Shown piece after piece: positions 1-64,000 of a DNA stretch of 64,000 bases; position 1 is the first letter of the stretch; each line of letters begins with the position of its first letter. The notes under the pieces were generated by a model. That model saw nothing but the letters and a program-made list of their open reading frames with translations, was not told where the DNA came from and ran no database searches. This stretch comes from Candidatus Poribacteria bacterium (lineage in GTDB: Bacteria; Poribacteria; WGA-4E; WGA-3G), in the NCBI GenBank assembly GCA_965197475.1, contig CBDANF010000003.1, positions 2,560,001-2,624,000 of the forward strand, written 5' to 3'. The position numbers were made by a program, and so were the translations under genes.

Positions 1-154
1 TCAACGAGTGTTTTAGTTTGGTCTGTTAGAATCTTACTACATTTTGCACAATTTTACAATTCTTTTTATTTATTTTGTATAATGTGATAATATTGTGTAA
101 CAAAAAGGGTAACACACCAGTTTTGCTGGTACGTTATAAATAAAAACGCAAATA

Positions 155-182
155 TAAAAAAGGCGCGGTTTCCACCGCGCCT
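155..182 (-). terminator. Rho-independent terminator of the TonB-dependent receptor gene
   Basis: Hairpin aggcgcgg-tttcca-ccgcgcct (161-182) followed by a T-run on the minus strand, 30 bp past the stop. Confidence 0.8.
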
Positions 183-211
183 AAATATCGGACTAACTAC
201 AAAACATCATA

Positions 212-3022
212 CTAAAAACTATATGAAAGTTTCGCGTAGTAGAGACCACCGTTGAAACCGAACGGTGCCGACCTTCTGGAATAGGTGAAGACACCGGGGG
301 AGTCAATAATGACTTGTCCAGCACCATCCTCTAATTTTCCACCACGTGACTGTCCAATCTCGTTTTCATCAGGGACTTGATCCAACAGATTGTTTGCACC
401 GATGGTCAGTGAAAGTCCTTCATTCAGTTGATAATTACCTTGAATATCGGTTAGCCATTTGCCACCGTAGGTTTGACGAGCGGGATCGTCCCCGCTTCCT
501 TCCTGAACAGTATATTCGCCAAAGTAGCGCAACGCTGCACCAAGAGTGAGATCACCAACAATGTAATCTGCACTGACGTTAATACGGGTGTTCGGCTGCC
601 ACTCTTCAATCATAGAACGTTCTTGTGATGGAAAGAGTGTATCCTCTAACCCAACCAAAATTTCGGGTGCTTCCACATCACCAATAACTTCGGTGTCTGC
701 AAAGGTAAAGGCAACTTTCAAATTGAGAAGTGATTCGTTGTCAAAAGCGTGCAGATAGCCAGCAGCGACATCAACACCTTGTGTGCGTGTCTGCGCGACG
801 TTCGTAAAGACCTGTGCACTATTAGCACCCGCTTCCGCTAATCCCTCAACATTGTCCGCACTAAAACTACCACTAAGCACGATACGGTCGTCAATCTGAA
901 TAAGGAATCCATCAACTGAAAGCCATAATTTATCAAGCGGTTTCAACACGACACCACCAGATACGTTAAACGCAGTCTCCTGTTTCAACTCAGGAATACC
1001 GAGTGCACGCGCAGCATCACTATCATTACGGAATGTGCCAACTTCAAGCGGAATAAGTTCCTCAGTGTCACCGTTTCCATTGATGTCATCAGCATCAATT
1101 TTGAATTGTGTGCTGATATTATTGAAGTAGAGTTGTTGCAGTGAAGGCGCACGGAAGCCTGTGCTACCTGCAGCGCGAACAGCAACCTGTTTTGTAAAGT
1201 CATAACGTGCTGTTGCTTTCCCTGTAACAGTTGCCCCAAAGTCGCTATACTGTTCGCCACGAACTGCTGCGCCGACGAGAAGTCCACTTCCGGGTCCACC
1301 ACTCAGATATGATTCAAAGTCTGCATATCCTGCGATATTCGTGCGGCTTTCATCCGTTTCTTGATTCGGACGGAAACCGGGGAAGACCTGGATACCTGCA
1401 ACAGCACCTTCCACACCGAGTCCGGCGTCTACCCAAGAAACAGGTTCACCCGCATTGATTCCGTATCCTTCACGACGAAATTCAACACCACCTGCCAAAT
1501 TGATAAGCGAGGATTGATACTCAAGCGGATAGCTGACATCTAAATTAAACGCTGTCTGTGAGAGTTCAAATCCACCCGCATCCGCTGAGGTCGGGCTCGC
1601 TGCGCCATAAGAGGCATTCATAGAATTGGAAATGAAAAAGTCAAAGGTGTTTAACCCGTGATTGACACTCACATCAACATTCAGATCCGTTGCCTCATGT
1701 GTCCAAGCCGCTCCAAAGGCGAGTGAAACATCTTCAATGCTTGTGTTGATTTCTGGTAGGAAACCATCAGGATAAATATCAGTGACCGTTCGATCTGCTT
1801 GGTTGGCTCTACGATAAAAACCAGCACTGTTGTTCTGACGTGTGGAGTATCCACCGAATGAATACAACTCCATGCCGCCAACTATTGGTAATCCGAAGTT
1901 GTAAAATCCGACTTTTTGTGATGAGTCTGCATCACCGATACGGAAGTTTTGACGGTCAAATGTGTATTCGGGTGAATCAAACCACACTGGCTTTTCACCT
2001 ACTACATTTCCATCTGCGCCTTTTACCTCAAGCATGGCATCGGGTTCTCGTTCTGGAATTTCTACATCTGCAGTTTCTTCTACCCAGTCATATTGACGCT
2101 CACCAGAGAGTCCAGCGCGGTTCGTGCGGTATCTGTCGCGCCACTCTGCTGTGAGGTTAATGAAACCGGATTCACCTACCTTCATACCGTAGTTGGCGTT
2201 TCCGATCCATGTATCACCATCACCTTCGTAGGTTTGTCCCCAATAAAGGTTCGCGTCGCCTGTATCAACATCGTCTTTCAAGACTATGTTAATCACACCA
2301 GCGATAGCATCCGAACCGTACTGTGCGGCAGCACCATCACGCAGCACCTCAATTCGTTCAATCGCAGCAGCAGGAATCGCGTTGAAATCAGTGCCTGCGG
2401 TACCACGACCAACCGAAGTATTGATGTGCAACAACGCGCTTTTGTGACGACGTTTGCCGTTCACAAGTACCAACGTCTGGTCTGGCCCCAAGCCCCGCAA
2501 TGTGGCTGGACGTAAAGCATCTGTACCATCACTAATTGATGAACTGGAAAAGTTGAAAGAAGGTACTAACATCTGAAGGACGCGACCGGTTTCAGATTGT
2601 CCTGTTAGACTAAGTTGTTCTCTGTTCACCACTTCAATCGGCACGGGTGCTTGTAATGCGCGACGACCAATACTCCGCGTACCGACTACGACTATCGATT
2701 CGATGGTTTGGATTGGGGCAAGCATTACCATTAATTCGGTCTGTCCTGCTGTAACATTTATCCGTCTGTCAACAAAACCGATGGCAGTAATTTCAACAGA
2801 CTGTGCACCTGCCACATCATCAAACATGGCAGCTCCATTATCATCTGTTGTCTGTTCTTCGCCACCAATTAGTACTTTAGCTGAGGCGATGGCAGTTCCA
2901 TCCTCGTCTTGAACAACAACTTTGAGTGCATCTGCATTTGCAGTCAACGGTATTACTGATAGGATGCCAAATAAGATACTGACAACATACCAAAGATACC
3001 TATTATTTTCGGAAATTTGCAT
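212..3022 (-). CDS. TonB-dependent outer-membrane receptor
   Basis: 936 aa; signal peptide, carboxypeptidase-regulatory-like N-domain, plug motifs LRGLGPDQTLVLVNGKR and IERIEVLRDGAAAQYGSDAIAGVINI, C-terminal YSF. Confidence 0.95.
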   Translation of the reverse strand: MQISENNRYLWYVVSILFGILSVIPLTANADALKVVVQDEDGTAIASAKVLIGGEEQTTDDNGAAMFDDVAGAQSVEITAIGFVDRRINVTAGQTELMVMLAPIQTIESIVVVGTRSIGRRALQAPVPIEVVNREQLSLTGQSETGRVLQMLVPSFNFSSSSISDGTDALRPATLRGLGPDQTLVLVNGKRRHKSALLHINTSVGRGTAGTDFNAIPAAAIERIEVLRDGAAAQYGSDAIAGVINIVLKDDVDTGDANLYWGQTYEGDGDTWIGNANYGMKVGESGFINLTAEWRDRYRTNRAGLSGERQYDWVEETADVEIPEREPDAMLEVKGADGNVVGEKPVWFDSPEYTFDRQNFRIGDADSSQKVGFYNFGLPIVGGMELYSFGGYSTRQNNSAGFYRRANQADRTVTDIYPDGFLPEINTSIEDVSLAFGAAWTHEATDLNVDVSVNHGLNTFDFFISNSMNASYGAASPTSADAGGFELSQTAFNLDVSYPLEYQSSLINLAGGVEFRREGYGINAGEPVSWVDAGLGVEGAVAGIQVFPGFRPNQETDESRTNIAGYADFESYLSGGPGSGLLVGAAVRGEQYSDFGATVTGKATARYDFTKQVAVRAAGSTGFRAPSLQQLYFNNISTQFKIDADDINGNGDTEELIPLEVGTFRNDSDAARALGIPELKQETAFNVSGGVVLKPLDKLWLSVDGFLIQIDDRIVLSGSFSADNVEGLAEAGANSAQVFTNVAQTRTQGVDVAAGYLHAFDNESLLNLKVAFTFADTEVIGDVEAPEILVGLEDTLFPSQERSMIEEWQPNTRINVSADYIVGDLTLGAALRYFGEYTVQEGSGDDPARQTYGGKWLTDIQGNYQLNEGLSLTIGANNLLDQVPDENEIGQSRGGKLEDGAGQVIIDSPGVFTYSRRSAPFGFNGGLYYAKLSYSF

Positions 3023-3296
3023 TTAATTGCTCCTTAGGTTTTACCTGAAGAATCTGTGTAATTTTTTATAAATTATGAAGCGGATCTTGATGGACCCCTG
3101 ATGTTCATCTGTTTATCCGCACACAATACCATAATTATGACTTATTTTACAGCAAAATGCAAATTAATTTGATAAAACCAGTATTTTATGATTTCACTTG
3201 CATATCGGAGGGACACTATTGTAAGCCCAACGTTCTGATTTTTTAACAACAAACTCAGTTTTTATGCTAAACTAAATTGTGTTTATATTAACGTCA

Positions 3297-3471
3297 CAGG
3301 ACTTACGCATTTTCTCTTAAAGTCCCCCTGATAAGGGGGACTTAGGGGGTTAAAAACACGGAAATAACAACTTTGAACTGCGGGATGGACGCATGAGTGG
3401 TAGAATCCTTGATGCATCTGCCAGTTTAACCCCCCTAACCCCCCTTATCAAGGGGGAATGCGTAAGTCCTG
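3297..3471. mobile_element. MITE-like palindromic element (175 bp)
   Basis: Perfect 15-bp terminal IR caggacttacgcatt / aatgcgtaagtcctg; internal mirrored G/C-run hairpins (aagtccccctgataagggggactt; cccccttatcaaggggg). Confidence 0.7.
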
Positions 3472-3591
3472 CGTGAGTTTGATAATAGATGCGGTTAGGA
3501 AACCTCACCTACCAAGGTGTGTGCACTTTGAAAAATTGGATAGATACGATATTCTGTTCCAAATTTTGGGAGGATCGAAAAGAGAGAAAAC

Positions 3592-5202
3592 ATGTTTGGC
3601 TCAATGATGAACTATCCTTTGACACTCGCTCAGATATGTGAGCATGCACACCGCATCCATGCTGATAAGCACGTCCACACGCTATTGTCCAACGGAAAGG
3701 TGCATACCTATAACTACGCTACGCTATACACCCGCGTGAAACAATTAGCAAACGCCATCACTCAATTCGGTATACGCCCAGGCGATAGAGTCGCAACTTT
3801 CGCTTCCAACACCTATCAACACTTAGAACTCTTATGCGCAATCCCGTTTACTGGCGCAATCATTCATCCTTTGAACGTTCGCCTCTCTCCAATGCAACTC
3901 GCGAAAATAGTCAAAGCGGCAGAGGACAAACTCATTTTTGTTGATGGATTGTTTTTCGACCAATTTGCCAAAGTACGACAAGAGATTGACTGTCCGCCAG
4001 TTGTTCTCATTAATGTAAATGCTGTTAAGGATCAAACCCGTACTCACTTTTCTATTGAATATGAAAAGTTTTTTTGCGAAGCAGATCATGATTACATATC
4101 GGATATTCCGGACGAAAATTGGGCGATGGGGCTATGTTACACAAGCGGAACAGACGGTGAACCGAAGGGGGTTCTCTACACGCACCGCTCAATGTTCCTC
4201 CACACTCTGGCAGTAAATCAAGCAGATGTGTTCGGATTAACGGAGTCAGATGTAGTAATGCCGCTTGTGCCGATATTCCACGCGATGGGGTGGGGAATTC
4301 CTTACGCATGTATGTTTGCTGGGGCAGATACCGTGTTATCCGGTGCTAACCATGAGCGAATTGTTGACCTCATCGCTGAAACAAGGGTGACCGTTGCTGC
4401 TGGTGTGCCGACGGTCTGGGCAAGACTTTTGCCTGAATTGCAAAAAAGAAAACACGATATATCTTCATTGAAAAAACTCATAATAGGTGGGGAGGCAATA
4501 CCACCTACGCTCGTTGAAGCTTATGAAAAAGAACTTGGGGTTGAGGTGTGCCATGCATGGGGCATGACTGAAATGTCACCAACAGGAACGTTCTGTACCC
4601 TGCGCGGAACACATCAAAACTTACCTGATACTGAAAAATGGAAGATTAAGACGATGCAAGGCAGACCTATTTCCGGCGTTCAGATTCGCCTCTCAAGTGA
4701 ATATGGCAGCGAACTCCCTTGGGACGGAAGGACGATCGGAGAGGTACAGGTGAGAAGTCCTTGGACAGCAAGCAGCTATTATAAGAATGACTCGACACCT
4801 GAACATTTCACAGCTGATGGATGGTTGCGAACAGGCGACCTTGTGACTATCAACGCGGATGGTTACATGCAGGTTGTTGACCGAGTGAAGGCACTTATCC
4901 GCAGTGGTGGAGAGTCTATCTCTACTGTCGCATTAGAGGCTGTTCTGTTGAAACATCCGCATGTAAACGAGGCAGCGGTGATAGGTGTGCCCGACGAAAA
5001 ATGGGGTGAACGACCGCTTGCAGTCGTTGTTCTTGCGGAACAGACGGATGATAGTATTTCGGAGATATTGAAACAACACCTTGCTACCGAATTCCCGAAA
5101 TTCTGGATACCGGACAAGTTCGTTTTTGTTAACGAAATACCGAAAACAGGCGTTGGTAAATCGGATAAACGCGCTATTTTGCAGATGTTAGCACCTAAAT
5201 GA
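3592..5202 (+). CDS. Medium/long-chain acyl-CoA ligase (AlkK/DmdB-like)
   Basis: AMP-binding motif YTSGTDGEPKG, FHAMGWG, WGMTE, GWLRTGD, PKTGVGK. Confidence 0.9.
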   Translation: MFGSMMNYPLTLAQICEHAHRIHADKHVHTLLSNGKVHTYNYATLYTRVKQLANAITQFGIRPGDRVATFASNTYQHLELLCAIPFTGAIIHPLNVRLSPMQLAKIVKAAEDKLIFVDGLFFDQFAKVRQEIDCPPVVLINVNAVKDQTRTHFSIEYEKFFCEADHDYISDIPDENWAMGLCYTSGTDGEPKGVLYTHRSMFLHTLAVNQADVFGLTESDVVMPLVPIFHAMGWGIPYACMFAGADTVLSGANHERIVDLIAETRVTVAAGVPTVWARLLPELQKRKHDISSLKKLIIGGEAIPPTLVEAYEKELGVEVCHAWGMTEMSPTGTFCTLRGTHQNLPDTEKWKIKTMQGRPISGVQIRLSSEYGSELPWDGRTIGEVQVRSPWTASSYYKNDSTPEHFTADGWLRTGDLVTINADGYMQVVDRVKALIRSGGESISTVALEAVLLKHPHVNEAAVIGVPDEKWGERPLAVVVLAEQTDDSISEILKQHLATEFPKFWIPDKFVFVNEIPKTGVGKSDKRAILQMLAPK

Positions 5203-5236
5203 GGCTGTGCCAAAAAAAATAGAAGGAAACTACACT

Positions 5237-5962
5237 ATGCCAAACACGAACCATAAGTTAAGTCAAGATGAGATGGATCAATTTCGGAAACAGGGATACC
5301 TCGGTCCCTTCACACTCTGTAGTCCAGAAGATATGCTCAACATGCAACCGGAAATTGAGAAGATACTCGAAACTGATGCGCCAGACCACAAAAATAGGGT
5401 GCATAACCGCCATCTCGATTTTTCGTTGATCCATGACCTTGCCACACATCCGACTATCGTTGAAAAGATGGCATCATTATATGGAGCGAATCTACTGCTC
5501 TGGCGCACCAACTTTTTTGTCAAGGAACCCGGCGCAAAAGAGATTCCGTGGCATCAAGATTTCAACTATTGGCCCCTTGAACCGCCAATTATCATTTCGG
5601 CATGGATTGCTATTGATTCTGCGACACTGGAAAACAGTTGTTTGCAGATTGTGCCTGGATCGCATCGCAAAGTAATCCCGCACGTAAAGGCGACATCTGA
5701 TATGGCGTTCGGTCAGATGGGTGACCTTGGTTTCGTTGATACAAGCAATTTCGTGAATCTGGAGATGCAACCGGGGGAATTTGTGCTATTTAATGAACGG
5801 ACACTTCACCACTCAGAGGCGAACCGTTCCGACAAAAGACGCATCGGTTTGGCTGTCCGTGTCATCGTTCCGATTGTCAAAGTCTTTACTTGGGATTCGC
5901 AACAACATGAATTGATTGTTATTCATGGCGAAGACCCCGTTCAATTCAATAAAAGGAGTTAA
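5237..5962 (+). CDS. Phytanoyl-CoA dioxygenase (PhyH) family Fe/2OG oxygenase
   Basis: WHQD, AWIA, PGSH, H..EAN.S.KRR motifs; ATG at 5237 after an AAGGA RBS. Confidence 0.9.
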   Translation: MPNTNHKLSQDEMDQFRKQGYLGPFTLCSPEDMLNMQPEIEKILETDAPDHKNRVHNRHLDFSLIHDLATHPTIVEKMASLYGANLLLWRTNFFVKEPGAKEIPWHQDFNYWPLEPPIIISAWIAIDSATLENSCLQIVPGSHRKVIPHVKATSDMAFGQMGDLGFVDTSNFVNLEMQPGEFVLFNERTLHHSEANRSDKRRIGLAVRVIVPIVKVFTWDSQQHELIVIHGEDPVQFNKRS

Positions 5963-5963
5963 T

Positions 5964-6974
5964 ATGAATCGTCAAATTACGTTAGCCTCCCGTCCTGTTG
6001 GGTATCCCAAAGAATCTGATTTCAAACTTGTAGAAACCCCAATTCCGGCACCCGAAGATGGACAAGTGCTTCTAAAAACTATCTATCTCTCAGTCGATCC
6101 TTATATGCGAGGACGGATGAATCAGGCACGTTCTTACGCTGCCAACGTTGAATTTAATGAAGTTATGGTAGGTGGAGTAATTGCTCAGGTTGTAAAGTCG
6201 AAACATTCCGATTTTCAGGTCGGCGATATTGTCAATGCGCATATCGGGTGGCAGGAATATGGTGTATCTCGCGGCGAAGAGTTGCGGAAAATTGATCCGG
6301 CAATCGCCCCGATCTCAACAGGTGTCGGAATTTTGGGGATGCCGGGGTTGACAGCATACTTCGGGTTACTTGAGGTTGGCAAACTTCAAGATGGTGAAAC
6401 GGTATTCGTCTCAGGTGCAGCAGGCGCGGTCGGTTCAGTGGTCGGGCAGATTGCAAAAATCAAAGGGTGCCGTGTTGTCGGTTCAGCAGGTACTGATGAA
6501 AAGGTTTCCTATATTCTTGATGAACTCGGTTTTGATGCAGCGTTCAACTACAAGAACGTCAATAATTATTACGAGAAATTAGCGGAACTTTGCCCCGATG
6601 GGATTGACGTGTATTTTGACAATGTTGGTGGGCGAATCACAGATGCGGTTTTTCCGAATTTAAGAGTCAAGGGACGCGTGGCTATCTGTGGACAGATTTC
6701 ACAATATAACTTGGAAAACCCTGAAACGGGACCACGCTTTCTTTGGCATCTCATTACGAAGCGCGCGCGAATTGAAGGATTCCTCGTGTTTGAATTTGCC
6801 GATAGACATGCCGAGGCTCTTGTCCAAATGACAGAATGGGTTAGGCAGGGTAAATTGAAATACCGAGAGACAATCGCTGAAGGAGGCATCGGAAAAGCAC
6901 CTGCGGCTTTCATTAGCATGCTTAAAGGTGGCAATATCGGAAAACAACTAGTCAAAATTGCCGATCTCAGTTGA
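5964..6974 (+). CDS. NADP-dependent oxidoreductase (CurA/prostaglandin reductase family)
   Basis: YLSVDPYMRGRM, LGMPGLTAY, SGAAGAVG, YFDNVGG; AAGGAG RBS before ATG 5964. Confidence 0.93.
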   Translation: MNRQITLASRPVGYPKESDFKLVETPIPAPEDGQVLLKTIYLSVDPYMRGRMNQARSYAANVEFNEVMVGGVIAQVVKSKHSDFQVGDIVNAHIGWQEYGVSRGEELRKIDPAIAPISTGVGILGMPGLTAYFGLLEVGKLQDGETVFVSGAAGAVGSVVGQIAKIKGCRVVGSAGTDEKVSYILDELGFDAAFNYKNVNNYYEKLAELCPDGIDVYFDNVGGRITDAVFPNLRVKGRVAICGQISQYNLENPETGPRFLWHLITKRARIEGFLVFEFADRHAEALVQMTEWVRQGKLKYRETIAEGGIGKAPAAFISMLKGGNIGKQLVKIADLS

Positions 6975-6981
6975 AAATTCG

Positions 6982-7926
6982 TTAATATCCCTTACGTTTA
7001 TCTATTACACTCAGGAGCGGTTTTCCAACGCGAAAACGTTCTAAGTTATCACAGAAAAGAGCTACCGTCCGATCCATCCGAATCGGTGAACCGCCAGCGA
7101 CGTGCGGTGTTATGATGACATTCGGCATGTCCCACAACGGACTATCTGAAGGGAGCGGTTCTTCAGGTGTAACATCCAACCCTGCACCGCCAATGAGTCC
7201 ATCATTTAAGGCACGCAGCAGTGCTGGTCCATCAACTATCTTGCCTCGTGTGACGTTGATAAGTAATGCATGCGATTTCATACTTTGGAACGCTGCATCG
7301 TCAAACATACCTTTCGTTTCTGATGTCAGCGGGGCACAGATACACACGATGTCTGACTGGGCAAGCAAATCATGAAATCTGTCCATCTTCCAGATTTCAT
7401 GAACGAATGTCGGTGCCTCAACAGGTTCTGGGTCAACAGCGATGACACGCATATCAAAGCCTTGTGCGCGACGGGCAACTTCAATCCCTGTTCCGCCAAA
7501 ACCGACAATCCCAAGTGTTCGCTCGCCCAGTTCCCACGCTGCCAAACGGATTGACATCTTATTGTCCCATGTCCGTTCCCGCGCCGAACGACCAACGCCC
7601 CGAATCAAGCCGAGAATCAATGCCCACGCCTGATCTGCCAAATGCGTTCCGACAAACCCTTTCGCACTTGTCAAAATAACGTCACTTTCAACAAATTCTT
7701 TGAACAGAATACCATCTACACCTGCTGCCCACACTTGCACCCACTTCAATTGCTTAGCGTTTTCAAAAAGCGCACGGTTAAACCCACCAAATACAATGTC
7801 AGTATCTACAATTTCGCGTAACGCTTCTTCTGAATTTTGTGGATTAACAATGCGTATTGTATCAGAAATTGATTCTATCTGCTGCTGTTGTTCCGATGTA
7901 ATATCTGAGTAAATCAAAATTTTCAT
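6982..7926 (-). CDS. D-2-hydroxyacid dehydrogenase family protein
   Basis: GxGxxG, LINVTRG, GAGLDVT..EPL, ITPHVAG. Confidence 0.92.
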   Translation of the reverse strand: MKILIYSDITSEQQQQIESISDTIRIVNPQNSEEALREIVDTDIVFGGFNRALFENAKQLKWVQVWAAGVDGILFKEFVESDVILTSAKGFVGTHLADQAWALILGLIRGVGRSARERTWDNKMSIRLAAWELGERTLGIVGFGGTGIEVARRAQGFDMRVIAVDPEPVEAPTFVHEIWKMDRFHDLLAQSDIVCICAPLTSETKGMFDDAAFQSMKSHALLINVTRGKIVDGPALLRALNDGLIGGAGLDVTPEEPLPSDSPLWDMPNVIITPHVAGGSPIRMDRTVALFCDNLERFRVGKPLLSVIDKRKGY

Positions 7927-7977
7927 GTTGACATCTTCTCCATTTGGTGATACGGTATATGTAAATAAACTACTTTT

Positions 7978-8490
7978 TTGCGTATTTTCTCAGAAGGAGG
8001 AAAAAGTTTGGTAAACTTAGATTTAAATCGTTTCTGCTCCGTTGTACTTACGATATTTTCCATTAGCCTTATACTCACCGCTGGATTCATTACCGGTTGT
8101 GGTGACGAAGGTGATCCAGTTACAAATGTGGTCAACGGAGATGGCGATAAACAACCAGATACTGGTACCGAGGAACCTGTTGAAGAACCAGAAGAACCGA
8201 AAGTTTCTTTTAAGGATGATATTTCACCAATCCTCACCCAGAGTTGTGCCTTTGCCGGGTGCCACGTCGCCGGACACGTCACTAACCTTGACCTATCCAC
8301 CTACGATGCCTTCAAAAAGGGTGGAGATAGAGGTCCCGCTTTTGTAGCAGGCGATGCACAAGAGAGTCTTGTTGTAAAATATATTGAAGGTAGATTAGAA
8401 CCACAAATGCCTATCAATGGAGTGCCTTTAAACGGAGAACAGGTCCAACTCTTTATAGATTGGATCAATGAAGTCGCAGAAAACAACTAA
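7978..8490 (+). CDS. Lipoprotein with planctomycete-type cytochrome c domain
   Basis: Lipobox ITGC; VSFKDDISPIL..SCAFAGCH..L.L..Y....KGG..G...QMP....I.WI; the real start is probably a few codons downstream. Confidence 0.75.
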   Translation: MRIFSEGGKSLVNLDLNRFCSVVLTIFSISLILTAGFITGCGDEGDPVTNVVNGDGDKQPDTGTEEPVEEPEEPKVSFKDDISPILTQSCAFAGCHVAGHVTNLDLSTYDAFKKGGDRGPAFVAGDAQESLVVKYIEGRLEPQMPINGVPLNGEQVQLFIDWINEVAENN

Positions 8491-8674
8491 TCCTGCCACA
8501 TACTCACTTATTTGCAGGGCGAGTCATTGTGCTTCGCCCTGCAGGTTTTTATCCATTACTTCTAAAGCACTCCCACTTTTTTGCCATATCTTTTGTCATC
8601 ATACCATCGTTTTGTATATGGGTCAACGTTAAAAAACTCCTTACTTTTGGATATAAGTTTCTGGCATTAACCAT

Positions 8675-8856
8675 ACTCTTTGTCTTGGGTGAGAACTTTG
8701 TAAGTCCGAATCATGAAATACTTCGATTTCGCGCGGTGACCTCCCACGTTTCCTGACAATACCCAACTCTTTGTCTTGGGTGAGAACTTTGTAAGTCCGA
8801 ATCATGAAATACTTCGATTTCGCGCGGTGACCTCCCACGTTTCCTGACAATACCCA
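8675..8856. repeat. Perfect 91-bp tandem duplication
   Basis: 8675-8765 is identical to 8766-8856 and includes the 3' end and stop of the D-TA gene. Confidence 0.95.
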
Positions 8857-9911
8857 TCTGCATCTATGATATAGTAGAACGGATGCAGCGCAACTGATGG
8901 ACAGATATGCGTCGGGCATACATAAACCTCTTGTCCGATTTGTATAGGGGTATCTTCAGGGATATTTACTGCCCAATGTTCCTCGTGTTGTGTGTCTACC
9001 TCGGCTTCGTCAATATTCAAAATAGTGCCGCGCACGCCATCAGGGTCAGCGGCGATGGCTTTGTGTCCTAAATCAAGCGTGATACGGTTCGGTGTAGGAA
9101 TACTAATGACGCGGCTCAGCAGCAACGCTGCTGGGGTAAAACCGAGGTCGGGATAGTGCGTAGCGTAACCGTAGTCATGAAATATAAACGTGCCTGGTGA
9201 TGCTTCCACACCTGATGTTTCGGCATAGATAGGAAATGTCGGCGTGCCGCCCATCACAATCAACGGCACGGGGAGACCTTTAGCAGAAAGCATGTCTTGC
9301 ATCTCTTTAACTTGAATGAGGCTTTGATTGCAAGCGTATCGGCGTGCTGCAATACCTTCATCATGAATATGTCCATCGTATACATGCAGACCCCAAGGTT
9401 GTAAACCATCTGATTGATCAATAGATTCGTAGATTTCCACAGCACCATCACTGACAGGTGCCCCGGTCCGATGCATTCCCACATCAAGGTCAAGCATCAC
9501 TTTAACGTTTAAACCGAGTTTTGCCGTAGCGGCAGAGAGGGCCGTCACCGCATCTTTATGGTCAACGATTATCTTGAAATCGGCATTTGGATACCATTGC
9601 TGTAGTGCCAGAAACCGATTGATATTTGGACCCACCATTTGGTATGCGATTAAAATATCTTCTATACCGTTTTGTGCGAGCATTTCTGCTTCTCGCAGCG
9701 TGGCGCATTTGTGTTTGAGGATACCCGCTTCACGTTCCATTTCAATTACCTGCGCTGTTTTGTGTGTTTTCGCATGGGGTCTAAGTTTTGAGACATCGCC
9801 ATCAACAATAGTGATAGCGTGCGCAATGTTCTTCCTAACTAGTTCAAGATAGACAACTAATGCAGGACTCGGTATTTTTTCAACGTTCTGTATACGATAT
9901 TTCTGATCCAT
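8802..9911 (-). CDS. D-threonine aldolase / D-serine dehydratase family PLP enzyme
   Basis: LRPHAKTHK, YDGH, GGTPT, EEH, PTHICP motifs. Confidence 0.9.
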   Translation of the reverse strand: MDQKYRIQNVEKIPSPALVVYLELVRKNIAHAITIVDGDVSKLRPHAKTHKTAQVIEMEREAGILKHKCATLREAEMLAQNGIEDILIAYQMVGPNINRFLALQQWYPNADFKIIVDHKDAVTALSAATAKLGLNVKVMLDLDVGMHRTGAPVSDGAVEIYESIDQSDGLQPWGLHVYDGHIHDEGIAARRYACNQSLIQVKEMQDMLSAKGLPVPLIVMGGTPTFPIYAETSGVEASPGTFIFHDYGYATHYPDLGFTPAALLLSRVISIPTPNRITLDLGHKAIAADPDGVRGTILNIDEAEVDTQHEEHWAVNIPEDTPIQIGQEVYVCPTHICPSVALHPFYYIIDADGYCQETWEVTARNRSIS

Positions 9912-9942
9912 TTTAGTACCTCTCCATAGGTTTCTTTTCCTA

Positions 9943-10557
9943 TTAGCGACCATTAAACCGATTCATTGCCGTAAGAATACCATCTTTGAGATATGTTTCG
10001 ACCACTTCAACCGCACGTTCAATGGTATGCCCTATCTCAATTTCTTCTTCTTTCGAAAATTCTGAGAGCACATAATCCACTAAGTCACCGACAGGTTCAC
10101 CGATGCCGATACGCAAGCGTGGGAACTCATTTGTACCCAGATGATGGATAATAGATTGCATCCCTTTCTGACCGCCGTCACTTCCCTTTTGTCGTATTCG
10201 AATCATACCGATGTCCAAGTGAACATCATCGTAGATAATGCATAGATCAGTAAGTGGAACATCAAACCGATTGACAAGAGGTGCGACAGCTGAACCGCTG
10301 CTGTTCATGTATGTCATTGGCTTGGCAAGGATGATATCTGAGTCGTACAATTTAGTCTGCATGACGAGTGATTTACAGATAGAGATTACGCGCTTGGTAG
10401 CGGCATTTTCAGCACTCTCTGCCGACAGTATTTTATTGTAGAGTGCATCAATCACTCGGAAACCGATATTGTGTTTGGTATGTTCGTATCGAAGCCCTGG
10501 ATTACCGAGTCCGATGATGAGTTTCACGGTTTTCTCCGCTGCGTTCTTACCTGCCAT
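9943..10557 (-). CDS. pth: Peptidyl-tRNA hydrolase
   Basis: IIGLGNPG..Y..T.HNIGF, KPMTYMN.SG, RLRIGIG. Confidence 0.96.
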   Translation of the reverse strand: MAGKNAAEKTVKLIIGLGNPGLRYEHTKHNIGFRVIDALYNKILSAESAENAATKRVISICKSLVMQTKLYDSDIILAKPMTYMNSSGSAVAPLVNRFDVPLTDLCIIYDDVHLDIGMIRIRQKGSDGGQKGMQSIIHHLGTNEFPRLRIGIGEPVGDLVDYVLSEFSKEEEIEIGHTIERAVEVVETYLKDGILTAMNRFNGR

Positions 10558-10578
10558 TAACTAAGTTGTATTGTGAAC

Positions 10579-11166
10579 TCAAAACCGCAAGGGTTGAGAT
10601 AGGTTTATATGTCCCGCAAGTGTATCCTTCTCTTCACCGTCAATTAGAATCTGGACATGTATAATATCGTCTGGAAAAGCGTCAAAGACAGTTTTAAGAA
10701 TAGCAATAACGGTTAATAATTCAGCAGTTGTTCCACCGATATGTCCGTCAGCCAGGTGTCGTGAAAAATCCAGATATGCGGTCTTTTGACTATCTATGTA
10801 GGCTTCATTTAGTGACGTTCCACGTGGAATTGGATTCCTATAGTTTGGGGGAGTCTCTTTAATTAGTGCGGTAACAATCTGTTTCAGTCGTTCGGTCAGT
10901 TCGGGATAGAGTCGAAGTTCTACTTTAACTGGCGTAATTTCAAGTGATGTTGGATTTAAAATAAATATGTTTACCTGTTGCAGTGGGGGCAATTTATCTG
11001 TAGGATTCGCTATGTCCGGTAGTTTCGGTGGAGCATCTATAATTTTTGGTTGTTTGGAGTGAGAAATTAGCACAAGCGTAATAGCAAGACCGATTACAAT
11101 TGTAACCAAAGTTATGCCCCATATCATAAAGAGTCTTGAGTGTATAATTTTTCGGAAAAAATTCAC
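10579..11166 (-). CDS. GerMN domain membrane-anchored protein
   Basis: N-terminal TM; IPRGT.L...AYLDFS..GG..E..VQILIDG...TLAGH. Confidence 0.85.
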   Translation of the reverse strand: MNFFRKIIHSRLFMIWGITLVTIVIGLAITLVLISHSKQPKIIDAPPKLPDIANPTDKLPPLQQVNIFILNPTSLEITPVKVELRLYPELTERLKQIVTALIKETPPNYRNPIPRGTSLNEAYIDSQKTAYLDFSRHLADGHIGGTTAELLTVIAILKTVFDAFPDDIIHVQILIDGEEKDTLAGHINLSQPLRF

Positions 11167-11258
11167 TGTCTTGCTCCAATCGACTCATTGTGGCTGTGCA
11201 CTTACTGTTAGGCAATGAGATGTCCCATTAGAAAAACTGCGGTTCAGTTTGCGTCCGC

Positions 11259-12443
11259 CTATTCTTTTTCTTGAAATCCGTTAGGATTGGACGATTGATT
11301 CACCGATGTAGAATATAATTGGATGGCGCGGACAATAGCTTGAGCAAGCTCGGCAATATGGTCAGGATTTGAAAGTCGGGTGGCATCATCCATATTAGAG
11401 AGGTAGCCGAGTTCAAATAGAACGGCTGGCATATAGACATCTGTCAAAGCAATTATTGGAAATTCAGAGATAGCAATTGGTTCTTCAGCCAAGAAATTCA
11501 ACTCTTTCTGAAGGACGGCACCAAAATCCCGGCTCTGCTTCAAAAAATTTGCTTGGGTACGAATGTTTAACCTTTTTCTGCCAAATACCGGCATGGGAGC
11601 AGTTCTGGATCGGAGCTGCCCGTTAGGATTATTGATGTATAGTCGCATTCCTCTGTGATTCGGTGAAAACGAAGCATTGCAATGCAGACTAAGAAACAAC
11701 TGTCCTTGATTGCGGTTAGCGGTTTGGAAACGTTGAACGCGCGTTTTTTTGACATTTTGGTCGCGAGTTAGATGGATCGAAAGGCCAAGTTGATTGCTGA
11801 GTATTTTGATTTCTTTAGCAACAGCCAAAACAATATCCTTTTCAAGAAGTCCAATTTGGCTTTTACACCCGAAGTCTTCCTCTCCTCCGTGGCCAGGATC
11901 AAGAATAATTGTCCACTCACGATTATCTTCAGGTGCGTCTGGTGCCCATAAAGTTTTTGGCATTATCCTAATCCGTTGAAGGTTAGGGTTATATAGTACC
12001 TCAACATTATCAAGGTGAGGCAATATCTGCCGAAAAAAATCGATGGGCAACATCGGTTGCCCTTGAATCGTACGAGCTGGCGCAGTGAGCGTGAAAGTCT
12101 GATTTCCGGGATCTATATTGACTGTGGTATTACCCATTCGCAATTGGATTTCCTTACCTTTGGTTTTCAAGGTAAGCTGTTTCCTTGGGCGATGGTACTG
12201 GTGGGTCATCTCCGAATCAAAGACATTTTTGAGAGTTTCTACAGGAAAGTAAACTATTTTTTGATGAAGTGTGAATTCAACTTCGGCGAGCGTTTCACCG
12301 TCCCCATCAACAAAACGCACGATAGGTGCTTGGGCAATACCGTGCGTTGCGGAGACTAATATGACAATGAATAGGAAGAGGAATAAGGACTCAAATGGGC
12401 GTAACCACATGATAAAGTTATTCCGCGCCTTGGTCGTTACCAC
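11259..12443 (-). CDS. N-acetylmuramoyl-L-alanine amidase (Amidase_3) with copper-amine-oxidase-like N-domain
   Basis: ILDPGHGG, EKD, LTR, FLSLHCNA, PAVLFELGYLSN; start approximate. Confidence 0.9.
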   Translation of the reverse strand: MVTTKARNNFIMWLRPFESLFLFLFIVILVSATHGIAQAPIVRFVDGDGETLAEVEFTLHQKIVYFPVETLKNVFDSEMTHQYHRPRKQLTLKTKGKEIQLRMGNTTVNIDPGNQTFTLTAPARTIQGQPMLPIDFFRQILPHLDNVEVLYNPNLQRIRIMPKTLWAPDAPEDNREWTIILDPGHGGEEDFGCKSQIGLLEKDIVLAVAKEIKILSNQLGLSIHLTRDQNVKKTRVQRFQTANRNQGQLFLSLHCNASFSPNHRGMRLYINNPNGQLRSRTAPMPVFGRKRLNIRTQANFLKQSRDFGAVLQKELNFLAEEPIAISEFPIIALTDVYMPAVLFELGYLSNMDDATRLSNPDHIAELAQAIVRAIQLYSTSVNQSSNPNGFQEKE

Positions 12444-13134
12444 GTCTACGTGAAATTAACTCAGGTTCGGTGCGTTCTTCACCACCGTCTTCAGCGGCAC
12501 CGTCTTCACCTTCCTCGCCATCTTCACCTTCCTCGCCGTCTTCACCTTCCTCAGGTTCTACCACTTCTTCAATTTGGACCCGCGGCTGGCTGACAGAGAC
12601 GATCATTCGCTGGAGTTCATCTAACAGTTCAACCTCATCATCAAGTTCTATGTCACGGACATAGATGATATCACCGACCTCCATGTTGGTCACGTCAACA
12701 GTAATTTCATTGGGCATCACTGAAGGAAGGCAATTCAATGTTAAGTAACGGAGAGGGAATTCAATAACACCACCTTCCTGTGCCCCAACGGGCGTGCCGA
12801 CCAAAACGATTGGCACAGTTGATGTCACAGGTTCATCTAAAGAGACGCGAATAAAATCTGCATGAAGCAAAACCTGCTTCTCTACCGGATCACGTTGGAT
12901 TTCTTTGATAATGACGGGTTCTGAGTTACCATCGGAGACTTCTATATTTACAATGACGTTTTCACCGTATGTCCTAAGGAATTGTTTGAATTCGCGTTCA
13001 TTAACTTGAAGCGAAATTGTATCCTGTTTGCGTCCATATACTACGGCTGGTATACCACCTGCGCGTCGAATTGCCCGCGCGCTCTGCTTACCGAAAGTGT
13101 TTCGTTGTTGAACTTCTAATTTTGCTTGCTGCAT
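12418..13134 (-). CDS. rplY: 50S ribosomal protein L25 / Ctc with acidic tail
   Basis: GK..AR..R..G.IPAVVYG, IQRDPV, HADF, beta-domain GG..E..LP. Confidence 0.96.
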   Translation of the reverse strand: MQQAKLEVQQRNTFGKQSARAIRRAGGIPAVVYGRKQDTISLQVNEREFKQFLRTYGENVIVNIEVSDGNSEPVIIKEIQRDPVEKQVLLHADFIRVSLDEPVTSTVPIVLVGTPVGAQEGGVIEFPLRYLTLNCLPSVMPNEITVDVTNMEVGDIIYVRDIELDDEVELLDELQRMIVSVSQPRVQIEEVVEPEEGEDGEEGEDGEEGEDGAAEDGGEERTEPELISRRRGNDQGAE

Positions 13135-13164
13135 TTTAATCTTCTAAACCTTTTCTGGAATATA

Positions 13165-13236
13165 CAGGGCGGGTAGGATTCGAACCTACGCATGCAGGTG
13201 CCAAAGACCTGTGCCTTACCGCTTGGCCACCGCCCT
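13165..13236 (-). tRNA. tRNA-Gln (anticodon UUG), CCA not encoded
   Basis: AGGGCGG-TG-GCCAAGCGGTAAGGC-A-CAGGT CTTTGGC ACCTG-CATGC-GTAGG TTCGAAT CCTAC-CCGCCCT-G cloverleaf, directly after ispE. Confidence 0.96.
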
Positions 13237-14130
13237 TCAATTATTATCAACCCACACACCAATAGGATTGGTTTGTGTGGTAGTGCAAAAACTGAGACTG
13301 TTTTTGAAGTGTGATTCACACCGCTTCGCTGTATCGGTGTCTTCCATCAAAGCAAACATCGTAGCACCACTACCGGACATAAGAGCCCCATAACACCCAG
13401 TCTGCGATGATAACTGGGTCTTTAACTCGGCGAATTCGGGATGTTTGGCAAAAACCGGCACCTCAAGAAGGTTGAACAGATTCCCCGCGACACCGATTAG
13501 ATCACCCTTCTCAATACAAATTTTAATAATTATACCTTGTTTAGGTTGTTTTGTCAAGGGAATATTTAAATTTTTGAATACATCCGTAGTTGAAATCGAA
13601 ACGCCGGGGTTGATTAGCACAAGTGGGACATCAGATAACGGGGGTAATGGGGTTAAGATGTCACCTTTGCCAGTGCCAAAAGCTGCGCCGCCGTGCAGGC
13701 AGAATGGCACATCTGCACCTAATTGCGCGCCGATCTCCATTAGCATATTTTTTGACAAACCTAAAGCGAATAGTTCATTTACACCGTATAGAACAGCGGC
13801 TGCGTTTGCACTGCCGCCAGCTAATCCTGATGCGACGGGGATCCGCTTATTTATCTGTATCTTAAGTCCTCCTAACCCGCCAACTATATCACTGAGGGAT
13901 TGCGCTGCACAATAGGCGAGGTTGCGTGAGTCAGATGGCACATCTGGATTGTCACAATAAACTGCAATCCCCTTCTCAGATCGTTCGCGTAAAATAACCT
14001 CATCGTGCAAACCGATCGAATGAAAAACCGTCTCAAGGTTGTGATAGCCATCCTCTCGTTTGCCTACAACATCCAGATAGAGGTTTATTTTCGCGTGGGC
14101 ACGAACCCGTAAAACATTCGTTTTTTTCAT
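13237..14130 (-). CDS. ispE: 4-diphosphocytidyl-2-C-methyl-D-erythritol kinase
   Basis: AKINLYL...R.DGYH.L.T, KRIP..SGLAGGS, GADVPF, MSGSG. Confidence 0.96.
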   Translation of the reverse strand: MKKTNVLRVRAHAKINLYLDVVGKREDGYHNLETVFHSIGLHDEVILRERSEKGIAVYCDNPDVPSDSRNLAYCAAQSLSDIVGGLGGLKIQINKRIPVASGLAGGSANAAAVLYGVNELFALGLSKNMLMEIGAQLGADVPFCLHGGAAFGTGKGDILTPLPPLSDVPLVLINPGVSISTTDVFKNLNIPLTKQPKQGIIIKICIEKGDLIGVAGNLFNLLEVPVFAKHPEFAELKTQLSSQTGCYGALMSGSGATMFALMEDTDTAKRCESHFKNSLSFCTTTQTNPIGVWVDNN

Positions 14131-14984
14131 TCTGGAACATCGGTTCCCATAGGTTCAGACAACGGTATAACTTTGATGTCCCCACTCAGAAATGGTTCAA
14201 AATCAAACCTGCTATCCTTAATTTCAACGTTTAGTTGGACTTGTGCCATTTTTACCACAACTCGTGTTTGTTCAAGTGGGCGTTCAATTTCAACCCTATG
14301 AGATCTAAGGATGCCATCAACTTCGCGATAGTCTGAAAAAATGGCACTTTGCTCCAGCAGTCCATCTTTGTCGTTGGTATGCCATTCAGTGACACGCGGT
14401 TCACCCTCTTTCACAAGGATAGTGATAGTTTCTGTGTGTTCCGCTTGAACACCAGGGCGAGTAACAACAAACTTTTCCCCGGCACTTTTGACTTTTAGTT
14501 TCTTGGTGCGCCCGTCAAGGAATGGATTTGCAAAGACAGCACTTAGGACATCTGAAACGCGCAGATCAATACCGAAGATTTTACGCAAGATGCCATCAGA
14601 TAACTCACCTAAGTACGCCTCCTGTTCTTCAAGCAGAACGAGCAGGAATTCATTACCGTTTGCAATCGCGACACCTTTTGGTTCATTAAATCCGCCCAAA
14701 GCTTGTATATGGAGAAGTTCACCACCATCCTCAGATTTCTTATACCAAAGTAATTCACGGAGTTCTTCTGGGTCGCGATCGGCTTCCTGAATGGTGACTA
14801 CCATCTTGCTAGTTTTTAGCGAGTTCGTTAAATCGTATCTTTCCTGTAGCGTTGCTAAATACGGGGTAAATTGCGACATTTCCACGGGAGATACTTCAAT
14901 ACCAGAAGTTTTGACGCTGCAACCTATAATTGTTATCAATACTGAGAGGAACACAGAGAACCCGATAGTCAAATGATTTCTCAT
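14127..14984 (-). CDS. Lipoprotein, LolA/LolB-fold-like (DUF4292-like)
   Basis: Lipobox IIGC; sits directly upstream of ispE where lolB normally lies; C-terminal 'SDYREVDG...V.LN......F' pattern. Confidence 0.55.
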   Translation of the reverse strand: MRNHLTIGFSVFLSVLITIIGCSVKTSGIEVSPVEMSQFTPYLATLQERYDLTNSLKTSKMVVTIQEADRDPEELRELLWYKKSEDGGELLHIQALGGFNEPKGVAIANGNEFLLVLLEEQEAYLGELSDGILRKIFGIDLRVSDVLSAVFANPFLDGRTKKLKVKSAGEKFVVTRPGVQAEHTETITILVKEGEPRVTEWHTNDKDGLLEQSAIFSDYREVDGILRSHRVEIERPLEQTRVVVKMAQVQLNVEIKDSRFDFEPFLSGDIKVIPLSEPMGTDVPE

Positions 14985-16175
14985 TTAAAAGACCTCTGAC
15001 ATCGATTCCTCAACAATATTCACCGCTTCCTCAACATGACCAGCATTGATATTGAGCGGCGGCAAGAATCGGAGAACATAGTCATTGGTGCAGATAGTCA
15101 CTAACCCGTTTTCAATACATTTAGCTGCGAGCGGTTTCGAATCAACCTCCAGAACGAGACCTCGGAGTAACCCTTTCCCACGGACTTCCTTTATCGGATA
15201 CTTGCCTTTAAGTTCCATTAGACCACCTGCAAGGTAGTTCCCCATTTTTACCGCATTTACAGCAAGATTTTCTTCAAGGATAGTTTTTACGGTTGCTGTG
15301 GCTGCAGCGGTGGACAAGAAATTACCGCCGAATGTCGCTGCGTGCGTGCCCGGTACAAAACTTTCGGCTACGTTTCGTTTGGCTAACATCGCTCCGATAG
15401 GCACACCGCTACCGAGTGCCTTTGCCATCGTAATTACATCCGGCACAACACCGTAGCTCTGATATCCGAAAAATGTTCCTAATCTGCCCATTGCTGTTTG
15501 CACTTCGTCAAAGATCAGCAGCAGATTATGCTTATCGCAAAGTTCTCGCAATCCTTGTAGGTAGCCATCACTTGGGATATTAACACCGCCTTCTGATTGA
15601 ATCGGCTCAACTAATATAGCACAGGTTTTGGGTCCGATAGCGGATTCAGTCACATCAAGATCATCAAATGGAACGTATTTAAAGCCTTCAAGCATCGGTT
15701 CAAAACCAACGTGATATTTGGTCTGGGCTGTAGCAGTAATAGTCGCCATTGTGCGCCCATGAAACGAATTGTCCATCGTAATGATTTCATAAGCATCTGT
15801 TCTACCGCTGTCTTTCGTCCATTTCCGCGCCAATTTAATGGCGGCTTCATTTGCTTCAGCCCCGCTATTACAGAAGAAACACTGGTCCATATCTGAGTTA
15901 TCAATCAGAAGTTTCGCTAATTCTGCCTGCTGTTGAATGTAGTAGAGGTTAGAGGTGTGTAAGATGTTCCCTGCCTGCTCACGAATTGCGGCGACAACTT
16001 TTGGGTGAGCATGTCCTAAGCCGTTGACAGCCAAGCCACCCAAAAAATCGAGGTATTTTTTACCCTCTGCATCCCATAGATAGGGTCCTTCCCCCTTAAC
16101 GAATGCGAGACTTCTATCGCCATAGGTATTAATAATATATTTTGTAGCCATCGCTTTAATTTCAGTGGTTGTCAT
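14985..16175 (-). CDS. argD: Acetylornithine aminotransferase
   Basis: YLDF..GLAVN.LGH, NSGAEANEAA.K, SFHGRT, DEVQT, AKALG, TFGGN. Confidence 0.93.
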   Translation of the reverse strand: MTTTEIKAMATKYIINTYGDRSLAFVKGEGPYLWDAEGKKYLDFLGGLAVNGLGHAHPKVVAAIREQAGNILHTSNLYYIQQQAELAKLLIDNSDMDQCFFCNSGAEANEAAIKLARKWTKDSGRTDAYEIITMDNSFHGRTMATITATAQTKYHVGFEPMLEGFKYVPFDDLDVTESAIGPKTCAILVEPIQSEGGVNIPSDGYLQGLRELCDKHNLLLIFDEVQTAMGRLGTFFGYQSYGVVPDVITMAKALGSGVPIGAMLAKRNVAESFVPGTHAATFGGNFLSTAAATATVKTILEENLAVNAVKMGNYLAGGLMELKGKYPIKEVRGKGLLRGLVLEVDSKPLAAKCIENGLVTICTNDYVLRFLPPLNINAGHVEEAVNIVEESMSEVF

Positions 16176-16268
16176 AAGTGTTTCTCCTTGTGTACTTCAG
16201 ATAGGCATGGTTTGAAACGACACCTAAATCTATAATTATAAATGTTTAAATTTACGAGGTCTTGCTGC

Positions 16269-16856
16269 CTAATTCAGGCAAGAGTTGTTTTTCGCATCAA
16301 TACCATAGATAAGGACAGGGATATCAATGTCTGCAACGCCACGTGTCTGTAAATCCCGTACGAACTGCTCAAAATACGAAACGCCGGTAGACATCTCATC
16401 AGCAAAAGATTTTATAGGAACAATTTCAATGCCCGCATCAATGTAGCCTAAGTTGTGGAAAATGGTCATTTTCGCGCACACGTTGTAAACCATAAACGCG
16501 TATTTTCCGAACTGTACCTCTACCCCAAGTCCCTCTTTTAGAAAATCTATTTCTCTGTATGCAGATTGACGCATAGGTTTTGGTGAATATCCAGGTCGAT
16601 AGTAGTCTGTCGGATAGTCACATTTTACACGTTCCTTCTGCCATCTTCTGGATTCAAAGCCCTCGGCAAAAGCACGATTAAGGACTTTAGGGCTGTACAA
16701 CATTTTGCCTGCCATTGTGATTTCCTCGCTTGTTTTAGTTTTGCACTGCAAGGCATCAACATTAGCAATGATGTCTTCTACTTCTTGTAACAGATGGGTG
16801 TGTCTCTTTCTTATGGAATCCCCGCCATTGAAGGAATACTCGGCAGCAATAATCAT
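16269..16856 (-). CDS. Type II restriction endonuclease, BglII/BstYI family
   Basis: EIDF.K...GVEVQFGKY motif, MSTGVSYFEQ; ATGA overlap with the methyltransferase. Confidence 0.85.
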   Translation of the reverse strand: MIIAAEYSFNGGDSIRKRHTHLLQEVEDIIANVDALQCKTKTSEEITMAGKMLYSPKVLNRAFAEGFESRRWQKERVKCDYPTDYYRPGYSPKPMRQSAYREIDFLKEGLGVEVQFGKYAFMVYNVCAKMTIFHNLGYIDAGIEIVPIKSFADEMSTGVSYFEQFVRDLQTRGVADIDIPVLIYGIDAKNNSCLN

Positions 16857-17818
16857 GATCCCCTATTCCATTCCAAAGGCAATTGGACAACACGTTCTTT
16901 TCCTGACGGTTCATGGATTGGTTTACCGAGAGGGCGAAGCGGTAATTCACCATCTGCAAACTTTTGTATCCGTTCACGCGTAATCTCAATGTAACTTGAA
17001 TCGAGTTCCGCTGCAATTGCTTTACGGTTGTGCTGCAAGGCGGCGATGATCGTTGACCCGACACCACAATACGGGTCAAAAACGACTCCATCAGGTTGCG
17101 TGAGTGCCAACACACATCGCTGAACTAATTCCACAGGAAACTGGCACGGATGTTCGGTTTTCTCTGGATGATTCGCTTTTACATTTGGAATATCCCACAC
17201 GCCATCTTCCCAATCATGTGTCACTACATCCCAAATATCAGATGGATTTTTACCAAGCGGATTGCCCGAAAGTTGTCCCTGCTTTGGCCCTTTGAAATGT
17301 CGCTTTCCCGGATATTTTGCAGGAACACGCACAGGGTCGAGATTAAAAATATAGTCGTCACTTTTGGAAAACCACAAGATAACCTCATAACGACCCGAAA
17401 ATCGTTTTGTGCAGTGCAAGCCGTGATTAAACCGCCAGATAATCCGATTCCGTAGTTTTAAACCGAACCGTTTGAAAATCTCATAAAAGTAGATATCAAG
17501 TGGAAATATCTCGCCCTTCTCAACATAATTGCCTACCTGCCAACAGAGGTTTCCGGTATCGGCAAGCACCCGAACGAGTTCTATTATTGCAGGTTCCTGA
17601 TTTTTAAGATATGCCGGTAAAGACATCTTTTTCTCATATTTTTTGCCTACATTGTATGGTGGGGAAGTAATGACCAAGTCTACCGAACTTGACGGAATGT
17701 CCTTTAGCAGATCGCTACAATTCCCATCAAAGAGAACAACGTCCGCGCTGGTGTTGTATATGTCTGAAATTGATATCCGACGTTTTGAAAAGTCATAAGT
17801 CTCTTTTATTTCACTCAT
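16853..17818 (-). CDS. N4-cytosine DNA methyltransferase (beta class)
   Basis: DLVITSPPY, HPCQFP, VFDPYCGVGST. Confidence 0.92.
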   Translation of the reverse strand: MSEIKETYDFSKRRISISDIYNTSADVVLFDGNCSDLLKDIPSSSVDLVITSPPYNVGKKYEKKMSLPAYLKNQEPAIIELVRVLADTGNLCWQVGNYVEKGEIFPLDIYFYEIFKRFGLKLRNRIIWRFNHGLHCTKRFSGRYEVILWFSKSDDYIFNLDPVRVPAKYPGKRHFKGPKQGQLSGNPLGKNPSDIWDVVTHDWEDGVWDIPNVKANHPEKTEHPCQFPVELVQRCVLALTQPDGVVFDPYCGVGSTIIAALQHNRKAIAAELDSSYIEITRERIQKFADGELPLRPLGKPIHEPSGKERVVQLPLEWNRGS

Positions 17819-17916
17819 CCTGCATCTCCCTTCCACGCAGCACGGAAATTCACGCCACAAGCAATTTTCGATTGTAGGGTGTAAATTCTATATTTTGTAA
17901 ACACAATCTAAAATTC

Positions 17917-19050
17917 TTACCAGTTTGTATAAGAACCATCATCGCGTTGGAAGCCGTGGGGTGGTCCGTATTCTTGTGTTGACACGTTGGTAAGTGCGTC
18001 CTCGTTGAATTCAATGCCGAGACCGGGGGATTCAGGCGGTAAAAGGTAACCTGATTCAAACGGGACCTGTACCGGAAAAACATCGGTCAAGGAAGACATC
18101 GGGGCACGCGGAAGTTCCTGCACGCCGACAAGCGATGATGCTAAACAAAGGTGTAGACATGCTGCTGTGGAAACCGGTCCGAGCGGGTTGTGCGGTGCTA
18201 AATGGATATAATGTGTTTCACACCAACCAGCAATTTTACGCGCCTCTGTCAATCCACCAGCAATGCATAGGTCAACCCTGCAGTAATCTATCAAGTCTTC
18301 TTCAATGACTTCGCGGAAGCTCCATTTGCTATCAAATTGTTCACCCACAGCAATGGGGACGGAGGTTTGTTGACGTAATCGTCTGAGACTTGCAGGGTTT
18401 TCACTTCGTAGCGGGTCTTCAATGAAAAATGGATTGTAGGGTTCAACTTTGTTGCAAAATTCAATGCTATCCGCTGGATCAAGACGGGTATGTACATCAA
18501 CAAGGATTTCAACGTTGTCTCCTAATGCTTCGCGAACAGCTTGCACCTGTTCCAATCCGAACTGAATAGCACGTCTCGGTTTAAACGTTCCAGTACCAGC
18601 ACCATCTGCCAAACCCCATCGGACAAATTTCCACCCCGCTTCGTGAGTTTGCCGACAACTCTCAACGAGGGCATCAATAGTACCGCCACCGTTATGTGGA
18701 TAACAGGCAACCTTATCTCTCGTGCGTCCGCCTAACAATTCATAGACGGGAACGTTCAGTGCTTTTCCCTTGATGTCCCACAATGCAATATCTACAGCAC
18801 TGACTGCAGCGGATTGAACGACACCGCCAGGGAAAAATCCGCCACGGAACATGACTTGCCACAGATGCTCAATCTGGAACGGATTAGCACCGATGAGGAA
18901 AGGTTTGAACGACCGTACAACTTCAGACAAGGCAAGAGCGCGCCGTCTTAAGCCTCCTTCGCCAACGCCGAATATACCCGCATCGGTTTCAACCTTGACA
19001 AAGAAATGTCCTGATGATGAAACAAACGATTTGATGTTGGTGATTTTCAT
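17917..19050 (-). CDS. Mandelate racemase / galactonate dehydratase-like enolase-family enzyme
   Basis: DIALWDIKGK, DVHTR, EDP, AVGEQ, PHNPLGP; ATG at 19050. Confidence 0.9.
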   Translation of the reverse strand: MKITNIKSFVSSSGHFFVKVETDAGIFGVGEGGLRRRALALSEVVRSFKPFLIGANPFQIEHLWQVMFRGGFFPGGVVQSAAVSAVDIALWDIKGKALNVPVYELLGGRTRDKVACYPHNGGGTIDALVESCRQTHEAGWKFVRWGLADGAGTGTFKPRRAIQFGLEQVQAVREALGDNVEILVDVHTRLDPADSIEFCNKVEPYNPFFIEDPLRSENPASLRRLRQQTSVPIAVGEQFDSKWSFREVIEEDLIDYCRVDLCIAGGLTEARKIAGWCETHYIHLAPHNPLGPVSTAACLHLCLASSLVGVQELPRAPMSSLTDVFPVQVPFESGYLLPPESPGLGIEFNEDALTNVSTQEYGPPHGFQRDDGSYTNW

Positions 19051-19120
19051 AAATTTACTATTATGTGTAGAATAAACGATACGAGGAATGAATTTTATCC
19101 TCAGAAAGATGTATAGCAGT

Positions 19121-19220
19121 GTAGGTCGGGTAGAGTTTACGAAACCCGACACGCTCAGTTTCTGTCAGGTTTCGCATGAGTTCTACCTGGCCTACGTATA
19201 AACTATTAGTATCACTCATT
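19121..19220. repeat. REP-like (GTAG-type) paired palindrome, family shared with 31355-31453
   Basis: gtaggtcgggtagag..cgaaacccgacacgct.agtt.ctgtc.ggtttc...ctacc; near-identical copy at 31355 including the trailing taaactat.agta.cactcat. Confidence 0.75.
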
Positions 19221-19272
19221 CTCTATAGTATGGGATGATGCATGTCTTAAATCTAATTTATATCATGAGTTT

Positions 19273-20930
19273 TCAGTCAAGTTGCTTGATATGACCCCAC
19301 AAAGTTGTCAATTTTCCAATCGGATCAACTGCGAAATTATCATCTATATCTATTTTTGAAATAGTAAAATCGTCAAAACTGGCAGCAGTTTCCCAAGTCC
19401 ATACACCAACTTTTCCTATTTCATAACTACCATGTAATTTTTCTATTTGCTTCTTACCATTGATATAACATATAAACTTATCTTCAAGCACTTCTACAGT
19501 AACATTAAACCAAACATTATTCTTAATATGAACTCCACCAACTGCAAATGTCCACGCAATTTCTTGTCGGTTGTCCCACGCACCTGCATTGTGTTTCCAT
19601 AATTCACTTCTGTTATCAAGTGTATTCAGATAATAAACGTAATACTCCATCTCACTCTTGGCACGGAATACGATACCTGCCCAATGAATATCATCTATAC
19701 GGACTTTGGCATCTATAGTATAGTTTTTCCAGTCTGATTGGCCGACCAAAGAATGCTCAGCTTTACCACCACGACTAACTTTATATAATCCATTATCTAC
19801 TGACTAGTTTCCGTTAGCAACTTTCCAACCCTTAGCGTCCTTTTCAAAATTCCACGACTGTGTGCCGTTGTTTATATAATCTTTATATATAACTTCTTCG
19901 GGTTCAGGATCTGGTTCGGGTTCAGGATCAGGCAACTTGTCTGGCATCCTGTAATTTTGATTGTGCCACTGCCAATTTCCATCTATATCCATAGTCTGCA
20001 CCCAGATAATACCATCGTTTAATAAAAACTTCCGTTCTACATCTATAACAGATACATTTCTTCTTCCCTTAATAAACTCCCACCCCACAGTGTTTGTATC
20101 ATCCCGGAAAAGGTATACCTGATACATACCCTCGTTATCACTTAAATCAATCTTAAATCTTACGTAGTGCTTGCGGTCTTTAATAAGTGCTTCTGCTGGA
20201 AAAAGATTTGATATTCTTGGCGACCTACTGAAACTATGGTCGTCCCTAAAATAATGTGAGTTTGACAACCACATTGCTTCATGCAAGAAAAATTTTCTTC
20301 CAGATCCCATGATGTAATCTTTTGGATCAGTTAATACAATATGCCATAAACCAAAAACATGTCCTAATTCATGCATGATAACACGCTCTACTCTTGGACT
20401 ATCTGAATTACGATCAGAAAGTATTACATAACCATGATACTCATCATCTCAGACCATCCGTCAGGACCTGCTTTGCCCATTCCTAAAGCACGACCAAACT
20501 GAACACCTCTTAATCCAGCCATCACAATAACTATGACATGCTTTTTTGTATTAAAATGGTTCGGCAGTTCTTGTTTAACCAAATCCAAAGTATCATGAGT
20601 ATAATAATGATTCTTATCATGCTTGCCGTTTAACTTATGAATTATAACACGATCGCCGTCATTCTCTAATTTAAAAGTTTTATTCGGAAACCCATTACGA
20701 TTCAATTCGTCTCTATATACCGACTGGACGTTCTTCATTATTTCAGGCAAACCTAACTTTTCAGAGTCGTCTACACTATCGTTTGCAATGAAATATACGA
20801 CACGAACAGAATAAGGTTCTAATGATGAGGCAGCTAACGGAATAATAAAAAATAAGAGTAAAAATACAAAAAAACCGATTAGACTGCTCTCCTTAATACG
20901 TAAAGCATCGATGAACGGAAACATTGACAA
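19273..20930 (-). pseudogene. Disrupted secreted zinc metalloprotease (HELGH) + DUF1080-like sugar-binding domain + C-terminal AVDPIGKLTTLWGHIK motif
   Basis: Three ORFs join into one reading frame through a frameshift near 20450 (..DDEYHGYV..RVIMHELGH) and an in-frame TAG at 19804-19806 (ANGN*SVDNGLY, probably TGG). Confidence 0.75.
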
Positions 20931-20963
20931 TACTCCTCTGTTGTTTGACTTGAAAGTGTGTAT

Positions 20964-21110
20964 TGAAGTGGCATCGTTAATTTAGACCCGAAATCAGTAA
21001 AGTTAAGACAAGTGTTGTTGCTCAAATTCAACAAGTGTCAAATACCTTAACGCCGAGTGAGGTTGTTTCTGGTTATACACCTGTCCGATAAAATGTCCGA
21101 TGGCACTACA
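20964..21110 (-). mobile_element. IS3-family transposase C-terminal remnant with right end
   Basis: IGHFIGQVYNQKQPHSALRYLTLVEFEQ resembles the IS3 YN..R.HS.L.Y.TP.E motif, followed by a ...CA-ending IR-like sequence. Confidence 0.7.
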
Positions 21111-21120
21111 AGGTGTATAG

Positions 21121-21927
21121 TTACACCGCATCCAACGCTGGCGTATTATTCTGACAATAAACCGGACGAAAGAGCGTCTTGCGTTTGAACGGCATCTCTT
21201 CAACGTGTTTCGGGTGCGGTTCCCATCTGTGCCATTTGTTGCCAACGGTATTATAGCAGTTGAAAATAGCGACCCGGTCAAATGTGTCGTCTGTCCATTT
21301 TGCACCGGTATGTGTAATTGCCTCAGTGAAAATTAGGACTGATCCTGCTGGACAACTATAATCCTCCCACAATGGGGAATTTCGGTCTGCTGTTGATTTT
21401 GGCGAAGGAAACGCCCCTTTGTGGCTGCCTGTCAGGAACATCGTTCCACCACCCCGTTCTTTAACAGGATTGAGTTCCCATACAACCCGCGTTAAACCAC
21501 TATGTGCTCTGTCGTGGTGTAGGTGATATGTATGTGAATTACCGGGGAAGTTGAGCATTCCACGCCCACCGTGGGGTTGGAAGTTATCGTTACCGTTTGC
21601 TCGAATTGTAAGGAATGTGCCTTCCAAACGGAAACCGTAGCAGTTTTCGTTGGCATAACCGGATGTCAAAAATTCGTTCATAAAACCGAACACAACCGGA
21701 TGGTCGGTCAACGATTCTAAGGGACCTCCGATTGAAGAGCGATGGTGTTCTGGAATTGACTCCGGTTCCTGTTTAAGTTGATAGCAGAACTCACGCATCT
21801 CTTTAATTTCGGTTTCACTTAACACACTGGGAAACAGAAGCCATCCACGAGTATCGAAGAGAAAACACTGCTCCTCTGTCATCGGGATTGGCGGTATATT
21901 GTCAGCATTCGTTGTGGGATTTGGCAT
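21121..21927 (-). CDS. Phytanoyl-CoA dioxygenase (PhyH) family protein
   Basis: FLFDTRGW, GGT.F..GSHK, AGSVLIFTEA..H....W...R. Confidence 0.85.
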   Translation of the reverse strand: MPNPTTNADNIPPIPMTEEQCFLFDTRGWLLFPSVLSETEIKEMREFCYQLKQEPESIPEHHRSSIGGPLESLTDHPVVFGFMNEFLTSGYANENCYGFRLEGTFLTIRANGNDNFQPHGGRGMLNFPGNSHTYHLHHDRAHSGLTRVVWELNPVKERGGGTMFLTGSHKGAFPSPKSTADRNSPLWEDYSCPAGSVLIFTEAITHTGAKWTDDTFDRVAIFNCYNTVGNKWHRWEPHPKHVEEMPFKRKTLFRPVYCQNNTPALDAV

Positions 21928-22000
21928 AAAATTCTCCGCTATAAACATTACACCACATAGGGTGAATTTCTTTATTTTTAATTTCTACATTGAGAGTGCT

Positions 22001-23176
22001 TTATGTCTTTTCTTGTCCATATAAACGTTCGTCTTCTTGTGATAACCAGGGGCCGTAATCGCGCGGCATCTCTTTAGGTGCCCCAAGTCCATTTTCATCG
22101 CGCCATCTGAGCAAAGAATGCACCCGATTTTTCTGTGGCAGTTCTACCCGTGTTCCATAAATTGCAGACTCGAAAATACCCATTAAAACCTCAATCACAT
22201 GACGACCTTCTTCACCACTGCATTCGTGTTCACGGTCTTCGTCCAACGCATTCACATATTCGTCAACAATGCAGTAATCATCAGGGTTTGCGCCACTGTT
22301 TTTGTCAAAATTCTCAGGATAGGTTGATGTGAGTTTCTCCCATCGGTCATGCGTGCCATCAGGCACAAAGTGCGGTGTAGGTAACCACCACGAACCTTTC
22401 AATTCAGACCAGAATAATCTGCCTTCAGTGCCGTAAAGTTCAAGCACATAAGCGTCGGTATCTACTTTCGGAAAACGGTGTTGAATTAGCGTTCCCGTTA
22501 CATTATTGTCAAATTGAAGTGCTGAAGTCGTATATTCACCTGCGACTGTTCCCATGCCCGCGGGTGATGGGAGGACATCCTCAGGTATAAGTTCGCGTCC
22601 ACCTGCTGTTGCCTGCGTCATTATACTTCTACAGTGTCCACCGAAACGGAGCATGTTGTTAACGACATGTGTCCCAATGTTCATCAATCCGTAGCCAGCG
22701 TAATACCCTTTACCACTCGCGTAGATATAGCGCAAATCACCGATTTTACCATCATCAAGTGCTTTGGCAACTGCCTGCATCGTGGGGCTGACACGTCTTT
22801 GATGATGCACAACGACACGCGCGTTTTTCTCTTCTGCTTTTGCCATTATTGCATCTGCTTGAACTAAATCAACGCAAAGCGGTTTTTCGACCTCAATGTT
22901 CACACCGTGTTCAAGCACACGCATGCAGAGCGGATAGTGCGCGTCTGTTGCTGTCGGTATCGCCACAATATCGGGGGTGATCTTACGAATCATTTCATCT
23001 AAATCAGTGAAATGTGTAGAAACGTTCACGATCTTGCCGAGTGCGTCTAACCGTTCCTGCACGAGGTCGCAGAGAGCGACGATTTCTGTGCGCGGGTGAG
23101 CGTGGTATGCTTTTGCTGCAGAAGTGCCTCGGCTACGGCATCCTAATATTGCGACACGATAGTTTTTCATAGGCAT
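22001..23176 (-). CDS. Gfo/Idh/MocA family oxidoreductase
   Basis: Rossmann N-terminus, EKP motif, L..GTH, GTEG. Confidence 0.9.
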   Translation of the reverse strand: MPMKNYRVAILGCRSRGTSAAKAYHAHPRTEIVALCDLVQERLDALGKIVNVSTHFTDLDEMIRKITPDIVAIPTATDAHYPLCMRVLEHGVNIEVEKPLCVDLVQADAIMAKAEEKNARVVVHHQRRVSPTMQAVAKALDDGKIGDLRYIYASGKGYYAGYGLMNIGTHVVNNMLRFGGHCRSIMTQATAGGRELIPEDVLPSPAGMGTVAGEYTTSALQFDNNVTGTLIQHRFPKVDTDAYVLELYGTEGRLFWSELKGSWWLPTPHFVPDGTHDRWEKLTSTYPENFDKNSGANPDDYCIVDEYVNALDEDREHECSGEEGRHVIEVLMGIFESAIYGTRVELPQKNRVHSLLRWRDENGLGAPKEMPRDYGPWLSQEDERLYGQEKT

Positions 23177-23320
23177 TTGCCAAATTTCCCTCATATACGG
23201 TGAAATTTGCCTTTTGCTTAACATTCTCCAGAAATATTAAACTTGCAACGCTATTTCGTTTAATATTAACCTATTTTGTGGACACTGTCAAGTTTTAATC
23301 TGATGGAAACTCGGTTTTGA

Positions 23321-23349
23321 TTGACATATTATCAATTTGTTGGTATAAT
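23321..23349 (+). promoter_or_regulatory. Consensus sigma70 promoter
   Basis: TTGACA-17 bp-TATAAT upstream of the 23416 gene. Confidence 0.75.
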
Positions 23350-23415
23350 GTGACTAACAACATGATTTGGTATTGACCAGCGAGGTCATACGATTTAATT
23401 TGGAGGTACAGATAG

Positions 23416-24018
23416 ATGTTATATCAAGTTTCCGATCAGATTTTTAGAAATTTTTTGAATGCAAATAAATTCGTGCTAATACTCTTGGCAGTTGTCTTAA
23501 TATTCGGTTGTAATCAAAACCGTGGGAAGGATTTCATCAAATTAGACGCACCATTGGAAGAGGTGTTGCCTCAAATCGTTCTTATTGCTCCGGAGCAGCA
23601 GGACAAAAATGGGCAACCGTTAGAAATTACCGTGGGTAGCACATTTAGTGGTGAAGGCGAGTATGGTATTGGTGACGGTGAAACTCACGGATTTAGATGG
23701 ACATTTTTCAATCAACATGCTGTTGAAGGAAATAGATATATCTTTGCCGTAACTTCGTATAATTGGGGTGGAAGCGGGACTTTTTATTACCTTACTGTGG
23801 TGGATAAAACAACGCTCAAAAGTGTAAGTGAAGTTCTTCTTGGGGATCGCGTGAAAATCGAAAGCGTCGCGTTGACTGCTCCTAACACAGATAGTGTGTC
23901 TGTCAACTATATGGATAGAGAATCAGGAACAGCAATGGCTGATACCCCTGATAAGGCAGTAGAAAAACACTTTAAAATGGATCAAGAGCAACTTAAGGAA
24001 ATGTCACCTAAAAATTAG
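23416..24018 (+). CDS. Hypothetical lipoprotein
   Basis: GGAGG RBS, lipobox IFGC, conserved-looking GGSGTFYYL...LLGDRVKI. Confidence 0.75.
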   Translation: MLYQVSDQIFRNFLNANKFVLILLAVVLIFGCNQNRGKDFIKLDAPLEEVLPQIVLIAPEQQDKNGQPLEITVGSTFSGEGEYGIGDGETHGFRWTFFNQHAVEGNRYIFAVTSYNWGGSGTFYYLTVVDKTTLKSVSEVLLGDRVKIESVALTAPNTDSVSVNYMDRESGTAMADTPDKAVEKHFKMDQEQLKEMSPKN

Positions 24019-24147
24019 GATGTGTATTGCTTGATGCATAGTAGTAGTCACGCTCCATCGTGCCGTAACTTTATTCGGCGGGGCACAGAAACCCTGCCCT
24101 ACAGTAAAGTAGAATCTGATGCCGATTAGGAAAGAACTCACCTAACA

Positions 24148-25418
24148 TTACCAATGTGCATGCACAGGGGTTTCTCGCACCTTTTCAAACAGGTCTGCCC
24201 ATTCCTGAGAACCGTCGTCAAAGGTGAGTTCAAGCCGCGCGCCTTCAAAGTATGCATCCCCGTTCCCAGCATTGAAATAACTCAAGCCATCGCCTGCCAT
24301 GTGGATACAACTTCCATCAGGATAGACCGCTGTTTTGAGTATCCGTGGGTGTGGGTGGATAGTATATCCATCAGCATCTAATTTTTCAGCGGGAACACGA
24401 AAACGTTCAATTGCTTCTTCGTCAACCTCAACGCCTAATCCGGGTGTATCGGGGACGACGTGGCAGCCATCTGTAACTTGGATCGGTTTCGTGAGCAGAT
24501 GTTCACTGTAAAGATTGATGCATGTGATTGCTGGCCAAGTAGCATGGGTAAGTACACTTCCAAGATGCGCAGCCCAGGTGGTCGTCAATCCGTTGCCCAC
24601 GATTTGAAGCCAAAATGGCATATCTGCAGCTGCGCTGAGGTATCCATCACGTATCGTCTGAGATTTGCCACCGCCGATGACAAAACCGTCACATACATCT
24701 TCACGAATACATGTGGTATAGGGCGGTGACCCGAAGTGCATCGCAATCGGACAATCAACGTTTTCACGAATCTTTTTATTGCCCTCAACATCGTTTTGCG
24801 GAATTGGAGATTCAAAGATCGCTACGTTCGGATGTGCGGCGAGTTTTCGCAAAATTGGAATAGCGGTGGCAGCATCGCGCAATGAGCTGTTCGGGTCTAA
24901 GTCCAGTTGAAGTCAGCAGGGACAACTTCTGCGACTGCCTCTACTTGCTTAACAGTATTCCACCATGGGCGCGGTTTGTTTTTGAAGCTGGTATAGCCGT
25001 TTGCCACAGCATCTGCTGCTTCAGATGCCCAGTTTTCTGGTGATGAATCAATGCACCACCATGAGATAGGCACGGTGTCGCGACAATGTGTTCCGATGAG
25101 TCGATAAATCGGCACCTCCAAAATTTTACCGACAACATCAAAGAGTGCCATCTGCAGCCCTGCACCGAGTGAATCATCGTTCATGTGTGCAGCAGGGTTT
25201 TCACCAAGTACGCGTTGCACGCTTTCGTCCGTCACGCGGCGATAAGTATAGTGGATAACGGTTTCACCCCACCCGACATGTCCAGTATCTGTCGTGACCT
25301 TGCAGAGTTCAAGGAGTGACCAGTTGTAGACGGTGGACACGCTTTGGGTGGTAATTTCCTGTTGGCGCGGGGTGAAGGGGACATCAACAAGAACACGTTC
25401 TATATTTGTGACTTTCAT
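24148..25418 (-). pseudogene. Mandelate racemase/enolase-family gene split by a 1-nt frameshift
   Basis: Restoring one A near 24908 gives ADF-K-LDLDPNSSLRDAATAIP and joins the 188- and 244-aa ORFs; could be a sequencing error. Confidence 0.8.
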
Positions 25419-25448
25419 GGGTAAACTCCTAAGGTAAGGCGAACTCAC

Positions 25449-25617
25449 TACAGCGTATCTCATAAATACGATATCGTTAAGTTCAGTTTGATTTATCCAA
25501 TGTTTGTCTGTTAGTCCATAGTATTGTAGGGCGGGTCCCTATGCCTTCTATTTTTCCTTGCTAAGAAACGACGAGGCACAGGGACCTCGCCCTACAAGTG
25601 ATTTATGAAATAGATTA
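25449..25617. mobile_element. MITE with REP hairpin pair (family shared with 31106-31260)
   Basis: Ends tacagcgtatctcataaat / atttatgaaatagatta enclosing gtagggcgggtccctatgcc...ggcacagggacctcgccctac. Confidence 0.65.
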
Positions 25618-25659
25618 AAATGAGGCACTCACAATAGTAGAAGCGAAACAACGACCTAC

Positions 25660-26049
25660 CTAACTCAATTTCACTGCAGTTCCGTACATCTGAAGATAAA
25701 AGTATTGAAAGCTATTTGTATCCAAGTCAATATCTTGCCGCATACTTATAATAGCGTTTGCTTCTAAGAGTGCTGCACGTTTTTTCAGTTCTTCAACTGA
25801 AACGAAAAATGCTTTCTCAAAATCACTCTGACCCACACTCCACTCACCGTACAAAAATCCCCAATCGGCCCGATCCTTTCCCATTTGACCGCTTCTTTTC
25901 ATATCTATGATTTCTGCTTCGTATTGTTTGACGAGTTTAGAAAGGGCATTTGAGAAAATCCCTTTATTTGAGATCTGAAAGTAAACAGGACCAATAATCT
26001 GATAATCCTGTTTAATATCCCCAGTTGTTACAAGAATGTCGCTTCTCAT
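25660..26049 (-). CDS. YbjQ/UPF0145-like (putative heavy-metal-binding) protein
   Basis: VTTGD...Y.I.G.V, EL..RA..L.ANAII, MYGTAVK; GGAGG RBS. Confidence 0.75.
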   Translation of the reverse strand: MRSDILVTTGDIKQDYQIIGPVYFQISNKGIFSNALSKLVKQYEAEIIDMKRSGQMGKDRADWGFLYGEWSVGQSDFEKAFFVSVEELKKRAALLEANAIISMRQDIDLDTNSFQYFYLQMYGTAVKLS

Positions 26050-26222
26050 TTTTACCTCCAAAATTATTACGCAATAAGTAGTTTTGGACTTGCAACAAAC
26101 ATGTAAAAATCGCTACAAACACAGATGTAGACTACATTTCCACTTGTTTTAATTGTGCAACTATGATACAATATAGATAAGAAAGTAGGGGGTTGGTAGC
26201 CCCCTAAATGAACACAAAAAGC

Positions 26223-26289
26223 GAGTTGCTTTTTGACGGTTCTAATCTTATCTGGTATTATATCAGAAATCCGTCAGAAAAAGCAACTC
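26223..26289 (+). promoter_or_regulatory. Transposase promoter enclosed in a long inverted repeat
   Basis: TTGACG-17-TATTAT flanked by gagttgctttttgacgg / ccgtcagaaaaagcaactc. Confidence 0.65.
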
Positions 26290-26308
26290 CTATTTCAAGG
26301 AGTATCTG

Positions 26309-27193
26309 ATGGATTTATTGAAGGTAATGGAGCGTTTTCCTGACCAAGAAGCATGTATTGAGCATTTGGAATATATTCGGTGGCGTGGTGAACCAAGATG
26401 TCCGCATTGTGATAGTCTAAACGTTGCGGAACGGACAGAGACGGAATTGGGACGCATCGGACGCTGGCAATGCCATGATTGCACTGCTACTTTCAAGGTG
26501 ACGTGTGGCACGGTGTTTCACGGGACAAAGATAGCACTTCAGAAGTGGTTTTTGGCGATCTCGTTGATTGTGAATGCGAAGAAGTCGTTATCCAGTTACC
26601 AGTTGAGTCGTGATTTAGACTTGAATCAGAAAACTGCATGGTTTATAATGACTCGTATCCGTGCTGAAATGGCAAAGAAAGGTAGCAACGTGCTATTACA
26701 AGGCATCATAGAGGCTGATGAAACTTACATCGGGGGTAAACCTCGCAAGCCGAACAAGAAAGCAGATGCGGAGCCTGCCAAGCGTGGTCGTGGCACTGAT
26801 AAAGACGCAATCATCGGGGCTGTCCAACGCGGTGGGAAAGTTGTAGCACAACTTGCAAGGGATTTGACAGGACGGACTATTTTAGACTTTATCCGAAGAG
26901 CCGTGAAAGTTCAGGATTCGGAGTTGATGACCGATGAATATAATGCTTATCTCGCACTCGGTAGAGATATGAAGCATCATATCATCAATCATCAAGAGCA
27001 ATTTGTTGACGGTGATGTCCACACAAACACGATTGAGGGGTTTTGGTCGCTTCTCAAACGCGCTTGGTATGGTTCACATCACCACTATTGGACTGAATAT
27101 ACGCCCCTGTATGTCGCAGAGGCGTGCTACAAGTATAACTATAGGAGCATTGACAGCATCTTTGATAAGTTTGTTAATGAGAGTATGAGATGA
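26309..27193 (+). CDS. IS1595-family transposase
   Basis: Zn ribbon CPHC..CHDC, SSYQLSRDL..QKTAW HTH, EADETYIGG, TDEY..Y, NH, HTNTIEGFWSLLKR. Confidence 0.96.
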   Translation: MDLLKVMERFPDQEACIEHLEYIRWRGEPRCPHCDSLNVAERTETELGRIGRWQCHDCTATFKVTCGTVFHGTKIALQKWFLAISLIVNAKKSLSSYQLSRDLDLNQKTAWFIMTRIRAEMAKKGSNVLLQGIIEADETYIGGKPRKPNKKADAEPAKRGRGTDKDAIIGAVQRGGKVVAQLARDLTGRTILDFIRRAVKVQDSELMTDEYNAYLALGRDMKHHIINHQEQFVDGDVHTNTIEGFWSLLKRAWYGSHHHYWTEYTPLYVAEACYKYNYRSIDSIFDKFVNESMR

Positions 27194-27199
27194 GTGAAA

Positions 27200-27535
27200 C
27201 TAAAGGTACCCAGGGCGTTTCTTTGCATGATCCGCGGGTTCAGGCGGTGCTTGCAGCACAGATGGCGGAAGCTCGAATGTCTTTTGATCCGAATTCAAAG
27301 CTTCGAGAATATTTTGGAACAATGTATAGCAATCTGACTCGGATTGGAAGATGCCCAAATTGTAGAGAAAAGTTGATTGGTTCGATCCATGAGCGTCTAC
27401 ATGTTTCAACAGAGTCAGATTGAACAAGTTTGATTCGTTGTTCTTGATGATCACAATTTCATCATAAATATTAAGATTTACGGCTAATGGACAAAATCCA
27501 GTGATTTGTTCAGGTTTTGGAAATATGATTAACAT
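27200..27535 (-). CDS. Conserved IS passenger protein of unknown function (111 aa)
   Basis: AAAGGA RBS and ATG 27535 (MLIIFPKPEQITGF..); paralogous N-terminus at 28087. Confidence 0.6.
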   Translation of the reverse strand: MLIIFPKPEQITGFCPLAVNLNIYDEIVIIKNNESNLFNLTLLKHVDAHGSNQSTFLYNLGIFQSESDCYTLFQNILEALNSDQKTFELPPSVLQAPPEPADHAKKRPGYL

Positions 27536-27583
27536 GATAGTTCCTTTGTGAGTTAGAGGGGACAGGGGCACCTCGTTGTTGGG

Positions 27584-27820
27584 TTAGTCTGTTTTCTTTC
27601 GGTTTACATACCGTTTGATACACCAAGCGGTGAATCTTGCCGACAGAAAAATAATAGGTATGCCGACAATTTGGGCTACCAATGCTACTAATGCGTATTC
27701 TCGAGCACCGAGAACAGTGACTATAGATCCAATGATAGCGAAAAACAAAAGCCAGTTTTTCAACGTGTATTTTTGCTTATAGTAAGCAAATACAAGAAGT
27801 GGCCACACTAAAAGTACCAT
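27584..27820 (-). CDS. Small membrane passenger protein
   Basis: 78 aa, three hydrophobic segments, AAGGGGA RBS. Confidence 0.6.
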   Translation of the reverse strand: MVLLVWPLLVFAYYKQKYTLKNWLLFFAIIGSIVTVLGAREYALVALVAQIVGIPIIFLSARFTAWCIKRYVNRKKTD

Positions 27821-27880
27821 GATATTCCCTTATGGTAAGGGTTGTACGTGTTTTGTTTATAGGATCACGTTGTTTAACCT

Positions 27881-27959
27881 TAACGTTGTTCCCGATCTCA
27901 TTCGGTTTGGTAGGGACTGCCTCAAGCGAGACAGATGAGATTCCCTACCAACAACGTTA
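27881..27959 (-). ncRNA. Putative pseudoknotted leader RNA, copy A
   Basis: P0 27950-59/27881-90 (10 bp), P1 27942-49/27909-16 (8 bp), pseudoknot P2 27935-41/27895-901 (7 bp), hairpin P3 27917-34; begins just after the -10 box. Confidence 0.7.
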
Positions 27960-27963
27960 GGAT

Positions 27964-27993
27964 AGTATAACATGTGGGAGAAAAGAGAGTCAA
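27964..27993 (-). promoter_or_regulatory. Inward-facing sigma70 promoter at IS right end A
   Basis: TTGACT-18 bp (ending TGn)-TATACT; conserved at 28925-28954. Confidence 0.75.
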
Positions 27994-28039
27994 GTGAAAA
28001 ATTCAATGGCTTGTTGCAAGTCCAAAACTACTTATTGCG

Positions 28040-28087
28040 AAGTGAAAAATCAACAGGATCGGAAGGCGGCTTGAATATTACCCACAT
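28040..28087 (-). pseudogene. Truncated paralog of the 27200-27535 passenger gene
   Basis: MWVIFKPPSDPVDFSL vs MLIIFPKPEQITGFCPL, behind the same upstream spacer and RBS; cut at the IR. Confidence 0.6.
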
Positions 28088-28143
28088 GGGTTTAGTCTCC
28101 TTTGGGGTTAGAGGGGACAGAGTCCCCTCGTTGGTTGGAATTG

Positions 28144-28533
28144 CTAATACCCGTATGGAGAATCAGCAGCTGAAATTAAAATTATCCAAAGTCCCACCAT
28201 AGTGCCAGTTCCAATAACACATCCTATTGTAGCATGTGTTATTTGGTCGTTTTTCACAAGTTTTTGATAAATGCTTGTGTAATAAGCAACATATTCTGGT
28301 GATTTTCCAAGCAATTTTTCTGGTAGTACCGTTGGTGTGACAACATACGCAATTAACATACCGGTAACACCAAGTAGACAACCAACAGTTCCCCATATTT
28401 GAGTGTTTGCAAGTGTTGCATCACGTCGTGCATCAAATATTGCTTGCGCAGCATCACTTGTTTGTTGTGCAAGTGTGAGATATGGCGTAGTGAATAACAT
28501 CACAACCATTATAAACGACAAAGTTTTCATCAA
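28144..28533 (-). CDS. Secreted/membrane passenger protein
   Basis: Signal peptide plus two hydrophobic helices, GKSPEY..YY..Y motif, AAAGGA RBS. Confidence 0.7.
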   Translation of the reverse strand: MMKTLSFIMVVMLFTTPYLTLAQQTSDAAQAIFDARRDATLANTQIWGTVGCLLGVTGMLIAYVVTPTVLPEKLLGKSPEYVAYYTSIYQKLVKNDQITHATIGCVIGTGTMVGLWIILISAADSPYGY

Positions 28534-28600
28534 TGTTCCTTTTGTGAGGTAAAATGTGTATGTAGGGGATCAAAAGACCCCCTACATGTTTGCAAGCGGA

Positions 28601-28732
28601 TTATTTACACCGCTTGTGAGGTTTGACAGTTTCTTTCACCGTTGTGGCGGGACGGCGTTTGTCCGTGCCTTTGGGAAGGAACCGTCCGTCTTTGGCATCG
28701 CGTACACGCGTGCCAGTGGCTTTTTTAGCCAT
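28601..28732 (-). CDS. Small basic passenger protein (43 aa)
   Basis: GAGGT RBS, MAKKATGTRVRDAKDGRFL..RRPATTVKE; resembles the small 'RDA..G.F...P.TT..E' proteins of mobile elements. Confidence 0.6.
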   Translation of the reverse strand: MAKKATGTRVRDAKDGRFLPKGTDKRRPATTVKETVKPHKRCK

Positions 28733-28839
28733 AGTATACCTCACTTTGCTTGAGATAAATTGGTGCATAGCGTATTTCCAGTGCGTTATGCACTGTTCAA
28801 GCATATAAAATTGATACGTTAAACGGGTATCGTTCGTAG

Positions 28840-28916
28840 GTTCGTTTACACCTTTCTATGGGTGAGGGCAGGACACAACACAAGGAGTGTTGCGATAGAA
28901 ATCCTGCCCAACGAAC
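28840..28916 (-). ncRNA. Putative pseudoknotted leader RNA, copy B
   Basis: P0 28910-16/28840-46, P1 28902-09/28866-73 (8 bp), pseudoknot P2 28895-901/28853-59 (7 bp), hairpin P3 28874-94. Confidence 0.7.
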
Positions 28917-28924
28917 TTGAGAAT

Positions 28925-28954
28925 AGTATAACATGGAAAGAATTTGAGTGTCAA
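28925..28954 (-). promoter_or_regulatory. Inward-facing sigma70 promoter at IS right end B
   Basis: TTGACA-18 bp (ending TGn)-TATACT. Confidence 0.75.
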
Positions 28955-29037
28955 GTGAAAAATTTGAGAAAAAATTTCAAGTCCAAAACTACTCATTGCG
29001 TTATCTTTTATCATTATCCAAAAATAAAGGTATACTT

Positions 29038-30045
29038 ATGCAAAAAAGACCGTATCATTTTTTATATACAGTGGGTTGTATTGTTCTCGTTGCGCTAATA
29101 ATTTTCACAGGCTGTGGTGATAAACAGAACAAGAAATGGCTTTCAATTTATGGGGGTGTGATAGGAGGAAGTTTCTCGCAATTTGCTGGAGGCATAAACC
29201 AGATTGTTAAACATCAGGAATTGGATCTAAAAATATCTGTTGTTGCTTCCGCTGGCTCAATTGAAAATACGCGACGTATCAACAAGGATAAGAACGCCCT
29301 CGGTGTCGTTTTTGCATCAGAGAGTTCTCTCGGTTACCACGGACAAGAGATTTTCGCAGAGGAGGGACCAAAAACGAATATACGGATGGTGACGCTACTT
29401 TATTTTGCCTACGGTCAATTTTCTACTCTCGAAAATAGTAATTTACGCCAGTTTGAAGACATTGTAGGAAATAAAATTGCTTGTGGTGCCCCTGGATCGG
29501 GCACAGCGCAGACATTAGAACGTCTTGCAAAGTCGGCAGGCATCTGGGGCAAATTTACGCCAATTTATAGAGGCGGCACAGCTGGTGCCCAAGCTCTTCA
29601 AGATGGACAGGTAGGGGGATTCTTATGGCTGGTCAGTGTGCCGAATAGTGCAATTATTGAGTTAACAGCGGTAAAATCCATCCGAATGATCGATCTTGAC
29701 ACACCTGCTAAAGAGTCCGATTTCTATGAAAAATACCCTTTCTATTTTCCAGGAAGCATGCCAGAGGGTGCTTATGAAGGGAAAGTTGAATCGGTAAAAA
29801 CGATTTTAATGCCCACCGTCCTGATTGCCAACAAAGCAGTACTTGAGGAAACTGTTTATACCATTCTAAAGCATGTTTATTCTGCCGAGGGACATCAAAC
29901 GATGCTGCAAACAAATCAAGCAGCAGCAGATATGACAATAGAGAATGCCCCGAAGGCATTTGTAATTCCGCTGCACAGCGGTGCCTACAAGTTTTGGAGT
30001 GAACAAGGTGTGGAAATCCCAGATCAAGCAATGCCAGTGGATTAA
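29038..30045 (+). CDS. TAXI-family TRAP transporter solute-binding lipoprotein
   Basis: Lipobox FTGC, SAGSIEN, GAPGSGT, IPLHSGA.KFW.E.G. Confidence 0.9.
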   Translation: MQKRPYHFLYTVGCIVLVALIIFTGCGDKQNKKWLSIYGGVIGGSFSQFAGGINQIVKHQELDLKISVVASAGSIENTRRINKDKNALGVVFASESSLGYHGQEIFAEEGPKTNIRMVTLLYFAYGQFSTLENSNLRQFEDIVGNKIACGAPGSGTAQTLERLAKSAGIWGKFTPIYRGGTAGAQALQDGQVGGFLWLVSVPNSAIIELTAVKSIRMIDLDTPAKESDFYEKYPFYFPGSMPEGAYEGKVESVKTILMPTVLIANKAVLEETVYTILKHVYSAEGHQTMLQTNQAAADMTIENAPKAFVIPLHSGAYKFWSEQGVEIPDQAMPVD

Positions 30046-30112
30046 CAGAAATTTATTTCACTTTTAAAACTTGCATTAAATGTCAGAACGTGATATAATA
30101 CAATTGAAATAA

Positions 30113-30195
30113 CATTATGGGGTGCTCTTACCAGATTAAGAGCTGAGAAAACACCCTTTGAACCTGATCTGGGTCATGCCAGCGTAGGGAAATAC
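30113..30195 (+). promoter_or_regulatory. TPP riboswitch
   Basis: GGGGTGC..GCTGAGA..ACCCTTTGAACCTGATCTGGGTCATGCCAGCGTAGGGAA upstream of thi genes; promoter TTGCAT-17-TATAAT at 30071-30099. Confidence 0.95.
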
Positions 30196-30328
30196 AAAAA
30201 CGAAATTGCGCGCCTCCTATCATGAGGCACTCAGCCGCTTCTTTTTTGGTGCTGCCAAGGCATGGATAAACCATTGGCATGTTCCCTATACCAAAAACGG
30301 AAGACGGCTTTTGCTGTTAAGAGAACAG

Positions 30329-31102
30329 ATGCGTATGTTCAGCAAATTTGTATTGCCAGTGGTTATCCTATTGACTGTGTTGGGAATATGGGAAGCAGCA
30401 GTATACTTTTTCAATATAAAGCGTATTATTCTGCCAACACCCTCAAAAATTTTAGTGACACTATTCGTAGAACGCGGACAATTGCTGAAACATACGCTCG
30501 TGACACTACAGGAAATGCTCCTCGGGTTTGCCCTTGCCGTAAGCATCGGTATACCATTAGCAGTATTGATGTCAGAGTTTCCGGTGCTTGAAAAAGCTTT
30601 CTATCCCTACGTTATTGGTTCACAAACAGTACCAGTGTTTGCGATTGCGCCTCTTTTGGTAATGTGGTTTGGATTCGGGATTGCTTCAAAAGTTGTTATG
30701 GCAGCGATAATCGTATTTTTTGCAATTGTCCTGAATACATTAGATGGCTTGAAGTCCGCCGATCCCGACACGGTCAATCTCTTTCGTATTCTCCGAGCAA
30801 CACGGTGGCAGATTCTTTGGAAAGTACGCATTCCATCAGCACTGCCGTTTATCTTCTCAGGAGCAAAGATCGGTATATCAATTTCCACGATTGGGGCGGT
30901 GATAGGTGAATGGGTAGGAGCAAGTGCTGGACTTGGTTACCTCATGTTGTATGCGAATGCGCAGCTCCAGATTTCACTTATGTTCGCGGCTATTTTCTGC
31001 CTAACACTGTTAGGTTTAAGTCTTTTTGCACTGATGACGTTGCTGGAAAGATTCGCAATGCCGTGGCGACGGCATCAGAAAAACATATCAGATGTCCGAT
31101 AA
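30329..31102 (+). CDS. thiX: ABC permease, ThiX/NitT/TauC type (pyrimidine precursor uptake)
   Basis: ILPTPS, QTVPVFAIAPL..WFGFG, EAA-like loop, GAVIGEWVG...GLGY; under a TPP riboswitch. Confidence 0.85.
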   Translation: MRMFSKFVLPVVILLTVLGIWEAAVYFFNIKRIILPTPSKILVTLFVERGQLLKHTLVTLQEMLLGFALAVSIGIPLAVLMSEFPVLEKAFYPYVIGSQTVPVFAIAPLLVMWFGFGIASKVVMAAIIVFFAIVLNTLDGLKSADPDTVNLFRILRATRWQILWKVRIPSALPFIFSGAKIGISISTIGAVIGEWVGASAGLGYLMLYANAQLQISLMFAAIFCLTLLGLSLFALMTLLERFAMPWRRHQKNISDVR

Positions 31103-31105
31103 GTG

Positions 31106-31260
31106 TACAGTCTATCTCATAAATCGTTAAACACGGTTCTGTTCAGAGGATCCAACTTCATCGTAGGGGCGGGTCTCTGTGCCCGCCCGTTGTTTCCGTT
31201 CTCAAGACATGGCGAGGCACAGAGACCTCGCCCTACAAATGATTTATGAGATACGCTCTA
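31106..31260. mobile_element. MITE with REP hairpin pair
   Basis: IR tacagtctatctcataaatc / gatttatgagatacgctcta around gtaggggcgggtctctgtgccc...ggcacagagacctcgccctac. Confidence 0.7.
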
Positions 31261-31354
31261 TTCAAATCACTGCGGAGAAATTTCATTTGTAGTGTAGAGT
31301 TATTTAGTTTTCGGTATTTCTGCTATATTTTTTCACATTTCTATATAACTACCT

Positions 31355-31453
31355 GTCCGTCGGGTAGAGCTTGCGAAACCCGACACGCTTAGTTCCTGTC
31401 GGGTTTCACTACCGCTCTACCCGACGGACGAAATAAACTATGAGTAACACTCA
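31355..31453. repeat. REP-like paired palindrome
   Basis: gtccgtcgggtagagc..gaaacccgaca..tgtcgggtttc..gctctacccgacggac. Confidence 0.75.
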
Positions 31454-31653
31454 TCAACTAATAATTTTTAAAACTAAATAACCCTGTTTGTAGTATGTTG
31501 TTAATTGTGAAATCTATCATAGAAATGGTATAATACAAGTTTTGGATTTTTTATAAAACTGTGAAATTCAATAATTGAAGTTCGGTTTCAGAATGCAGTC
31601 ACGCAACCTGTCATAAACTGAATTCTCACTCCCGAAAATAGGAGGGATTTCTG

Positions 31654-33222
31654 ATGAAAATGAATTTATGTACTACGCTTCTCTTTACACTGTTTTTGTT
31701 TTCAATGTCCTATCTATCTCCTTGCATCGCCCAAGAGTATATGACCGGTCCATGGCTTTGGATGATCGCCCCAACCGAACCAGATCAGGGGGGCGCGGCT
31801 TCCACCGATGTGGATTCACTTGCAGTTGCCAGTGACGGCGACATTACAGAGATAGATGTTGCGACTAACGGTGCAAACGTCGGAGACTTCGTTGGCAATT
31901 ATGCGTGGACACTCGATCAACTTCGCTTTGATGGAATTGAAAACACCTATAATTTCGTCGGTGATATTGATAACCTTACGGATCTTTTCGAGAAATTGGG
32001 ATGGGCAGATGGTGAAGTGTTTGATCATTCAGCTTATGCTTTGATTACGCTTGAATCTACGCTTGCCCGGAATGGTGTGACGATGAGAGTTGGCAGTGAT
32101 GACTCTGTAAAAGTATGGCTCAACGGAGAGGTGGTTCATAAAAACTCAGTCGACCGAGGCTCAGGGGGCTATCAAGATACATTTCAAGTTAACCTAAAAC
32201 AGGGTAATAACTTGTTGTTAATGAAGGTAAGTCAAGCTTGGGGAAATTGGAGTATGTTCGTCGGTGTGGATGCCGATGTAAAAGCAATCTATAAAGCTCC
32301 ACTGTCCGAAATGGAGAAGGTTACGTTGCTTCTGGATTGGTTTCCGAATGTAGATCATGCTCCCCTTTATGTTGCGCAACAGAATAAAACTTTTGCCAAA
32401 CATGGGTTAGAGGTCGAATTGCGATGGGGTGGTGATCCGAATGCCCCGTTGAAACTTGTGGCAGCTGGAAAAGCACCATTTGCAGTAAGCTACCAACAGA
32501 GCGTGACAATTGCACGAGCAAGCGAAGAGGTTCTACCCGTCAAATCGATCGGGCTACTTGTTGAACATCCGCTCAACACAATCAGTTTTTTGAAAAAGTC
32601 GGGCATTAAAACCCCGGCAGATTTCAAAGGAAAAAAGATCGGATACACGGTCGCACCGTTGGATGTACTTCTGTTTAATGCGATCGCTGCAAACGCCGGA
32701 TTAACAAAAGATGACTATGAATTGATAAACATAGGTACGAATATTATGACACCCCTCGTGAGTGGTCAGATTGATGCAGTCATCGGACCATTTCGGAACT
32801 ACGAAATTAATATGCTGAAACTTGAAGGTGAAGAAGCCGATTTTTTCGCTCTTGAGAAACACGGTATTCCGGACTATTATGAGTTAGTCATTATTTCTAA
32901 TGACGCTTTTTTAGAAAAGCATCCAGAGACCGCTAAAAAACTGATGATGGCAATTCAGGAAGCAATTAAATTTACGAAAAAGAATCCTGACAATGCGCTG
33001 CAACTCTTTTTTAAGGCAAATCCTGATGCGCGAAAAGATTTAGAAGAACTCGCTTTTCGGGATACGTTGGACCTATTTGCCACAACACAGGTACAGTCCA
33101 AAGAAAAGTGGGAGGCTTTCACGAAATTCGCACTTGAAAAAGGATTGATTTCCAAAGCAGTCAAGGTAGAAGACCTCTTCATCAATTTATTAGAAGAAGA
33201 AACGGCTGCCCCCAAGCGTTAA
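31654..33222 (+). CDS. thiY: ThiY/NMT1-family substrate-binding protein fused to an extra N-terminal beta-sandwich domain
   Basis: C-terminal ~300 aa LDWFPNVDHAP, FAVSYQ, FRNYE, G.PDYYEL; N-terminal ~200 aa with GSDDSVKVWLNG...LKQGNNLLLMKV. Confidence 0.85.
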   Translation: MKMNLCTTLLFTLFLFSMSYLSPCIAQEYMTGPWLWMIAPTEPDQGGAASTDVDSLAVASDGDITEIDVATNGANVGDFVGNYAWTLDQLRFDGIENTYNFVGDIDNLTDLFEKLGWADGEVFDHSAYALITLESTLARNGVTMRVGSDDSVKVWLNGEVVHKNSVDRGSGGYQDTFQVNLKQGNNLLLMKVSQAWGNWSMFVGVDADVKAIYKAPLSEMEKVTLLLDWFPNVDHAPLYVAQQNKTFAKHGLEVELRWGGDPNAPLKLVAAGKAPFAVSYQQSVTIARASEEVLPVKSIGLLVEHPLNTISFLKKSGIKTPADFKGKKIGYTVAPLDVLLFNAIAANAGLTKDDYELINIGTNIMTPLVSGQIDAVIGPFRNYEINMLKLEGEEADFFALEKHGIPDYYELVIISNDAFLEKHPETAKKLMMAIQEAIKFTKKNPDNALQLFFKANPDARKDLEELAFRDTLDLFATTQVQSKEKWEAFTKFALEKGLISKAVKVEDLFINLLEEETAAPKR

Positions 33223-34358
33223 TGGCAAACAAAAACATAATTCTCATCGGTGGCGGTGCGATTGGACTCGGTATCGGGTGGCAACTCACAAAGGCAGAGG
33301 CATCAGTCACCATTTTTGAACGCGACCGGGCCGGGCGGGCCGCCTCTTGGGCTGCAGCAGGGATGCTTGCGCCCCTTGCCGAAGCGCATACGGAAGAACC
33401 GGAACTGCTGAAGTTAGGAAGTGAAAGTTTAGCACGCTATCCACAATGGGTTGACGAATTAGAAGCAGATGCACAGATGACCATTGGCTATCGGGTGGAA
33501 GGCACGCTTGTTGTCGGATTGGATACTGATGATACGCATCAACTGCGACATCTTTACACGGCACAACAGCACTTAGGTTTGGATGTGCAGTGGTTAAGCG
33601 GACGAGAGGCGCGGGACATTGAACCAGCACTCTCGCCGCGTGTCACCGCTGCGATTCACTGTGCAACCGACTATCAGGTTGACAATAGGTTGATGGTCAA
33701 GGCACTCCAACGTGCTTATCAGGCGTGCGGTGGTGTGTTGCATGAAAATAGCACTGTTGAAAGAGTCGACATAAAGAATGGCGTGGCGAATGGTATCCAT
33801 ACACAAGAAGGATTCTATGCTGCAGATGTCGTTATTCTTTCAGCTGGATGCTGGTCAGCACAGGTTGAAGGTTTACCAGATGCTATCCGACCGATGGTAC
33901 GTCCCGTCAAAGGCCAAATGTTGGCATTGCAGATGGAAGAGGGTATTGATGTAAAAACAGTTATCCGCACCGTACGTGCAAGGTATCCGACCTCAGTATA
34001 TCTGGTGCCGCGATCTGATGGTAGACTTATCGTCGGCGCGACGAGTGAAGAGATGGGGTTTGATACCCGATTAACCGCGGGGGGTATGTTTGAATTGCTT
34101 CGCGGCGCGTGGGAAGTGGTGCCGGGTGTTTATGAATTGCCCATCATGGAAACTTGGGCAGGATTGCGTCCCGGTAGCAGAGACAATGCACCTATACTTG
34201 GCAAAACACCAGTTAAAAATCTCATATATGCCACAGGACATTATCGCAACGGCATCTTACTTACCCCAATTACGGCTTACGAGATTACTAAACTGATTTT
34301 GACCGGTGAGATGTCAGAAACTATCGCTCCATTTCAGTTAGAAAGGTTTTTAAGATAA
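33222..34358 (+). CDS. thiO: Glycine oxidase
   Basis: GGGAIG, ASWAAAGMLAP, PVKGQ, WAGLRP, GHYRNGILL.P. Confidence 0.95.
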   Translation: MANKNIILIGGGAIGLGIGWQLTKAEASVTIFERDRAGRAASWAAAGMLAPLAEAHTEEPELLKLGSESLARYPQWVDELEADAQMTIGYRVEGTLVVGLDTDDTHQLRHLYTAQQHLGLDVQWLSGREARDIEPALSPRVTAAIHCATDYQVDNRLMVKALQRAYQACGGVLHENSTVERVDIKNGVANGIHTQEGFYAADVVILSAGCWSAQVEGLPDAIRPMVRPVKGQMLALQMEEGIDVKTVIRTVRARYPTSVYLVPRSDGRLIVGATSEEMGFDTRLTAGGMFELLRGAWEVVPGVYELPIMETWAGLRPGSRDNAPILGKTPVKNLIYATGHYRNGILLTPITAYEITKLILTGEMSETIAPFQLERFLR

Positions 34359-34364
34359 CAAGAG

Positions 34365-34580
34365 GTGTTGAAAATGCATATACACGTGAATGGCGAAGGT
34401 AGAGAAGTACGCCTCAATTTGAATGTCTACGAATTGCTCATAGACTTAGAGGTGAGTCCGGATCAGTCCGGCATAGCAGTTGCAGTCAATAGAGAAGTTA
34501 TTCCGAAAACGATATGGAAAAAGATAGAACTTCGCGAGGATAGTGAGGTTGAGATTATCCGGGCAGTTCAGGGTGGTTAA
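34365..34580 (+). CDS. thiS: Sulfur carrier protein
   Basis: VNGE, AVAVN.EVIP, C-terminal EIIRAVQGG. Confidence 0.95.
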   Translation: MLKMHIHVNGEGREVRLNLNVYELLIDLEVSPDQSGIAVAVNREVIPKTIWKKIELREDSEVEIIRAVQGG

Positions 34581-34671
34581 TGGCGGATTCGGAGTGCTGA
34601 CAAAACGCATAGCAGATTTTGTAGTTATGAAATGTATTGATAAAGAGGTATGGAATCTGTTATACTAAAAA

Positions 34672-34976
34672 ATGAAATACGGTTTATCTGATCAGACGCT
34701 CCAAAAATTCGCGATGTGTTCGTTTGATATCCGCAGGTAGAGGATGTTGTGTTATACGGTTCTCGCGCAAGAGCCGACTACAAAAACGGTACTGACATAG
34801 ATATGACACTCCACGGTGGAAATGCATTAAAACACACAATCCTCTCCAAGATAGCAAATGATCTTGACAATTAGTTGCTGCCTTATACTATTGATCTGTC
34901 TATCTTCAAGAATATCAGTAATCCAGATTTACTAAAGCAAATTGTGCGTGCTGGTGAATCAATTTATAAAAAATAG
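34672..34976 (+). pseudogene. Degraded minimal nucleotidyltransferase (MNT, HI0073-like)
   Basis: MKYGLS..(frameshift)..YPQVEDVVLYGSRARADYKNGTDID...LLPYTIDL...I.R.G with internal stops. Confidence 0.8.
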
Positions 34977-34978
34977 GC

Positions 34979-35761
34979 GTGGGACGAAAATTGCAAGAAC
35001 TCAAAATCGCAGATCAAACATATACATCAAGGCTACTTATCGGAACAGCGGCATATCCGAATTTTCATATCATGACAGAGGCTATTGTGGCAAGCGGTGC
35101 GGAAATTGCCACAATATCAATGCGTCGCGTGAAATTTACGGATACACCCGGCGAAAATCTGTTCGCGCTCCTGCGTGAACGTGGTATGACGATCCTTCCC
35201 AATACCGCAGGTTGTTTCACGGCAAAGGACGCTATTCTGACAGCGCAGCTTGCGCGTGAAGCACTTGAAACAACGCTGATTAAACTTGAAGTTATCGGAG
35301 ATGAACAGACGTTATTTCCAGATGTAGAGCAGCTTCTCAACGCAGCAGAGACGCTTGTAAAAGATGGATTTACTGTGCTACCTTATTGTAACGACGATCC
35401 GATCACCTGTAAGAAATTAGAGGATATCGGGTGCGCCGCCGTGATGCCGTTGGGTGCACCGATCGGTTCTGGGATGGGGATACGCAATCCGTATAATATT
35501 CAGATTATCCGAGACTTGGTGCAAGTACCGCTTATCGTTGATGCAGGGGTCGGGACTGCCTCAGATGCAGCGATTGCGATGGAATTAGGGTGTGAGGGTG
35601 TTCTGCTCAACACTGCGGTAGCGAAAGCACATCGTCCCGTGCTAATGGCAGAAGCGATGAAAAAAGCGGTCGAAGCTGGTAGAGCCGCGTACTTAGCTGG
35701 ACGCATTCCACGAAAACTCTACGCGACTACTTCAAGTCCACAAGATGGCATGATTGAGTAA
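34979..35761 (+). CDS. thiG: Thiazole synthase
   Basis: [39 protein letters not shown]. Confidence 0.97.
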
Positions 35762-35791
35762 AAAGCGAAACACCTATGATTTATAAACATT

Positions 35792-37069
35792 GTGTCCCTT
35801 TGGGGTAAGGGACACAGCAATGTTTCAACCACAATAGAATTGGAGTCGCCATTGAAAAAGATAACACTCTCTTTTTGGATAGGTGTATTCATCTGCAACC
35901 TACTACTCGCGGGACAATTCCATCTCGCTTTTGCACAATTTCAGAGCGAATTCGGACAGGAGCTGCTACAACTTGAACCCGAAACACCCGAAACTAACCC
36001 CACAAAACTGACAATTGATGCACACCTCTCCAATACCTTTAACAATCATATTGAACTTGGATTAAGCGTTGATCCCTATACCAGCAGCCTCGCTGGACAA
36101 GAAAGTCCACAACTTGAGGGTATAATTAACCGGTTAGGTGTAAATTTGCGTGGCGATCTACCGATTCTGGATAATAAACTCCGACTCAAGCTACAATACT
36201 TCCCCCAGCTCGAAAACTACATAGGGGCATCAGGGAAACTTAACGAATTTGATGCGTTCTCTGATGTTTCATCAAGTGAACTAAGTTTTCGTCCGTTTTC
36301 AAGTTTACCCGAATTTGCAGTCTCTAATCAGTTTCAACGCTTGAAGCGAACACTGAATGTCTACAACAACATCGAACAGCAGATCAGTCTCCGCTTTGGG
36401 CGTGTTTTAGAATATAATCTGCGAATTCACCGATTTGACGATGAATCCCAACTGAGAGAGGATTTCCTGCTAATCGGTTCTATGAACCATAAGGCAACTA
36501 CACGTCTTCAATTCGGATTGCTCAAACAGATGTTAGGCAAAGTAGAGTATGCAATTGAATATGGGCGTTACCAAACCAATTTGAACAATCTCATCTTAGG
36601 ATTTGCAAAGATTGAAGAAGGCCAACGTCGGACAGATTGGCGACATTTCGGTGCTGCGAAGTTGATACAAACAGCAGTGGAACGTTTCGTTTTCCAAGAG
36701 GAAATTAACCTCTTTTTAAACCGTTCCAACATAGACTTCTTTAACTTCGCGAGTGCTGAAGCAGCGTTGAGCACATTTTATAGGTTTGACACAGGACGTT
36801 GGGTTCGACTCCGATTCTCCCGTCTCTGGGTGTGGTTTGAAGGCAGACAAATTCGGGATGAGACCGGTCTTATACTGGAAGATGCTGAAAATCGTAGTGA
36901 TACGCAATTCGGTTTGACAGCGCAGTTTAACTGGAAATTCACGTCTTATCTGACGTTGAGTGCTGACTACCAATTCACCCAAAACCACACGAATGAGTTA
37001 GACCCGATACTCAATTTCCTCAACTATAATCATAGTATTGTAAGTTTAACGGTGCGCGGAAATTATTAG
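35792..37069 (+). CDS. Hypothetical exported protein, probable outer-membrane beta-barrel
   Basis: Signal peptide (start probably 35852), amphipathic strands, C-terminal Y. Confidence 0.6.
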   Translation: MSLWGKGHSNVSTTIELESPLKKITLSFWIGVFICNLLLAGQFHLAFAQFQSEFGQELLQLEPETPETNPTKLTIDAHLSNTFNNHIELGLSVDPYTSSLAGQESPQLEGIINRLGVNLRGDLPILDNKLRLKLQYFPQLENYIGASGKLNEFDAFSDVSSSELSFRPFSSLPEFAVSNQFQRLKRTLNVYNNIEQQISLRFGRVLEYNLRIHRFDDESQLREDFLLIGSMNHKATTRLQFGLLKQMLGKVEYAIEYGRYQTNLNNLILGFAKIEEGQRRTDWRHFGAAKLIQTAVERFVFQEEINLFLNRSNIDFFNFASAEAALSTFYRFDTGRWVRLRFSRLWVWFEGRQIRDETGLILEDAENRSDTQFGLTAQFNWKFTSYLTLSADYQFTQNHTNELDPILNFLNYNHSIVSLTVRGNY

Positions 37070-37073
37070 AATT

Positions 37074-37490
37074 AACGTGAGTTCAAAATAAGAATTCAAG
37101 TATATCTGTAGGTGGGGTAGAGCGGTAAAAAACAATCTGCTGCTACCAAGTTTTCACGGGGGTTATGCGTTTCAGTGCCTATTGTATGGATAGGTATAGC
37201 GAAACCCAACAATTAACCGCCGCAACATGAAAGTGTGTTAGGTTTCACGTTGTTCTACCCATAGGTGTCAATTTAAGAAAAAATGTTTTATGGGTGGTGT
37301 ATAGCCCCAGAGGGGCGGAATGTGTATAGAAAACGGTGTCAAATACCCTCTTGAACTCCGACAAATACCATACGCGCATTTGGCGTTGATTCGCGGGGCA
37401 GCATGCGCGTATGGCATGCTGCATGAGGTGTATAGATACGCGGTAAAACAAACTCTTGAGTTATACACCTTTCGTCCCTCTGGGGTTCAA
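37074..37490. repeat. Cluster of nested REP/MITE fragments
   Basis: IS982-like end taacgtgagttc, GTAG REP (gtaggtggggtagagc..gcgaaacccaac), and IR ccccagaggggcggaa..gtgtata / tatacacctttcgtccctctgggg. Confidence 0.6.
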
Positions 37491-37494
37491 TTCT

Positions 37495-37590
37495 TTAGGG
37501 TATCGTTTTTCTGATTGTACATTCAATTCGCTTCTCTTCATTATATGCCGGTATGACTATTGACAGAGAAATCTGATTGTTAAAATCCAT
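37495..37590 (-). pseudogene. N-terminal stub of a GT2 glycosyltransferase
   Basis: MDFNNQISLSIVIPAYNEEKRI then truncated at the repeat cluster. Confidence 0.7.
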
Positions 37591-37660
37591 TGTGACGTCC
37601 CGTTTCACGTTGATAAGTAATGGACAGCCGACGAAGATGCCATCTGGATGTGAGGAATTC

Positions 37661-38491
37661 TTATGGATCTGGGGTTGCAAAGTCATACCATTCAAGAATG
37701 CGCCAATCTCCACCTTCTCGAAGTTCCAAGACAAAAATCATGCGTCCTGATGGATAGGAATTGCCATGCATGGGCGAGAATAATTTGAGTCCGTAATCGT
37801 AGTCAACCATAGCGAGCGTATCACTCAAGAATTCGATATCTCCACTTCTATAGAGATTCAGTTCAATGCCATCCAATGTATTGAACATATTCAATACCCC
37901 ATTGTGCTCTTGTTGACCGCTCCGAAATATCAGATCATCATCTTGATAGTCAGGTGTGCCCATGTCGCTGACATAGAAGAAGCTATCTTCCCATATCGCG
38001 GACATATACCCTTCAATATCGTAAGTTTCAAGACTATTTCTCCATTGATCCTCAATCGTGGTTTTTATGCGTGAGGTCTCAAGTTCATAATCGATTTCAT
38101 CATTTTCTGCCTCTTCTGAATTGGAATCCTCTTATTCTGTTTCCTCAAGAGTGTCCTCCTCCGTAGGGATGGAAGAAAGCCATGCTTGAAACTCTCTGAT
38201 TTCAGCATCGCTGCTCTGAGCGGTAGGCACGGTCTCTGGAACAGGTATCATTTCTACTTCAGGAGATTCAATGTTTACCTCTTCTTGTTGTGTTTCTGTT
38301 CCCATATCAGAAGTGCTCTGAACAAATGGAGATTTAGTGATTTGCCGTTCCTCTAACTTGACTGTTTTGATGATTCGTTGTGTTCTCTCTACATCAGACG
38401 ATTGGAGTTTCAACACTTGAAATCCAATGAATCCGACAGCAAGAACACCAAGGATACCGATGATTATTTTAACCTTATTTTTCCCTTTCAT
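37661..38491 (-). pseudogene. Frameshifted membrane-anchored protein with NTF2/SnoaL-like C-terminal domain
   Basis: 127-aa and 114-aa ORFs join by a frameshift near 38133 (..DSNSEEAE..YDIEGYMSAIW..GDWRILEW). Confidence 0.6.
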
Positions 38492-38558
38492 TGCTGTGGT
38501 ACCTCCTGAAATCAATTCAGTTGATGTTTGTAAAACAACTTGCAGTCGTTGTACAATT

Positions 38559-39575
38559 TAACGTGAGTTTGATAAATATTTTTAGAAGTTACATATCATT
38601 GGCAACTGACAGTCTTTTTCCTGAAGTTCTTTATGTTTGAGTGAAGGTTTCTTCTTCAGATAGGTATAAGCGATCAAGGCAGAAACTGTGTTCACTTGAA
38701 AGTTAACAGGACTTCTATGTCGTGTGTGTTGTCCCTCTGTCTAACTTTTGAGTTTTTTATTTACGGACTCAACGAGCATCCGTTTCTTCAAGAGTGATGC
38801 ATCAGCATCAGACAAAGGTTCAGGTTTCATATTCGGACGCACTTTGTAAATGAGGGACACGCCTTCTTCTTGGAGTCTCTCCCGCAGATTTTTGGCGATA
38901 TATCCTTTATCAGCAAAAACTTTGCCAAAGAGCCCTTGACACAACTGTGGCACGGGTTGCCTGTCATCTACGTTTCCCCGTGTCACCATAGCGGACAACA
39001 GTTCACCTTGGTCGTTGATGACGATATGTAGTTTGAACCCATAGAACCACCCCATAGAAGTTTTAGCACGACCTGCACACTCAGCGAAGACGCGATGCGC
39101 TGAAATCCGACGATTGTGGCAGACCGGAAGGGGTGTTGAGTCTATGAAGGAAATCCCACGACATTCACCGAAACGGGTGTTCAGAAAAATAGACAACGGA
39201 ACCAATACCTCTTGTGAGAGCTGCACAAAACGACTATAGCTGACAAGTTTTGGAAACGCCCAACGCAACTGGCAGCAAACATAATCCTGATAATAGGCTT
39301 TAAAGTTTTTATACTGCTTCTGATGAAAATGCACAAGTATCGTCATGACTTCGCTCGGATGAAGACACCGAAGTCTGCCACGGGTATTGCTTGTTCCGGG
39401 GATTTCCGGTAACTGGTGTTGTGCTTGATAGTGTTCGGACGCAAGAAAAAAGTCGTCAATTTCACAGAAAAGTGTTATGATATCCATCAGAGAACTCCTT
39501 TGTCCGTATTTGATATACTTCATAATAACAAAGGGGTTCTCTATTTACCAGTTTTTAATTATCAAACTCACGTTA
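38559..39575 (-). mobile_element. IS982-family element with inactivated transposase
   Basis: Perfect 17-bp IR taacgtgagtttgataa / ttatcaaactcacgtta; transposase 39487-38582 (FCEIDDF, IDSTP, WFYGFKLH, ADKGY) with TAG at 38741 before ..HTRHRSPVNF. Confidence 0.92.
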
Positions 39576-39643
39576 TTATAGATTTTAGAATTAACGATAC
39601 ACCGTTGATCGACGCGCTTACAAGCGCGCCTACAGGCAAGTGT

Positions 39644-40447
39644 CTACTTATTTTTTATGGCACTCCATGTCGTGGCGAGTTTGCCATTCGGTTCAACATC
39701 AAGCGTATCCACAACCAAGTTGTTAATTTCTTTTTCACTGAGAACAGCGTTGTAGATTCTTGCATCTTCAACACGAGCGACGACCCAACCGTGGGCTGTT
39801 CCAGCAATAAGGGCGCGAGGACCGAAGAGTGCTTCCACATCGCCTGCTACCCAAGATACAATTGGTCCCATCGTATAATCGCCGATTATCTCTCCATTAC
39901 GGTATATCATAATCTTTGCATTGCCGCCATCATCTTCGTAAGAAATTGCCAATTGAATAAGTTTACCTGTCTCTTTTTCCGCAGACCCGTGGGATGCATT
40001 TTGGGTGCGTTTAAAGTTACTGCTACCAGCCATCCAATGTTTCGCGTGCTTCTCGGCGTAGACGATAGTGTCAAACGTATCGCCACTGCTCTTATTTACT
40101 GCAAGTGGCGCACCATGTGTGACGTTAAGGTCGTCTAAATATATCCACGTTACCAAAGTTTTATCGGGACCAATCTTCGGACCTTCATATCCCGTGGTCA
40201 ATGCCCATTTATTGCTGCCGATGTGCAATTTGCCATCCTTGACTTCGGCACCCCTAAATTCAATATCCCCAAAATTACCTGTAAGATCTTTTTGTTCAAC
40301 CCCATTTTCAAATGTCCAGTGTCCAATCAAATCTTCCTTCTTCTCTCCCTGCCCAAACGCTGTTGATAGCGAAAAACTGAGTAGAAGCAGTACAGAGAAG
40401 ACCCATACGAAAATGTGTACCAAGTGTTTCACGGTTACTTCCTCCAT
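39644..40447 (-). CDS. Secreted LamG/concanavalin A-like protein with C-terminal VEPNGKLATTWSAIK motif
   Basis: LIGHWTFE, IYRNG, EDARIYNAVLSEKEI. Confidence 0.85.
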   Translation of the reverse strand: MEEVTVKHLVHIFVWVFSVLLLLSFSLSTAFGQGEKKEDLIGHWTFENGVEQKDLTGNFGDIEFRGAEVKDGKLHIGSNKWALTTGYEGPKIGPDKTLVTWIYLDDLNVTHGAPLAVNKSSGDTFDTIVYAEKHAKHWMAGSSNFKRTQNASHGSAEKETGKLIQLAISYEDDGGNAKIMIYRNGEIIGDYTMGPIVSWVAGDVEALFGPRALIAGTAHGWVVARVEDARIYNAVLSEKEINNLVVDTLDVEPNGKLATTWSAIKNK

Positions 40448-40615
40448 TGTTGACTCGGGTTAAGATTTTCTTACAATCGCTGAAATTAAAGTTAAGCATA
40501 TCACACACAATAAAAAATGTCACGTTTATTCAGCAGACGAAAAAACTTGCAATTTCCAAAAAAATTTGGTAAAATTAAGATGAATTCCTTTCATAATCAG
40601 GAGGATATATACCAA

Positions 40616-40867
40616 ATGGACATTAGAATTGAGTATTGCACATCCTGAAACTATAAACCACGGGCAGCCAGTTTGGCAGAAGCCTTAGAAGAAAAATGTA
40701 GTGGTCAGGTTGAGAACGTGAAGCTCGTTGAAAGTAGTGGTGGTGCTTTTGAAGTATACCTAAATGAGGAATTGCTCTACTCTAAGTTAGAGGCGCGAAA
40801 ATTTCCAACAACGGAGCAAATCACCACAGCAATTGACAAAGTATCCACAGCAATTGACAAAGTGTAA
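40616..40867 (+). CDS. SelT/SelW/SelH (Rdx) family selenoprotein, CxxU
   Basis: AGGAGG RBS; MDIRIEYCTS-TGA(40646)-NYKPRAASLA..SSGGAFEV.L....LYSK..FP. Confidence 0.92.
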
Positions 40868-40877
40868 CGAATAACAG

Positions 40878-40918
40878 CGGGCATGGTAGACCAACTACCA
40901 TGCCCGTTCTCTTTCTTT
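40878..40918 (+). terminator. Rho-independent terminator
   Basis: cgggcatggtag-accaa-ctaccatgcccg followed by a T-rich tail. Confidence 0.8.
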
Positions 40919-41019
40919 AAATCTAACTAAAACATATTCCCATCATATTATTTTGGTAACATATCATCTACCAAATCATAGTTGTTCAAAAAGAATAATA
41001 CATTACGCTTCTCCGTTTT

Positions 41020-42081
41020 CTACAGAAAAAGTACCCACATCGGATTTTTACCAACCTCATAACTTTCCAAATGCGTGAGTAAACCACTACCCCGATTGAT
41101 ACGATAAGTAGCAAGTTTCCCTGATCCTTGTCCGCCAACAAATAGGAAATTCCCTGTTTCGTCAATATTGAAAACGCGCGGTGTTGGCTCTGTTAGTTGA
41201 TGTCCCAACGCGGTTAATTCACCATTCTTTTCATCAATTGAAAATATCGCTATGCTGTCATGCCCGCGATTGGAAACATAAAGATACTTCGCTTGCGGAT
41301 CAATGTGAATTTGTGCGCAGCTATTATGTTCATCAAAATCCGCGGGAAGGGTGGAAAGCGTTTGAAACTCCCACAAAAGTCCGGGGGCATCATGAACGGT
41401 GTAGTCGGGAACACCTTGCTTTGGGACCGATACCTCTGGATCACCTTTTTGAAGGTTGTAAGCGGAAACACTTGATCCCTGCTCATTTGAGAAATAAAAG
41501 ATAGGTTTGTTAGGATGTTCGCAGTAATGGCGAGGTCCTTCTGGATCATCAGGATTTAAATTCCCAAAGAAATTTTGGGTCAACATGCCTGTATCAGCAT
41601 CAAAGTGGAACTGATAAATTGCGTTCCGAGGCACGGTGTGAGGCACAAAGGCAAAACGGTTTGATACGTCTGTTTCAATGTAATGCGCGTGTGGTGCTGT
41701 TTCTATGATTTGGATCGGTTCACCCTGGACAGCTTTATCATCTCCGATTGCATGCACGGTAACCTTGCCAGCACCGTAATACGCTGAGAGTAAAAAATTA
41801 CCCGTCTTGTCTGTTGCGATGTAGCATGTATCCGCATCAAGTTTAATTGTTCGTAAAAGTGTTAGATGTTTATTTTTTTCATCAATACGGAAAGTTGAAA
41901 TTTCTCGACTGGAGCGAAGTCCGGCATACAAATAGTTACCACACGGTGAAGGGGTTAATGGTCCAGGTGAACCACTGACATCAACATTTTCCTGAAAGTC
42001 AATCGCGCCATTGGATACATCAAACGTATAAATAGCGATTCTGTTTTCTCCAGCAATAGATAGATAAACGTGAGACTGCAT
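41020..42081 (-). CDS. 6-phosphogluconolactonase-family (7-bladed propeller) lactonase
   Basis: HAH, GPRH..HP, SNRGHDSI, PRVFNID. Confidence 0.9.
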   Translation of the reverse strand: MQSHVYLSIAGENRIAIYTFDVSNGAIDFQENVDVSGSPGPLTPSPCGNYLYAGLRSSREISTFRIDEKNKHLTLLRTIKLDADTCYIATDKTGNFLLSAYYGAGKVTVHAIGDDKAVQGEPIQIIETAPHAHYIETDVSNRFAFVPHTVPRNAIYQFHFDADTGMLTQNFFGNLNPDDPEGPRHYCEHPNKPIFYFSNEQGSSVSAYNLQKGDPEVSVPKQGVPDYTVHDAPGLLWEFQTLSTLPADFDEHNSCAQIHIDPQAKYLYVSNRGHDSIAIFSIDEKNGELTALGHQLTEPTPRVFNIDETGNFLFVGGQGSGKLATYRINRGSGLLTHLESYEVGKNPMWVLFL

Positions 42082-42272
42082 ATTCTTGTTCCTCAAGTTT
42101 TTGGTTCTTATCTTTAGTCAATCTAAAAATACTTACACATTTCTTTAGATTTGCGGGGTTTGTAGTCGCGCAATTCACGTGCCTCCTACATTAAATTCAA
42201 ATTGTGAATGTCTTGGTGACATCTTTTCTTGCTCTCTATTGCAATTCAAACCGAAAAAACGAAATTACTTTC

Positions 42273-43262
42273 TCATTTTTTGCCTTTTTTGAGAGTGGAT
42301 TCAATCAGCGCATGGGTCTCTGGTTTGCTACAGAGACTGAGAAATACCTCGTGTTCAAGATCAAGCAGGTACTGTTCAGTAACAAACTGCGGTGCTGGAA
42401 GCATGCCTCCACAAAGTACGTAAGCCAATTTCTCAGCAAGAAACTGCTCATAATTGTTGACGGTATCGGCCTGTCGCAATTCCTGAACTTGCTGTTTTTG
42501 ACGCTTAATTCCTTCCTCTCCTAACACAAATACCTGCCGCGGTTGAGATGGTTGATAACCACTTTTCCAAAGTGAGAGTACCAATTGTTTCGCATCATCA
42601 AGGTGATTGGCTCTTTGCGTAGAGATAAGGTCGGTTTTTCGAAGATAACCGAGTTCTACTGCATCTGTAGCATTTTGCGAAACTTTCGCTTGATGAATAG
42701 TTTCAAATGCAGTATGGACATGTGAAAATAGCTGCTCAATTGGTGCTGATGTGTCTTGACTTTCTAAACAGCGGAATGCCATCTCAGTTGTCCCACTACC
42801 GCCGGGGATCAATCCAACGCGAAGTTCAACAAGTCCAAGTTTGCTGTTGGTGAAAGCCTGGACAGCATCTGCGCCGAACGCGATTTCACATCCGCCGCCG
42901 AGTGCCATACCAGCTATTGATGCTACTACAGGTTTTGTCGAAAGACGTAGACGGATGCAAACTTTCTGTAGGTTTCTAAGTGTTTTTGAAATCGCATCCC
43001 AGTTTTTACTTCGGGCGCGCTCTAATAAAAGAATGAGGTTAAGTCCTACCGAAAAATGGTCCGCTTCTGTGCCGATTACCATGCCTGAATAATTCGTTTC
43101 TACCACGTCCAGGGCAGAATCAAGAATCCCCAACGTGCTATCTTCAATAATGTTCAATTTACTATGTAGTTCAAAATAGGTGATACCGTCACCTATGTCA
43201 ATGAGACTTGCCACTTCATTTGAAATAATAGGTTTAGTATCTGCTGTTTTTGGGATTGGCAT
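42273..43262 (-). CDS. Enoyl-CoA hydratase-like protein (C-terminal half of FadN-type 3-hydroxyacyl-CoA dehydrogenase)
   Basis: ASLIDIGDG, ALGGGCE, GLVE..VGLIPG.SG, EQYLLDLE...F. Confidence 0.85.
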   Translation of the reverse strand: MPIPKTADTKPIISNEVASLIDIGDGITYFELHSKLNIIEDSTLGILDSALDVVETNYSGMVIGTEADHFSVGLNLILLLERARSKNWDAISKTLRNLQKVCIRLRLSTKPVVASIAGMALGGGCEIAFGADAVQAFTNSKLGLVELRVGLIPGGSGTTEMAFRCLESQDTSAPIEQLFSHVHTAFETIHQAKVSQNATDAVELGYLRKTDLISTQRANHLDDAKQLVLSLWKSGYQPSQPRQVFVLGEEGIKRQKQQVQELRQADTVNNYEQFLAEKLAYVLCGGMLPAPQFVTEQYLLDLEHEVFLSLCSKPETHALIESTLKKGKK

Positions 43263-43311
43263 TCTAAAATTACCTCAATAGTGAAAACTCAAGCTGCTTG
43301 TGAATGATCAA

Positions 43312-43710
43312 TTACGCATCAAAATTGTAGATGATTTGGTCGAAAGAATCGCGAGCAAAGGTGAATATGAAAACCAATGGTTCGGTTCCAGTACAACGGA
43401 CAGTATGTTTGGCATTAGGCGGAATGTAGACTGCTGAACCGGGACCGATTTCTGCTTCACAATCGTCAATCTCCATGTGCCCGTTGCCGCTGATGACGTA
43501 ATACGTTTCTTCTGGCTCATGATGGTGAAGCAAAAGCGAAGCACCAGGGGGTATCTCCGCTATTCCTGTGACAAGCCCGCTGCTCGGACCGCGTTCACCT
43601 GTGATAAGTAGTTTCCAGCGAATTGGACTTTTGGCGGCGATATCTGGGTCATCCCAACCTTCCCAGTCAAGTTCCGATTCATTGATTATTATAGGTTTCA
43701 ATATACTCAT
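43312..43710 (-). CDS. Cupin, DMSP-lyase DddK/DddW-like
   Basis: RWKLLI..SSGL..GIAEIPPG..L.LHHHEPEETY..G.G..VYIPPNAKH..F..DSF..I.Y. Confidence 0.75.
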   Translation of the reverse strand: MSILKPIIINESELDWEGWDDPDIAAKSPIRWKLLITGERGPSSGLVTGIAEIPPGASLLLHHHEPEETYYVISGNGHMEIDDCEAEIGPGSAVYIPPNAKHTVRCTGTEPLVFIFTFARDSFDQIIYNFDA

Positions 43711-43855
43711 AAGTGCTCCTCCTGCTTGGACTAAGCGTATACCTAATCAGACTAATGCAGACATCTTCACATGACACGCTAAGTTGATTTGGGGTTAATG
43801 TATTTTCGATTGACAATCTCAAACACTTGCGTTATTATACAGAAAAAGGAGAATT

Positions 43856-44140
43856 ATGACAATTCAAAAATTTCAGAAACAGATTGAAGACATCTATTTT
43901 ACGCGAGATGCTGAACGAGGAGTACCATTAACCTTCACATGGTTCGTTGAGGAGGTAGGTGAATTAGCAAAAGAGATTCGCAAACAGCCGCAGGATATTG
44001 AACGGTTACGTGAAGAATTCGCAGATGTTTTGGCTTGGCTAACTACTTTGGCAAGTTTGCTCGGTATTTCTCTTGAGGATGCAGCGCAAATCTATGCAGT
44101 AGGATGTCCGAAGTGCAACGCTACACCCTGCGGATGTTAA
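43856..44140 (+). CDS. MazG-like nucleotide pyrophosphohydrolase
   Basis: EEVGELA, EEFADVLAWL, C-terminal CPKC..PC.C. Confidence 0.9.
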   Translation: MTIQKFQKQIEDIYFTRDAERGVPLTFTWFVEEVGELAKEIRKQPQDIERLREEFADVLAWLTTLASLLGISLEDAAQIYAVGCPKCNATPCGC

Positions 44141-44167
44141 TCCATAATAGGCCTTGTAATTTTGGGA

Positions 44168-45538
44168 TTATTCGGGGAGTGGGCAGATTCCCTCAAATTC
44201 AATCAGCGCGGGTTCTTCGTTTACATCTAATTGGGATCGTCGCCCTTTAAATTTTACCTGTAACGCAGTTGGGTTGAGCAGTTTTAGGTCTAATTGGAGT
44301 ATATCTTCAACCGTGTTTGATAACTTCAAATGGAGTATTGAAACCAACCGTGCCAACTTATTAAATGTCAATGGTCTTGTTTTGAAGTGTTGATAGAGCT
44401 CTGGAATTGGAGATGTTAGAGCTTGCAGCCTATTGCCATATTGCGATGAAAGTTCGCCGCGTATCTGAACTTCTAACAGCATCTGGTCAAATACTGTCGC
44501 TTGCGTTAGGGAAGAACTCGGTGTTTCTAACTTTTCATCAAGGAGGAGTCGTTTAGCCCGCATGTTAGCAATCTGATCTAATGTAAGATGTTCAAAATTG
44601 ACTTTCTCTGTCCGATGCTTAAACACTTTTCCTGTCGTATCCTCAGTGAGAATGAGTTTCCACACAGTCTCTCCTTCGGCTGAAATTTGTGAAACTTCTC
44701 GCGGCTTTACCCATGCTGCATCTTCCTCATGTGCAAAAGCGAGTAGATCATGTCGATCTTTTCTCAATGAACACAGAAAAGCAGCATGTTTTGATGACGT
44801 AGGAGAAAGCGTTAGAGAAATCTTCTTTGAATCCCAGCACACTTCTTGAAACGGAATGAAAAAATGCTGTCCATTTACTGGACGGAATAACACGCAGTTA
44901 CCGGACTCCTTTTCTTCTTTGTCTGTAGCGTTTATAGATTCAGAGAATCCGGATGGCATGATGTTGAGAATCTTCTGAATACCAGAGTTCCAGTCTTCAT
45001 AGAGGTTAACATATTGAAAGGTTCGTAATGACTCACCTTCTCCGATGTCAATATCAGGAATCTCGCATTCGTTCAATTTTACAGGGATAAACCATATTTT
45101 ATCAATAGGCTTTTCCTGAAGCTTATCAATTGCGATAGACAATTCTTCAAACATGTATGTCTTTTCGCGAGCGTTATATTCCTTTGAAAAACATGCCATA
45201 AAGAAATCTCCATGATGAATTGTCTGCTGAATCGCTTGCTTCCACGGCATGCCAGGGTTTATATTATCCTTGTCTATCCAAACAGTTGCACCATTTGAGG
45301 TAAGAGCATGGCAAAGTTTATCTACGGCAGCTTTATTCTCATGGCAGTAGGAGATAAAGACGTGTCTCATTTCTCTGGCATGTTTAATTTCCATGTTGAC
45401 ATGGTTGATTAAGCGCGCTTTGAAAACTTCACGGCGTCTTTTATGTGCTTCGGGTCCTCGTCGGATTTGGGACGGCTCGGGAGCGTTATCCCGCGTGTAG
45501 GCTTCATAATCAAATTCAACTTCTTTTGTAGTATTCAT
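44168..45538 (-). CDS. TIR-domain protein with antitoxin-like N-terminus and unknown C-terminal domain
   Basis: HVFISYCHE, VWID...I.PG..W...I, EEL..A, FIPV.L. Confidence 0.85.
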   Translation of the reverse strand: MNTTKEVEFDYEAYTRDNAPEPSQIRRGPEAHKRRREVFKARLINHVNMEIKHAREMRHVFISYCHENKAAVDKLCHALTSNGATVWIDKDNINPGMPWKQAIQQTIHHGDFFMACFSKEYNAREKTYMFEELSIAIDKLQEKPIDKIWFIPVKLNECEIPDIDIGEGESLRTFQYVNLYEDWNSGIQKILNIMPSGFSESINATDKEEKESGNCVLFRPVNGQHFFIPFQEVCWDSKKISLTLSPTSSKHAAFLCSLRKDRHDLLAFAHEEDAAWVKPREVSQISAEGETVWKLILTEDTTGKVFKHRTEKVNFEHLTLDQIANMRAKRLLLDEKLETPSSSLTQATVFDQMLLEVQIRGELSSQYGNRLQALTSPIPELYQHFKTRPLTFNKLARLVSILHLKLSNTVEDILQLDLKLLNPTALQVKFKGRRSQLDVNEEPALIEFEGICPLPE

Positions 45539-45794
45539 TAAGAACTTCTCCTTTAGCCTCATAAGCGGTAATTAAACGATGGAATTCTTCACCTTCCGCG
45601 ATATAAATAATTATCAATACCCGATTAGTGACAGTTTTCCCTACATACATCTACCGATCTGCATGCCCTTGCGGGTCCGGAGCATCGTATCCCTTGTGAT
45701 CATCAAAAGCAGAAACCACTTCATAAAACCAGACGTTGTGCTTCCTTTGAACCTCCTCATACTTATCTGCGTCCCATACAAACCCAATATCCAT
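45516..45794 (-). pseudogene. BrnT-family toxin with internal amber codon
   Basis: MDIGFVWDADK....RKHNV.F.EV..AFDD...DR*MYVGKT..RVLIIIY....RLITAY; TAG at 45651-45653; overlaps the TIR gene start by 23 nt. Confidence 0.8.
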
Positions 45795-45835
45795 GCAGCA
45801 GACTCCATACGTTTAGGCAATTCAAACAACAACTG

Positions 45836-47116
45836 CTAATTCCCATTCAGAAAACGCTCAAAGTTTCCTCCGAACAAGTTGTTAACATCTCGCTCAATCT
45901 CTGACGTAGTAAGTGTCCACCCTACATCCAAGAGGGATTTGTATTTTTCAACCAAAACGTCAGCAATGGTCTGACGCGAGTGCTTCCATTTATAGATAAG
46001 TTGATCCAAGATTCGCGCATCGGAATGTTGTGGAATAACGCTCAAACCGAGTAACTCTATCCGCTCACGGGTTATCTCTTCAATGACACTCGGATTGTTC
46101 ATAAACCACCAACACCCAAAAATCATCAAATTCTTGAATTTGCGTCCTATTACACACAATTCATGTTGGTTTTCGCGGGAGAGAAGTGTCACAAGGAATT
46201 TATTGTCAGGGTTTTCACGGAGAAGTGTCTCCAGGCTGCTCAGATCCGCCTTTCCTGTGCCATCGCCTGCCATTCGAAGTTGAGGGTTAACTGCACGCTT
46301 AACGCCAATCATCAGTGCAAATGGGACGTTGAATTCACGAGAGACAGGTAAAATACAGTTGTCAAACAACCGACCAAGAATACCATCATCAGGGTATTGA
46401 AAATCAGGTGGTAGGGAAACAGCCATATATTTTGGGTTCATTCGCTGGATCCAGGTCTCCAAAAAACGCCGCACCTCTTTGTAGCCTTTTTTAGATGAGA
46501 GTTTAGGATCAACTTCATAGCCGAGTCCGCGTAGATGTTCATAAGCCGTTTCTTCGTAACTATTAATGAGAACATCCATCCGAAGTGCAGCTTCAAAACG
46601 GGTATCACCTGTATCACCCGATTCCCACACCGGTGCTTCTGTTGGATCAAACGGGTCATTCGTCATAACGACTTTAGAGACATTTGAACTCTCAAAAACG
46701 GTGTCTATAAACGCTTCTACAGTGGTATCCGAAAAATAGTCGCGGTAGTCCTGTAAGTTGCGAGAACCCACATCCAATCCTAATTCGTTCAATGTTGTCA
46801 CAACCCCGCGGCATGCTTCACTGATCGGTGAGTTTTCAATAAAGAGTGTCTGCCAAATCAGCTCTGCTTGCTGCATTTTAGTCATATCCCAAAAGTGTTG
46901 ATACGAGACATCTGATTTGCGGAATACCTCAGCGATGAGATAGTGATAGGTCAAAAGTTCATCAATCCCCCACAACAAAAGTTTGTCAAAAGGTGGACTA
47001 AAAAGATGCGTGTGAATATCGGTAATATTTTGGGAGTTAACAACTTCTGAAATGGTGGTTTTCAATTGATCGGCAGTTTCAATTTTTTGGTCACTTTTTT
47101 TATCGGGAACGTTCAT
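45836..47116 (-). CDS. uxaC: Uronate (glucuronate) isomerase, BH0493 type
   Basis: DIHTH, IDELLTYHYL, MTNDPFD, FGCWWF, PQHSDAR. Confidence 0.92.
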   Translation of the reverse strand: MNVPDKKSDQKIETADQLKTTISEVVNSQNITDIHTHLFSPPFDKLLLWGIDELLTYHYLIAEVFRKSDVSYQHFWDMTKMQQAELIWQTLFIENSPISEACRGVVTTLNELGLDVGSRNLQDYRDYFSDTTVEAFIDTVFESSNVSKVVMTNDPFDPTEAPVWESGDTGDTRFEAALRMDVLINSYEETAYEHLRGLGYEVDPKLSSKKGYKEVRRFLETWIQRMNPKYMAVSLPPDFQYPDDGILGRLFDNCILPVSREFNVPFALMIGVKRAVNPQLRMAGDGTGKADLSSLETLLRENPDNKFLVTLLSRENQHELCVIGRKFKNLMIFGCWWFMNNPSVIEEITRERIELLGLSVIPQHSDARILDQLIYKWKHSRQTIADVLVEKYKSLLDVGWTLTTSEIERDVNNLFGGNFERFLNGN

Positions 47117-47117
47117 A

Positions 47118-47594
47118 TTAGGGCTCCGAGTTAAGTTTGCGGCGGATATAATTTACGATTTCTTCAGGAGGATGTTTTCCAAATCGGATGTAAACACCTC
47201 GAAAGTTTTCAAGGCGTGTAGGTTCTGCAAAGGGACTGAGCAGCACCCCGTTTTTGTCAACGTAATAACTACGGAATGCTGACCAAGGACGCTCCAATTT
47301 GTAACAACAAGCGGTGACAACGAAATTTTCTATTCCGCAGTGGTAATGAAAAGGTAAAAAGTATTTGTAGAGCGGTCCGATCAGAAAAATTGCGGATAAT
47401 AGGATAACAATAGGGGACTTAAACCCAGAATTGATAACGATAAGAATAAAAGACAGAAACAGCAATAACAGCACGGACCGTTTCCAGCTCTCAACGAGGG
47501 GATGCACACGCCACGAAATTTCTTGTGCGTGTGTCTGTTCGGAGACAGAATCGAGAGAGTCAGTTTCTTCAACGGTCTGCTCTTTTTCCTTCAC
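47118..47594 (-). CDS. Conserved hypothetical membrane protein
   Basis: Two TM helices, LSPF..P.RLE.FRG motif, operonic with secG. Confidence 0.75.
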   Translation of the reverse strand: MKEKEQTVEETDSLDSVSEQTHAQEISWRVHPLVESWKRSVLLLLFLSFILIVINSGFKSPIVILLSAIFLIGPLYKYFLPFHYHCGIENFVVTACCYKLERPWSAFRSYYVDKNGVLLSPFAEPTRLENFRGVYIRFGKHPPEEIVNYIRRKLNSEP

Positions 47595-47597
47595 TTG

Positions 47598-48053
47598 TTA
47601 CTCTGTTTCTTCTTTAGGTATAATGGTGCCCTTTGGATCTTCCTCAGTCGTTTCAGTTGGAGTTTCCTCACTGTTTTCTTCTGTGGGCGTGACGGTGCCT
47701 TTTGAATCTTCTTCACCCGCATCCTCAACCACTTCGTCCGCGCTTTCAGTATCAGCAGCTTCTTGAACTTCTTGTGCTCCTTCATTTAGTGGTGTAAGGG
47801 TTTCATCTGCTGTTTCTCCATAAAACCGCATCAAGAAGAGCGAAATGACCATAAATCCTATAGCAATCCAAGTTGTTAGTTTGCTAAGAAATGTTGCAGC
47901 ACCATGACCACCAAGTACAGATTGCATTCCGGATGCGCCAAAAGCACTTGATGAAAGCCCTTCACCTTTGCTGTCTTGCAAAAGAATAATCAGTGTCAGG
48001 ACGACACAAATTGGAACGAAGAGTATGATTGCTATAGTTACGAAAACTCCCAT
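47598..48053 (-). CDS. secG: Preprotein translocase subunit SecG
   Basis: ILLQ..KG.GL...FG......G..GA.TFL.K.T; follows tpiA. Confidence 0.92.
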   Translation of the reverse strand: MGVFVTIAIILFVPICVVLTLIILLQDSKGEGLSSSAFGASGMQSVLGGHGAATFLSKLTTWIAIGFMVISLFLMRFYGETADETLTPLNEGAQEVQEAADTESADEVVEDAGEEDSKGTVTPTEENSEETPTETTEEDPKGTIIPKEETE

Positions 48054-48096
48054 AAGATATTCCTCTCTAAATTGCCTACAAGGCAATTTAATTTAG

Positions 48097-48863
48097 TTAT
48101 ATTACACTTTTCACAATTTGAGCGAAAGATTTGGCTTGAAGGCTTGCGCCACCAACAAGCGCACCATCAACATCGGGTTGTGACATAAGGTCTGCCGCGT
48201 TCTCTGGTTTCACACTACCACCGTACTGAATGCATATCTGAGATGCAACTTCGTCGGAGTAAGCGTTCCTCAACAATTTCCGGATATAACTGTGTACTTC
48301 CTGTGCTTGTGCAGGCGTTGCAGTTTTCCCTGTGCCGATTGCCCAGACAGGTTCATAGGCTATAACGCTTGACAACAATTCAGCGGCTGATAAGTCCGAA
48401 ATGCCGCCTGTAACATGATTTTCAATTACCTTTTCTGTGTGCCCTACTTCTCTGTCTTCCAGTTGTTCACCAACACAGATAATCGGCTTCAAGTCGTGAG
48501 AGAGTGCAGCTTTGACTTTTTGATTGACATCCTCATTTGTCTCACTGAAGAACTGCCGGCGCTCTGAATGTCCTATAATAACGTAGTCACACCCAGCATC
48601 TTTCAACATCGGTACTGACACTTCCCCGGTAAATGCGCCACTGTCCTCCCAATAGACATCTTGCGCAGCAAGATGAATGTTGCTGTCTTGTATAATATTA
48701 CTGACAGCAGCAAGTGCAGTAAAAGCGGGAGCAACAATAATTTCAACTCCGGTGCAGCCAGCAACTAAATCTTTTAACGCAGCCGTGAGAGCAACAGCCT
48801 CTGAAATTGTTTTATTTAGTTTCCAATTTCCTGCAATGATAGGTGTTCGCATAGTCCTTCCCA

Positions 48864-48864
<1 letters not shown>
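48097..48864 (-). CDS. tpiA: Triosephosphate isomerase
   Basis: AGNWK, GHSERR, AYEPVWAIGTG, YGGSV, LVGGASL. Confidence 0.98.
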
Positions 48865-49916
<1,052 letters not shown>

Positions 49917-50018
49917 TTACCTGATTTCATTATTTAAACTATAATAATTTATACTTTTTCAATACCTTAATAATTATACCTCAAAATGTAGTAAATTGCA
50001 AGTGTGTTATAGGGTGTG

Positions 50019-50640
50019 GCAGAGCCATTCAATTTTCGGTATCTCTCCCGATGAGTTTGAGTGCTTGTCTGGATGTGCGGCAAAATATCGGAATGAATAT
50101 GCTATTTCAGTGTATCCAGATGTGCGCGAAAGACTGATCACCGCATTTCGTAATGCACACATTACTTGTGGAATACTACCACAACGCACTTGTGAAGCAT
50201 CTTCACCAAACAACATATCGCGGGTGTGATGCGCCAAGTTCTCTATTGCCCAATGTCCACGCCGTAGTGTCAAAAGTCGTGCTGCGGCGCCGTCTTCTGG
50301 TGGCAAACATGTTATCCCATATTGTATCCAATGTGTTGTTTCCTGTGCGGGTATGCGTGCGTTCGCATCGGTATTGATTGATACATTTGTGCAAGCCTCG
50401 GCCATGACAAATAGTCTGTGAGGGCGGTGCTAGCAGTAAGCGTGCGTGTTTGTATCCAACCGTGTCCTTTTTCAACAGCACTATAACTGCGATACCCACA
50501 CAGCATTGCGACAACCGTGAGACCTAAAATGGCTGGCAGCGGATGGCGTTTGCCTTGTGACATGTGTGGCGTGAAAAGACAAGCAACACATGGTGATAAC
50601 CTATACAACAATATGTATTTCGAAAATTGAATGGCTCTGC
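50019..50640 (-). mobile_element. Internally deleted ISAs1-family element
   Basis: Perfect 20-bp IR gcagagccattcaattttcg / cgaaaattgaatggctctgc; fragments GKRHPL..IL..AMLCG, EKGHG.I.TR, YGIT.L, RGHWAIEN..H..RD..F.ED. Confidence 0.88.
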
Positions 50641-50663
50641 ATCAAAATAGAAGTAGTACATAC

Positions 50664-50846
50664 TTATTTCTCGCGTTCCTCAATAATAGCGCGAGTAAAC
50701 TCGTTATCTTCAGCGCGAATGCCGTTTTTTGCCATACGCGCTTGTAGCTCTTCGGCAGGAATTGGTTTGCCAGAAATACCTATTTTCTCAAACACTTCTC
50801 GGATAATATCAGCATGCTGCTTTGTGTTTCGCCCATGAAATGCCAT
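50664..50846 (-). CDS. Small hypothetical protein (possible orphan antitoxin)
   Basis: GAGGAGG RBS, 60 aa; the function is a guess. Confidence 0.55.
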   Translation of the reverse strand: MAFHGRNTKQHADIIREVFEKIGISGKPIPAEELQARMAKNGIRAEDNEFTRAIIEEREK

Positions 50847-51021
50847 CACCTCCTCGCCTGTCTTATAATTCTTAGGTGTGTGTGACGACAGCATCTACGA
50901 GCAAAGAAAGTTGTTGATTTAACTCAACAATCCCTTTTTCAAGGCGATCTAAGCGTTCAACTACGCCTTCAAGCGTCGCTTTTTCCATCATAATTATCCT
51001 CCTCTATTCATTTGTAAAGAA

Positions 51022-52680
51022 TCACTTCTCCAGGACAATCCGCACTTCTGTCTCCACACTATCTTCACCAATATGGACATCAGCCGTAATCGGACCGAGA
51101 GACTCCAATGGAAACATATTTTGTGTGATATACTGTGTCATAACCGCGTCTATTTTTTGACCTGAAAGAGAAGCGAGCAACGGTGCAATTGGAAGTAATC
51201 GTTTTATTTCCGGCACCAATAGATGTGGCTGAATAAAGGTCTGCACACCATGATCAGAGAATGCTACGCCACTTAATGCGGGCGCGTCCTCTGAATTCGC
51301 ATCAAGCACAGATTTTAAACCACCAAGAGTCGTGCTAAAGAAAAAATGGTTATTGACAATTGCATATCCGCCAGTAAATGACAACAGAATATTGAGACGT
51401 AGCCGGACAGGTTGTACCGTTGTCCCTTTATAGTCTTGTTCATCAAGGAATTCAAGCGGTTTGCCAGCCACTAAAATTTTCGTATCATTTAGCCTTTCAA
51501 TATCTTCAGTAAATGCGGCTTGGTCTTGAATTGGCGCGTGCAAAACTAAAGAAGGAAATTTTGATACCTCACCCTCATTATGCGTGACTATTGCGAGGGT
51601 CATTTCTGTGTCTAAATGTTGGGAAAAACCATTCTTTTCTGTTTCAACCTCAATCGCCAAGTTTTCTTTTAACATTTTCCACGTTTTAGCCCAATCGTGA
51701 TGCGGATTGAATGTGACTAACGCTGTTTGTTCAGGAAGAAATGGAGGTTTCTGCTGTGCTCCTGACTTAGAAGGGACAAGTTTTTCCGGATTTCCAAAAC
51801 GATACCTTGAAATAATTACACCATCTTCATACCGATTGCCAAATGTCCAGAACACCTCTTTGCCGGACAGAGGGGAAATCTGTTCGATTAGCGGACGTAA
51901 ATTGTACCCCAGAGCTGTTAACACATCTGATAAATGAGGAACATCTAAATACCCTGTGTTTGTATCGTGGTCGTAACTGTCTTGTATATTCTTCTTTTTA
52001 GGATGTTGAACAAGGAAACCACTCTTTTTTCCAGCATAGATGTCAATCACCTCTGCTAATAGCAACGGATTGAGGCTTAAAACACCGATCTTCCCGATGA
52101 ATGTATAACTAAAATCAAGTGGATATCCAGTAATTGTGTTAATGATCAGACCGTTGTATTCAGTCTGAATCCGTTTGTATTGAGGATTAATTACATCGGT
52201 AGCGGTTATTGCTTCAATAGCAAGTTTTTCCGGTCCGCCCAATTCTGTGATGAGCAGAAACGAAAGTTCCTCTTCACGTTGATAAAGCGCGAGTATCGCT
52301 TCTGTTCCGAAGTGTCCGTTGACAGCTCCCATGTCAAGTTTACCACCCATTTCGTATTCCCACACCATCTTCTGATATACCAGTTGTCTCCACCAAAGTT
52401 GTTCTTTGATGTGGCTGAGGATCGGCATTTGCGCAGCCTGTTTCCCGAACTCACTTCGGTTAAATGTCTTGACAAGCCCCTCCAATTCCTTGAGCGTTAA
52501 ATAACAAATTGGAGATTCAGGGAGCAACGTGATAAGACTTTGATCAGGTTTCCAAAGGGCAGTCTGGTGATAGATAATGGATAGCAAAACGATTATGCCT
52601 ACCAATGCAATTAGGATGATGAAGATGAGTTTTTTTCTTGAAATTCGCATAACGGTTTGAAACCTGCTCTCATACTTCAA
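51022..52680 (-). CDS. Membrane-anchored hypothetical protein (DUF3352-like)
   Basis: 552-aa ORF, N-terminal TM followed by LLP. Confidence 0.7.
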   Translation of the reverse strand: MKYESRFQTVMRISRKKLIFIILIALVGIIVLLSIIYHQTALWKPDQSLITLLPESPICYLTLKELEGLVKTFNRSEFGKQAAQMPILSHIKEQLWWRQLVYQKMVWEYEMGGKLDMGAVNGHFGTEAILALYQREEELSFLLITELGGPEKLAIEAITATDVINPQYKRIQTEYNGLIINTITGYPLDFSYTFIGKIGVLSLNPLLLAEVIDIYAGKKSGFLVQHPKKKNIQDSYDHDTNTGYLDVPHLSDVLTALGYNLRPLIEQISPLSGKEVFWTFGNRYEDGVIISRYRFGNPEKLVPSKSGAQQKPPFLPEQTALVTFNPHHDWAKTWKMLKENLAIEVETEKNGFSQHLDTEMTLAIVTHNEGEVSKFPSLVLHAPIQDQAAFTEDIERLNDTKILVAGKPLEFLDEQDYKGTTVQPVRLRLNILLSFTGGYAIVNNHFFFSTTLGGLKSVLDANSEDAPALSGVAFSDHGVQTFIQPHLLVPEIKRLLPIAPLLASLSGQKIDAVMTQYITQNMFPLESLGPITADVHIGEDSVETEVRIVLEK

Positions 52681-52782
52681 ATATAGTATCTATTATTGAT
52701 TATAGCACATCTGATGCTCAGTAGACAATCCAAAAAAATCGTTGTGTTATAGGGTAAACTGTTATAAAATTGTGTAGGAATT

Positions 52783-54708
52783 ATGCAACAAGGTGAACAA
52801 ATTTCTACAAAAACGCTCAAAATACGTCCATTCTCTATCCTCCTTATCTGTGTGTTAGTACCACTGAATTGTTGGTGGGTCGCTGCCTCAATTATGCGCG
52901 GCGGTGGCAGTCCAACACAGGTATCTCTTTTTTACAATGCTGTTTTTACTATATTAATTTTATTAGGTATTGGACTCCTTTTACGTCGTTTGAATCGAGT
53001 CCTTGAACTAAACCGCGCAGAGCTGCTTGTTATCTACACATGCATATCTATAGGTGCGGGACTCGCAGGTGTTGATAGATTCCTTGTGTTAATGCCGCTC
53101 ATCAGTCATGCACACTGGTTTGCCACCCCAGAAAATGACTGGATAAACCTGTTTCATCTACACATTCCAGATTGGTTAGTTGTCAGCAACAAACGTGTAC
53201 TTGAAGGGTACTATTACGGGTTTTCCAGTATTTACGAATCTCACAACCTAATTGCTTGGATACCCAAGATTTTATGGTGGACACTCTTTATTGTTGCTGT
53301 CCATCTCGTTATGTTATGTTTGAGTTTGATATTTCGGAAGCAATGGGTTGAATCCGAACGACTCAGCTATCCCATCATCCAACTGCCGTCCGAAATGACA
53401 ACACCCAATGGTGGATTTTTCCGATCCCCTTGGATGTGGATAGGGTTAGCAATTGGTGTATCAATTGATATTATCAACGGATTAAACTATCTGTTTCCTG
53501 CTGTGCCAAGCCTTGGTGGTAAACTATTTGACTTACGCCAAATTTTTACGGAACGACCGTGGAACGGCATTGGATGGAGTCCTATCGGTGTTTTTCCATT
53601 CGGTGTAGGTCTTTCATTCTTCATACCGCTTGATCTTTCCTTCTCATGTTGGGCATTCTGGTTAATTTGGCGAGCGGAGCGGTTGTTAGGGACAATGGCG
53701 GGATGGCGAGGTCTGCCGCGCTTTCCTTATGAAGCAGAGCAATCGCATGGAGCGTATCTTGGGTTGTGTGTTCTTGCTATCTGGATGAATAGACGGTATT
53801 TAAAGCAGGTTACTCACAGCATTTTCACGAGGAAAAACAATCTTCATCCAAGAGAATCACCGAGTCAGGATGAACCTATTTCATACAGGTTCATTCTTAT
53901 AGCACTGATTGCTGGTTCCTCCTTTATCGTAGGATTTTGCCTCAAGATGGGGATGAGTCTTTGGATAATCATTGTCTATTTTGCAATATGGTTTGCAATA
54001 GCAATGGCAATTACTCGCCTTCGTGCAGAACTCGGTTCACCTGTGCATGATTTGCACTTTATCGGTCCAGACGAGATGTTACCAAGATTAGTCGGAATCC
54101 GTAGACTGGGTGCAGTGAACCTGACCAGTTTCGCCTATCTCTATTTTCTCAACCGTGCCCACCGTTCTCACGCAATGCCGCATCAACTTGAGGGGTTCAA
54201 ACTTGCAGAAGGCGCAAAAATTCCGATAAAAAAGTTCGCGATGCTTATGATGTTAGCATCTGCATTAGGTGCGATCGGTTCATTTTGGGTATTTCTTTCA
54301 ATGTATTACGCAGAAGGTGGTGTCGCGGGTTTTGGTAGAGAATCCTTTGGTCGACTGGAGTCTTGGTTAACATACGCTGCACCACCAGATGTTCCTGCAA
54401 TAGGTTTTGCAATATTCGGATTTGTAGCGACACTTGTTCTCGCCGCAATACGGATGCGGTTTATCTGGTGGAATCTACATCCTGTTGGATATGCCATATC
54501 TGGAAGCTGGGCAATCAATCCCATGATAGGATCAATTTTTGTTGGATGGCTACTGAAGTGGCTTGTACTCAAATATGGTGGTATTCGTCTACATCGAAAA
54601 GCGATACCGTTTTTTCTCGGAATTGTCCTGGGTGAATTCGTAATAGGTGCGTTCTGGAGTTTATTGGCAGTTGCATTGGATCAACCGATGTACCGTTTCC
54701 TGTTTTAG
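52783..54708 (+). CDS. Polytopic membrane protein, DUF6785/DUF6784 (OPT-like) family
   Basis: QWVESERLSYPI.QLP, R.RAELG.P, W..HPVGY, KYGG, PFFLG..LGEF. Confidence 0.8.
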   Translation: MQQGEQISTKTLKIRPFSILLICVLVPLNCWWVAASIMRGGGSPTQVSLFYNAVFTILILLGIGLLLRRLNRVLELNRAELLVIYTCISIGAGLAGVDRFLVLMPLISHAHWFATPENDWINLFHLHIPDWLVVSNKRVLEGYYYGFSSIYESHNLIAWIPKILWWTLFIVAVHLVMLCLSLIFRKQWVESERLSYPIIQLPSEMTTPNGGFFRSPWMWIGLAIGVSIDIINGLNYLFPAVPSLGGKLFDLRQIFTERPWNGIGWSPIGVFPFGVGLSFFIPLDLSFSCWAFWLIWRAERLLGTMAGWRGLPRFPYEAEQSHGAYLGLCVLAIWMNRRYLKQVTHSIFTRKNNLHPRESPSQDEPISYRFILIALIAGSSFIVGFCLKMGMSLWIIIVYFAIWFAIAMAITRLRAELGSPVHDLHFIGPDEMLPRLVGIRRLGAVNLTSFAYLYFLNRAHRSHAMPHQLEGFKLAEGAKIPIKKFAMLMMLASALGAIGSFWVFLSMYYAEGGVAGFGRESFGRLESWLTYAAPPDVPAIGFAIFGFVATLVLAAIRMRFIWWNLHPVGYAISGSWAINPMIGSIFVGWLLKWLVLKYGGIRLHRKAIPFFLGIVLGEFVIGAFWSLLAVALDQPMYRFLF

Positions 54709-54784
54709 ATTTCTCCGTTAAAAGCGTTGCGATTTTTTCTTTTTGTGATATAATATTGAAAACGTAAGGCATGGTGGCAGATAA

Positions 54785-55453
54785 TTGGAATTATATCAGA
54801 AAGCAGAAATCATTTCAGACACACTTGAAAATTTACTTGGTATTCCAAAATGGGATGGTACGGAAGATGTCTTGGAATGCCTCATCTTGACCATTTTGTC
54901 TCAAAATACCACTGATGTTAGCCGAGATAAGGGGTACGTCCAACTTCGAGAAAAATTTCCTACTTGGGAAGATGTATTGCATGCTGATGCCGACGCTGTT
55001 GAGGCGACAATAAAGATTGTGGGGTTAGGAAAACAGAAAACTGAGACGATAAAAAACTTTCTTTCTTGGCTTAAAACCGAATATGGAGAGTTATCGTTAG
55101 AGTTTATCCACGACATGAAAACAGAGGATGCATTAGAATTCCTTTGTCAGCATAAGGGTATCGGCATCAAAACTGCTTCTGTTACACTCTCTTTCGCATG
55201 TGGCAGAGAAGTTTTTCCTGTTGACACACATATTCTACGGATATCCAAACGTCTTGGACTTATCCCGCCGAATTGTAGCGCGGAGAAGGCACATTATGAG
55301 TTACCACCAATTGTACCGAAGGGAAAAACATACCCCTTTCACATGAACCTGATATATTTCGGTAGACAGATTTGTAATGCCAGAAAACCTTTGTGTGAAC
55401 AGTGTCCTTTAACGCAACACTGTCTTTACTTTAAAGAGAACTCGCAAGCTTAG
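54785..55453 (+). CDS. Endonuclease III (HhH-GPD, 4Fe-4S) family glycosylase
   Basis: ILSQNTTD, GIGIKTA, FPVDTH, C.ARKPLCEQCPL...C. Confidence 0.92.
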   Translation: MELYQKAEIISDTLENLLGIPKWDGTEDVLECLILTILSQNTTDVSRDKGYVQLREKFPTWEDVLHADADAVEATIKIVGLGKQKTETIKNFLSWLKTEYGELSLEFIHDMKTEDALEFLCQHKGIGIKTASVTLSFACGREVFPVDTHILRISKRLGLIPPNCSAEKAHYELPPIVPKGKTYPFHMNLIYFGRQICNARKPLCEQCPLTQHCLYFKENSQA

Positions 55454-55482
55454 ATTGTGCTTGCATTTATCGGAGACAGAGT

Positions 55483-57720
55483 ATGTTTAATTGGAGAAAT
55501 CTATCATGGAAACACCTATTTGTTGTGTTGTTGATATTACATCTCCTACCGATTTGGATTTTTGCCTACTTTCCCACTCAAGATGGTCCTAGCCACGTTT
55601 ACAACGCATTGGTACTGAAGGAATATTCTGATCACGCAAACTATAAAATGCAGGATGCGTGGAAACTCAATATCACCATCTTTCCGAACTGGCTATCTCA
55701 CATCGTGCTCGCTGCACTCCTCTACATTTTTCCACCTGTGATGTCTGAGAAGGTTCTCTTAACAATCGCAATCGGGATGATCCCTATCTCTTTTTTCTAT
55801 TTTCTTAACGCTGTTCACAAAGAAAAAAAGGATAGGTTTATGTTCGCTTGGCTCGGTTTTCCGTTTGCATACAACTACCTCCTCTACATGGGATTTTACA
55901 ATTTCACCCTCAGTATTGCGTTTTTCTTCTTCAGTTTCGGTTTCTGGTGGAAGCACAAGGACAACATACAGATAAAACATCTTAGCATACTTTATATCTT
56001 GTTGCTGCTCACCTATCTGTCGCACATTGTATCATTTGGATTAGTCGTGTTAGGAATCTCTGTGGCAGCGGGATGTATCTGGGGCTGCGAAGCATTAGTA
56101 GAAGCATGGCGAGCGCGAACTGAACGTGTTGGTATTATAACCAAGAAATTCATTGTTGATCTCAAGCCATTTTTCCAATTCTGTTTTTACATGATCCCGA
56201 TATATTTTGTGTTGATGGAATATTACCTACAGAGTCTGAAACAACATCAGACAGGCAGTCATAGAGGCATGGAATGGATTTGGGAATACTTTTTAGGTGT
56301 TAAGTCAATAGTCTATTTTACCGATTGGCATATTCCTGTTAACTATTTCCTGCTTGCCATTTTAGGCTTCGCAATTTTGATCTCTGTCGTATACAGAATT
56401 TTCCGAAAGCAATGGGTGAAACGAACCGATGTGTTTTTGCTGATTGCGATTCTGTTTACCTATATGTTTATCAAGGCTCCTTGGGGTTATGGACCGGGTG
56501 GGTGGATTAACGACCGAATTCACATATACATTCTACTTATATTGGCACCCTGGTTAATCACGGATTTTAGAAAGCCATCTGAGATGCCACCTGATACGAA
56601 TTTGCATCCCTATCGACCTAAGCTCGTTCCATGGTTGGTCCCGGATATACACAAGATCTTATGTTCCGGTATCACTACATGGCTCGTAATTTTCACCTTA
56701 ATCCATTTCGGCAGAACTGCCTACGACCATGGACGTATCTCCCCAGAGATGGCTGAACTTGTATCAGGGGCAAAATTAATAGAACCCCATACAACTTTTA
56801 ACCATCGGTCTGGAGGTTGGCATAAATCTGAATTCCAGTTTGGACACTACAATAAAACTGAGAAAAAAATGGAAATGCGGAATGAAATCAAATATGTTAC
56901 GCCATTTGTTCATTCCACTGCCTTTTATGGCGTATATGCTGATGATGTTGTCCACATGGCAAACTATGAAGCTAACTATGACTACTTTCCAGTAAATCGT
57001 AACAACAAAGATAGCGCGCCATTAGATTATATTCGCGCAGATTATGTTGTCGCTTGGTACTATCCAGAAACCGAGATGTTTGCGGACCTTATACCAAATT
57101 ATGACATTATCCATGAAACTGAACGTCTTAAACTATTCAAAAGAAAAACGCAAGAACCGGCACTTGAGCTTTGGGATAAGACAGAGGAGGGTAATCCGAT
57201 TATCCGATTTGATATGCAACCTGACAGTGCTGAAGCCGAAGAGAACTACCACATTGTCGGACCAAAAACAATGTATCAGGATGGTAAATTCGGGTGGGAT
57301 ACTGAGTGGAATCTGAGGGATCCGTTGAAGACCACAAACTGGAGAATCTCGCCGCGTGCAGCGTATCTCGGACCAGAGGGACCCACCCCACTCGCAAGAG
57401 ATGCTGTTTTTGGTAAAGAAGATGCTGCTTTCAGACTTGACCTACCTAATGGTACATATCGCATTACCAACATCTTTCAGTCCGCAGAAGCTGCAACACA
57501 CGAAGTCAATATGTTGGCAAATGGAAAACTTATCATAAAAAAACTTATAGTACCGCCTCACAACGAAAGGGCTGAAAAAGTTGCCACTGTTGAGGTGGAA
57601 AATGGTTATCTCGTCCCCGTAATTTTCACGTCAAAGAAGCGGATAGAGACCGGTAAAAGACACATCCATTGGATATGGAACGGATGTATTGTTGAACAGA
57701 TTACTTCAGATGATGAATAG
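55483..57720 (+). CDS. Membrane protein, GT-C glycosyltransferase-like, with C-terminal sugar-binding-like domain
   Basis: PTQDGPSH after the first TM, ~11 TM helices, C-terminal FDM..FGW..F..DLPNGTY beta-sandwich. Confidence 0.6.
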   Translation: MFNWRNLSWKHLFVVLLILHLLPIWIFAYFPTQDGPSHVYNALVLKEYSDHANYKMQDAWKLNITIFPNWLSHIVLAALLYIFPPVMSEKVLLTIAIGMIPISFFYFLNAVHKEKKDRFMFAWLGFPFAYNYLLYMGFYNFTLSIAFFFFSFGFWWKHKDNIQIKHLSILYILLLLTYLSHIVSFGLVVLGISVAAGCIWGCEALVEAWRARTERVGIITKKFIVDLKPFFQFCFYMIPIYFVLMEYYLQSLKQHQTGSHRGMEWIWEYFLGVKSIVYFTDWHIPVNYFLLAILGFAILISVVYRIFRKQWVKRTDVFLLIAILFTYMFIKAPWGYGPGGWINDRIHIYILLILAPWLITDFRKPSEMPPDTNLHPYRPKLVPWLVPDIHKILCSGITTWLVIFTLIHFGRTAYDHGRISPEMAELVSGAKLIEPHTTFNHRSGGWHKSEFQFGHYNKTEKKMEMRNEIKYVTPFVHSTAFYGVYADDVVHMANYEANYDYFPVNRNNKDSAPLDYIRADYVVAWYYPETEMFADLIPNYDIIHETERLKLFKRKTQEPALELWDKTEEGNPIIRFDMQPDSAEAEENYHIVGPKTMYQDGKFGWDTEWNLRDPLKTTNWRISPRAAYLGPEGPTPLARDAVFGKEDAAFRLDLPNGTYRITNIFQSAEAATHEVNMLANGKLIIKKLIVPPHNERAEKVATVEVENGYLVPVIFTSKKRIETGKRHIHWIWNGCIVEQITSDDE

Positions 57721-57839
57721 ACTTCTATTGAATATTTCACTGCAGATTTCTATAGATTTTATGTGAATCTTAAATCACTGATACACACTAACTACTGTGA
57801 TTCTTATAATTTCAGAATTGAATGTACAAGGAGAACTCA

Positions 57840-59045
57840 ATGATTAAACCACATGGAGCTGAAACCCTAACACCGCTTTACGTTTCGGATGATGCGCAAC
57901 GCGCCGAACTGACTAAGGAGGCGGCACAACTTCTGTCTGTTTTAGTCTCGTCTGGTGCCGCTGCATCAGCCGTGATGCTTGCATCGGGATATTTCACACC
58001 GCTGACAGGATACATGAACATCGCTGAAGCCACAAGCGTTGCTTCTGACATGAAACTACCCGATGGACTCTTTTGGCCCGTTCCCATCATGAACATTGTT
58101 CCTACGGATCAACTTGCGTGCTTACAAAGCGCGCCTACCGGTTTGGGCGAGGGAGACCGAATTGCACTGCGCGATCCGAACGTTGAAGGCAATCCTCCAC
58201 TAGCGGTTATGAAGGTTTCGGCAATTGAAACGTTTTCGCCAGAACAGAAACAACTCATCATTGAAAGGACCTTCGGAACAACCGATCCTGAGCATCCTGG
58301 TGTTCCTGCTTTCGCTGATGTTGGCGATCATGTCCTCTCCGGTTCAATTGAAGTTCTCAACTATTCTTATTTTCCTGCGGACTTCCCTGACACATTCCGA
58401 ACAGCCGTTGAAATCCGCGAAGACATTGTGGCGCGCGGATGGGAAAAGGTTGTTGCTTTTCAGACGCGTAACCCGATGCACCGTGCACATGAAGAGCTCT
58501 GTAAGATTGCACAGAGAGAAGTCAACGCTGATGGTGTGCTAATTCACATGCTTCTTGGCAAACTAAAGCCAGGTGATATTCCTGCTGCTGTGCGTGATGC
58601 CGCCATCCGTACTATGGTCCAACGCTATTTTCCTGAGAATACCGTCTCTATTACCGGCTACGGGTTTGATATGCTTTACGCGGGACCACGGGAGGCACTG
58701 CTACACGCTGTTTTCCGGCAGAACTGTGGCGCATCACACTTCATTGTCGGACGCGACCATGCAGGGGCAGGCAAATTCTACGGACCTTTTGACGCGCAAA
58801 CAATCTTTGATGAAATCCCCGCGGATGCCTTAGAAATTGATATTTTCCGAGGCAACTGGACGATGTGGTGTAATAAGTGCAATGAAATCATCATGATGGG
58901 AAATTGCCCACACGGAAACGATGATTATTTCGCTATTTCAGGAACAAAGCTACGGGAAATTCTTGCAGCAGGCGAGCAACCTCCACCCGAAATCACAAGA
59001 CCTGAAGTCGCTGATATTCTGATGGCGTATTATCAGAGCGAGTAA
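57840..59045 (+). CDS. sat: Sulfate adenylyltransferase
   Basis: AFQTRNPMHRAHE, M.YAGPREA..HA.FRQN.G, IVGRDHAG, ISGT. Confidence 0.97.
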   Translation: MIKPHGAETLTPLYVSDDAQRAELTKEAAQLLSVLVSSGAAASAVMLASGYFTPLTGYMNIAEATSVASDMKLPDGLFWPVPIMNIVPTDQLACLQSAPTGLGEGDRIALRDPNVEGNPPLAVMKVSAIETFSPEQKQLIIERTFGTTDPEHPGVPAFADVGDHVLSGSIEVLNYSYFPADFPDTFRTAVEIREDIVARGWEKVVAFQTRNPMHRAHEELCKIAQREVNADGVLIHMLLGKLKPGDIPAAVRDAAIRTMVQRYFPENTVSITGYGFDMLYAGPREALLHAVFRQNCGASHFIVGRDHAGAGKFYGPFDAQTIFDEIPADALEIDIFRGNWTMWCNKCNEIIMMGNCPHGNDDYFAISGTKLREILAAGEQPPPEITRPEVADILMAYYQSE

Positions 59046-59105
59046 ATTGAGATTTAAAAGCATAGATTTATCAATACTCTCGAAATAACAAAGGCAAGAG
59101 GCACA

Positions 59106-60329
59106 GTGGAAGCCATCCTATATTCCAAAAACATTCCCCGTTATCTCGCAATACGCTATCTTGGCAAAAGGTGGCGAAGTCTCTATACGTCCGCAGCCTC
59201 ATGCGTACGGCTTGTGGATATACCTGAGCCACAACTACCAACCTCTCAATGGGTCAAAATCAAAACACGACTCAGTGGTATCTGCGGCTCCGATTTGGCA
59301 ACGATTACTGCAAAGGGCAGTACCTATTTTTCACCTTTCACATCAACACCTTTTGTGTTAGGACATGAGATCGTCGGTGATATAGCGGAGATCGGTGATG
59401 CGGTTGAAGGTAGGTCTATTGGTGATAGAGTGGTAATTGAACCTGCGCTATCTTGTCGGGTGCGGGAGATTGATCCGCCGTGCCATCAGTGCCAAAACTT
59501 ATGTTTCGCCAACTGTGAAAATATAACAAAAGGAAGTATCTCCGCAGGGATTCAAACGGGGTATTGTCAGGATACAGGAGGTGGGTGGAGTCAATATGTC
59601 CTGGCACATCAATCACAACTCCACCTTGTTCCTGGTGATATATCTGACGAATTGGTGGTGCTACTTGAACCGTTCGCGTGTGCGTTACACGGCGTTTTGC
59701 GGGCTGAAATTGGGGAAAGCGATGAAATCTGTATAATCGGGGGTGGGACCATCGGGTTGCTCACCGTCGCTGCACTTCGGATGCTCGGACATCAAAACCG
59801 AATCCTTATTTTTGCCAAATATCCACATCAACAGGAATTTGCACGCGATTTCGGTGCAGATATGGTGATACCAGCAAATAGAAGTCAATACGCCGCTTTC
59901 TGTGAATTGACAGATGCGGAATCTTATCAACCCGAACTCGGACAACAAATTTTACTGGGAGGGGTAGATATTACCTTTGACTGTATCGGCTCCAGCGTTA
60001 CAATAGACGATGCGCTACGTTTCACGCGGGCAGGTGGCGAGGTCATCCTACTCGGTATGCCGGGGATACCGAAAAACATTGACTGGACATCTATCTGGTA
60101 TAAGCAGTTACGTGTAAGGGGTGCGTATACTTATGGCATAGAATCGTATAAAGCGGAACAGATACACACATTTCAGCTCGGATTGCGTCTATTACAGGAA
60201 CACGGAGAACAATTACTTCCATTGGTCGGCACTCCATTTCCTTTACGAGACTACAAACGCGCAATTCAGACTGCCCTTAACACCGGAAAAACTTCTACTG
60301 TCAAAACCGTTTTTGACTTGCGGACATGA
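59106..60329 (+). CDS. Zinc-binding alcohol/sugar-alcohol dehydrogenase
   Basis: GICGSD, LGHE..G, structural Zn cysteines, EPFAC..H, GGGTIG. Confidence 0.9.
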   Translation: MEAILYSKNIPRYLAIRYLGKRWRSLYTSAASCVRLVDIPEPQLPTSQWVKIKTRLSGICGSDLATITAKGSTYFSPFTSTPFVLGHEIVGDIAEIGDAVEGRSIGDRVVIEPALSCRVREIDPPCHQCQNLCFANCENITKGSISAGIQTGYCQDTGGGWSQYVLAHQSQLHLVPGDISDELVVLLEPFACALHGVLRAEIGESDEICIIGGGTIGLLTVAALRMLGHQNRILIFAKYPHQQEFARDFGADMVIPANRSQYAAFCELTDAESYQPELGQQILLGGVDITFDCIGSSVTIDDALRFTRAGGEVILLGMPGIPKNIDWTSIWYKQLRVRGAYTYGIESYKAEQIHTFQLGLRLLQEHGEQLLPLVGTPFPLRDYKRAIQTALNTGKTSTVKTVFDLRT

Positions 60330-63325
60330 ATATTGGTGAAAATACTATAGGGAACATCATGCCGAACCGCCGTGAAACCACAATCACAAACGAACTAGTG
60401 AACATCCTACGACATATGCGCCACGGATGGGAACTCGAAACAGAAGTCAACGCCTTCATCAAAGGCAATAGCGAACTTGATGCACTCGTGATTGAACGTG
60501 GCAGAGAACCTGTCGGTATTGAGGCAAAATTCGCTACCACAACCAACGCCAAAAATCTCATCAAACAAGCCGAAACAAGACTCCTTCACGAACTTGAAAC
60601 TGAATATCACGTCTCCAGTCCGACGCTCAATAACGTCATGGCAATCCTGTATCCTGACCGATTTAAGACAATGTCGGGAGGAGAGGTCAACTCCGAACTG
60701 TGCGCTGCGGACGATCTACAATACAAACTTGTCAATACCATCGGTGAAACCGTAGGACATTTTCCAAAAAACGGATGGGCAACAGGCACTGTAGGAGACA
60801 TTGCAAATGCACTTCACGTCGGTGCAATGCCGAACTCTAAACTTGAAGAAGCAGCAGCGGAGATGGAGAAAAGCATCAACAAAGCAGCTTACCTACTTGA
60901 GGACGCAATCGTTGATCATCTTGCTATTGGCAAGAAAATTGAGACAATTCTGCACCAAGAGGTTTTCTCTAAAGACGATGATGATTCAGAAGAAAAACCG
61001 CATACCCAAACGCTCCGCATGGCAGCACTGATTATTACCGATGCCTTTGTCTTTCAGAGTTCCCTCGCTGGCAAAGCCGAAATGGAATCTGTCCGTTCAC
61101 TCCGCCAACTTTTACCGACAATTGACTATGCCGATGTCATTGAGGATTGGAACACAATCCTCAAGGTCAATTATCGTCCGATATTCGAGGATGCCCGTAA
61201 CCTCGTTGAAGCACTCGCGACCGATGACAGACTTGTCAAACCTATCTTAACGCTCCTGTGTGAGGCTGCCAAAGACCTTGTTGATACAGGCATCGCGCAG
61301 ATTCACGAACTCGCAGGTATAGTGTTCCAGAAACTCATCACTGACAGGAAATATGTAAAGGCGAACTATACGCTCCCCGAAAGCGCGGTGCTATTGTCAA
61401 CCCTTGTGATGCCTGAACTGCCCAAAGGTCCACTCCCAAAAGTTGCAGACTTTGCATGTGGAACAGGTGCGCTGCTCAACGGTGTATATCAACGTATCTT
61501 GTCTCTGTATGAACAATCCGGTGGAAACGGTAGGGACATCCATCAGAAAATGTTAGAGGAAAACATCGGTGGTGTAGATATTATGCCGAATGCTACACAC
61601 CTCACAGCAGCCTCGCTTGCAAGCAGATATGCAGATATGAAACTCGGCGGCACGCGTATCCTCACAGCACCTTATGGTAAATTAGACAATGAAACTTACG
61701 CAGTTGGTTCACTTGAGCTGCTCAACGAAGAACTCTCACTACCAACAATGGGACCGGAGGGTGAACAGGTTGGTGGTGAAGAAAATAGGATAGTTGATCT
61801 CCAAAAGGAATTTCCGTACGAAAAATTCAACGTCGTTATTCAAAATCCACCTTTTACGAAACCAGGTGCAGACCCTGCTGGCATAGACGGTGCTAAATCC
61901 CCTTTCCAAGGCAATGACCGACCTCAAGAGTATACAAAGGCAATGCAAACTGCCCTCAAGAAAAAAGATACGTTGGTCGCTGACGGGCAAGCAGGACTCA
62001 GTTCCTACTTTATTGAATTGGCTGATAGAATGCTTAAGTCTAACGGTACAATGGGTTTTATTCTGCCTGCAACGGTGCTCGCCTCACCAACTTCGCAGAA
62101 GGTCCGTAACATGTGGGCAACAAAATACCGTGATGTGATTGTGATAACTATCGCTGAAGCGAAAGGATTGGACTGTGCTTTTTCTGCCGATACGGACATG
62201 GCAGAGTGTATCATTGTAGCAACAAAAGGAAAAAGTGATAATACGGGACGTGGCAAGTTTGTTTGCCTAAACCAACGTCCAAAAAGTTTACTTGAGGCTT
62301 TTGAGATTACAAACAGAATCATCCGAAGTAACGGAACGTACCGATTAGAAGATGCACCAAGTGGCGGCGATACGATAAAGGTCGGTAAAGAAAACCTTGG
62401 ATATATGCTTGATTGCCCGTTACCTTGCGGTGAAGGGTGGGTTGCTGTGCGTGTGAAATCAATGGCAGTAATTCAGTCTGCCCGACGACTGAAAAAGGGT
62501 AGATTGGAACTACCGCTACAAGAGTTACAAGAAACGGTTACTGAGATTCCAATTTGCCAAGTCGGAGACATCGCGACTTTGGGATTGGCTGAGGTTAGGA
62601 ATGTGTTTCGTAAAGTGGAAGGGTTTCAACCCAACGAAGATGGGTACGCTTGCTTGTGGAATGCAAAGAGCGAAGTTCAGCGATCAATGCTTGTGCTCCC
62701 GGATTCACGCGCAATTCCCGTTCCGAACGCAGAAACTGAAGTGCAAAAACGAGTAGATCGGAACAGCAGAACACATTACAACATGTTGATGAGATTTAGT
62801 TCTAACTCATTAATTGCACTTTTCACTGATAAACCCTCTATAGGTCCAACTTCAGTAACTAATGTGGCATTTGAAAGCGCACGATATGAGATTCCGTGGG
62901 CACTCTGGTGTAACTCAACATTGGGATTGTTTTGTCATTGGTTGCATAGTGGCAAACAAAATTCTGGACGTGGAAAGTTATGGATTGGAACATTGCGAAC
63001 TTTACCAACATTAGATGTCCGCGAACTCTCAGAAGAAAGCTTAACAAAAGCAGAAGAGATTTTTGAGCAATTGAAGTATAAGCGTATGTTGCCTTTTAAT
63101 GAGTGTGCTCATGACCCTGTGCGCGAGGAATTAGATCGGTGTCTATTGACTGAGGTGCTGGGAATTACGAGTGATAACGTGCTTAAGTCTATGCAGACAC
63201 TCCGTGAGATGCTCTGCGCTGAACCGAGTATCCACGGTGGGAAGCAGTCTAAATGTGATCTTGATGCGGAGTTGGCAATGCTTAAGAAGAAGGGGATCCC
63301 TTTTCCAAATTGGTATGTTGAGTAA
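60326..63325 (+). CDS. Fused type IIG restriction-modification enzyme (REase + N6-adenine MTase + TRD)
   Basis: N-terminal D..I......IEAK (PD-D/ExK), VADFACGTG, IQNPPF, GF.LP, long C-terminal specificity region. Confidence 0.88.
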   Translation: MNIGENTIGNIMPNRRETTITNELVNILRHMRHGWELETEVNAFIKGNSELDALVIERGREPVGIEAKFATTTNAKNLIKQAETRLLHELETEYHVSSPTLNNVMAILYPDRFKTMSGGEVNSELCAADDLQYKLVNTIGETVGHFPKNGWATGTVGDIANALHVGAMPNSKLEEAAAEMEKSINKAAYLLEDAIVDHLAIGKKIETILHQEVFSKDDDDSEEKPHTQTLRMAALIITDAFVFQSSLAGKAEMESVRSLRQLLPTIDYADVIEDWNTILKVNYRPIFEDARNLVEALATDDRLVKPILTLLCEAAKDLVDTGIAQIHELAGIVFQKLITDRKYVKANYTLPESAVLLSTLVMPELPKGPLPKVADFACGTGALLNGVYQRILSLYEQSGGNGRDIHQKMLEENIGGVDIMPNATHLTAASLASRYADMKLGGTRILTAPYGKLDNETYAVGSLELLNEELSLPTMGPEGEQVGGEENRIVDLQKEFPYEKFNVVIQNPPFTKPGADPAGIDGAKSPFQGNDRPQEYTKAMQTALKKKDTLVADGQAGLSSYFIELADRMLKSNGTMGFILPATVLASPTSQKVRNMWATKYRDVIVITIAEAKGLDCAFSADTDMAECIIVATKGKSDNTGRGKFVCLNQRPKSLLEAFEITNRIIRSNGTYRLEDAPSGGDTIKVGKENLGYMLDCPLPCGEGWVAVRVKSMAVIQSARRLKKGRLELPLQELQETVTEIPICQVGDIATLGLAEVRNVFRKVEGFQPNEDGYACLWNAKSEVQRSMLVLPDSRAIPVPNAETEVQKRVDRNSRTHYNMLMRFSSNSLIALFTDKPSIGPTSVTNVAFESARYEIPWALWCNSTLGLFCHWLHSGKQNSGRGKLWIGTLRTLPTLDVRELSEESLTKAEEIFEQLKYKRMLPFNECAHDPVREELDRCLLTEVLGITSDNVLKSMQTLREMLCAEPSIHGGKQSKCDLDAELAMLKKKGIPFPNWYVE

Positions 63326-63516
63326 AGCATGGTTGATTTGTATTCTCCTGCTGAATCTAAGCGAATGTTAATAGTCCGCCTGTCTATAGCACAAACACTC
63401 AATGTTTAAACCATTTTTGCTTGCGAACCTTGCCCTCTATGTGTTAAAATTAGGACACTACTGTAGGAACGATCCTTTAAAACACTCCAAAATCAAACAG
63501 GAGAACAACCGCTGAA

Positions 63517-64000
63517 ATGACAAGCGAATTAGTTGTATTTACGGAGATTTTTCCAATCCATTTAGAAGCTCTTCCAGAACTAACATTGTACCAACTGAAG
63601 GTTAATGGATCTGCTCCATTAAATGAAATAGGACGGAAAGTAGGTTACCGCTTACAAACAAAGTTCGGCAATCATTGGAATTGGGATAAGGTAGAGAAAT
63701 ATCTTATTACTGATTGTTCTCAACAAGTGGAATCGTCCTTAAGTGAAGTTCTGCAAGAAATATGGAAAACTTCGACAGAAGAAGATATACTCCGATCACT
63801 AGAGAAGATTATAAAGGTAAGTCCTAACCACAAAGCTTCAAATCAAGGAATAGCTGACTTTGTTGCAAGTTCCCTACAAAATGATTTTTCACGAAATATC
63901 AAAAAAGCATTGGAGGAATATAGAAGGGAAGAAAACACATATTACGTACACCGCAGATGTGATTTGCGCGGTTGGACAGTTGACAATCATCCTGCAATAT
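63517..64000 (+). CDS. Probable prokaryotic Argonaute, N-terminal part (runs off the window)
   Basis: Open frame with AGGAG RBS: VFTEIFPI..L.LYQL..EIGRKVGYRL..KFG.HW..LITD..IADFV..VHRRCDLRGWTVDNHPAI, recalling the N/L1 region of Microcystis/Chloroflexi-type long pAgos; PIWI not in the window. Confidence 0.65.
   Translation, partial: MTSELVVFTEIFPIHLEALPELTLYQLKVNGSAPLNEIGRKVGYRLQTKFGNHWNWDKVEKYLITDCSQQVESSLSEVLQEIWKTSTEEDILRSLEKIIKVSPNHKASNQGIADFVASSLQNDFSRNIKKALEEYRREENTYYVHRRCDLRGWTVDNHPAI

Follow-up and report, generated by a model that had tools for sequence, protein, structure and literature searches.

Which genes do the right arms of the IS1595-like elements at window positions 26070 to 29000 carry, and does a constant frame hold them there as exchangeable cargo? 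The window is the whole stretch of DNA that was analyzed, 64,000 nt from Candidatus Poribacteria, a sponge symbiont. The initial annotation described two such arms, A and B, and proposed that a fixed RNA, spacer and terminal gene X enclose a variable cargo slot, suggesting a gene-capture or cassette-like expression platform. Every listed component is present in the window, as set out in Table 1. We find that the promoter and leader RNA of these arms are not confined to IS1595 elements and also serve numerous other, unrelated mobile elements in this group of bacteria.

Results

An intact IS1595 element inserted in a relative

IS-A (type A) is an intact IS1595-family element of 1,970 bp. Its transposase matches Pfam PF12762 (ISXO2-like catalytic domain; 1.6e-36, 126 bits against a cut-off of 27) and PF12760 (N-terminal zinc ribbon; 1.4e-9, 38 bits against a cut-off of 25.4). 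The core of the inverted repeat (IR) occurs three times in the window against 0 expected, and the same core is present at either end of types A to F. Target-site duplications of the IS1595 family are 8 bp long; one copy of type A (copy 2) has TTTAGTTT on either side, and the remaining A copies carry swapped 8-mers. IS-A therefore belongs to the IS1595 family by its DDE domain, zinc ribbon, terminal IRs and 8-bp duplication. As the initial annotation held, it is also one of the members with passenger genes (tIS): passengers lie inside the IRs of identical full-length copies of types A (six), B (six), C (four) and D (four), which are the numbers of copies at ≥97% identity in this genome, together with a single copy of type E.

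The second arm is real and collinear with the first, and the part of it within the window is the right 961 bp alone of a 2,296-bp type B element, a relative of A. Both arms run from IR through promoter, RNA, small gene or genes and spacer to gene X, with different cargo, and in A the stop codon of gene X lies 6 nt from that of the convergent transposase gene. Gene X of B, likewise present, is cut after 16 codons by IS-A; the complete protein of 90 aa is encoded by six intact B copies elsewhere in the genome, where type B additionally occurs at five partial or interrupted places. Over their final ∼90 nt the two arms run collinearly and have three direct repeats, all at a distance of 961 nt; their spacers are 76% identical.

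The missing part of type B lies on the same contig: B positions 1-1343 correspond to C3:2476084-2474742 and 1336-2296 to window positions 28040-29000, and the two halves overlap at B positions 1336-1343, the 8 bp AAGTGAAA. The window copy of A is flanked by AATTATTA on the left and AAGTGAAA on the right, and an inverted A copy (C3:2472772-2474741) has these flanks reversed. Type A inserted into gene X of type B, duplicating 8 bp, and two inverted A copies ∼113 kb apart then recombined, which inverted the interval and separated the B halves. Nested insertion and swapped flanks together form a record of IS-driven inversions in this genome.

Table 1. Coordinates of IS-A and of the IS-B arm within the window
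Feature	Position	Strand	Description
8-bp left flank of IS-A	26062-26069		AATTATTA; half of swapped target-site duplication; also right flank of A copy C3:2472772-2474741
IS-A, whole element	26070-28039		type A, intact
IS-A left inverted repeat	26070-26098		29 nt, perfect, 100% complementary to right IR
IS-A transposase gene	26309-27193	+	294 aa; IS1595/ISXO2-like DDE domain plus zinc ribbon
IS-A gene X	27535-27200	-	111 aa; orphan family
IS-A conserved spacer	27583-27538	-	46 nt; GC hairpin, then Shine-Dalgarno site of X
IS-A cargo	27820-27584	-	78-aa protein, hydrophobic (judged by eye); no Pfam family
IS-A second copy of 3' strand of leader helix P1	27867-27874	-	
IS-A leader RNA	27958-27882	-	P1, P2, 7-nt bulge, P3, hairpin P4; P4 loop pairs with bulge
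IS-A inward-facing promoter	27993-27964	-	TTGACT-18-TATACT
IS-A right inverted repeat	28011-28039		perfect 29-nt partner of left IR
8-bp duplicated target	28040-28047		AAGTGAAA; target-site duplication from A inserting into gene X of IS-B
IS-B gene X, first 16 codons	28087-28040	-	interrupted by IS-A insertion
IS-B spacer	28138-28093	-	perfect 8-bp GC hairpin and Shine-Dalgarno site
IS-B cargo 2	28533-28144	-	129-aa protein; hydrophobic N-terminus and segments (by eye); no Pfam family
IS-B second intercistronic hairpin	28558-28582	-	between 43-aa and 129-aa genes
IS-B cargo 1	28732-28601	-	43-aa basic protein; homologues in type E and relatives
IS-B leader RNA	28919-28837	-	
IS-B inward-facing promoter	28954-28925	-	TTGACA-18-TATACT, 11/12 matches
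IS-B right inverted repeat	28975-29000		

Shared layout and mosaic element types

Types A to E share one right-arm order: IR, an inward-facing promoter of sigma-70-type consensus ∼45-75 nt from the IR tip, leader RNA, none to two cargo genes, linker, and finally a small gene whose end lies 6-10 nt from the stop codon of the convergent transposase gene. IS1595 elements with such a layout were found in one bacterial phylum only. A relative of 1,139 bp, type F, is present in seven copies and has no passengers.

Conservation among the co-resident types is limited to the transposase arm, the linker of ∼45 nt and the IR tip. Type E is a four-way mosaic: its transposase arm matches C and D (95.5%), the DUF805 gene and the spacer match C (96%), its leader and 43-aa gene match B (78%), and its right tip matches A (93%). 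The modules have therefore been shuffled. Recombination between co-resident copies at short conserved joints could explain such mosaics without an active capture mechanism. We consider it probable that modules are exchanged in this way, rather than by a dedicated cassette recombinase; the recombination, which we assume to be homologous, would use joints of ∼45 nt.

Gene X

Gene X founds an orphan family, defined here. The profile search and structure prediction proposed for it returned 53 representative clusters of homologues among 1.84 billion proteins and an AF2 model with pLDDT 87.4; the family has five β strands and a C-terminal helix. A profile built from external homologues only gives 107 bits for X of A, 104 for X of E and 67 for X of B; X of D scores 10.6 bits and is tied to the family via a relative. 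The idea that X is part of a constant frame did not survive this comparison: X is a variable module. Its amino-acid identity among A, B and E is about 25%, the version in D is only distantly related, and the slot in type C holds an unrelated 83-aa ORF. Nor is the frame always complete, as one relative consists of promoter, RNA and X, with neither cargo nor spacer. In the phylum, X is present in 19 of 176 genomes.

We speculated that the right-arm operon might mainly control transposition, with X as a cofactor or inhibitor of the transposase, the strong inward promoter making antisense RNA over the transposase gene and the cargo hitch-hiking. The position of X as last gene, ending so close to the convergent transposase stop codon, is consistent with this, as is the relative that holds promoter, leader and X alone. 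No terminator-like site was found on the minus strand between gene X and the transposase gene, terminator-like hairpins on that strand lying at 26186-26303, just beyond the transposase start. X remnants remain in shorter IS1595 copies of another genome, and the disordered tail of X resembles docking tails in carrying a recurrent motif at its tip, either G-Y/F-L or L-P-K-V. However, type C and some relatives do not have X, the seven copies of type F are passenger-free, and X also occurs away from transposases: among 24 places in other genomes, 13 have an IS1595 transposase match within ∼1.5 kb of flank on each side and 11 do not. A fold search with X gave no informative match, the weak ones (Z 3.9-5.3) including immunity and anti-CRISPR proteins. 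Transposition control as the main role of the operon is thus rather unlikely, and module exchange between co-resident copies is our preferred account of its composition.

Cargo boundaries and the hairpin linker

The suggestion that cargo junctions fall at fixed positions was borne out. On the 5' side, similarity between types stops just past the leader; on the 3' side, the hairpin block starts 0-12 nt past the cargo stop codon in eight of the nine elements read. The linker holds a GC stem-loop of 19-24 nt, 3' of the cargo and directly upstream of a Shine-Dalgarno site. Types whose flanking genes cannot be aligned share the linker at 85-95% identity, and its stem covaries in relatives (GAGGGGAC/GTCCCCTC, GAGGGGAG/CTCCCCTC, GTGGGGC/GCCCCAC). 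The hairpin pattern, which does not fit the type A variant and so leaves A uncounted, has 20 sites in this genome, every one inside types B to E.

Fixed boundaries and a conserved, covarying hairpin confined to these elements in this genome would fit integron-like capture, with the spacer and the leader 3' end as recombination sites for the active insertion and excision of cargo cassettes. Integron attC sites, however, measure roughly 57-141 nt and have extrahelical bases, far above the size of this stem-loop, and the location directly before a Shine-Dalgarno site is that of an mRNA element. Pfam matches among the ORFs inside types A to E comprised DUF805 and the DDE transposase only; no integrase or recombinase was found, and no att-like site was seen within the elements. 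The relative that has no cargo also has no hairpin. Of the proposed capture platform, exchangeable cargo and non-random junctions stand, while the recombinase of a cassette system was not found in the elements, and we judge active capture to be very unlikely.

The cargo proteins are mostly small and either hydrophobic or secreted-looking (by eye). Together with a small soluble α/β protein X whose weak fold matches include immunity proteins, they could be pictured as an addiction pair, in which a small membrane toxin (cargo) and a cytosolic antidote (X) stabilize the IS in the genome. Yet the cargo families are unrelated to one another (78-aa, 129-aa, DUF805, 124-aa and lipoprotein-like proteins), X pairs with any cargo or none, and the cargo genes are broken in type C and type B2 while these copies persist, which makes a toxin-antidote function highly improbable.

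A structured leader RNA behind a conserved promoter

The leader, ∼80 nt long and starting at the predicted transcript start, is predicted to fold into helices P1, P2, P3 and P4 with a 7-bp bulge-loop pseudoknot. Leaders of all five types, folded independently, gave one common shape; folding z-scores are -4.3 to -5.3. Across 10 aligned variants, the share of cells that pair is 93.7%, whereas shuffles reach 71.0% and slid partners 35-46%, and 23 of 29 pairs vary on both sides; these alignments were fitted to the model, which favors the structure in the pair counts. The bulge-loop complement reaches at least 7 bp in 70 of 82 distinct copies, with 58 different sequence pairs. The sequence of P2 is almost invariant (GGUAGRGA) and the junctions are variable, a pattern that is not diagnostic of a riboswitch ligand pocket. 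A search of Rfam 15 with types A to E and three relatives gave no match near any gathering score; the lowest E-values were 0.11, for SraB within the 129-aa gene, and 2.7-3.9 for the leader.

At least 10 of 12 promoter positions are matched in 67 of 82 leader copies (4 of 82 when shuffled), and the -10 hexamer ends 5-6 nt upstream of the model start in 55 of 82. A promoter scan of the window alone showed no enrichment (9 sites against 7.5 ± 2.7 in shuffles), so it is conservation among copies that supports the promoter call. Assembled metatranscriptome contigs (four runs, one study) cover the elements; such contigs cannot show transcript starts, strand or level and are possibly DNA-contaminated.

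An identical downstream repeat (≥7 nt) of the P1 3' strand is present in 43 of the 78 copies, compared with 2 of 78 after shuffling, and the spacing from start to start is mostly 14-16 nt. The duplicate is short or absent (<6 nt) in 24 of 78. In tnpB copies, the duplicate contains the ATG of an ORF matching TnpB Pfam families and is preceded by a Shine-Dalgarno-like linker. Outside tnpB contexts it has no obvious start codon, so the duplicate may be a vestige.

The promoter-leader is a lineage-wide module, not specific to IS1595, which overturns its initial description as a feature of this IS subgroup. Since the type E leader escapes model R2 at E ≤ 0.01, the leader counts are lower bounds, biased towards A/C/D-like copies: there are 906 matches, in 97 of the 112 genomes of the family, and at E ≤ 1e-5 the leader is detected in 80 of 96 genomes of family f1, 4 of 27 of family f3 and 0 of 27 of other families. 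Outside the phylum there are 15 exact-pattern hits, of which one passes the model. The leader precedes tnpB, IS1595 and IS5-like transposase, GIY-YIG and restriction-nuclease genes, and also small genes whose products look secreted (by eye). Searched against Pfam, 26 downstream proteins comprised four TnpB, two IS1595 transposases, one DDE_Tnp_4, two DUF805, one GIY-YIG, one MvaI/BcnI, one ThuA, one TPR and 13 without a family. As type C and the majority of leader contexts have no X, the leader cannot need X in order to work.

It is scarcely credible that the leader instead functions at the DNA level, perhaps as a palindrome at the IS end to which a protein binds, or that it is a neutral repeat, its covariation reflecting only inverted-repeat maintenance: the leader does always travel with mobile DNA, near IS ends in IS1595 contexts, but its position is fixed to the promoter and not to the IR, its contexts include IS1595, IS605-like and non-IS ones, its matches are strand-specific relative to the downstream gene, and its G-U pairs and compensated pseudoknot fit a strand-specific single-stranded fold.

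Discussion

The overall explanation that we favor, at a probability of roughly 0.6, is that type A is nested in type B, that both carry a modular IS1595 operon opened by a lineage-wide leader, and that recombination between copies and control by the leader account for its make-up and use. The last of these, taken on its own, is somewhat less likely than not. As a portable expression-control module, the leader might stabilize the transcript through its base-paired 5' end, and the duplicated 3' strand of P1 might offer an alternative pairing that hides or exposes the start region, as a translational switch. The hairpin linker could uncouple the stability or translation of X from that of the cargo, and transcripts from the right-arm promoter may extend into the transposase gene in antisense orientation and dampen it.

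A bolder proposal, which we regard as doubtful, is that the leader represents a new class of RNA switch restricted to this sponge-symbiont lineage and taken up by transposons of three or more unrelated families (IS1595, the IS605 type with tnpB and the IS5 type), by homing and restriction nucleases and by passenger operons. It would couple expression to one host signal or factor via competing P1 3' strands. On this proposal, X would act as a small docking protein of a new kind, tying the element either to that control or to the transposase.

The locus offers a worked example of a passenger-carrying IS diversifying, with leader, cargo, last gene and transposase arm swapped as modules; such swapping among co-resident variants lies on the route from IS to transposon. 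It also brings to light an abundant structured RNA outside Rfam with unusually clear covariation, including a three-way match between P1 and the downstream copy of its 3' strand. Because the leader is common to unrelated mobile elements, it may show how mobile DNA of the symbiont gets switched on, and the promoter-leader is on offer as a compact natural part.

Comparison with known systems

ISfinder names passenger-carrying subgroups of the IS1595 family. Like these tIS, types A to E have short IRs, a single ISXO2-type DDE transposase and passengers inside; unlike them, their passengers are organized as a modular operon that has a promoter of its own, a pseudoknotted leader and hairpin linkers, several module-swapped variants co-reside in one genome, and the cargo is all small, with no resistance or metabolic genes. 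Integron cassettes (attC/IntI) resemble types A to E in placing variable genes in a fixed slot after one promoter, each followed by a hairpin. In types A to E, by contrast, no integrase was found, and the hairpin is much shorter than attC and abuts a ribosome-binding site.

The 5' stem-loop of IS200 tnpA and RNA-OUT of IS10 are cis-regulatory leaders of transposase genes. The leader described here is likewise an RNA structure that opens a mobile-element transcript and could limit translation, and convergent transcription in types A to E could give antisense control of the transposase. In contrast to those systems, it is far more elaborate (four helices and a pseudoknot), is common to at least three unrelated transposase families and to nuclease genes, and in types A to E drives passengers, not the transposase gene. 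The IS605-orfB motifs of Rfam lie upstream of tnpB, as do some copies of the leader, which unlike them matches no Rfam 15 family.

In a report on promoter reuse in prokaryotes, highly similar promoter regions recur before unrelated genes, often beside mobile-element genes (PMC3575422). The leader shares with those promoters its recurrence before unrelated genes within and between related genomes. It differs from them in that the reused unit is a promoter plus a structured leader of ∼80 nt; the leader helices drift freely under compensation, so that what is conserved goes beyond DNA sequence to the fold of an RNA.

Two IS1595-family elements with the same right-arm layout

The genome assembly comprises 5.70 Mb in three contigs, and the window (C3:2560001-2624000) holds a complete IS1595-family element, type A, directly followed by an arm of a second, type B (table of features). 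The type A transposase matches the Pfam IS1595/ISXO2 DDE domain (1.6e-36) and the IS1595 zinc ribbon (1.4e-9), and the six genomic copies of the element are mutually 100% identical. From the terminal inverted repeat (IR), the right arm reads inward through a promoter, a leader RNA, cargo and a spacer to a last small gene, gene X, whose stop codon lies 6 nt from that of the transposase gene. In the type B arm, the IR, promoter, RNA, cargo and spacer recur in like order; over their final ~90 nt both arms run collinearly, three direct repeats being spaced 961 nt apart each, and the spacers share 76% identity. The observation of the initial annotation, two right arms of like layout, is therefore confirmed.

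Features of the type A element and the type B arm (window coordinates)
Feature	Coordinates	Strand	Length	Remarks
Type A element	26070-28039		1,970 bp	Perfect 29-nt inverted repeats at ends
Type A transposase gene	26309-27193	+	294 aa	Pfam matches
Type A gene X	27535-27200	-	111 aa	ATG as backed by family alignment
Type A spacer	27583-27538	-	46 nt	
Type A cargo	27820-27584	-	78 aa	Hydrophobic ORF
Type A folded RNA	27958-27882	-	77 nt	
Type A promoter	27993-27964	-		TTGACT-18-TATACT
Type B arm	28040-29000			Layout as in type A right arm
Type B spacer	28138-28093	-		
Type B genes between leader and spacer		-		In order: 43-aa basic ORF, hairpin, 129-aa ORF
Type B leader RNA	28919-28837	-		
Type B promoter	28954-28925	-		
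Type B IR	28975-29000			

A plus-strand ORF of 77 aa (27190-27423) runs antisense to gene X in type A, and each of types A-E, the passenger-carrying types of this genome, has such an ORF of 61-90 aa starting at an ATGA that overlaps the transposase stop codon. We considered these as genes and rejected them: given their dissimilarity from one type to the next, they most probably arose by chance opposite a real gene, gene X having a conserved family and a confident fold. Beside the left tip of type A lies a YbjQ-like gene (25660-26061, minus strand; PF01906 at 4.6e-5) with its ATG at 26050 preceded by GGAGG. Its start is 19 nt from the tip, and the insertion has therefore replaced the former upstream DNA of its ribosome-binding site.

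The type B arm is not a whole element: it corresponds to positions 1336-2296 of the 2,296-bp full form, which is found at five more places, partial or interrupted, beside its six intact copies. Positions 1-1343 lie at C3:2476084-2474742 (C3, contig CBDANF010000003.1), adjoining a type A copy of opposite orientation. The two parts overlap by 8 bp, AAGTGAAA, which is the target duplication from insertion of type A into gene X of type B; the type B version of X is cut to 16 codons in the window (28087-28040). One metatranscriptome contig (n=1) carries type B in uninterrupted form. The 8-mers flanking the window's type A copy are AATTATTA on the left and AAGTGAAA on the right, and at the other type A copy (C3:2472772-2476084 region) the two are exchanged between sides, the signature of a ~113-kb inversion by recombination between two inverted type A copies. 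Three other type A copies (C3:241932, 1216981 and 2786536) show a three-way flank exchange of TTTATTTT, TTTAGTTT and TTAAAATT, so further IS-mediated rearrangements have occurred, and events of this kind are common in this genome.

Element types and cargo junctions

Five passenger-carrying types with a common IR core are present in the genome, together with a relative without passengers, type F (table of types). Pairwise comparison leaves just three conserved blocks, namely the transposase arm (75-95% identity between types), an island of ~45 nt at the spacer (85-95%) and the right tip. Type E combines parts of several types in a mosaic: its transposase arm is closest to types C and D (95.5%), its DUF805 gene and spacer to C (96%), its leader and 43-aa gene to B (78%) and its right tip to A (93%).

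IS1595-family element types in the genome of the window
Type	Length	Copies	Cargo
A	1,970 bp	6	78-aa protein
B	2,296 bp	6 intact	43-aa basic protein and 129-aa protein
C	2,298 bp	4	DUF805 gene, frameshifted
D	2,253 bp	4	124-aa protein
E	2,404 bp	1	Homologue of 43-aa protein and intact DUF805 protein (4.8e-22)
F	1,139 bp	7	Without passengers

On the 3' side of the cargo the conserved block starts 0-12 nt past the stop codon in eight of the nine elements read, and on the 5' side the similarity between types C and D stops directly after the leader. The cargo junctions are thus fixed in position, a point that the initial annotation had asked to have checked. The initial annotation had gone further and proposed a cassette-like platform, a reading that is supported in part: exchangeable modules at fixed joints are upheld; neither constancy of gene X nor active capture finds support. 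The 129-aa and 78-aa cargo proteins belong to small families (33 and 25 clusters of homologues, respectively), and the homologue searches with these two gave no name beyond 'hypothetical protein', one of them in a Candidatus Poribacteria record.

Several variants were seen alongside. Two type B copies of 2,420 bp (type B2; C3:2858111-2860530 and C2:1207542-1209961) have ~165 nt in place of ~41 nt within the 129-aa gene, giving a chimeric 98-aa ORF. In another genome (G105), six shorter IS1595 copies of ~1.3-1.6 kb (loci L043, L057, L058, L062, L064 and L066) have lost all of X but a C-terminal remnant, which sits between transposase gene and right IR; they resemble passenger-carrying elements shortened by deletion. 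Type B has a second conserved hairpin-like element, downstream of its leader and upstream of the 43-aa basic gene (28735-28810, minus strand; outer stem GCUUGA/UCAAGC, inner stem GUGCAUA/UAUGCAC). It is found in type E and at loci L071, L073 and L078 of other genomes, accompanies the 43-aa gene in several genomes, and has no match in Rfam.

A pseudoknotted leader RNA and a spacer hairpin

The leaders of types A-E reach the same fold independently: helices P1 and P2, a 7-nt bulge, and hairpins P3 and P4. In each of the five, the P4 loop is by eye perfectly complementary to the bulge. The leaders were too divergent for MAFFT, and a first covariance model was built from types A, C and D only, with realignment in Infernal. 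Model R1 missed or barely found the B- and E-type leaders, and model R2 still missed that of type E at E ≤ 0.01. When 10 variants are aligned with the model as guide, 93.7% of the cells are paired, compared with 71.0% in shuffles and 35-46% with slid partners, and 23 of 29 pairs are altered on both sides. The P2 sequence is nearly invariant; P1, P3 and the pseudoknot drift freely. Of 82 distinct copies drawn from many genomes, 70 show bulge-loop complementarity over at least 7 bp, and the paired segments occur in 58 sequence versions. No family in Rfam 15 matches the leader.

Of the 82 leader copies, 67 have a promoter upstream that agrees with the consensus at 10 or more of 12 positions (4 of 82 when shuffled). 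In 55 of the 82 the -10 hexamer ends 5-6 nt ahead of the model start, which puts the expected transcript start at the foot of P1. Metatranscriptome contigs (one study, four runs) cover types A and B, some reaching beyond the predicted start; as assembled contigs they do not let starts, strand or level be read, and leave transcription unproven.

The spacer consists of an 8-bp GC hairpin, YAAC and a Shine-Dalgarno site, and leads into the last gene at its start codon. The hairpin stem covaries across other genomes (GAGGGGAC/GTCCCCTC, GAGGGGAG/CTCCCCTC and GTGGGGC/GCCCCAC). A pattern search, which excludes the type A variant, finds 20 sites in the window's genome, every one inside types B-E and none elsewhere in that genome. 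No U-tract follows the hairpin. Its placement immediately ahead of the ribosome-binding site would fit an intercistronic mRNA element.

Spread of the leader and its gene contexts

Among 112 genomes of the family, model R2 finds the leader in 97, for a total of 906 matches and a maximum of 33 in a single genome. At E ≤ 1e-5, the leader is detected in 80 of 96 genomes of family f1, in 4 of 27 of family f3 and in 0 of 27 of the remaining families. A scan of 185,579 species genomes with the exact leader pattern found at least 99 stretches; of the 80 listed, 65 bear a Poribacteria title, and among the other 15 a single one, an unclassified MAG, passes the model. A literature search on this leader RNA and on these IS elements in this phylum returned nothing; supplementary tables of RNA-motif surveys could still list the RNA. 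An RNA family named Poribacteria-1 exists.

The promoter-leader is not specific to IS1595. At 28 loci of other genomes, from which 26 downstream proteins were scanned against Pfam, the leader precedes tnpB (4/26), an IS1595 transposase gene in the same direction as the leader (2/26), an IS5-like DDE_Tnp_4 transposase, a GIY-YIG protein, an MvaI/BcnI nuclease, DUF805 proteins, and small proteins without a Pfam family (13/26), several of them secreted-looking by eye. Among 28 leader matches in the window's genome, 24 are in right arms of types A-D, two are on a decayed copy and two are ahead of a tnpB gene or tnpB remnant. The tnpB gene, outside the window at C3:2860868-2862162, encodes a 401-aa TnpB and has a leader variant before it. 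Nearby, at C3:2864061-2864915, the leader and the first codons of a tnpB remnant stand ahead of a lone X homologue of 127 aa and a secreted-looking protein of 153 aa.

In some IS1595 relatives of other genomes (loci L074, L078 and L084) the IR-promoter-leader precedes the transposase gene, both being on one strand, and at L078 the 42-aa basic gene lies in between; the module can therefore flank the transposase gene on either side.

Gene X is a rare family

Among 1.84 billion representatives, a search with the profile returned 53 clusters at E ≤ 1e-3 (mostly ~90-115 aa), 27 of them at E ≤ 1e-10, and the gene X family is real but rare. A D-x-H-x-S-N-x-S loop recurs in 26 proteins that were retrieved and aligned. 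The tip of their disordered C-terminal tail is often G-Y/F-L or (D/E-)L-P-K-V, and the recurrence of these two endings suggests a docking motif. Within the phylum, 19 of 176 genomes carry X. Of 24 X places in other genomes, 13 have an IS1595 transposase match within the ~1.5-kb flank on each side, and one is promoter-leader-X without cargo or spacer.

Membership was scored with a profile of external members only, which gave 107 bits for the X of type A, 104 for type E, 67 for type B and 10.6 for type D; the 83-aa ORF of type C obtained no score. The type D protein is 31% identical (E 4e-5) to the X of a relative, and this X in turn hits the family profile with 96.5% probability. On these sequence scores, we count it as a distant member and the type C ORF as a non-member, and the idea of gene X as a constant frame is not borne out.

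The AlphaFold model of X (pLDDT 87.4) has five strands and a C-terminal helix. Foldseek gave no match at E ≤ 0.001 (best 0.22, the PARP2 WGR domain), a wide VIA fold search none at Z 8 or more (best 5.9), and the ESM Atlas unnamed clusters only, at 0.84, below the useful range. A homologue search with the X alignment returned eight proteins, all unnamed and all without Pfam domains; a search of genome contigs with the single type A protein gave 93 pattern matches, none confirmed as a relative. Complex prediction for transposase and X scored 0.01, which says nothing for or against contact.

A possible switch and proposed mechanism

The 3' strand of P1 is repeated (at least 7 identical nt) ~14-16 nt downstream in 43 of 78 copies, against 2 of 78 with shuffled flanks; the repeat is shorter than 6 nt in 24 of the 78. 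P1 varies widely between copies, so P1 and the downstream repeat form a three-way covariation. In the tnpB copies, the linker between the two P1 3' strands is GGAG-like, and the second strand holds the ATG from which a protein with matches to the TnpB Pfam families is read; minimum-energy folds leave this ATG-bearing site open. Pairing of P1 with the first copy would free the start region and pairing with the second would sequester it, and we propose that the leader may stabilise the 5' end and switch translation.

The anatomy of the elements, their nesting and their modular mosaic structure are seen directly in the DNA. Modules were probably exchanged when co-resident copies recombined at the conserved joints, and the spacer hairpin could uncouple X from the cargo. 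No terminator-like site was found on the minus strand between X and the transposase gene, the only strong ones on that strand being at 26186-26303, just beyond the transposase start; we propose that read-through antisense RNA may damp the transposase gene.

Comparison with known systems

Beside the layout first noticed, the most interesting outcome is a lineage-wide pseudoknotted promoter-leader module that has no Rfam match and is common to several unrelated mobile elements. By every criterion tested, the elements belong to the IS1595 family and are transporter IS (tIS). They differ from described tIS in carrying a structured operon with leader and linkers, in having several recombinant variants in one genome, and in containing no gene of known function. 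The analogy with integrons fails at the integrase, which these elements lack, and the spacer hairpin would be only a putative counterpart of the recombination site. According to the TnCentral preprint, tIS are restricted to the IS1595 and IS66 families. The recurring promoter-leader resembles 'promoter reuse' (PMC3575422), with the difference that the unit conserved here is an RNA fold.

Follow-up and report, generated by a model that had tools for sequence, protein, structure and literature searches.

The window analysed here, a stretch of 64,000 nucleotides, contains a complete IS1595-family insertion sequence and, directly adjoining it, the right part of a truncated sister element. Membership of this family is indicated by the DDE catalytic domain and N-terminal zinc ribbon of the encoded transposase, by terminal inverted repeats and by the presence of multiple copies, with 91 matches to the inverted repeat (IR) in the genome. 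Within the window, the 23-nt IR occurs three times, at 26070-26092 (plus strand), 28017-28039 (minus strand) and 28978-29000 (minus strand), against a chance expectation of 0. The elements and their genes are the following:

26070-28039, plus strand: complete IS1595-family element, 1970 bp (29-nt perfect inverted repeat; Pfam; six genome copies of identical length)
26070-26092, plus strand: IRL; 28017-28039: IRR
26309-27193, plus strand: transposase gene (Pfam DDE_Tnp_IS1595, PF12762, 1.6e-36; Zn_ribbon_IS1595, PF12760, 1.4e-09)
27584-27820, minus strand: passenger ORF next after leader A, with a hydrophobic product of 78 aa that has no Pfam match
27200-27535, minus strand: second passenger ORF, 111 aa, ATG at 27535 (in a longer reading, GTG at 27571 and 123 aa), no Pfam match
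28040-29000, minus strand: truncated B-type IS1595 right part, adjoining the complete element at 26070-28039; it holds IRR' (28978-29000), a promoter, leader B and a second leader motif
28601-28732, minus strand: 43-aa basic ORF of the truncated fragment
28144-28533, minus strand: 129-aa ORF of the truncated fragment

Insertion by IS1595-family elements is accompanied by an 8-bp target-site duplication. No such duplication was found at 26070-28039, where the left flank reads AATTATTA and the right flank AAGTGAAA, and since this copy adjoins the truncated sister element, a rearrangement is likely. Of a 90-aa ORF in the truncated fragment only the first codons are left, as it is cut at 28040 by the neighbouring element; intact B-type copies elsewhere in the genome measure 2296 bp. 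Five passenger proteins (four from the window and one from an intact B-type element) gave no match in a Pfam scan, and relatives of the second passenger ORF with a similar C-terminus occur in B-type and E-type elements. A first-pass annotation of this DNA had placed two structured RNAs at IS1595 right ends. Copy A lies in the complete element and copy B in the truncated right-end fragment, which is not a second whole IS.

Fold and covariation of the leader RNA

Both RNAs belong to a large and undescribed family of pseudoknotted leader RNAs, each about 80 bases long. On the minus strand, the letters first given for copy A (27959-27881) and copy B (28916-28840) agree exactly with our re-reading. 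Their parts, and the promoters ahead of them, are as follows:

27964-27993, minus strand: promoter of copy A, TTGACT-18-TATACT with TG extension, 10 of 12 positions; 4 nt from the end of the -10 box to the RNA
27881-27959, minus strand: leader RNA copy A, 79 nt (sequence; covariance-model match of 93.4-107 bits; covariation of all helices)
27959-27950 with 27890-27881, minus strand: P0 of copy A
27949-27942 with 27916-27909, minus strand: P1 of copy A
27941-27935, minus strand: 7-nt bulge of copy A, the 5' strand of P2
27934-27917, minus strand: P3 hairpin of copy A
27905-27902 with 27895-27892, minus strand: P4 of copy A
27901-27895, minus strand: P4 loop of copy A, the 3' strand of P2
27867-27874, minus strand: P0b' of copy A, a repeat of the P0 3' strand (AACAACGU), 6 nt downstream of copy A
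28925-28954, minus strand: promoter of copy B, TTGACA-18-TATACT with TG extension, 11 of 12 positions
28840-28916, minus strand: leader RNA copy B, 77 nt (sequence; 65 bits with model R2)
28832-28837, minus strand: P0b' of copy B (ACGAAC), 2 nt past P0, sequence as in the family locus L013

In architecture copy B matches copy A; its P3 has 8 bp and a loop of 5 nt. The helices P0, P1, P2 and P3 drawn in the first-pass annotation, including the pseudoknot P2, are all upheld by covariation among 53 distinct homologues; compensatory change, claimed there for every helix, is seen as two-sided changes in 35 of 35 pairs. The annotation had made its reading depend on covariation in P2, and two-sided changes were found in all six P2 pairs. 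What it missed is P4, a further covarying hairpin of 3-4 bp whose loop contains the 3' strand of P2, and the overall architecture is a three-way junction with a bulge-loop kiss. In a MAFFT alignment two structural subgroups stood out of register. The covariance model R1 was built from copies A and G only, used to align the remaining sequences and rebuilt as R2. Among the 53 distinct sequences 94.8% of 1826 cells are paired, as opposed to 35.9-43.6% in slid controls, and the observed values were reached by none of 500 shuffles.

Both copies fold far more stably than shuffled sequences, copy A at -39.0 kcal/mol with a z of -5.46 and copy B at -35.6 kcal/mol with a z of -5.59. The opposite strands give z values of -6.09 (copy A) and -5.46 (copy B), about equal to those of the minus strand, and folding energy alone therefore makes no call between the strands. 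The reading as a minus-strand RNA, based earlier on G-U pairs, receives moderate support from the family, in which 66 G-U cells stand against 27 A-C cells over the 35 pairs.

Conservation is distributed unevenly over the fold. Sequence identity is lowest in P0 and P2 (0.44-0.49), intermediate in P4 (0.61-0.63) and highest in P1 (0.80), and the junction strands differ in length and sequence among family members. No unpaired column is conserved at 90% or more, the best (A21, A62, A65, A66) reaching 64-81%. This pattern fits a role that depends on the shape of the RNA and its stability, and less so a ligand pocket or an active site. Against the leader account given below, the sequence conservation of P1 suggests a bound factor that this account does not name.

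The pattern also bears on self-cleavage. A ribozyme or nuclease-processing signal, a rearranged relative of the small pseudoknotted ribozymes, could trim the 5' end or free the leader and thereby create a defined mRNA end; we regard this as quite improbable, and the lack of any unpaired position with at least 90% conservation speaks against a ribozyme. HDV-like ribozymes are nested double pseudoknots that include a P1.1, a conserved L3 on a short P3 and, in J4/2, a catalytic C. The leader has their strand order, P1-P2-P3-P1'-P2', but differs in its P3 of 7-8 bp with a variable loop of 4-5 nt, in having neither P1.1 nor a conserved catalytic C, and in a P1'-P2' segment that makes the short P4 stem around P2'. 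The earlier judgement that this is not an HDV-like ribozyme is supported by the variable P3 loop, by the lack of a conserved unpaired C and by the lack of an Rfam match. The topology is also that of the pistol ribozyme, of about 50-80 nt, in which a hairpin loop forms a pseudoknot with the 5' side of a second stem's internal loop. Pistol is linked to mobile or phage-like genes, as small ribozymes often are to mobile genes. Its cleavage dinucleotide is unpaired and separates P3 from the 3' strand of the enclosing stem, and its core has about 10 near-invariant nucleotides. In the leader the order of elements is permuted, an extra closing helix P0 is present and highly conserved core nucleotides are missing; at the equivalent of the cleavage junction, between the P3 and P1 3' strands, the spacing is 0 nt in 52 of 53 sequences (the alignment column is empty). 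No Rfam ribozyme model, pistol included, matches even at E 1-10.

Four metatranscriptome runs from one study contain the stretch as assembled contigs. Over 27100-29100, some contigs from these RNA libraries span both RNAs together with promoter and IR and others are interrupted where the RNAs begin or end, and contigs of two libraries end at the borders of copy B (28840, 28843 and 28916), as processing would predict. Contig ends at hypervariable segments are likewise the expected behaviour of an assembler where repeat subtypes diverge, and other contigs continue. Being contigs only, which run through promoter and IR too, they are uninformative on start, strand, processing and transcription.

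The first-pass description of the motif as undescribed agrees with the Rfam 15 scan it had suggested, in which neither copy has a match. At gathering score, the whole window yields only a TPP riboswitch and a tRNA, both elsewhere; at E ≤10 over 25500-29500 there is no match at the RNA positions, and at E ≤1 twelve further family loci give no match, with only a tRNA elsewhere. At the level of abstracts, the literature searched does not describe the motif. An Rfam motif named 'Poribacteria-1' exists, and this term was not found in the literature searched. The RNA is a well-supported structured family outside Rfam 15, with hundreds of copies in an uncultivated phylum.

A promoter-coupled module ahead of unrelated mobile genes

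The predicted TTGACw-18-TATACT promoters were found upstream of both copies, as near-consensus sigma-70 promoters 4-8 nt ahead of the RNAs. For copy B, the distance from the end of the -10 box is 8 nt to P0 as first drawn and 5 nt to the covariance-model match. A sigma-70-like promoter is present in 85 of 90 distinct family members, and in 66 of these 85 the -10 box ends 3-6 nt from the model start (mode 5). No terminator-like site was found in 27100-29100.

Covariance-model matches occur in 36 of the 40 genus-level genomes and in 103 of 151 genomes of the phylum sample, with 27 matches in the source genome and about 680 in the order; in families f2 and f4-f9 of the phylum sample, no genome has a match. 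Related genomes carrying the fold bear the label Candidatus Poribacteria. Metagenomes were scanned with a pattern that describes the conserved strands of P1. At least 116 stretches fitted it, and 80 were retained as loci. Among the matches listed, eight match R2 at E ≤0.01, and the best six of these eight comprise three strong members, one degenerate member and two false matches in a coding-looking region; the other P1-pattern matches among those listed were rejected as chance.

The description of the RNA as IS1595-borne does not hold, since the same fold, with its own promoter, also heads many unrelated mobile genes. In these sponge-symbiont bacteria it lies, judging from the promoters, at the very start of their transcripts. 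According to Pfam checks, the genes headed include IS200/IS605 TnpB, GIY-YIG nuclease, DNA methylase and other small genes. Among 90 distinct copies, 34 lie directly 5' of TnpB genes, 16 opposite a convergent IS1595 transposase gene, six 5' of GIY-YIG genes and one directly 5' of a methylase gene. Seven passenger-less IS1595 copies (1139-1140 bp) are without the leader RNA. One promoter-plus-leader module can hence serve unrelated mobile genes, among them those of the RNA-guided nuclease TnpB, homing-type nucleases, methylases and IS cargo operons.

This distribution speaks to two further explanations. In the first, the RNA would act in trans, as a transposition cofactor bound by transposase or passenger protein, or as a copy-number sensor via intermolecular P2 kisses. 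Such roles are known for other RNAs that transposons encode; P2 and P0 are hypervariable and lineage-specific, and many identical copies exist per genome, with the 27 model matches of the source genome as an example. The fold nevertheless heads at least four unrelated protein families, often with no transposase nearby, so that no single protein partner fits; the lack of a terminator after the RNA makes it part of the mRNA; and an intramolecular kiss should outcompete an intermolecular one. We consider a trans-acting RNA improbable. A transposase-associated role in particular is unlikely, because unrelated genes are headed by the fold and passenger-less IS1595 copies do without it. Like the omega RNAs of TnpB and the bridge RNAs of IS110, the leader is transposon-encoded and structured and often adjoins tnpB. 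Unlike these, it lies 5' of tnpB, behind an internal promoter on the inner side of the left end, has no flank-derived part and is also present without TnpB or a recombinase. Neither overlap with an element end nor a guide was found: in IS1595 the RNA is transcribed inward, starting ~60 nt inside the element end.

The second explanation is a single-stranded DNA structure for transposition or recombination, comparable to the end hairpins of IS200/IS605 or the attC sites of integrons, and not an RNA. It would account for a structure that is kept while the sequence varies and for two strands that fold about equally well, and many copies do lie within IS200/IS605-type elements, with Y1 transposase genes in five of five genomes tested. 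The TnpB elements, however, have canonical hairpins of their own at the left and right ends. The one at the left end is found 45-65 nt upstream of the leader promoter, with other DNA inserted between them in three of eight copies. Furthermore, the fold occurs in DDE-type IS1595 elements and ahead of free-standing genes, its distance to the promoter is fixed, and the sense strand has more G-U than A-C cells. With the true end hairpins of the TnpB elements found, the idea that the fold is such a hairpin was rejected, and a DNA structure of any of these kinds is highly improbable.

The P0 repeat and a proposed role in cis

In 71 of 88 copies the 3' strand of P0 (P0b) recurs 4-7 nt downstream as a repeat (P0b') that often contains the start codon. 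The 5' strand of P0 (P0a) pairs over at least 7 contiguous bp with a site 1-11 nt downstream in 41 of 51 copies, compared with 12% of 2090 mismatched control pairings. In the larger set, P0a and P0b' form at least 6 bp in 80 of 88 copies and at least 7 bp in 71 of 88. Among the 80 copies with at least 6 bp, 64 have a start codon within the P0b' site (ATG in 55 of them), and in 36 an ORF of 50 aa or more opens there. The three strands P0a, P0b and P0b' covary across lineages, with sequences such as AACAAUGC, AACAACGU, AGCAAUAC, UUCGUG and AAGUGAUG. The family also provides a test case for the evolution of pseudoknotted leaders, in which two helices drift by compensation and one does so with three strands in step. 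In both window copies P0b' is far from real gene starts: that of copy A can pair with the P0 5' strand and precedes only a 3-codon GUG frame, and at that of copy B there is no start codon.

Taken together with the promoter and the genes downstream, these features suggest a portable, promoter-coupled 5' leader RNA acting in cis on its own mRNA, a reading to which we give somewhat less than an even chance. Most likely, such a leader would lock the 5' end of the mRNA and gate or tune translation. Among the functions offered by the first-pass annotation, 'switch' and 'nuclease-resistant leader' fit best, ahead of the disfavoured ribozyme and the unlikely transposase-associated RNA.

Judging from the promoter distance, transcription would probably begin at the first 1-3 bases of P0, and a start at this edge would leave the 5' end base-paired from the outset. 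The RNA folds into a compact three-way junction of P0, P1-P3 and P4, which, as covariation shows, is shut by the P2 kiss of 6-7 bp between the P1/P3 bulge and the P4 loop. In this form the leader may hide the 5' end from 5'-end-dependent decay and may itself be kept from interfering with the ribosome site. Finally, P0a, being complementary to both P0b and the downstream P0b', could form a three-strand device that sets translation: in TnpB-type leaders, P0a:P0b would leave the start free and P0a:P0b' would bury it. The module from the -35 box to P0b' appears to have been taken up by unrelated selfish genes.

Structures at the extreme 5' end of a transcript are also known from ompA-type stem-loops and from the leaders of IS10/IS50 and IS200; further common features are a leader strand complementary to the ribosome site and use by mobile elements to set their own expression. 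Those leaders are simple hairpins, unlike the present pseudoknotted three-way junction with its decoy copy of the start region, which is moreover a whole module common to unrelated element types. In a related IS1595 subtype (six copies), only a long hairpin lies at the leader position, without P0b'. End protection does not account for the elaborate fold, because a plain 5' hairpin would suffice.

TnpB-type copies have a Shine-Dalgarno (SD) sequence as the spacer from P0b to P0b', and their AUG lies within P0b'. In seven of seven TnpB leaders modelled, the minimum-free-energy fold has P0a:P0b; with P0b blocked, the best fold is P0a:P0b' over the AUG, 2.1-9.9 kcal/mol less stable. That TnpB leaders always favour the 'on' fold is an observation against the leader model. 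In six GIY-YIG leaders, the two P0 alternatives are near-equal in energy (five of six within 1.6 kcal/mol), and in all six the predicted accessibility from SD to AUG is alike in both states (0.32-0.55). Burial of the start is therefore not the general role of P0b', and a general model of start-site burial is weakened by this modelling. Provided that translation is indeed gated by the three-strand closing helix, nature would have here a compact design that combines protection of the mRNA end with the setting of TnpB output, the latter being of practical interest for the expression of TnpB editors.

The choice of partner for P0a could also depend on a signal. A small ligand, a host or element protein at the conserved core of P1, P4 and the junction, or temperature would decide, through folding of this core, between P0b and P0b', so that a single signal would control how many selfish genes are expressed. 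Such a layout resembles purine-type translational riboswitches such as the adenine 'add' ON switch, which are helix-closed three-way junctions in the 5' UTR with a distal Watson-Crick kiss of two arms and a closing strand that competes at the translation start. The sequences of P1 (0.80) and P4 (0.61-0.63) are kept while P0 and P2 drift, and one module is common to unrelated genes. Unlike in the purine type, the kiss of the leader is a hypervariable bulge-to-loop helix of 6-7 bp, the competition comes from a direct repeat of the closing strand, Rfam gives no match, and mobile rather than metabolic genes lie downstream, with no common metabolic theme. A pocket of highly conserved junction or loop nucleotides, as in riboswitches, was not found in the leader family: no unpaired nucleotide reaches 90% conservation and the junction strands vary, in contrast to known ligand pockets. 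The equal accessibility of the start site in both states of the GIY-YIG copies is a further point against sensing, which we consider possible but unlikely.

A more far-reaching and still less probable version would be a new class of programmable three-strand switch, a plug-in module of selfish genes in which P1, P4 and the junction receive a common host or element signal, while the hypervariable P2 and P0 serve as lineage-specific address codes. It would cover TnpB elements, IS1595 cargo operons, homing-type nucleases and methylases, and each lineage could be switched, or could sense the dosage of its own transcript by intermolecular kisses, without cross-talk.

Copies A and B at IS1595 right ends

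Copy A and copy B, two pseudoknotted leader RNAs of about 80 nt whose sequences as first written agree exactly with the window, are encoded on the minus strand. An IS1595-family element carries copy A at its right end, and a truncated sister of it contains copy B:

26070-28039: complete IS1595-family element with a perfect 29-nt terminal inverted repeat (IR)
26309-27193, plus strand: transposase gene, 294 aa, matching DDE_Tnp_IS1595 (1.6e-36) and the IS1595 zinc ribbon
27993-27964, minus strand: promoter of copy A, TTGACT-18-TATACT, inward of the right IR
27959-27881, minus strand: RNA copy A, next inward after the promoter
Inward of copy A, minus strand: two passenger ORFs, 78 and 111 aa
28040-29000: truncated right part of the sister element, directly outside the right IR, with a 43-aa basic ORF, a 129-aa ORF and a 90-aa ORF interrupted at 28040
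28978-29000: IR of the sister element
28954-28925: promoter of copy B
28916-28840, minus strand: RNA copy B

The 8-bp flanks of the complete element do not match (26062-26069, 28040-28047 and 29001-29008 compared), and RNA-library contigs contain an unbroken B-type arrangement in which 27187 is joined to 28040 via 240 other letters. At the left end (26093-26308, plus strand), this element and other IS1595 copies of the genome each have a promoter-like TATAAT region of their own. Ahead of the transposase gene they share a conserved 5' UTR rich in hairpins, among them GGGGG-loop-CCCCC and AAAAGC-loop-GCTTTT, with GATAAGA...TCTTATC closing it. Between the passenger ORFs, both element types carry conserved GC-rich hairpins (27538-27583, 28093-28138). 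They read GAGGGGAC...GUCCCCUC in transcript orientation, lack a U tract and may be processing or stabilising sites. The last passenger gene (27200-27535, minus strand; L013:1071-1343, plus strand; a 107-aa ORF in L009) encodes a related protein of 90-111 aa in several IS1595 subtypes; it always adjoins the transposase stop codon, and its product, with a common C-terminal ...FELP/FDLR...YL tail, has no match in Pfam. Outside the elements, a TPP riboswitch (67.6 bits; 30108-30207, plus strand) precedes a transporter permease gene, and on its other side is a substrate-binding-protein-like ORF.

Genome-wide, 91 IR matches and 41 paired elements were found, and right ends of types A (n=6), B (n=9), C (n=4), D (n=4) and E (n=1) carry variants of one fold. 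Seven copies without passenger genes (1139-1140 bp) do not have the fold. A more distantly related subtype (IR CGGAATAAGTAGTTTCGGACATT; L010:322-391, G000 contig C3, six copies, and likewise L020:1589-1658) has a plain long, promoter-proximal hairpin at the leader's position; there the bulge strand pairs inside P1, leaving no pseudoknot, no P4 and no repeat of the 3' strand of P0.

A conserved pseudoknotted fold

Both copies fold far more stably than shuffled sequences (z -5.5), as do their complementary strands; the comparative evidence is decisive. All eight known variants were found again by a covariance model trained on copy A plus a single relative. Its rebuilt version matched 36 of 40 genomes in the genus sample and 107 of 151 in the order sample (E ≤ 0.01), and 103 of 151 in the phylum sample (E ≤ 0.001). 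These last matches fall in two families (86 of 99 and 16 of 26 genomes); the other seven gave none in 25 genomes. Close transposase relatives all come from records labelled Candidatus Poribacteria, save three short contigs: one belongs to a Gammaproteobacteria-labelled bin, the other two to an 'uncultured bacterium' assembly.

In 63 aligned matches (53 distinct), with a separate kind of bracket marking the pseudoknot P2, 1826 cells were scored and 94.8% of them pair; with partners slid by 1-3 columns the figure is 35.9-43.6%. This alignment, being fitted to the model's nested helices, is biased in their favour. All 35 pairs show two-sided changes (P0 10/10, P1 8/8, P2 6/6, P3 7/7, P4 4/4), and none of 500 shuffles attained any observed covariation measure. 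As P2 lies outside the covariance model, its 88.7% pairing is an independent result, and the pseudoknot proposed at first pass thus extends to further homologues. Within pairs, G-U cells outnumber A-C cells (66 vs 27), which points to the promoter-sense strand, the minus strand originally chosen.

The 3' strand of P2 forms the loop of a small covarying hairpin, P4 (3-4 bp; variants CCGA/UCGG, CCAA/UUGG, CAG/CUG and CACC/GGUG). From these alignments, the leader RNA is a three-way junction of P0, P1-P3 and P4, kept closed by P2, in which the 7-nt bulge between P1 and P3 kisses the loop of P4. Mean pairwise identity is highest in P1 (0.79-0.81), followed by P4 (0.61-0.63), P3 (0.56), P2 (0.48-0.49) and P0 (0.44-0.48), and in the distinct-sequence alignment no unpaired column reaches 90% conservation. 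The closest topology is that of the pistol ribozyme, with the order permuted in the leader RNA; a ribozyme or processing signal is nevertheless quite improbable, as core nucleotides are not conserved and no nucleotides occupy the junction where cleavage would be expected. In design, the leader most resembles purine-type translational riboswitches, which share the three-way junction, the distal kiss and, as predicted for TnpB leaders, closing-helix competition; a signal-sensing switch is an unlikely but serious alternative. Neither the conserved ligand-pocket nucleotides of riboswitches nor the unpaired cleavage dinucleotide and near-invariant core of pistol ribozymes were found.

In accordance with the novelty claimed earlier, no Rfam 15 model matched at any threshold tried, and a search of literature listings and abstracts returned nothing on the motif. 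Among structured 5' leaders, a known kind, the leader RNA forms a new family, unusual in that its closing helix has three strands and that it has spread as a module.

Promoter-coupled leaders of mobile genes

A sigma-70-like promoter precedes the fold in 85 of 90 distinct copies, and in 66 of these 85 the -10 box ends 3-6 nt (mode 5) before the model start, so transcription is expected to start close to the first base of P0. The 90 copies are the best-scoring matches and their contexts no census: 34 head a TnpB gene starting about 10 nt past the fold, six a GIY-YIG nuclease gene and one, immediately, a DNA methylase gene; 16 face a convergent IS1595 transposase gene downstream, as in the window; 30 have other or unknown contexts, and in three the flank is too short for judgement. 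Among the 30, four have a same-strand IS1595 transposase gene and four a methylase-like match farther downstream (three same-strand). In representatives, Pfam confirmed GIY-YIG and N6_N4_Mtase, and found OrfB_IS605 with a Cas12f1-like TNB domain in 4/4 tested. The conserved fold, whose distance to a strong promoter is fixed, is therefore common to unrelated mobile genes: the first-pass annotation was right about a structured RNA, while its tie to IS1595 gives way to one with mobile genes in general.

In one genome of a sister genus, eight TnpB copies (L156-L163, several with frameshifted or split tnpB) have canonical IS200/IS605 left-end (CCCCATGC-TTCA-GCGTGGGG) and matching right-end hairpins, the right end reading ...GAGTATATCAC. 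A stretch of 45-65 nt separates the left-end hairpin from the leader's promoter downstream of it, and in three copies other DNA is inserted precisely between the hairpin and the -35 box. These insertions give the promoter-plus-leader module a sharp left edge and, with the separate end hairpins, rule out the fold as a transposon DNA end; a DNA structure is very improbable, despite good folding on both strands. Omega and bridge RNAs are likewise ruled out, the leader being 5' of tnpB, inward-pointing and without a guide.

A third strand for the closing helix

P0b, the 3' strand of P0, recurs a little farther downstream as P0b'. In 41 of 51 copies the 5' strand, P0a, could form at least seven contiguous pairs with a site 1-11 nt past the fold, against 12% of 2090 mismatched control pairings. 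In a larger set of 88, at least 6 bp are available in 80 and at least 7 bp in 71, and the P0b-P0b' spacer is mostly 5-7 nt. Across the aligned lineages all three strands co-vary.

TnpB leaders have the Shine-Dalgarno sequence as this spacer and the AUG inside P0b'. A start codon falls within 64 of 80 P0b' sites (55 ATG); 36 of the 80 lead into an ORF of 50 aa or more, and 26 into one of at most 30 codons. The best structure of the seven TnpB leaders folded has P0a:P0b; when P0b is blocked, the best structure has P0a paired with P0b' and covering the AUG, and loses 2.1-9.9 kcal/mol in stability. In six GIY-YIG leaders the two states differ little in energy, and predicted accessibility of the real ribosome site is unchanged between them; in the window, P0b' of copy A (27874-27867) precedes only a 3-codon frame. 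Start burial is thus at most part of what P0b' does. The A-type leader contains an apparent relic of the first tnpB codons, read directly in the sequences.

No terminator was found after the leader in the window; it therefore runs on into the mRNA; an RNA acting in trans or sensing dosage is improbable. We tentatively favour a leader acting in cis: its 5' end, paired within a very stable fold, would be protected from 5'-end-dependent decay, the same fold would insulate the ribosome site, and exchange between P0a:P0b and P0a:P0b' might tune or gate initiation, most clearly for TnpB.

Small basic ORFs of 43-48 aa are separated from the pseudoknotted RNA by another conserved leader motif:

28733-28810, minus strand: window copy, beside copy B
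L001:1693-1773, L009:424-504 and L040:1624-1704: copies at other loci
L058, L066, L068, L124, L050 and L079: further loci

This second motif has no match in Rfam. An outer stem, GCUUGA/UCAAGC, encloses a near-invariant GUGCAUA...UAUGCAC stem, and RNAalifold on nine sequences predicted 16 pairs, of which seven change on both sides in one sequence or more.
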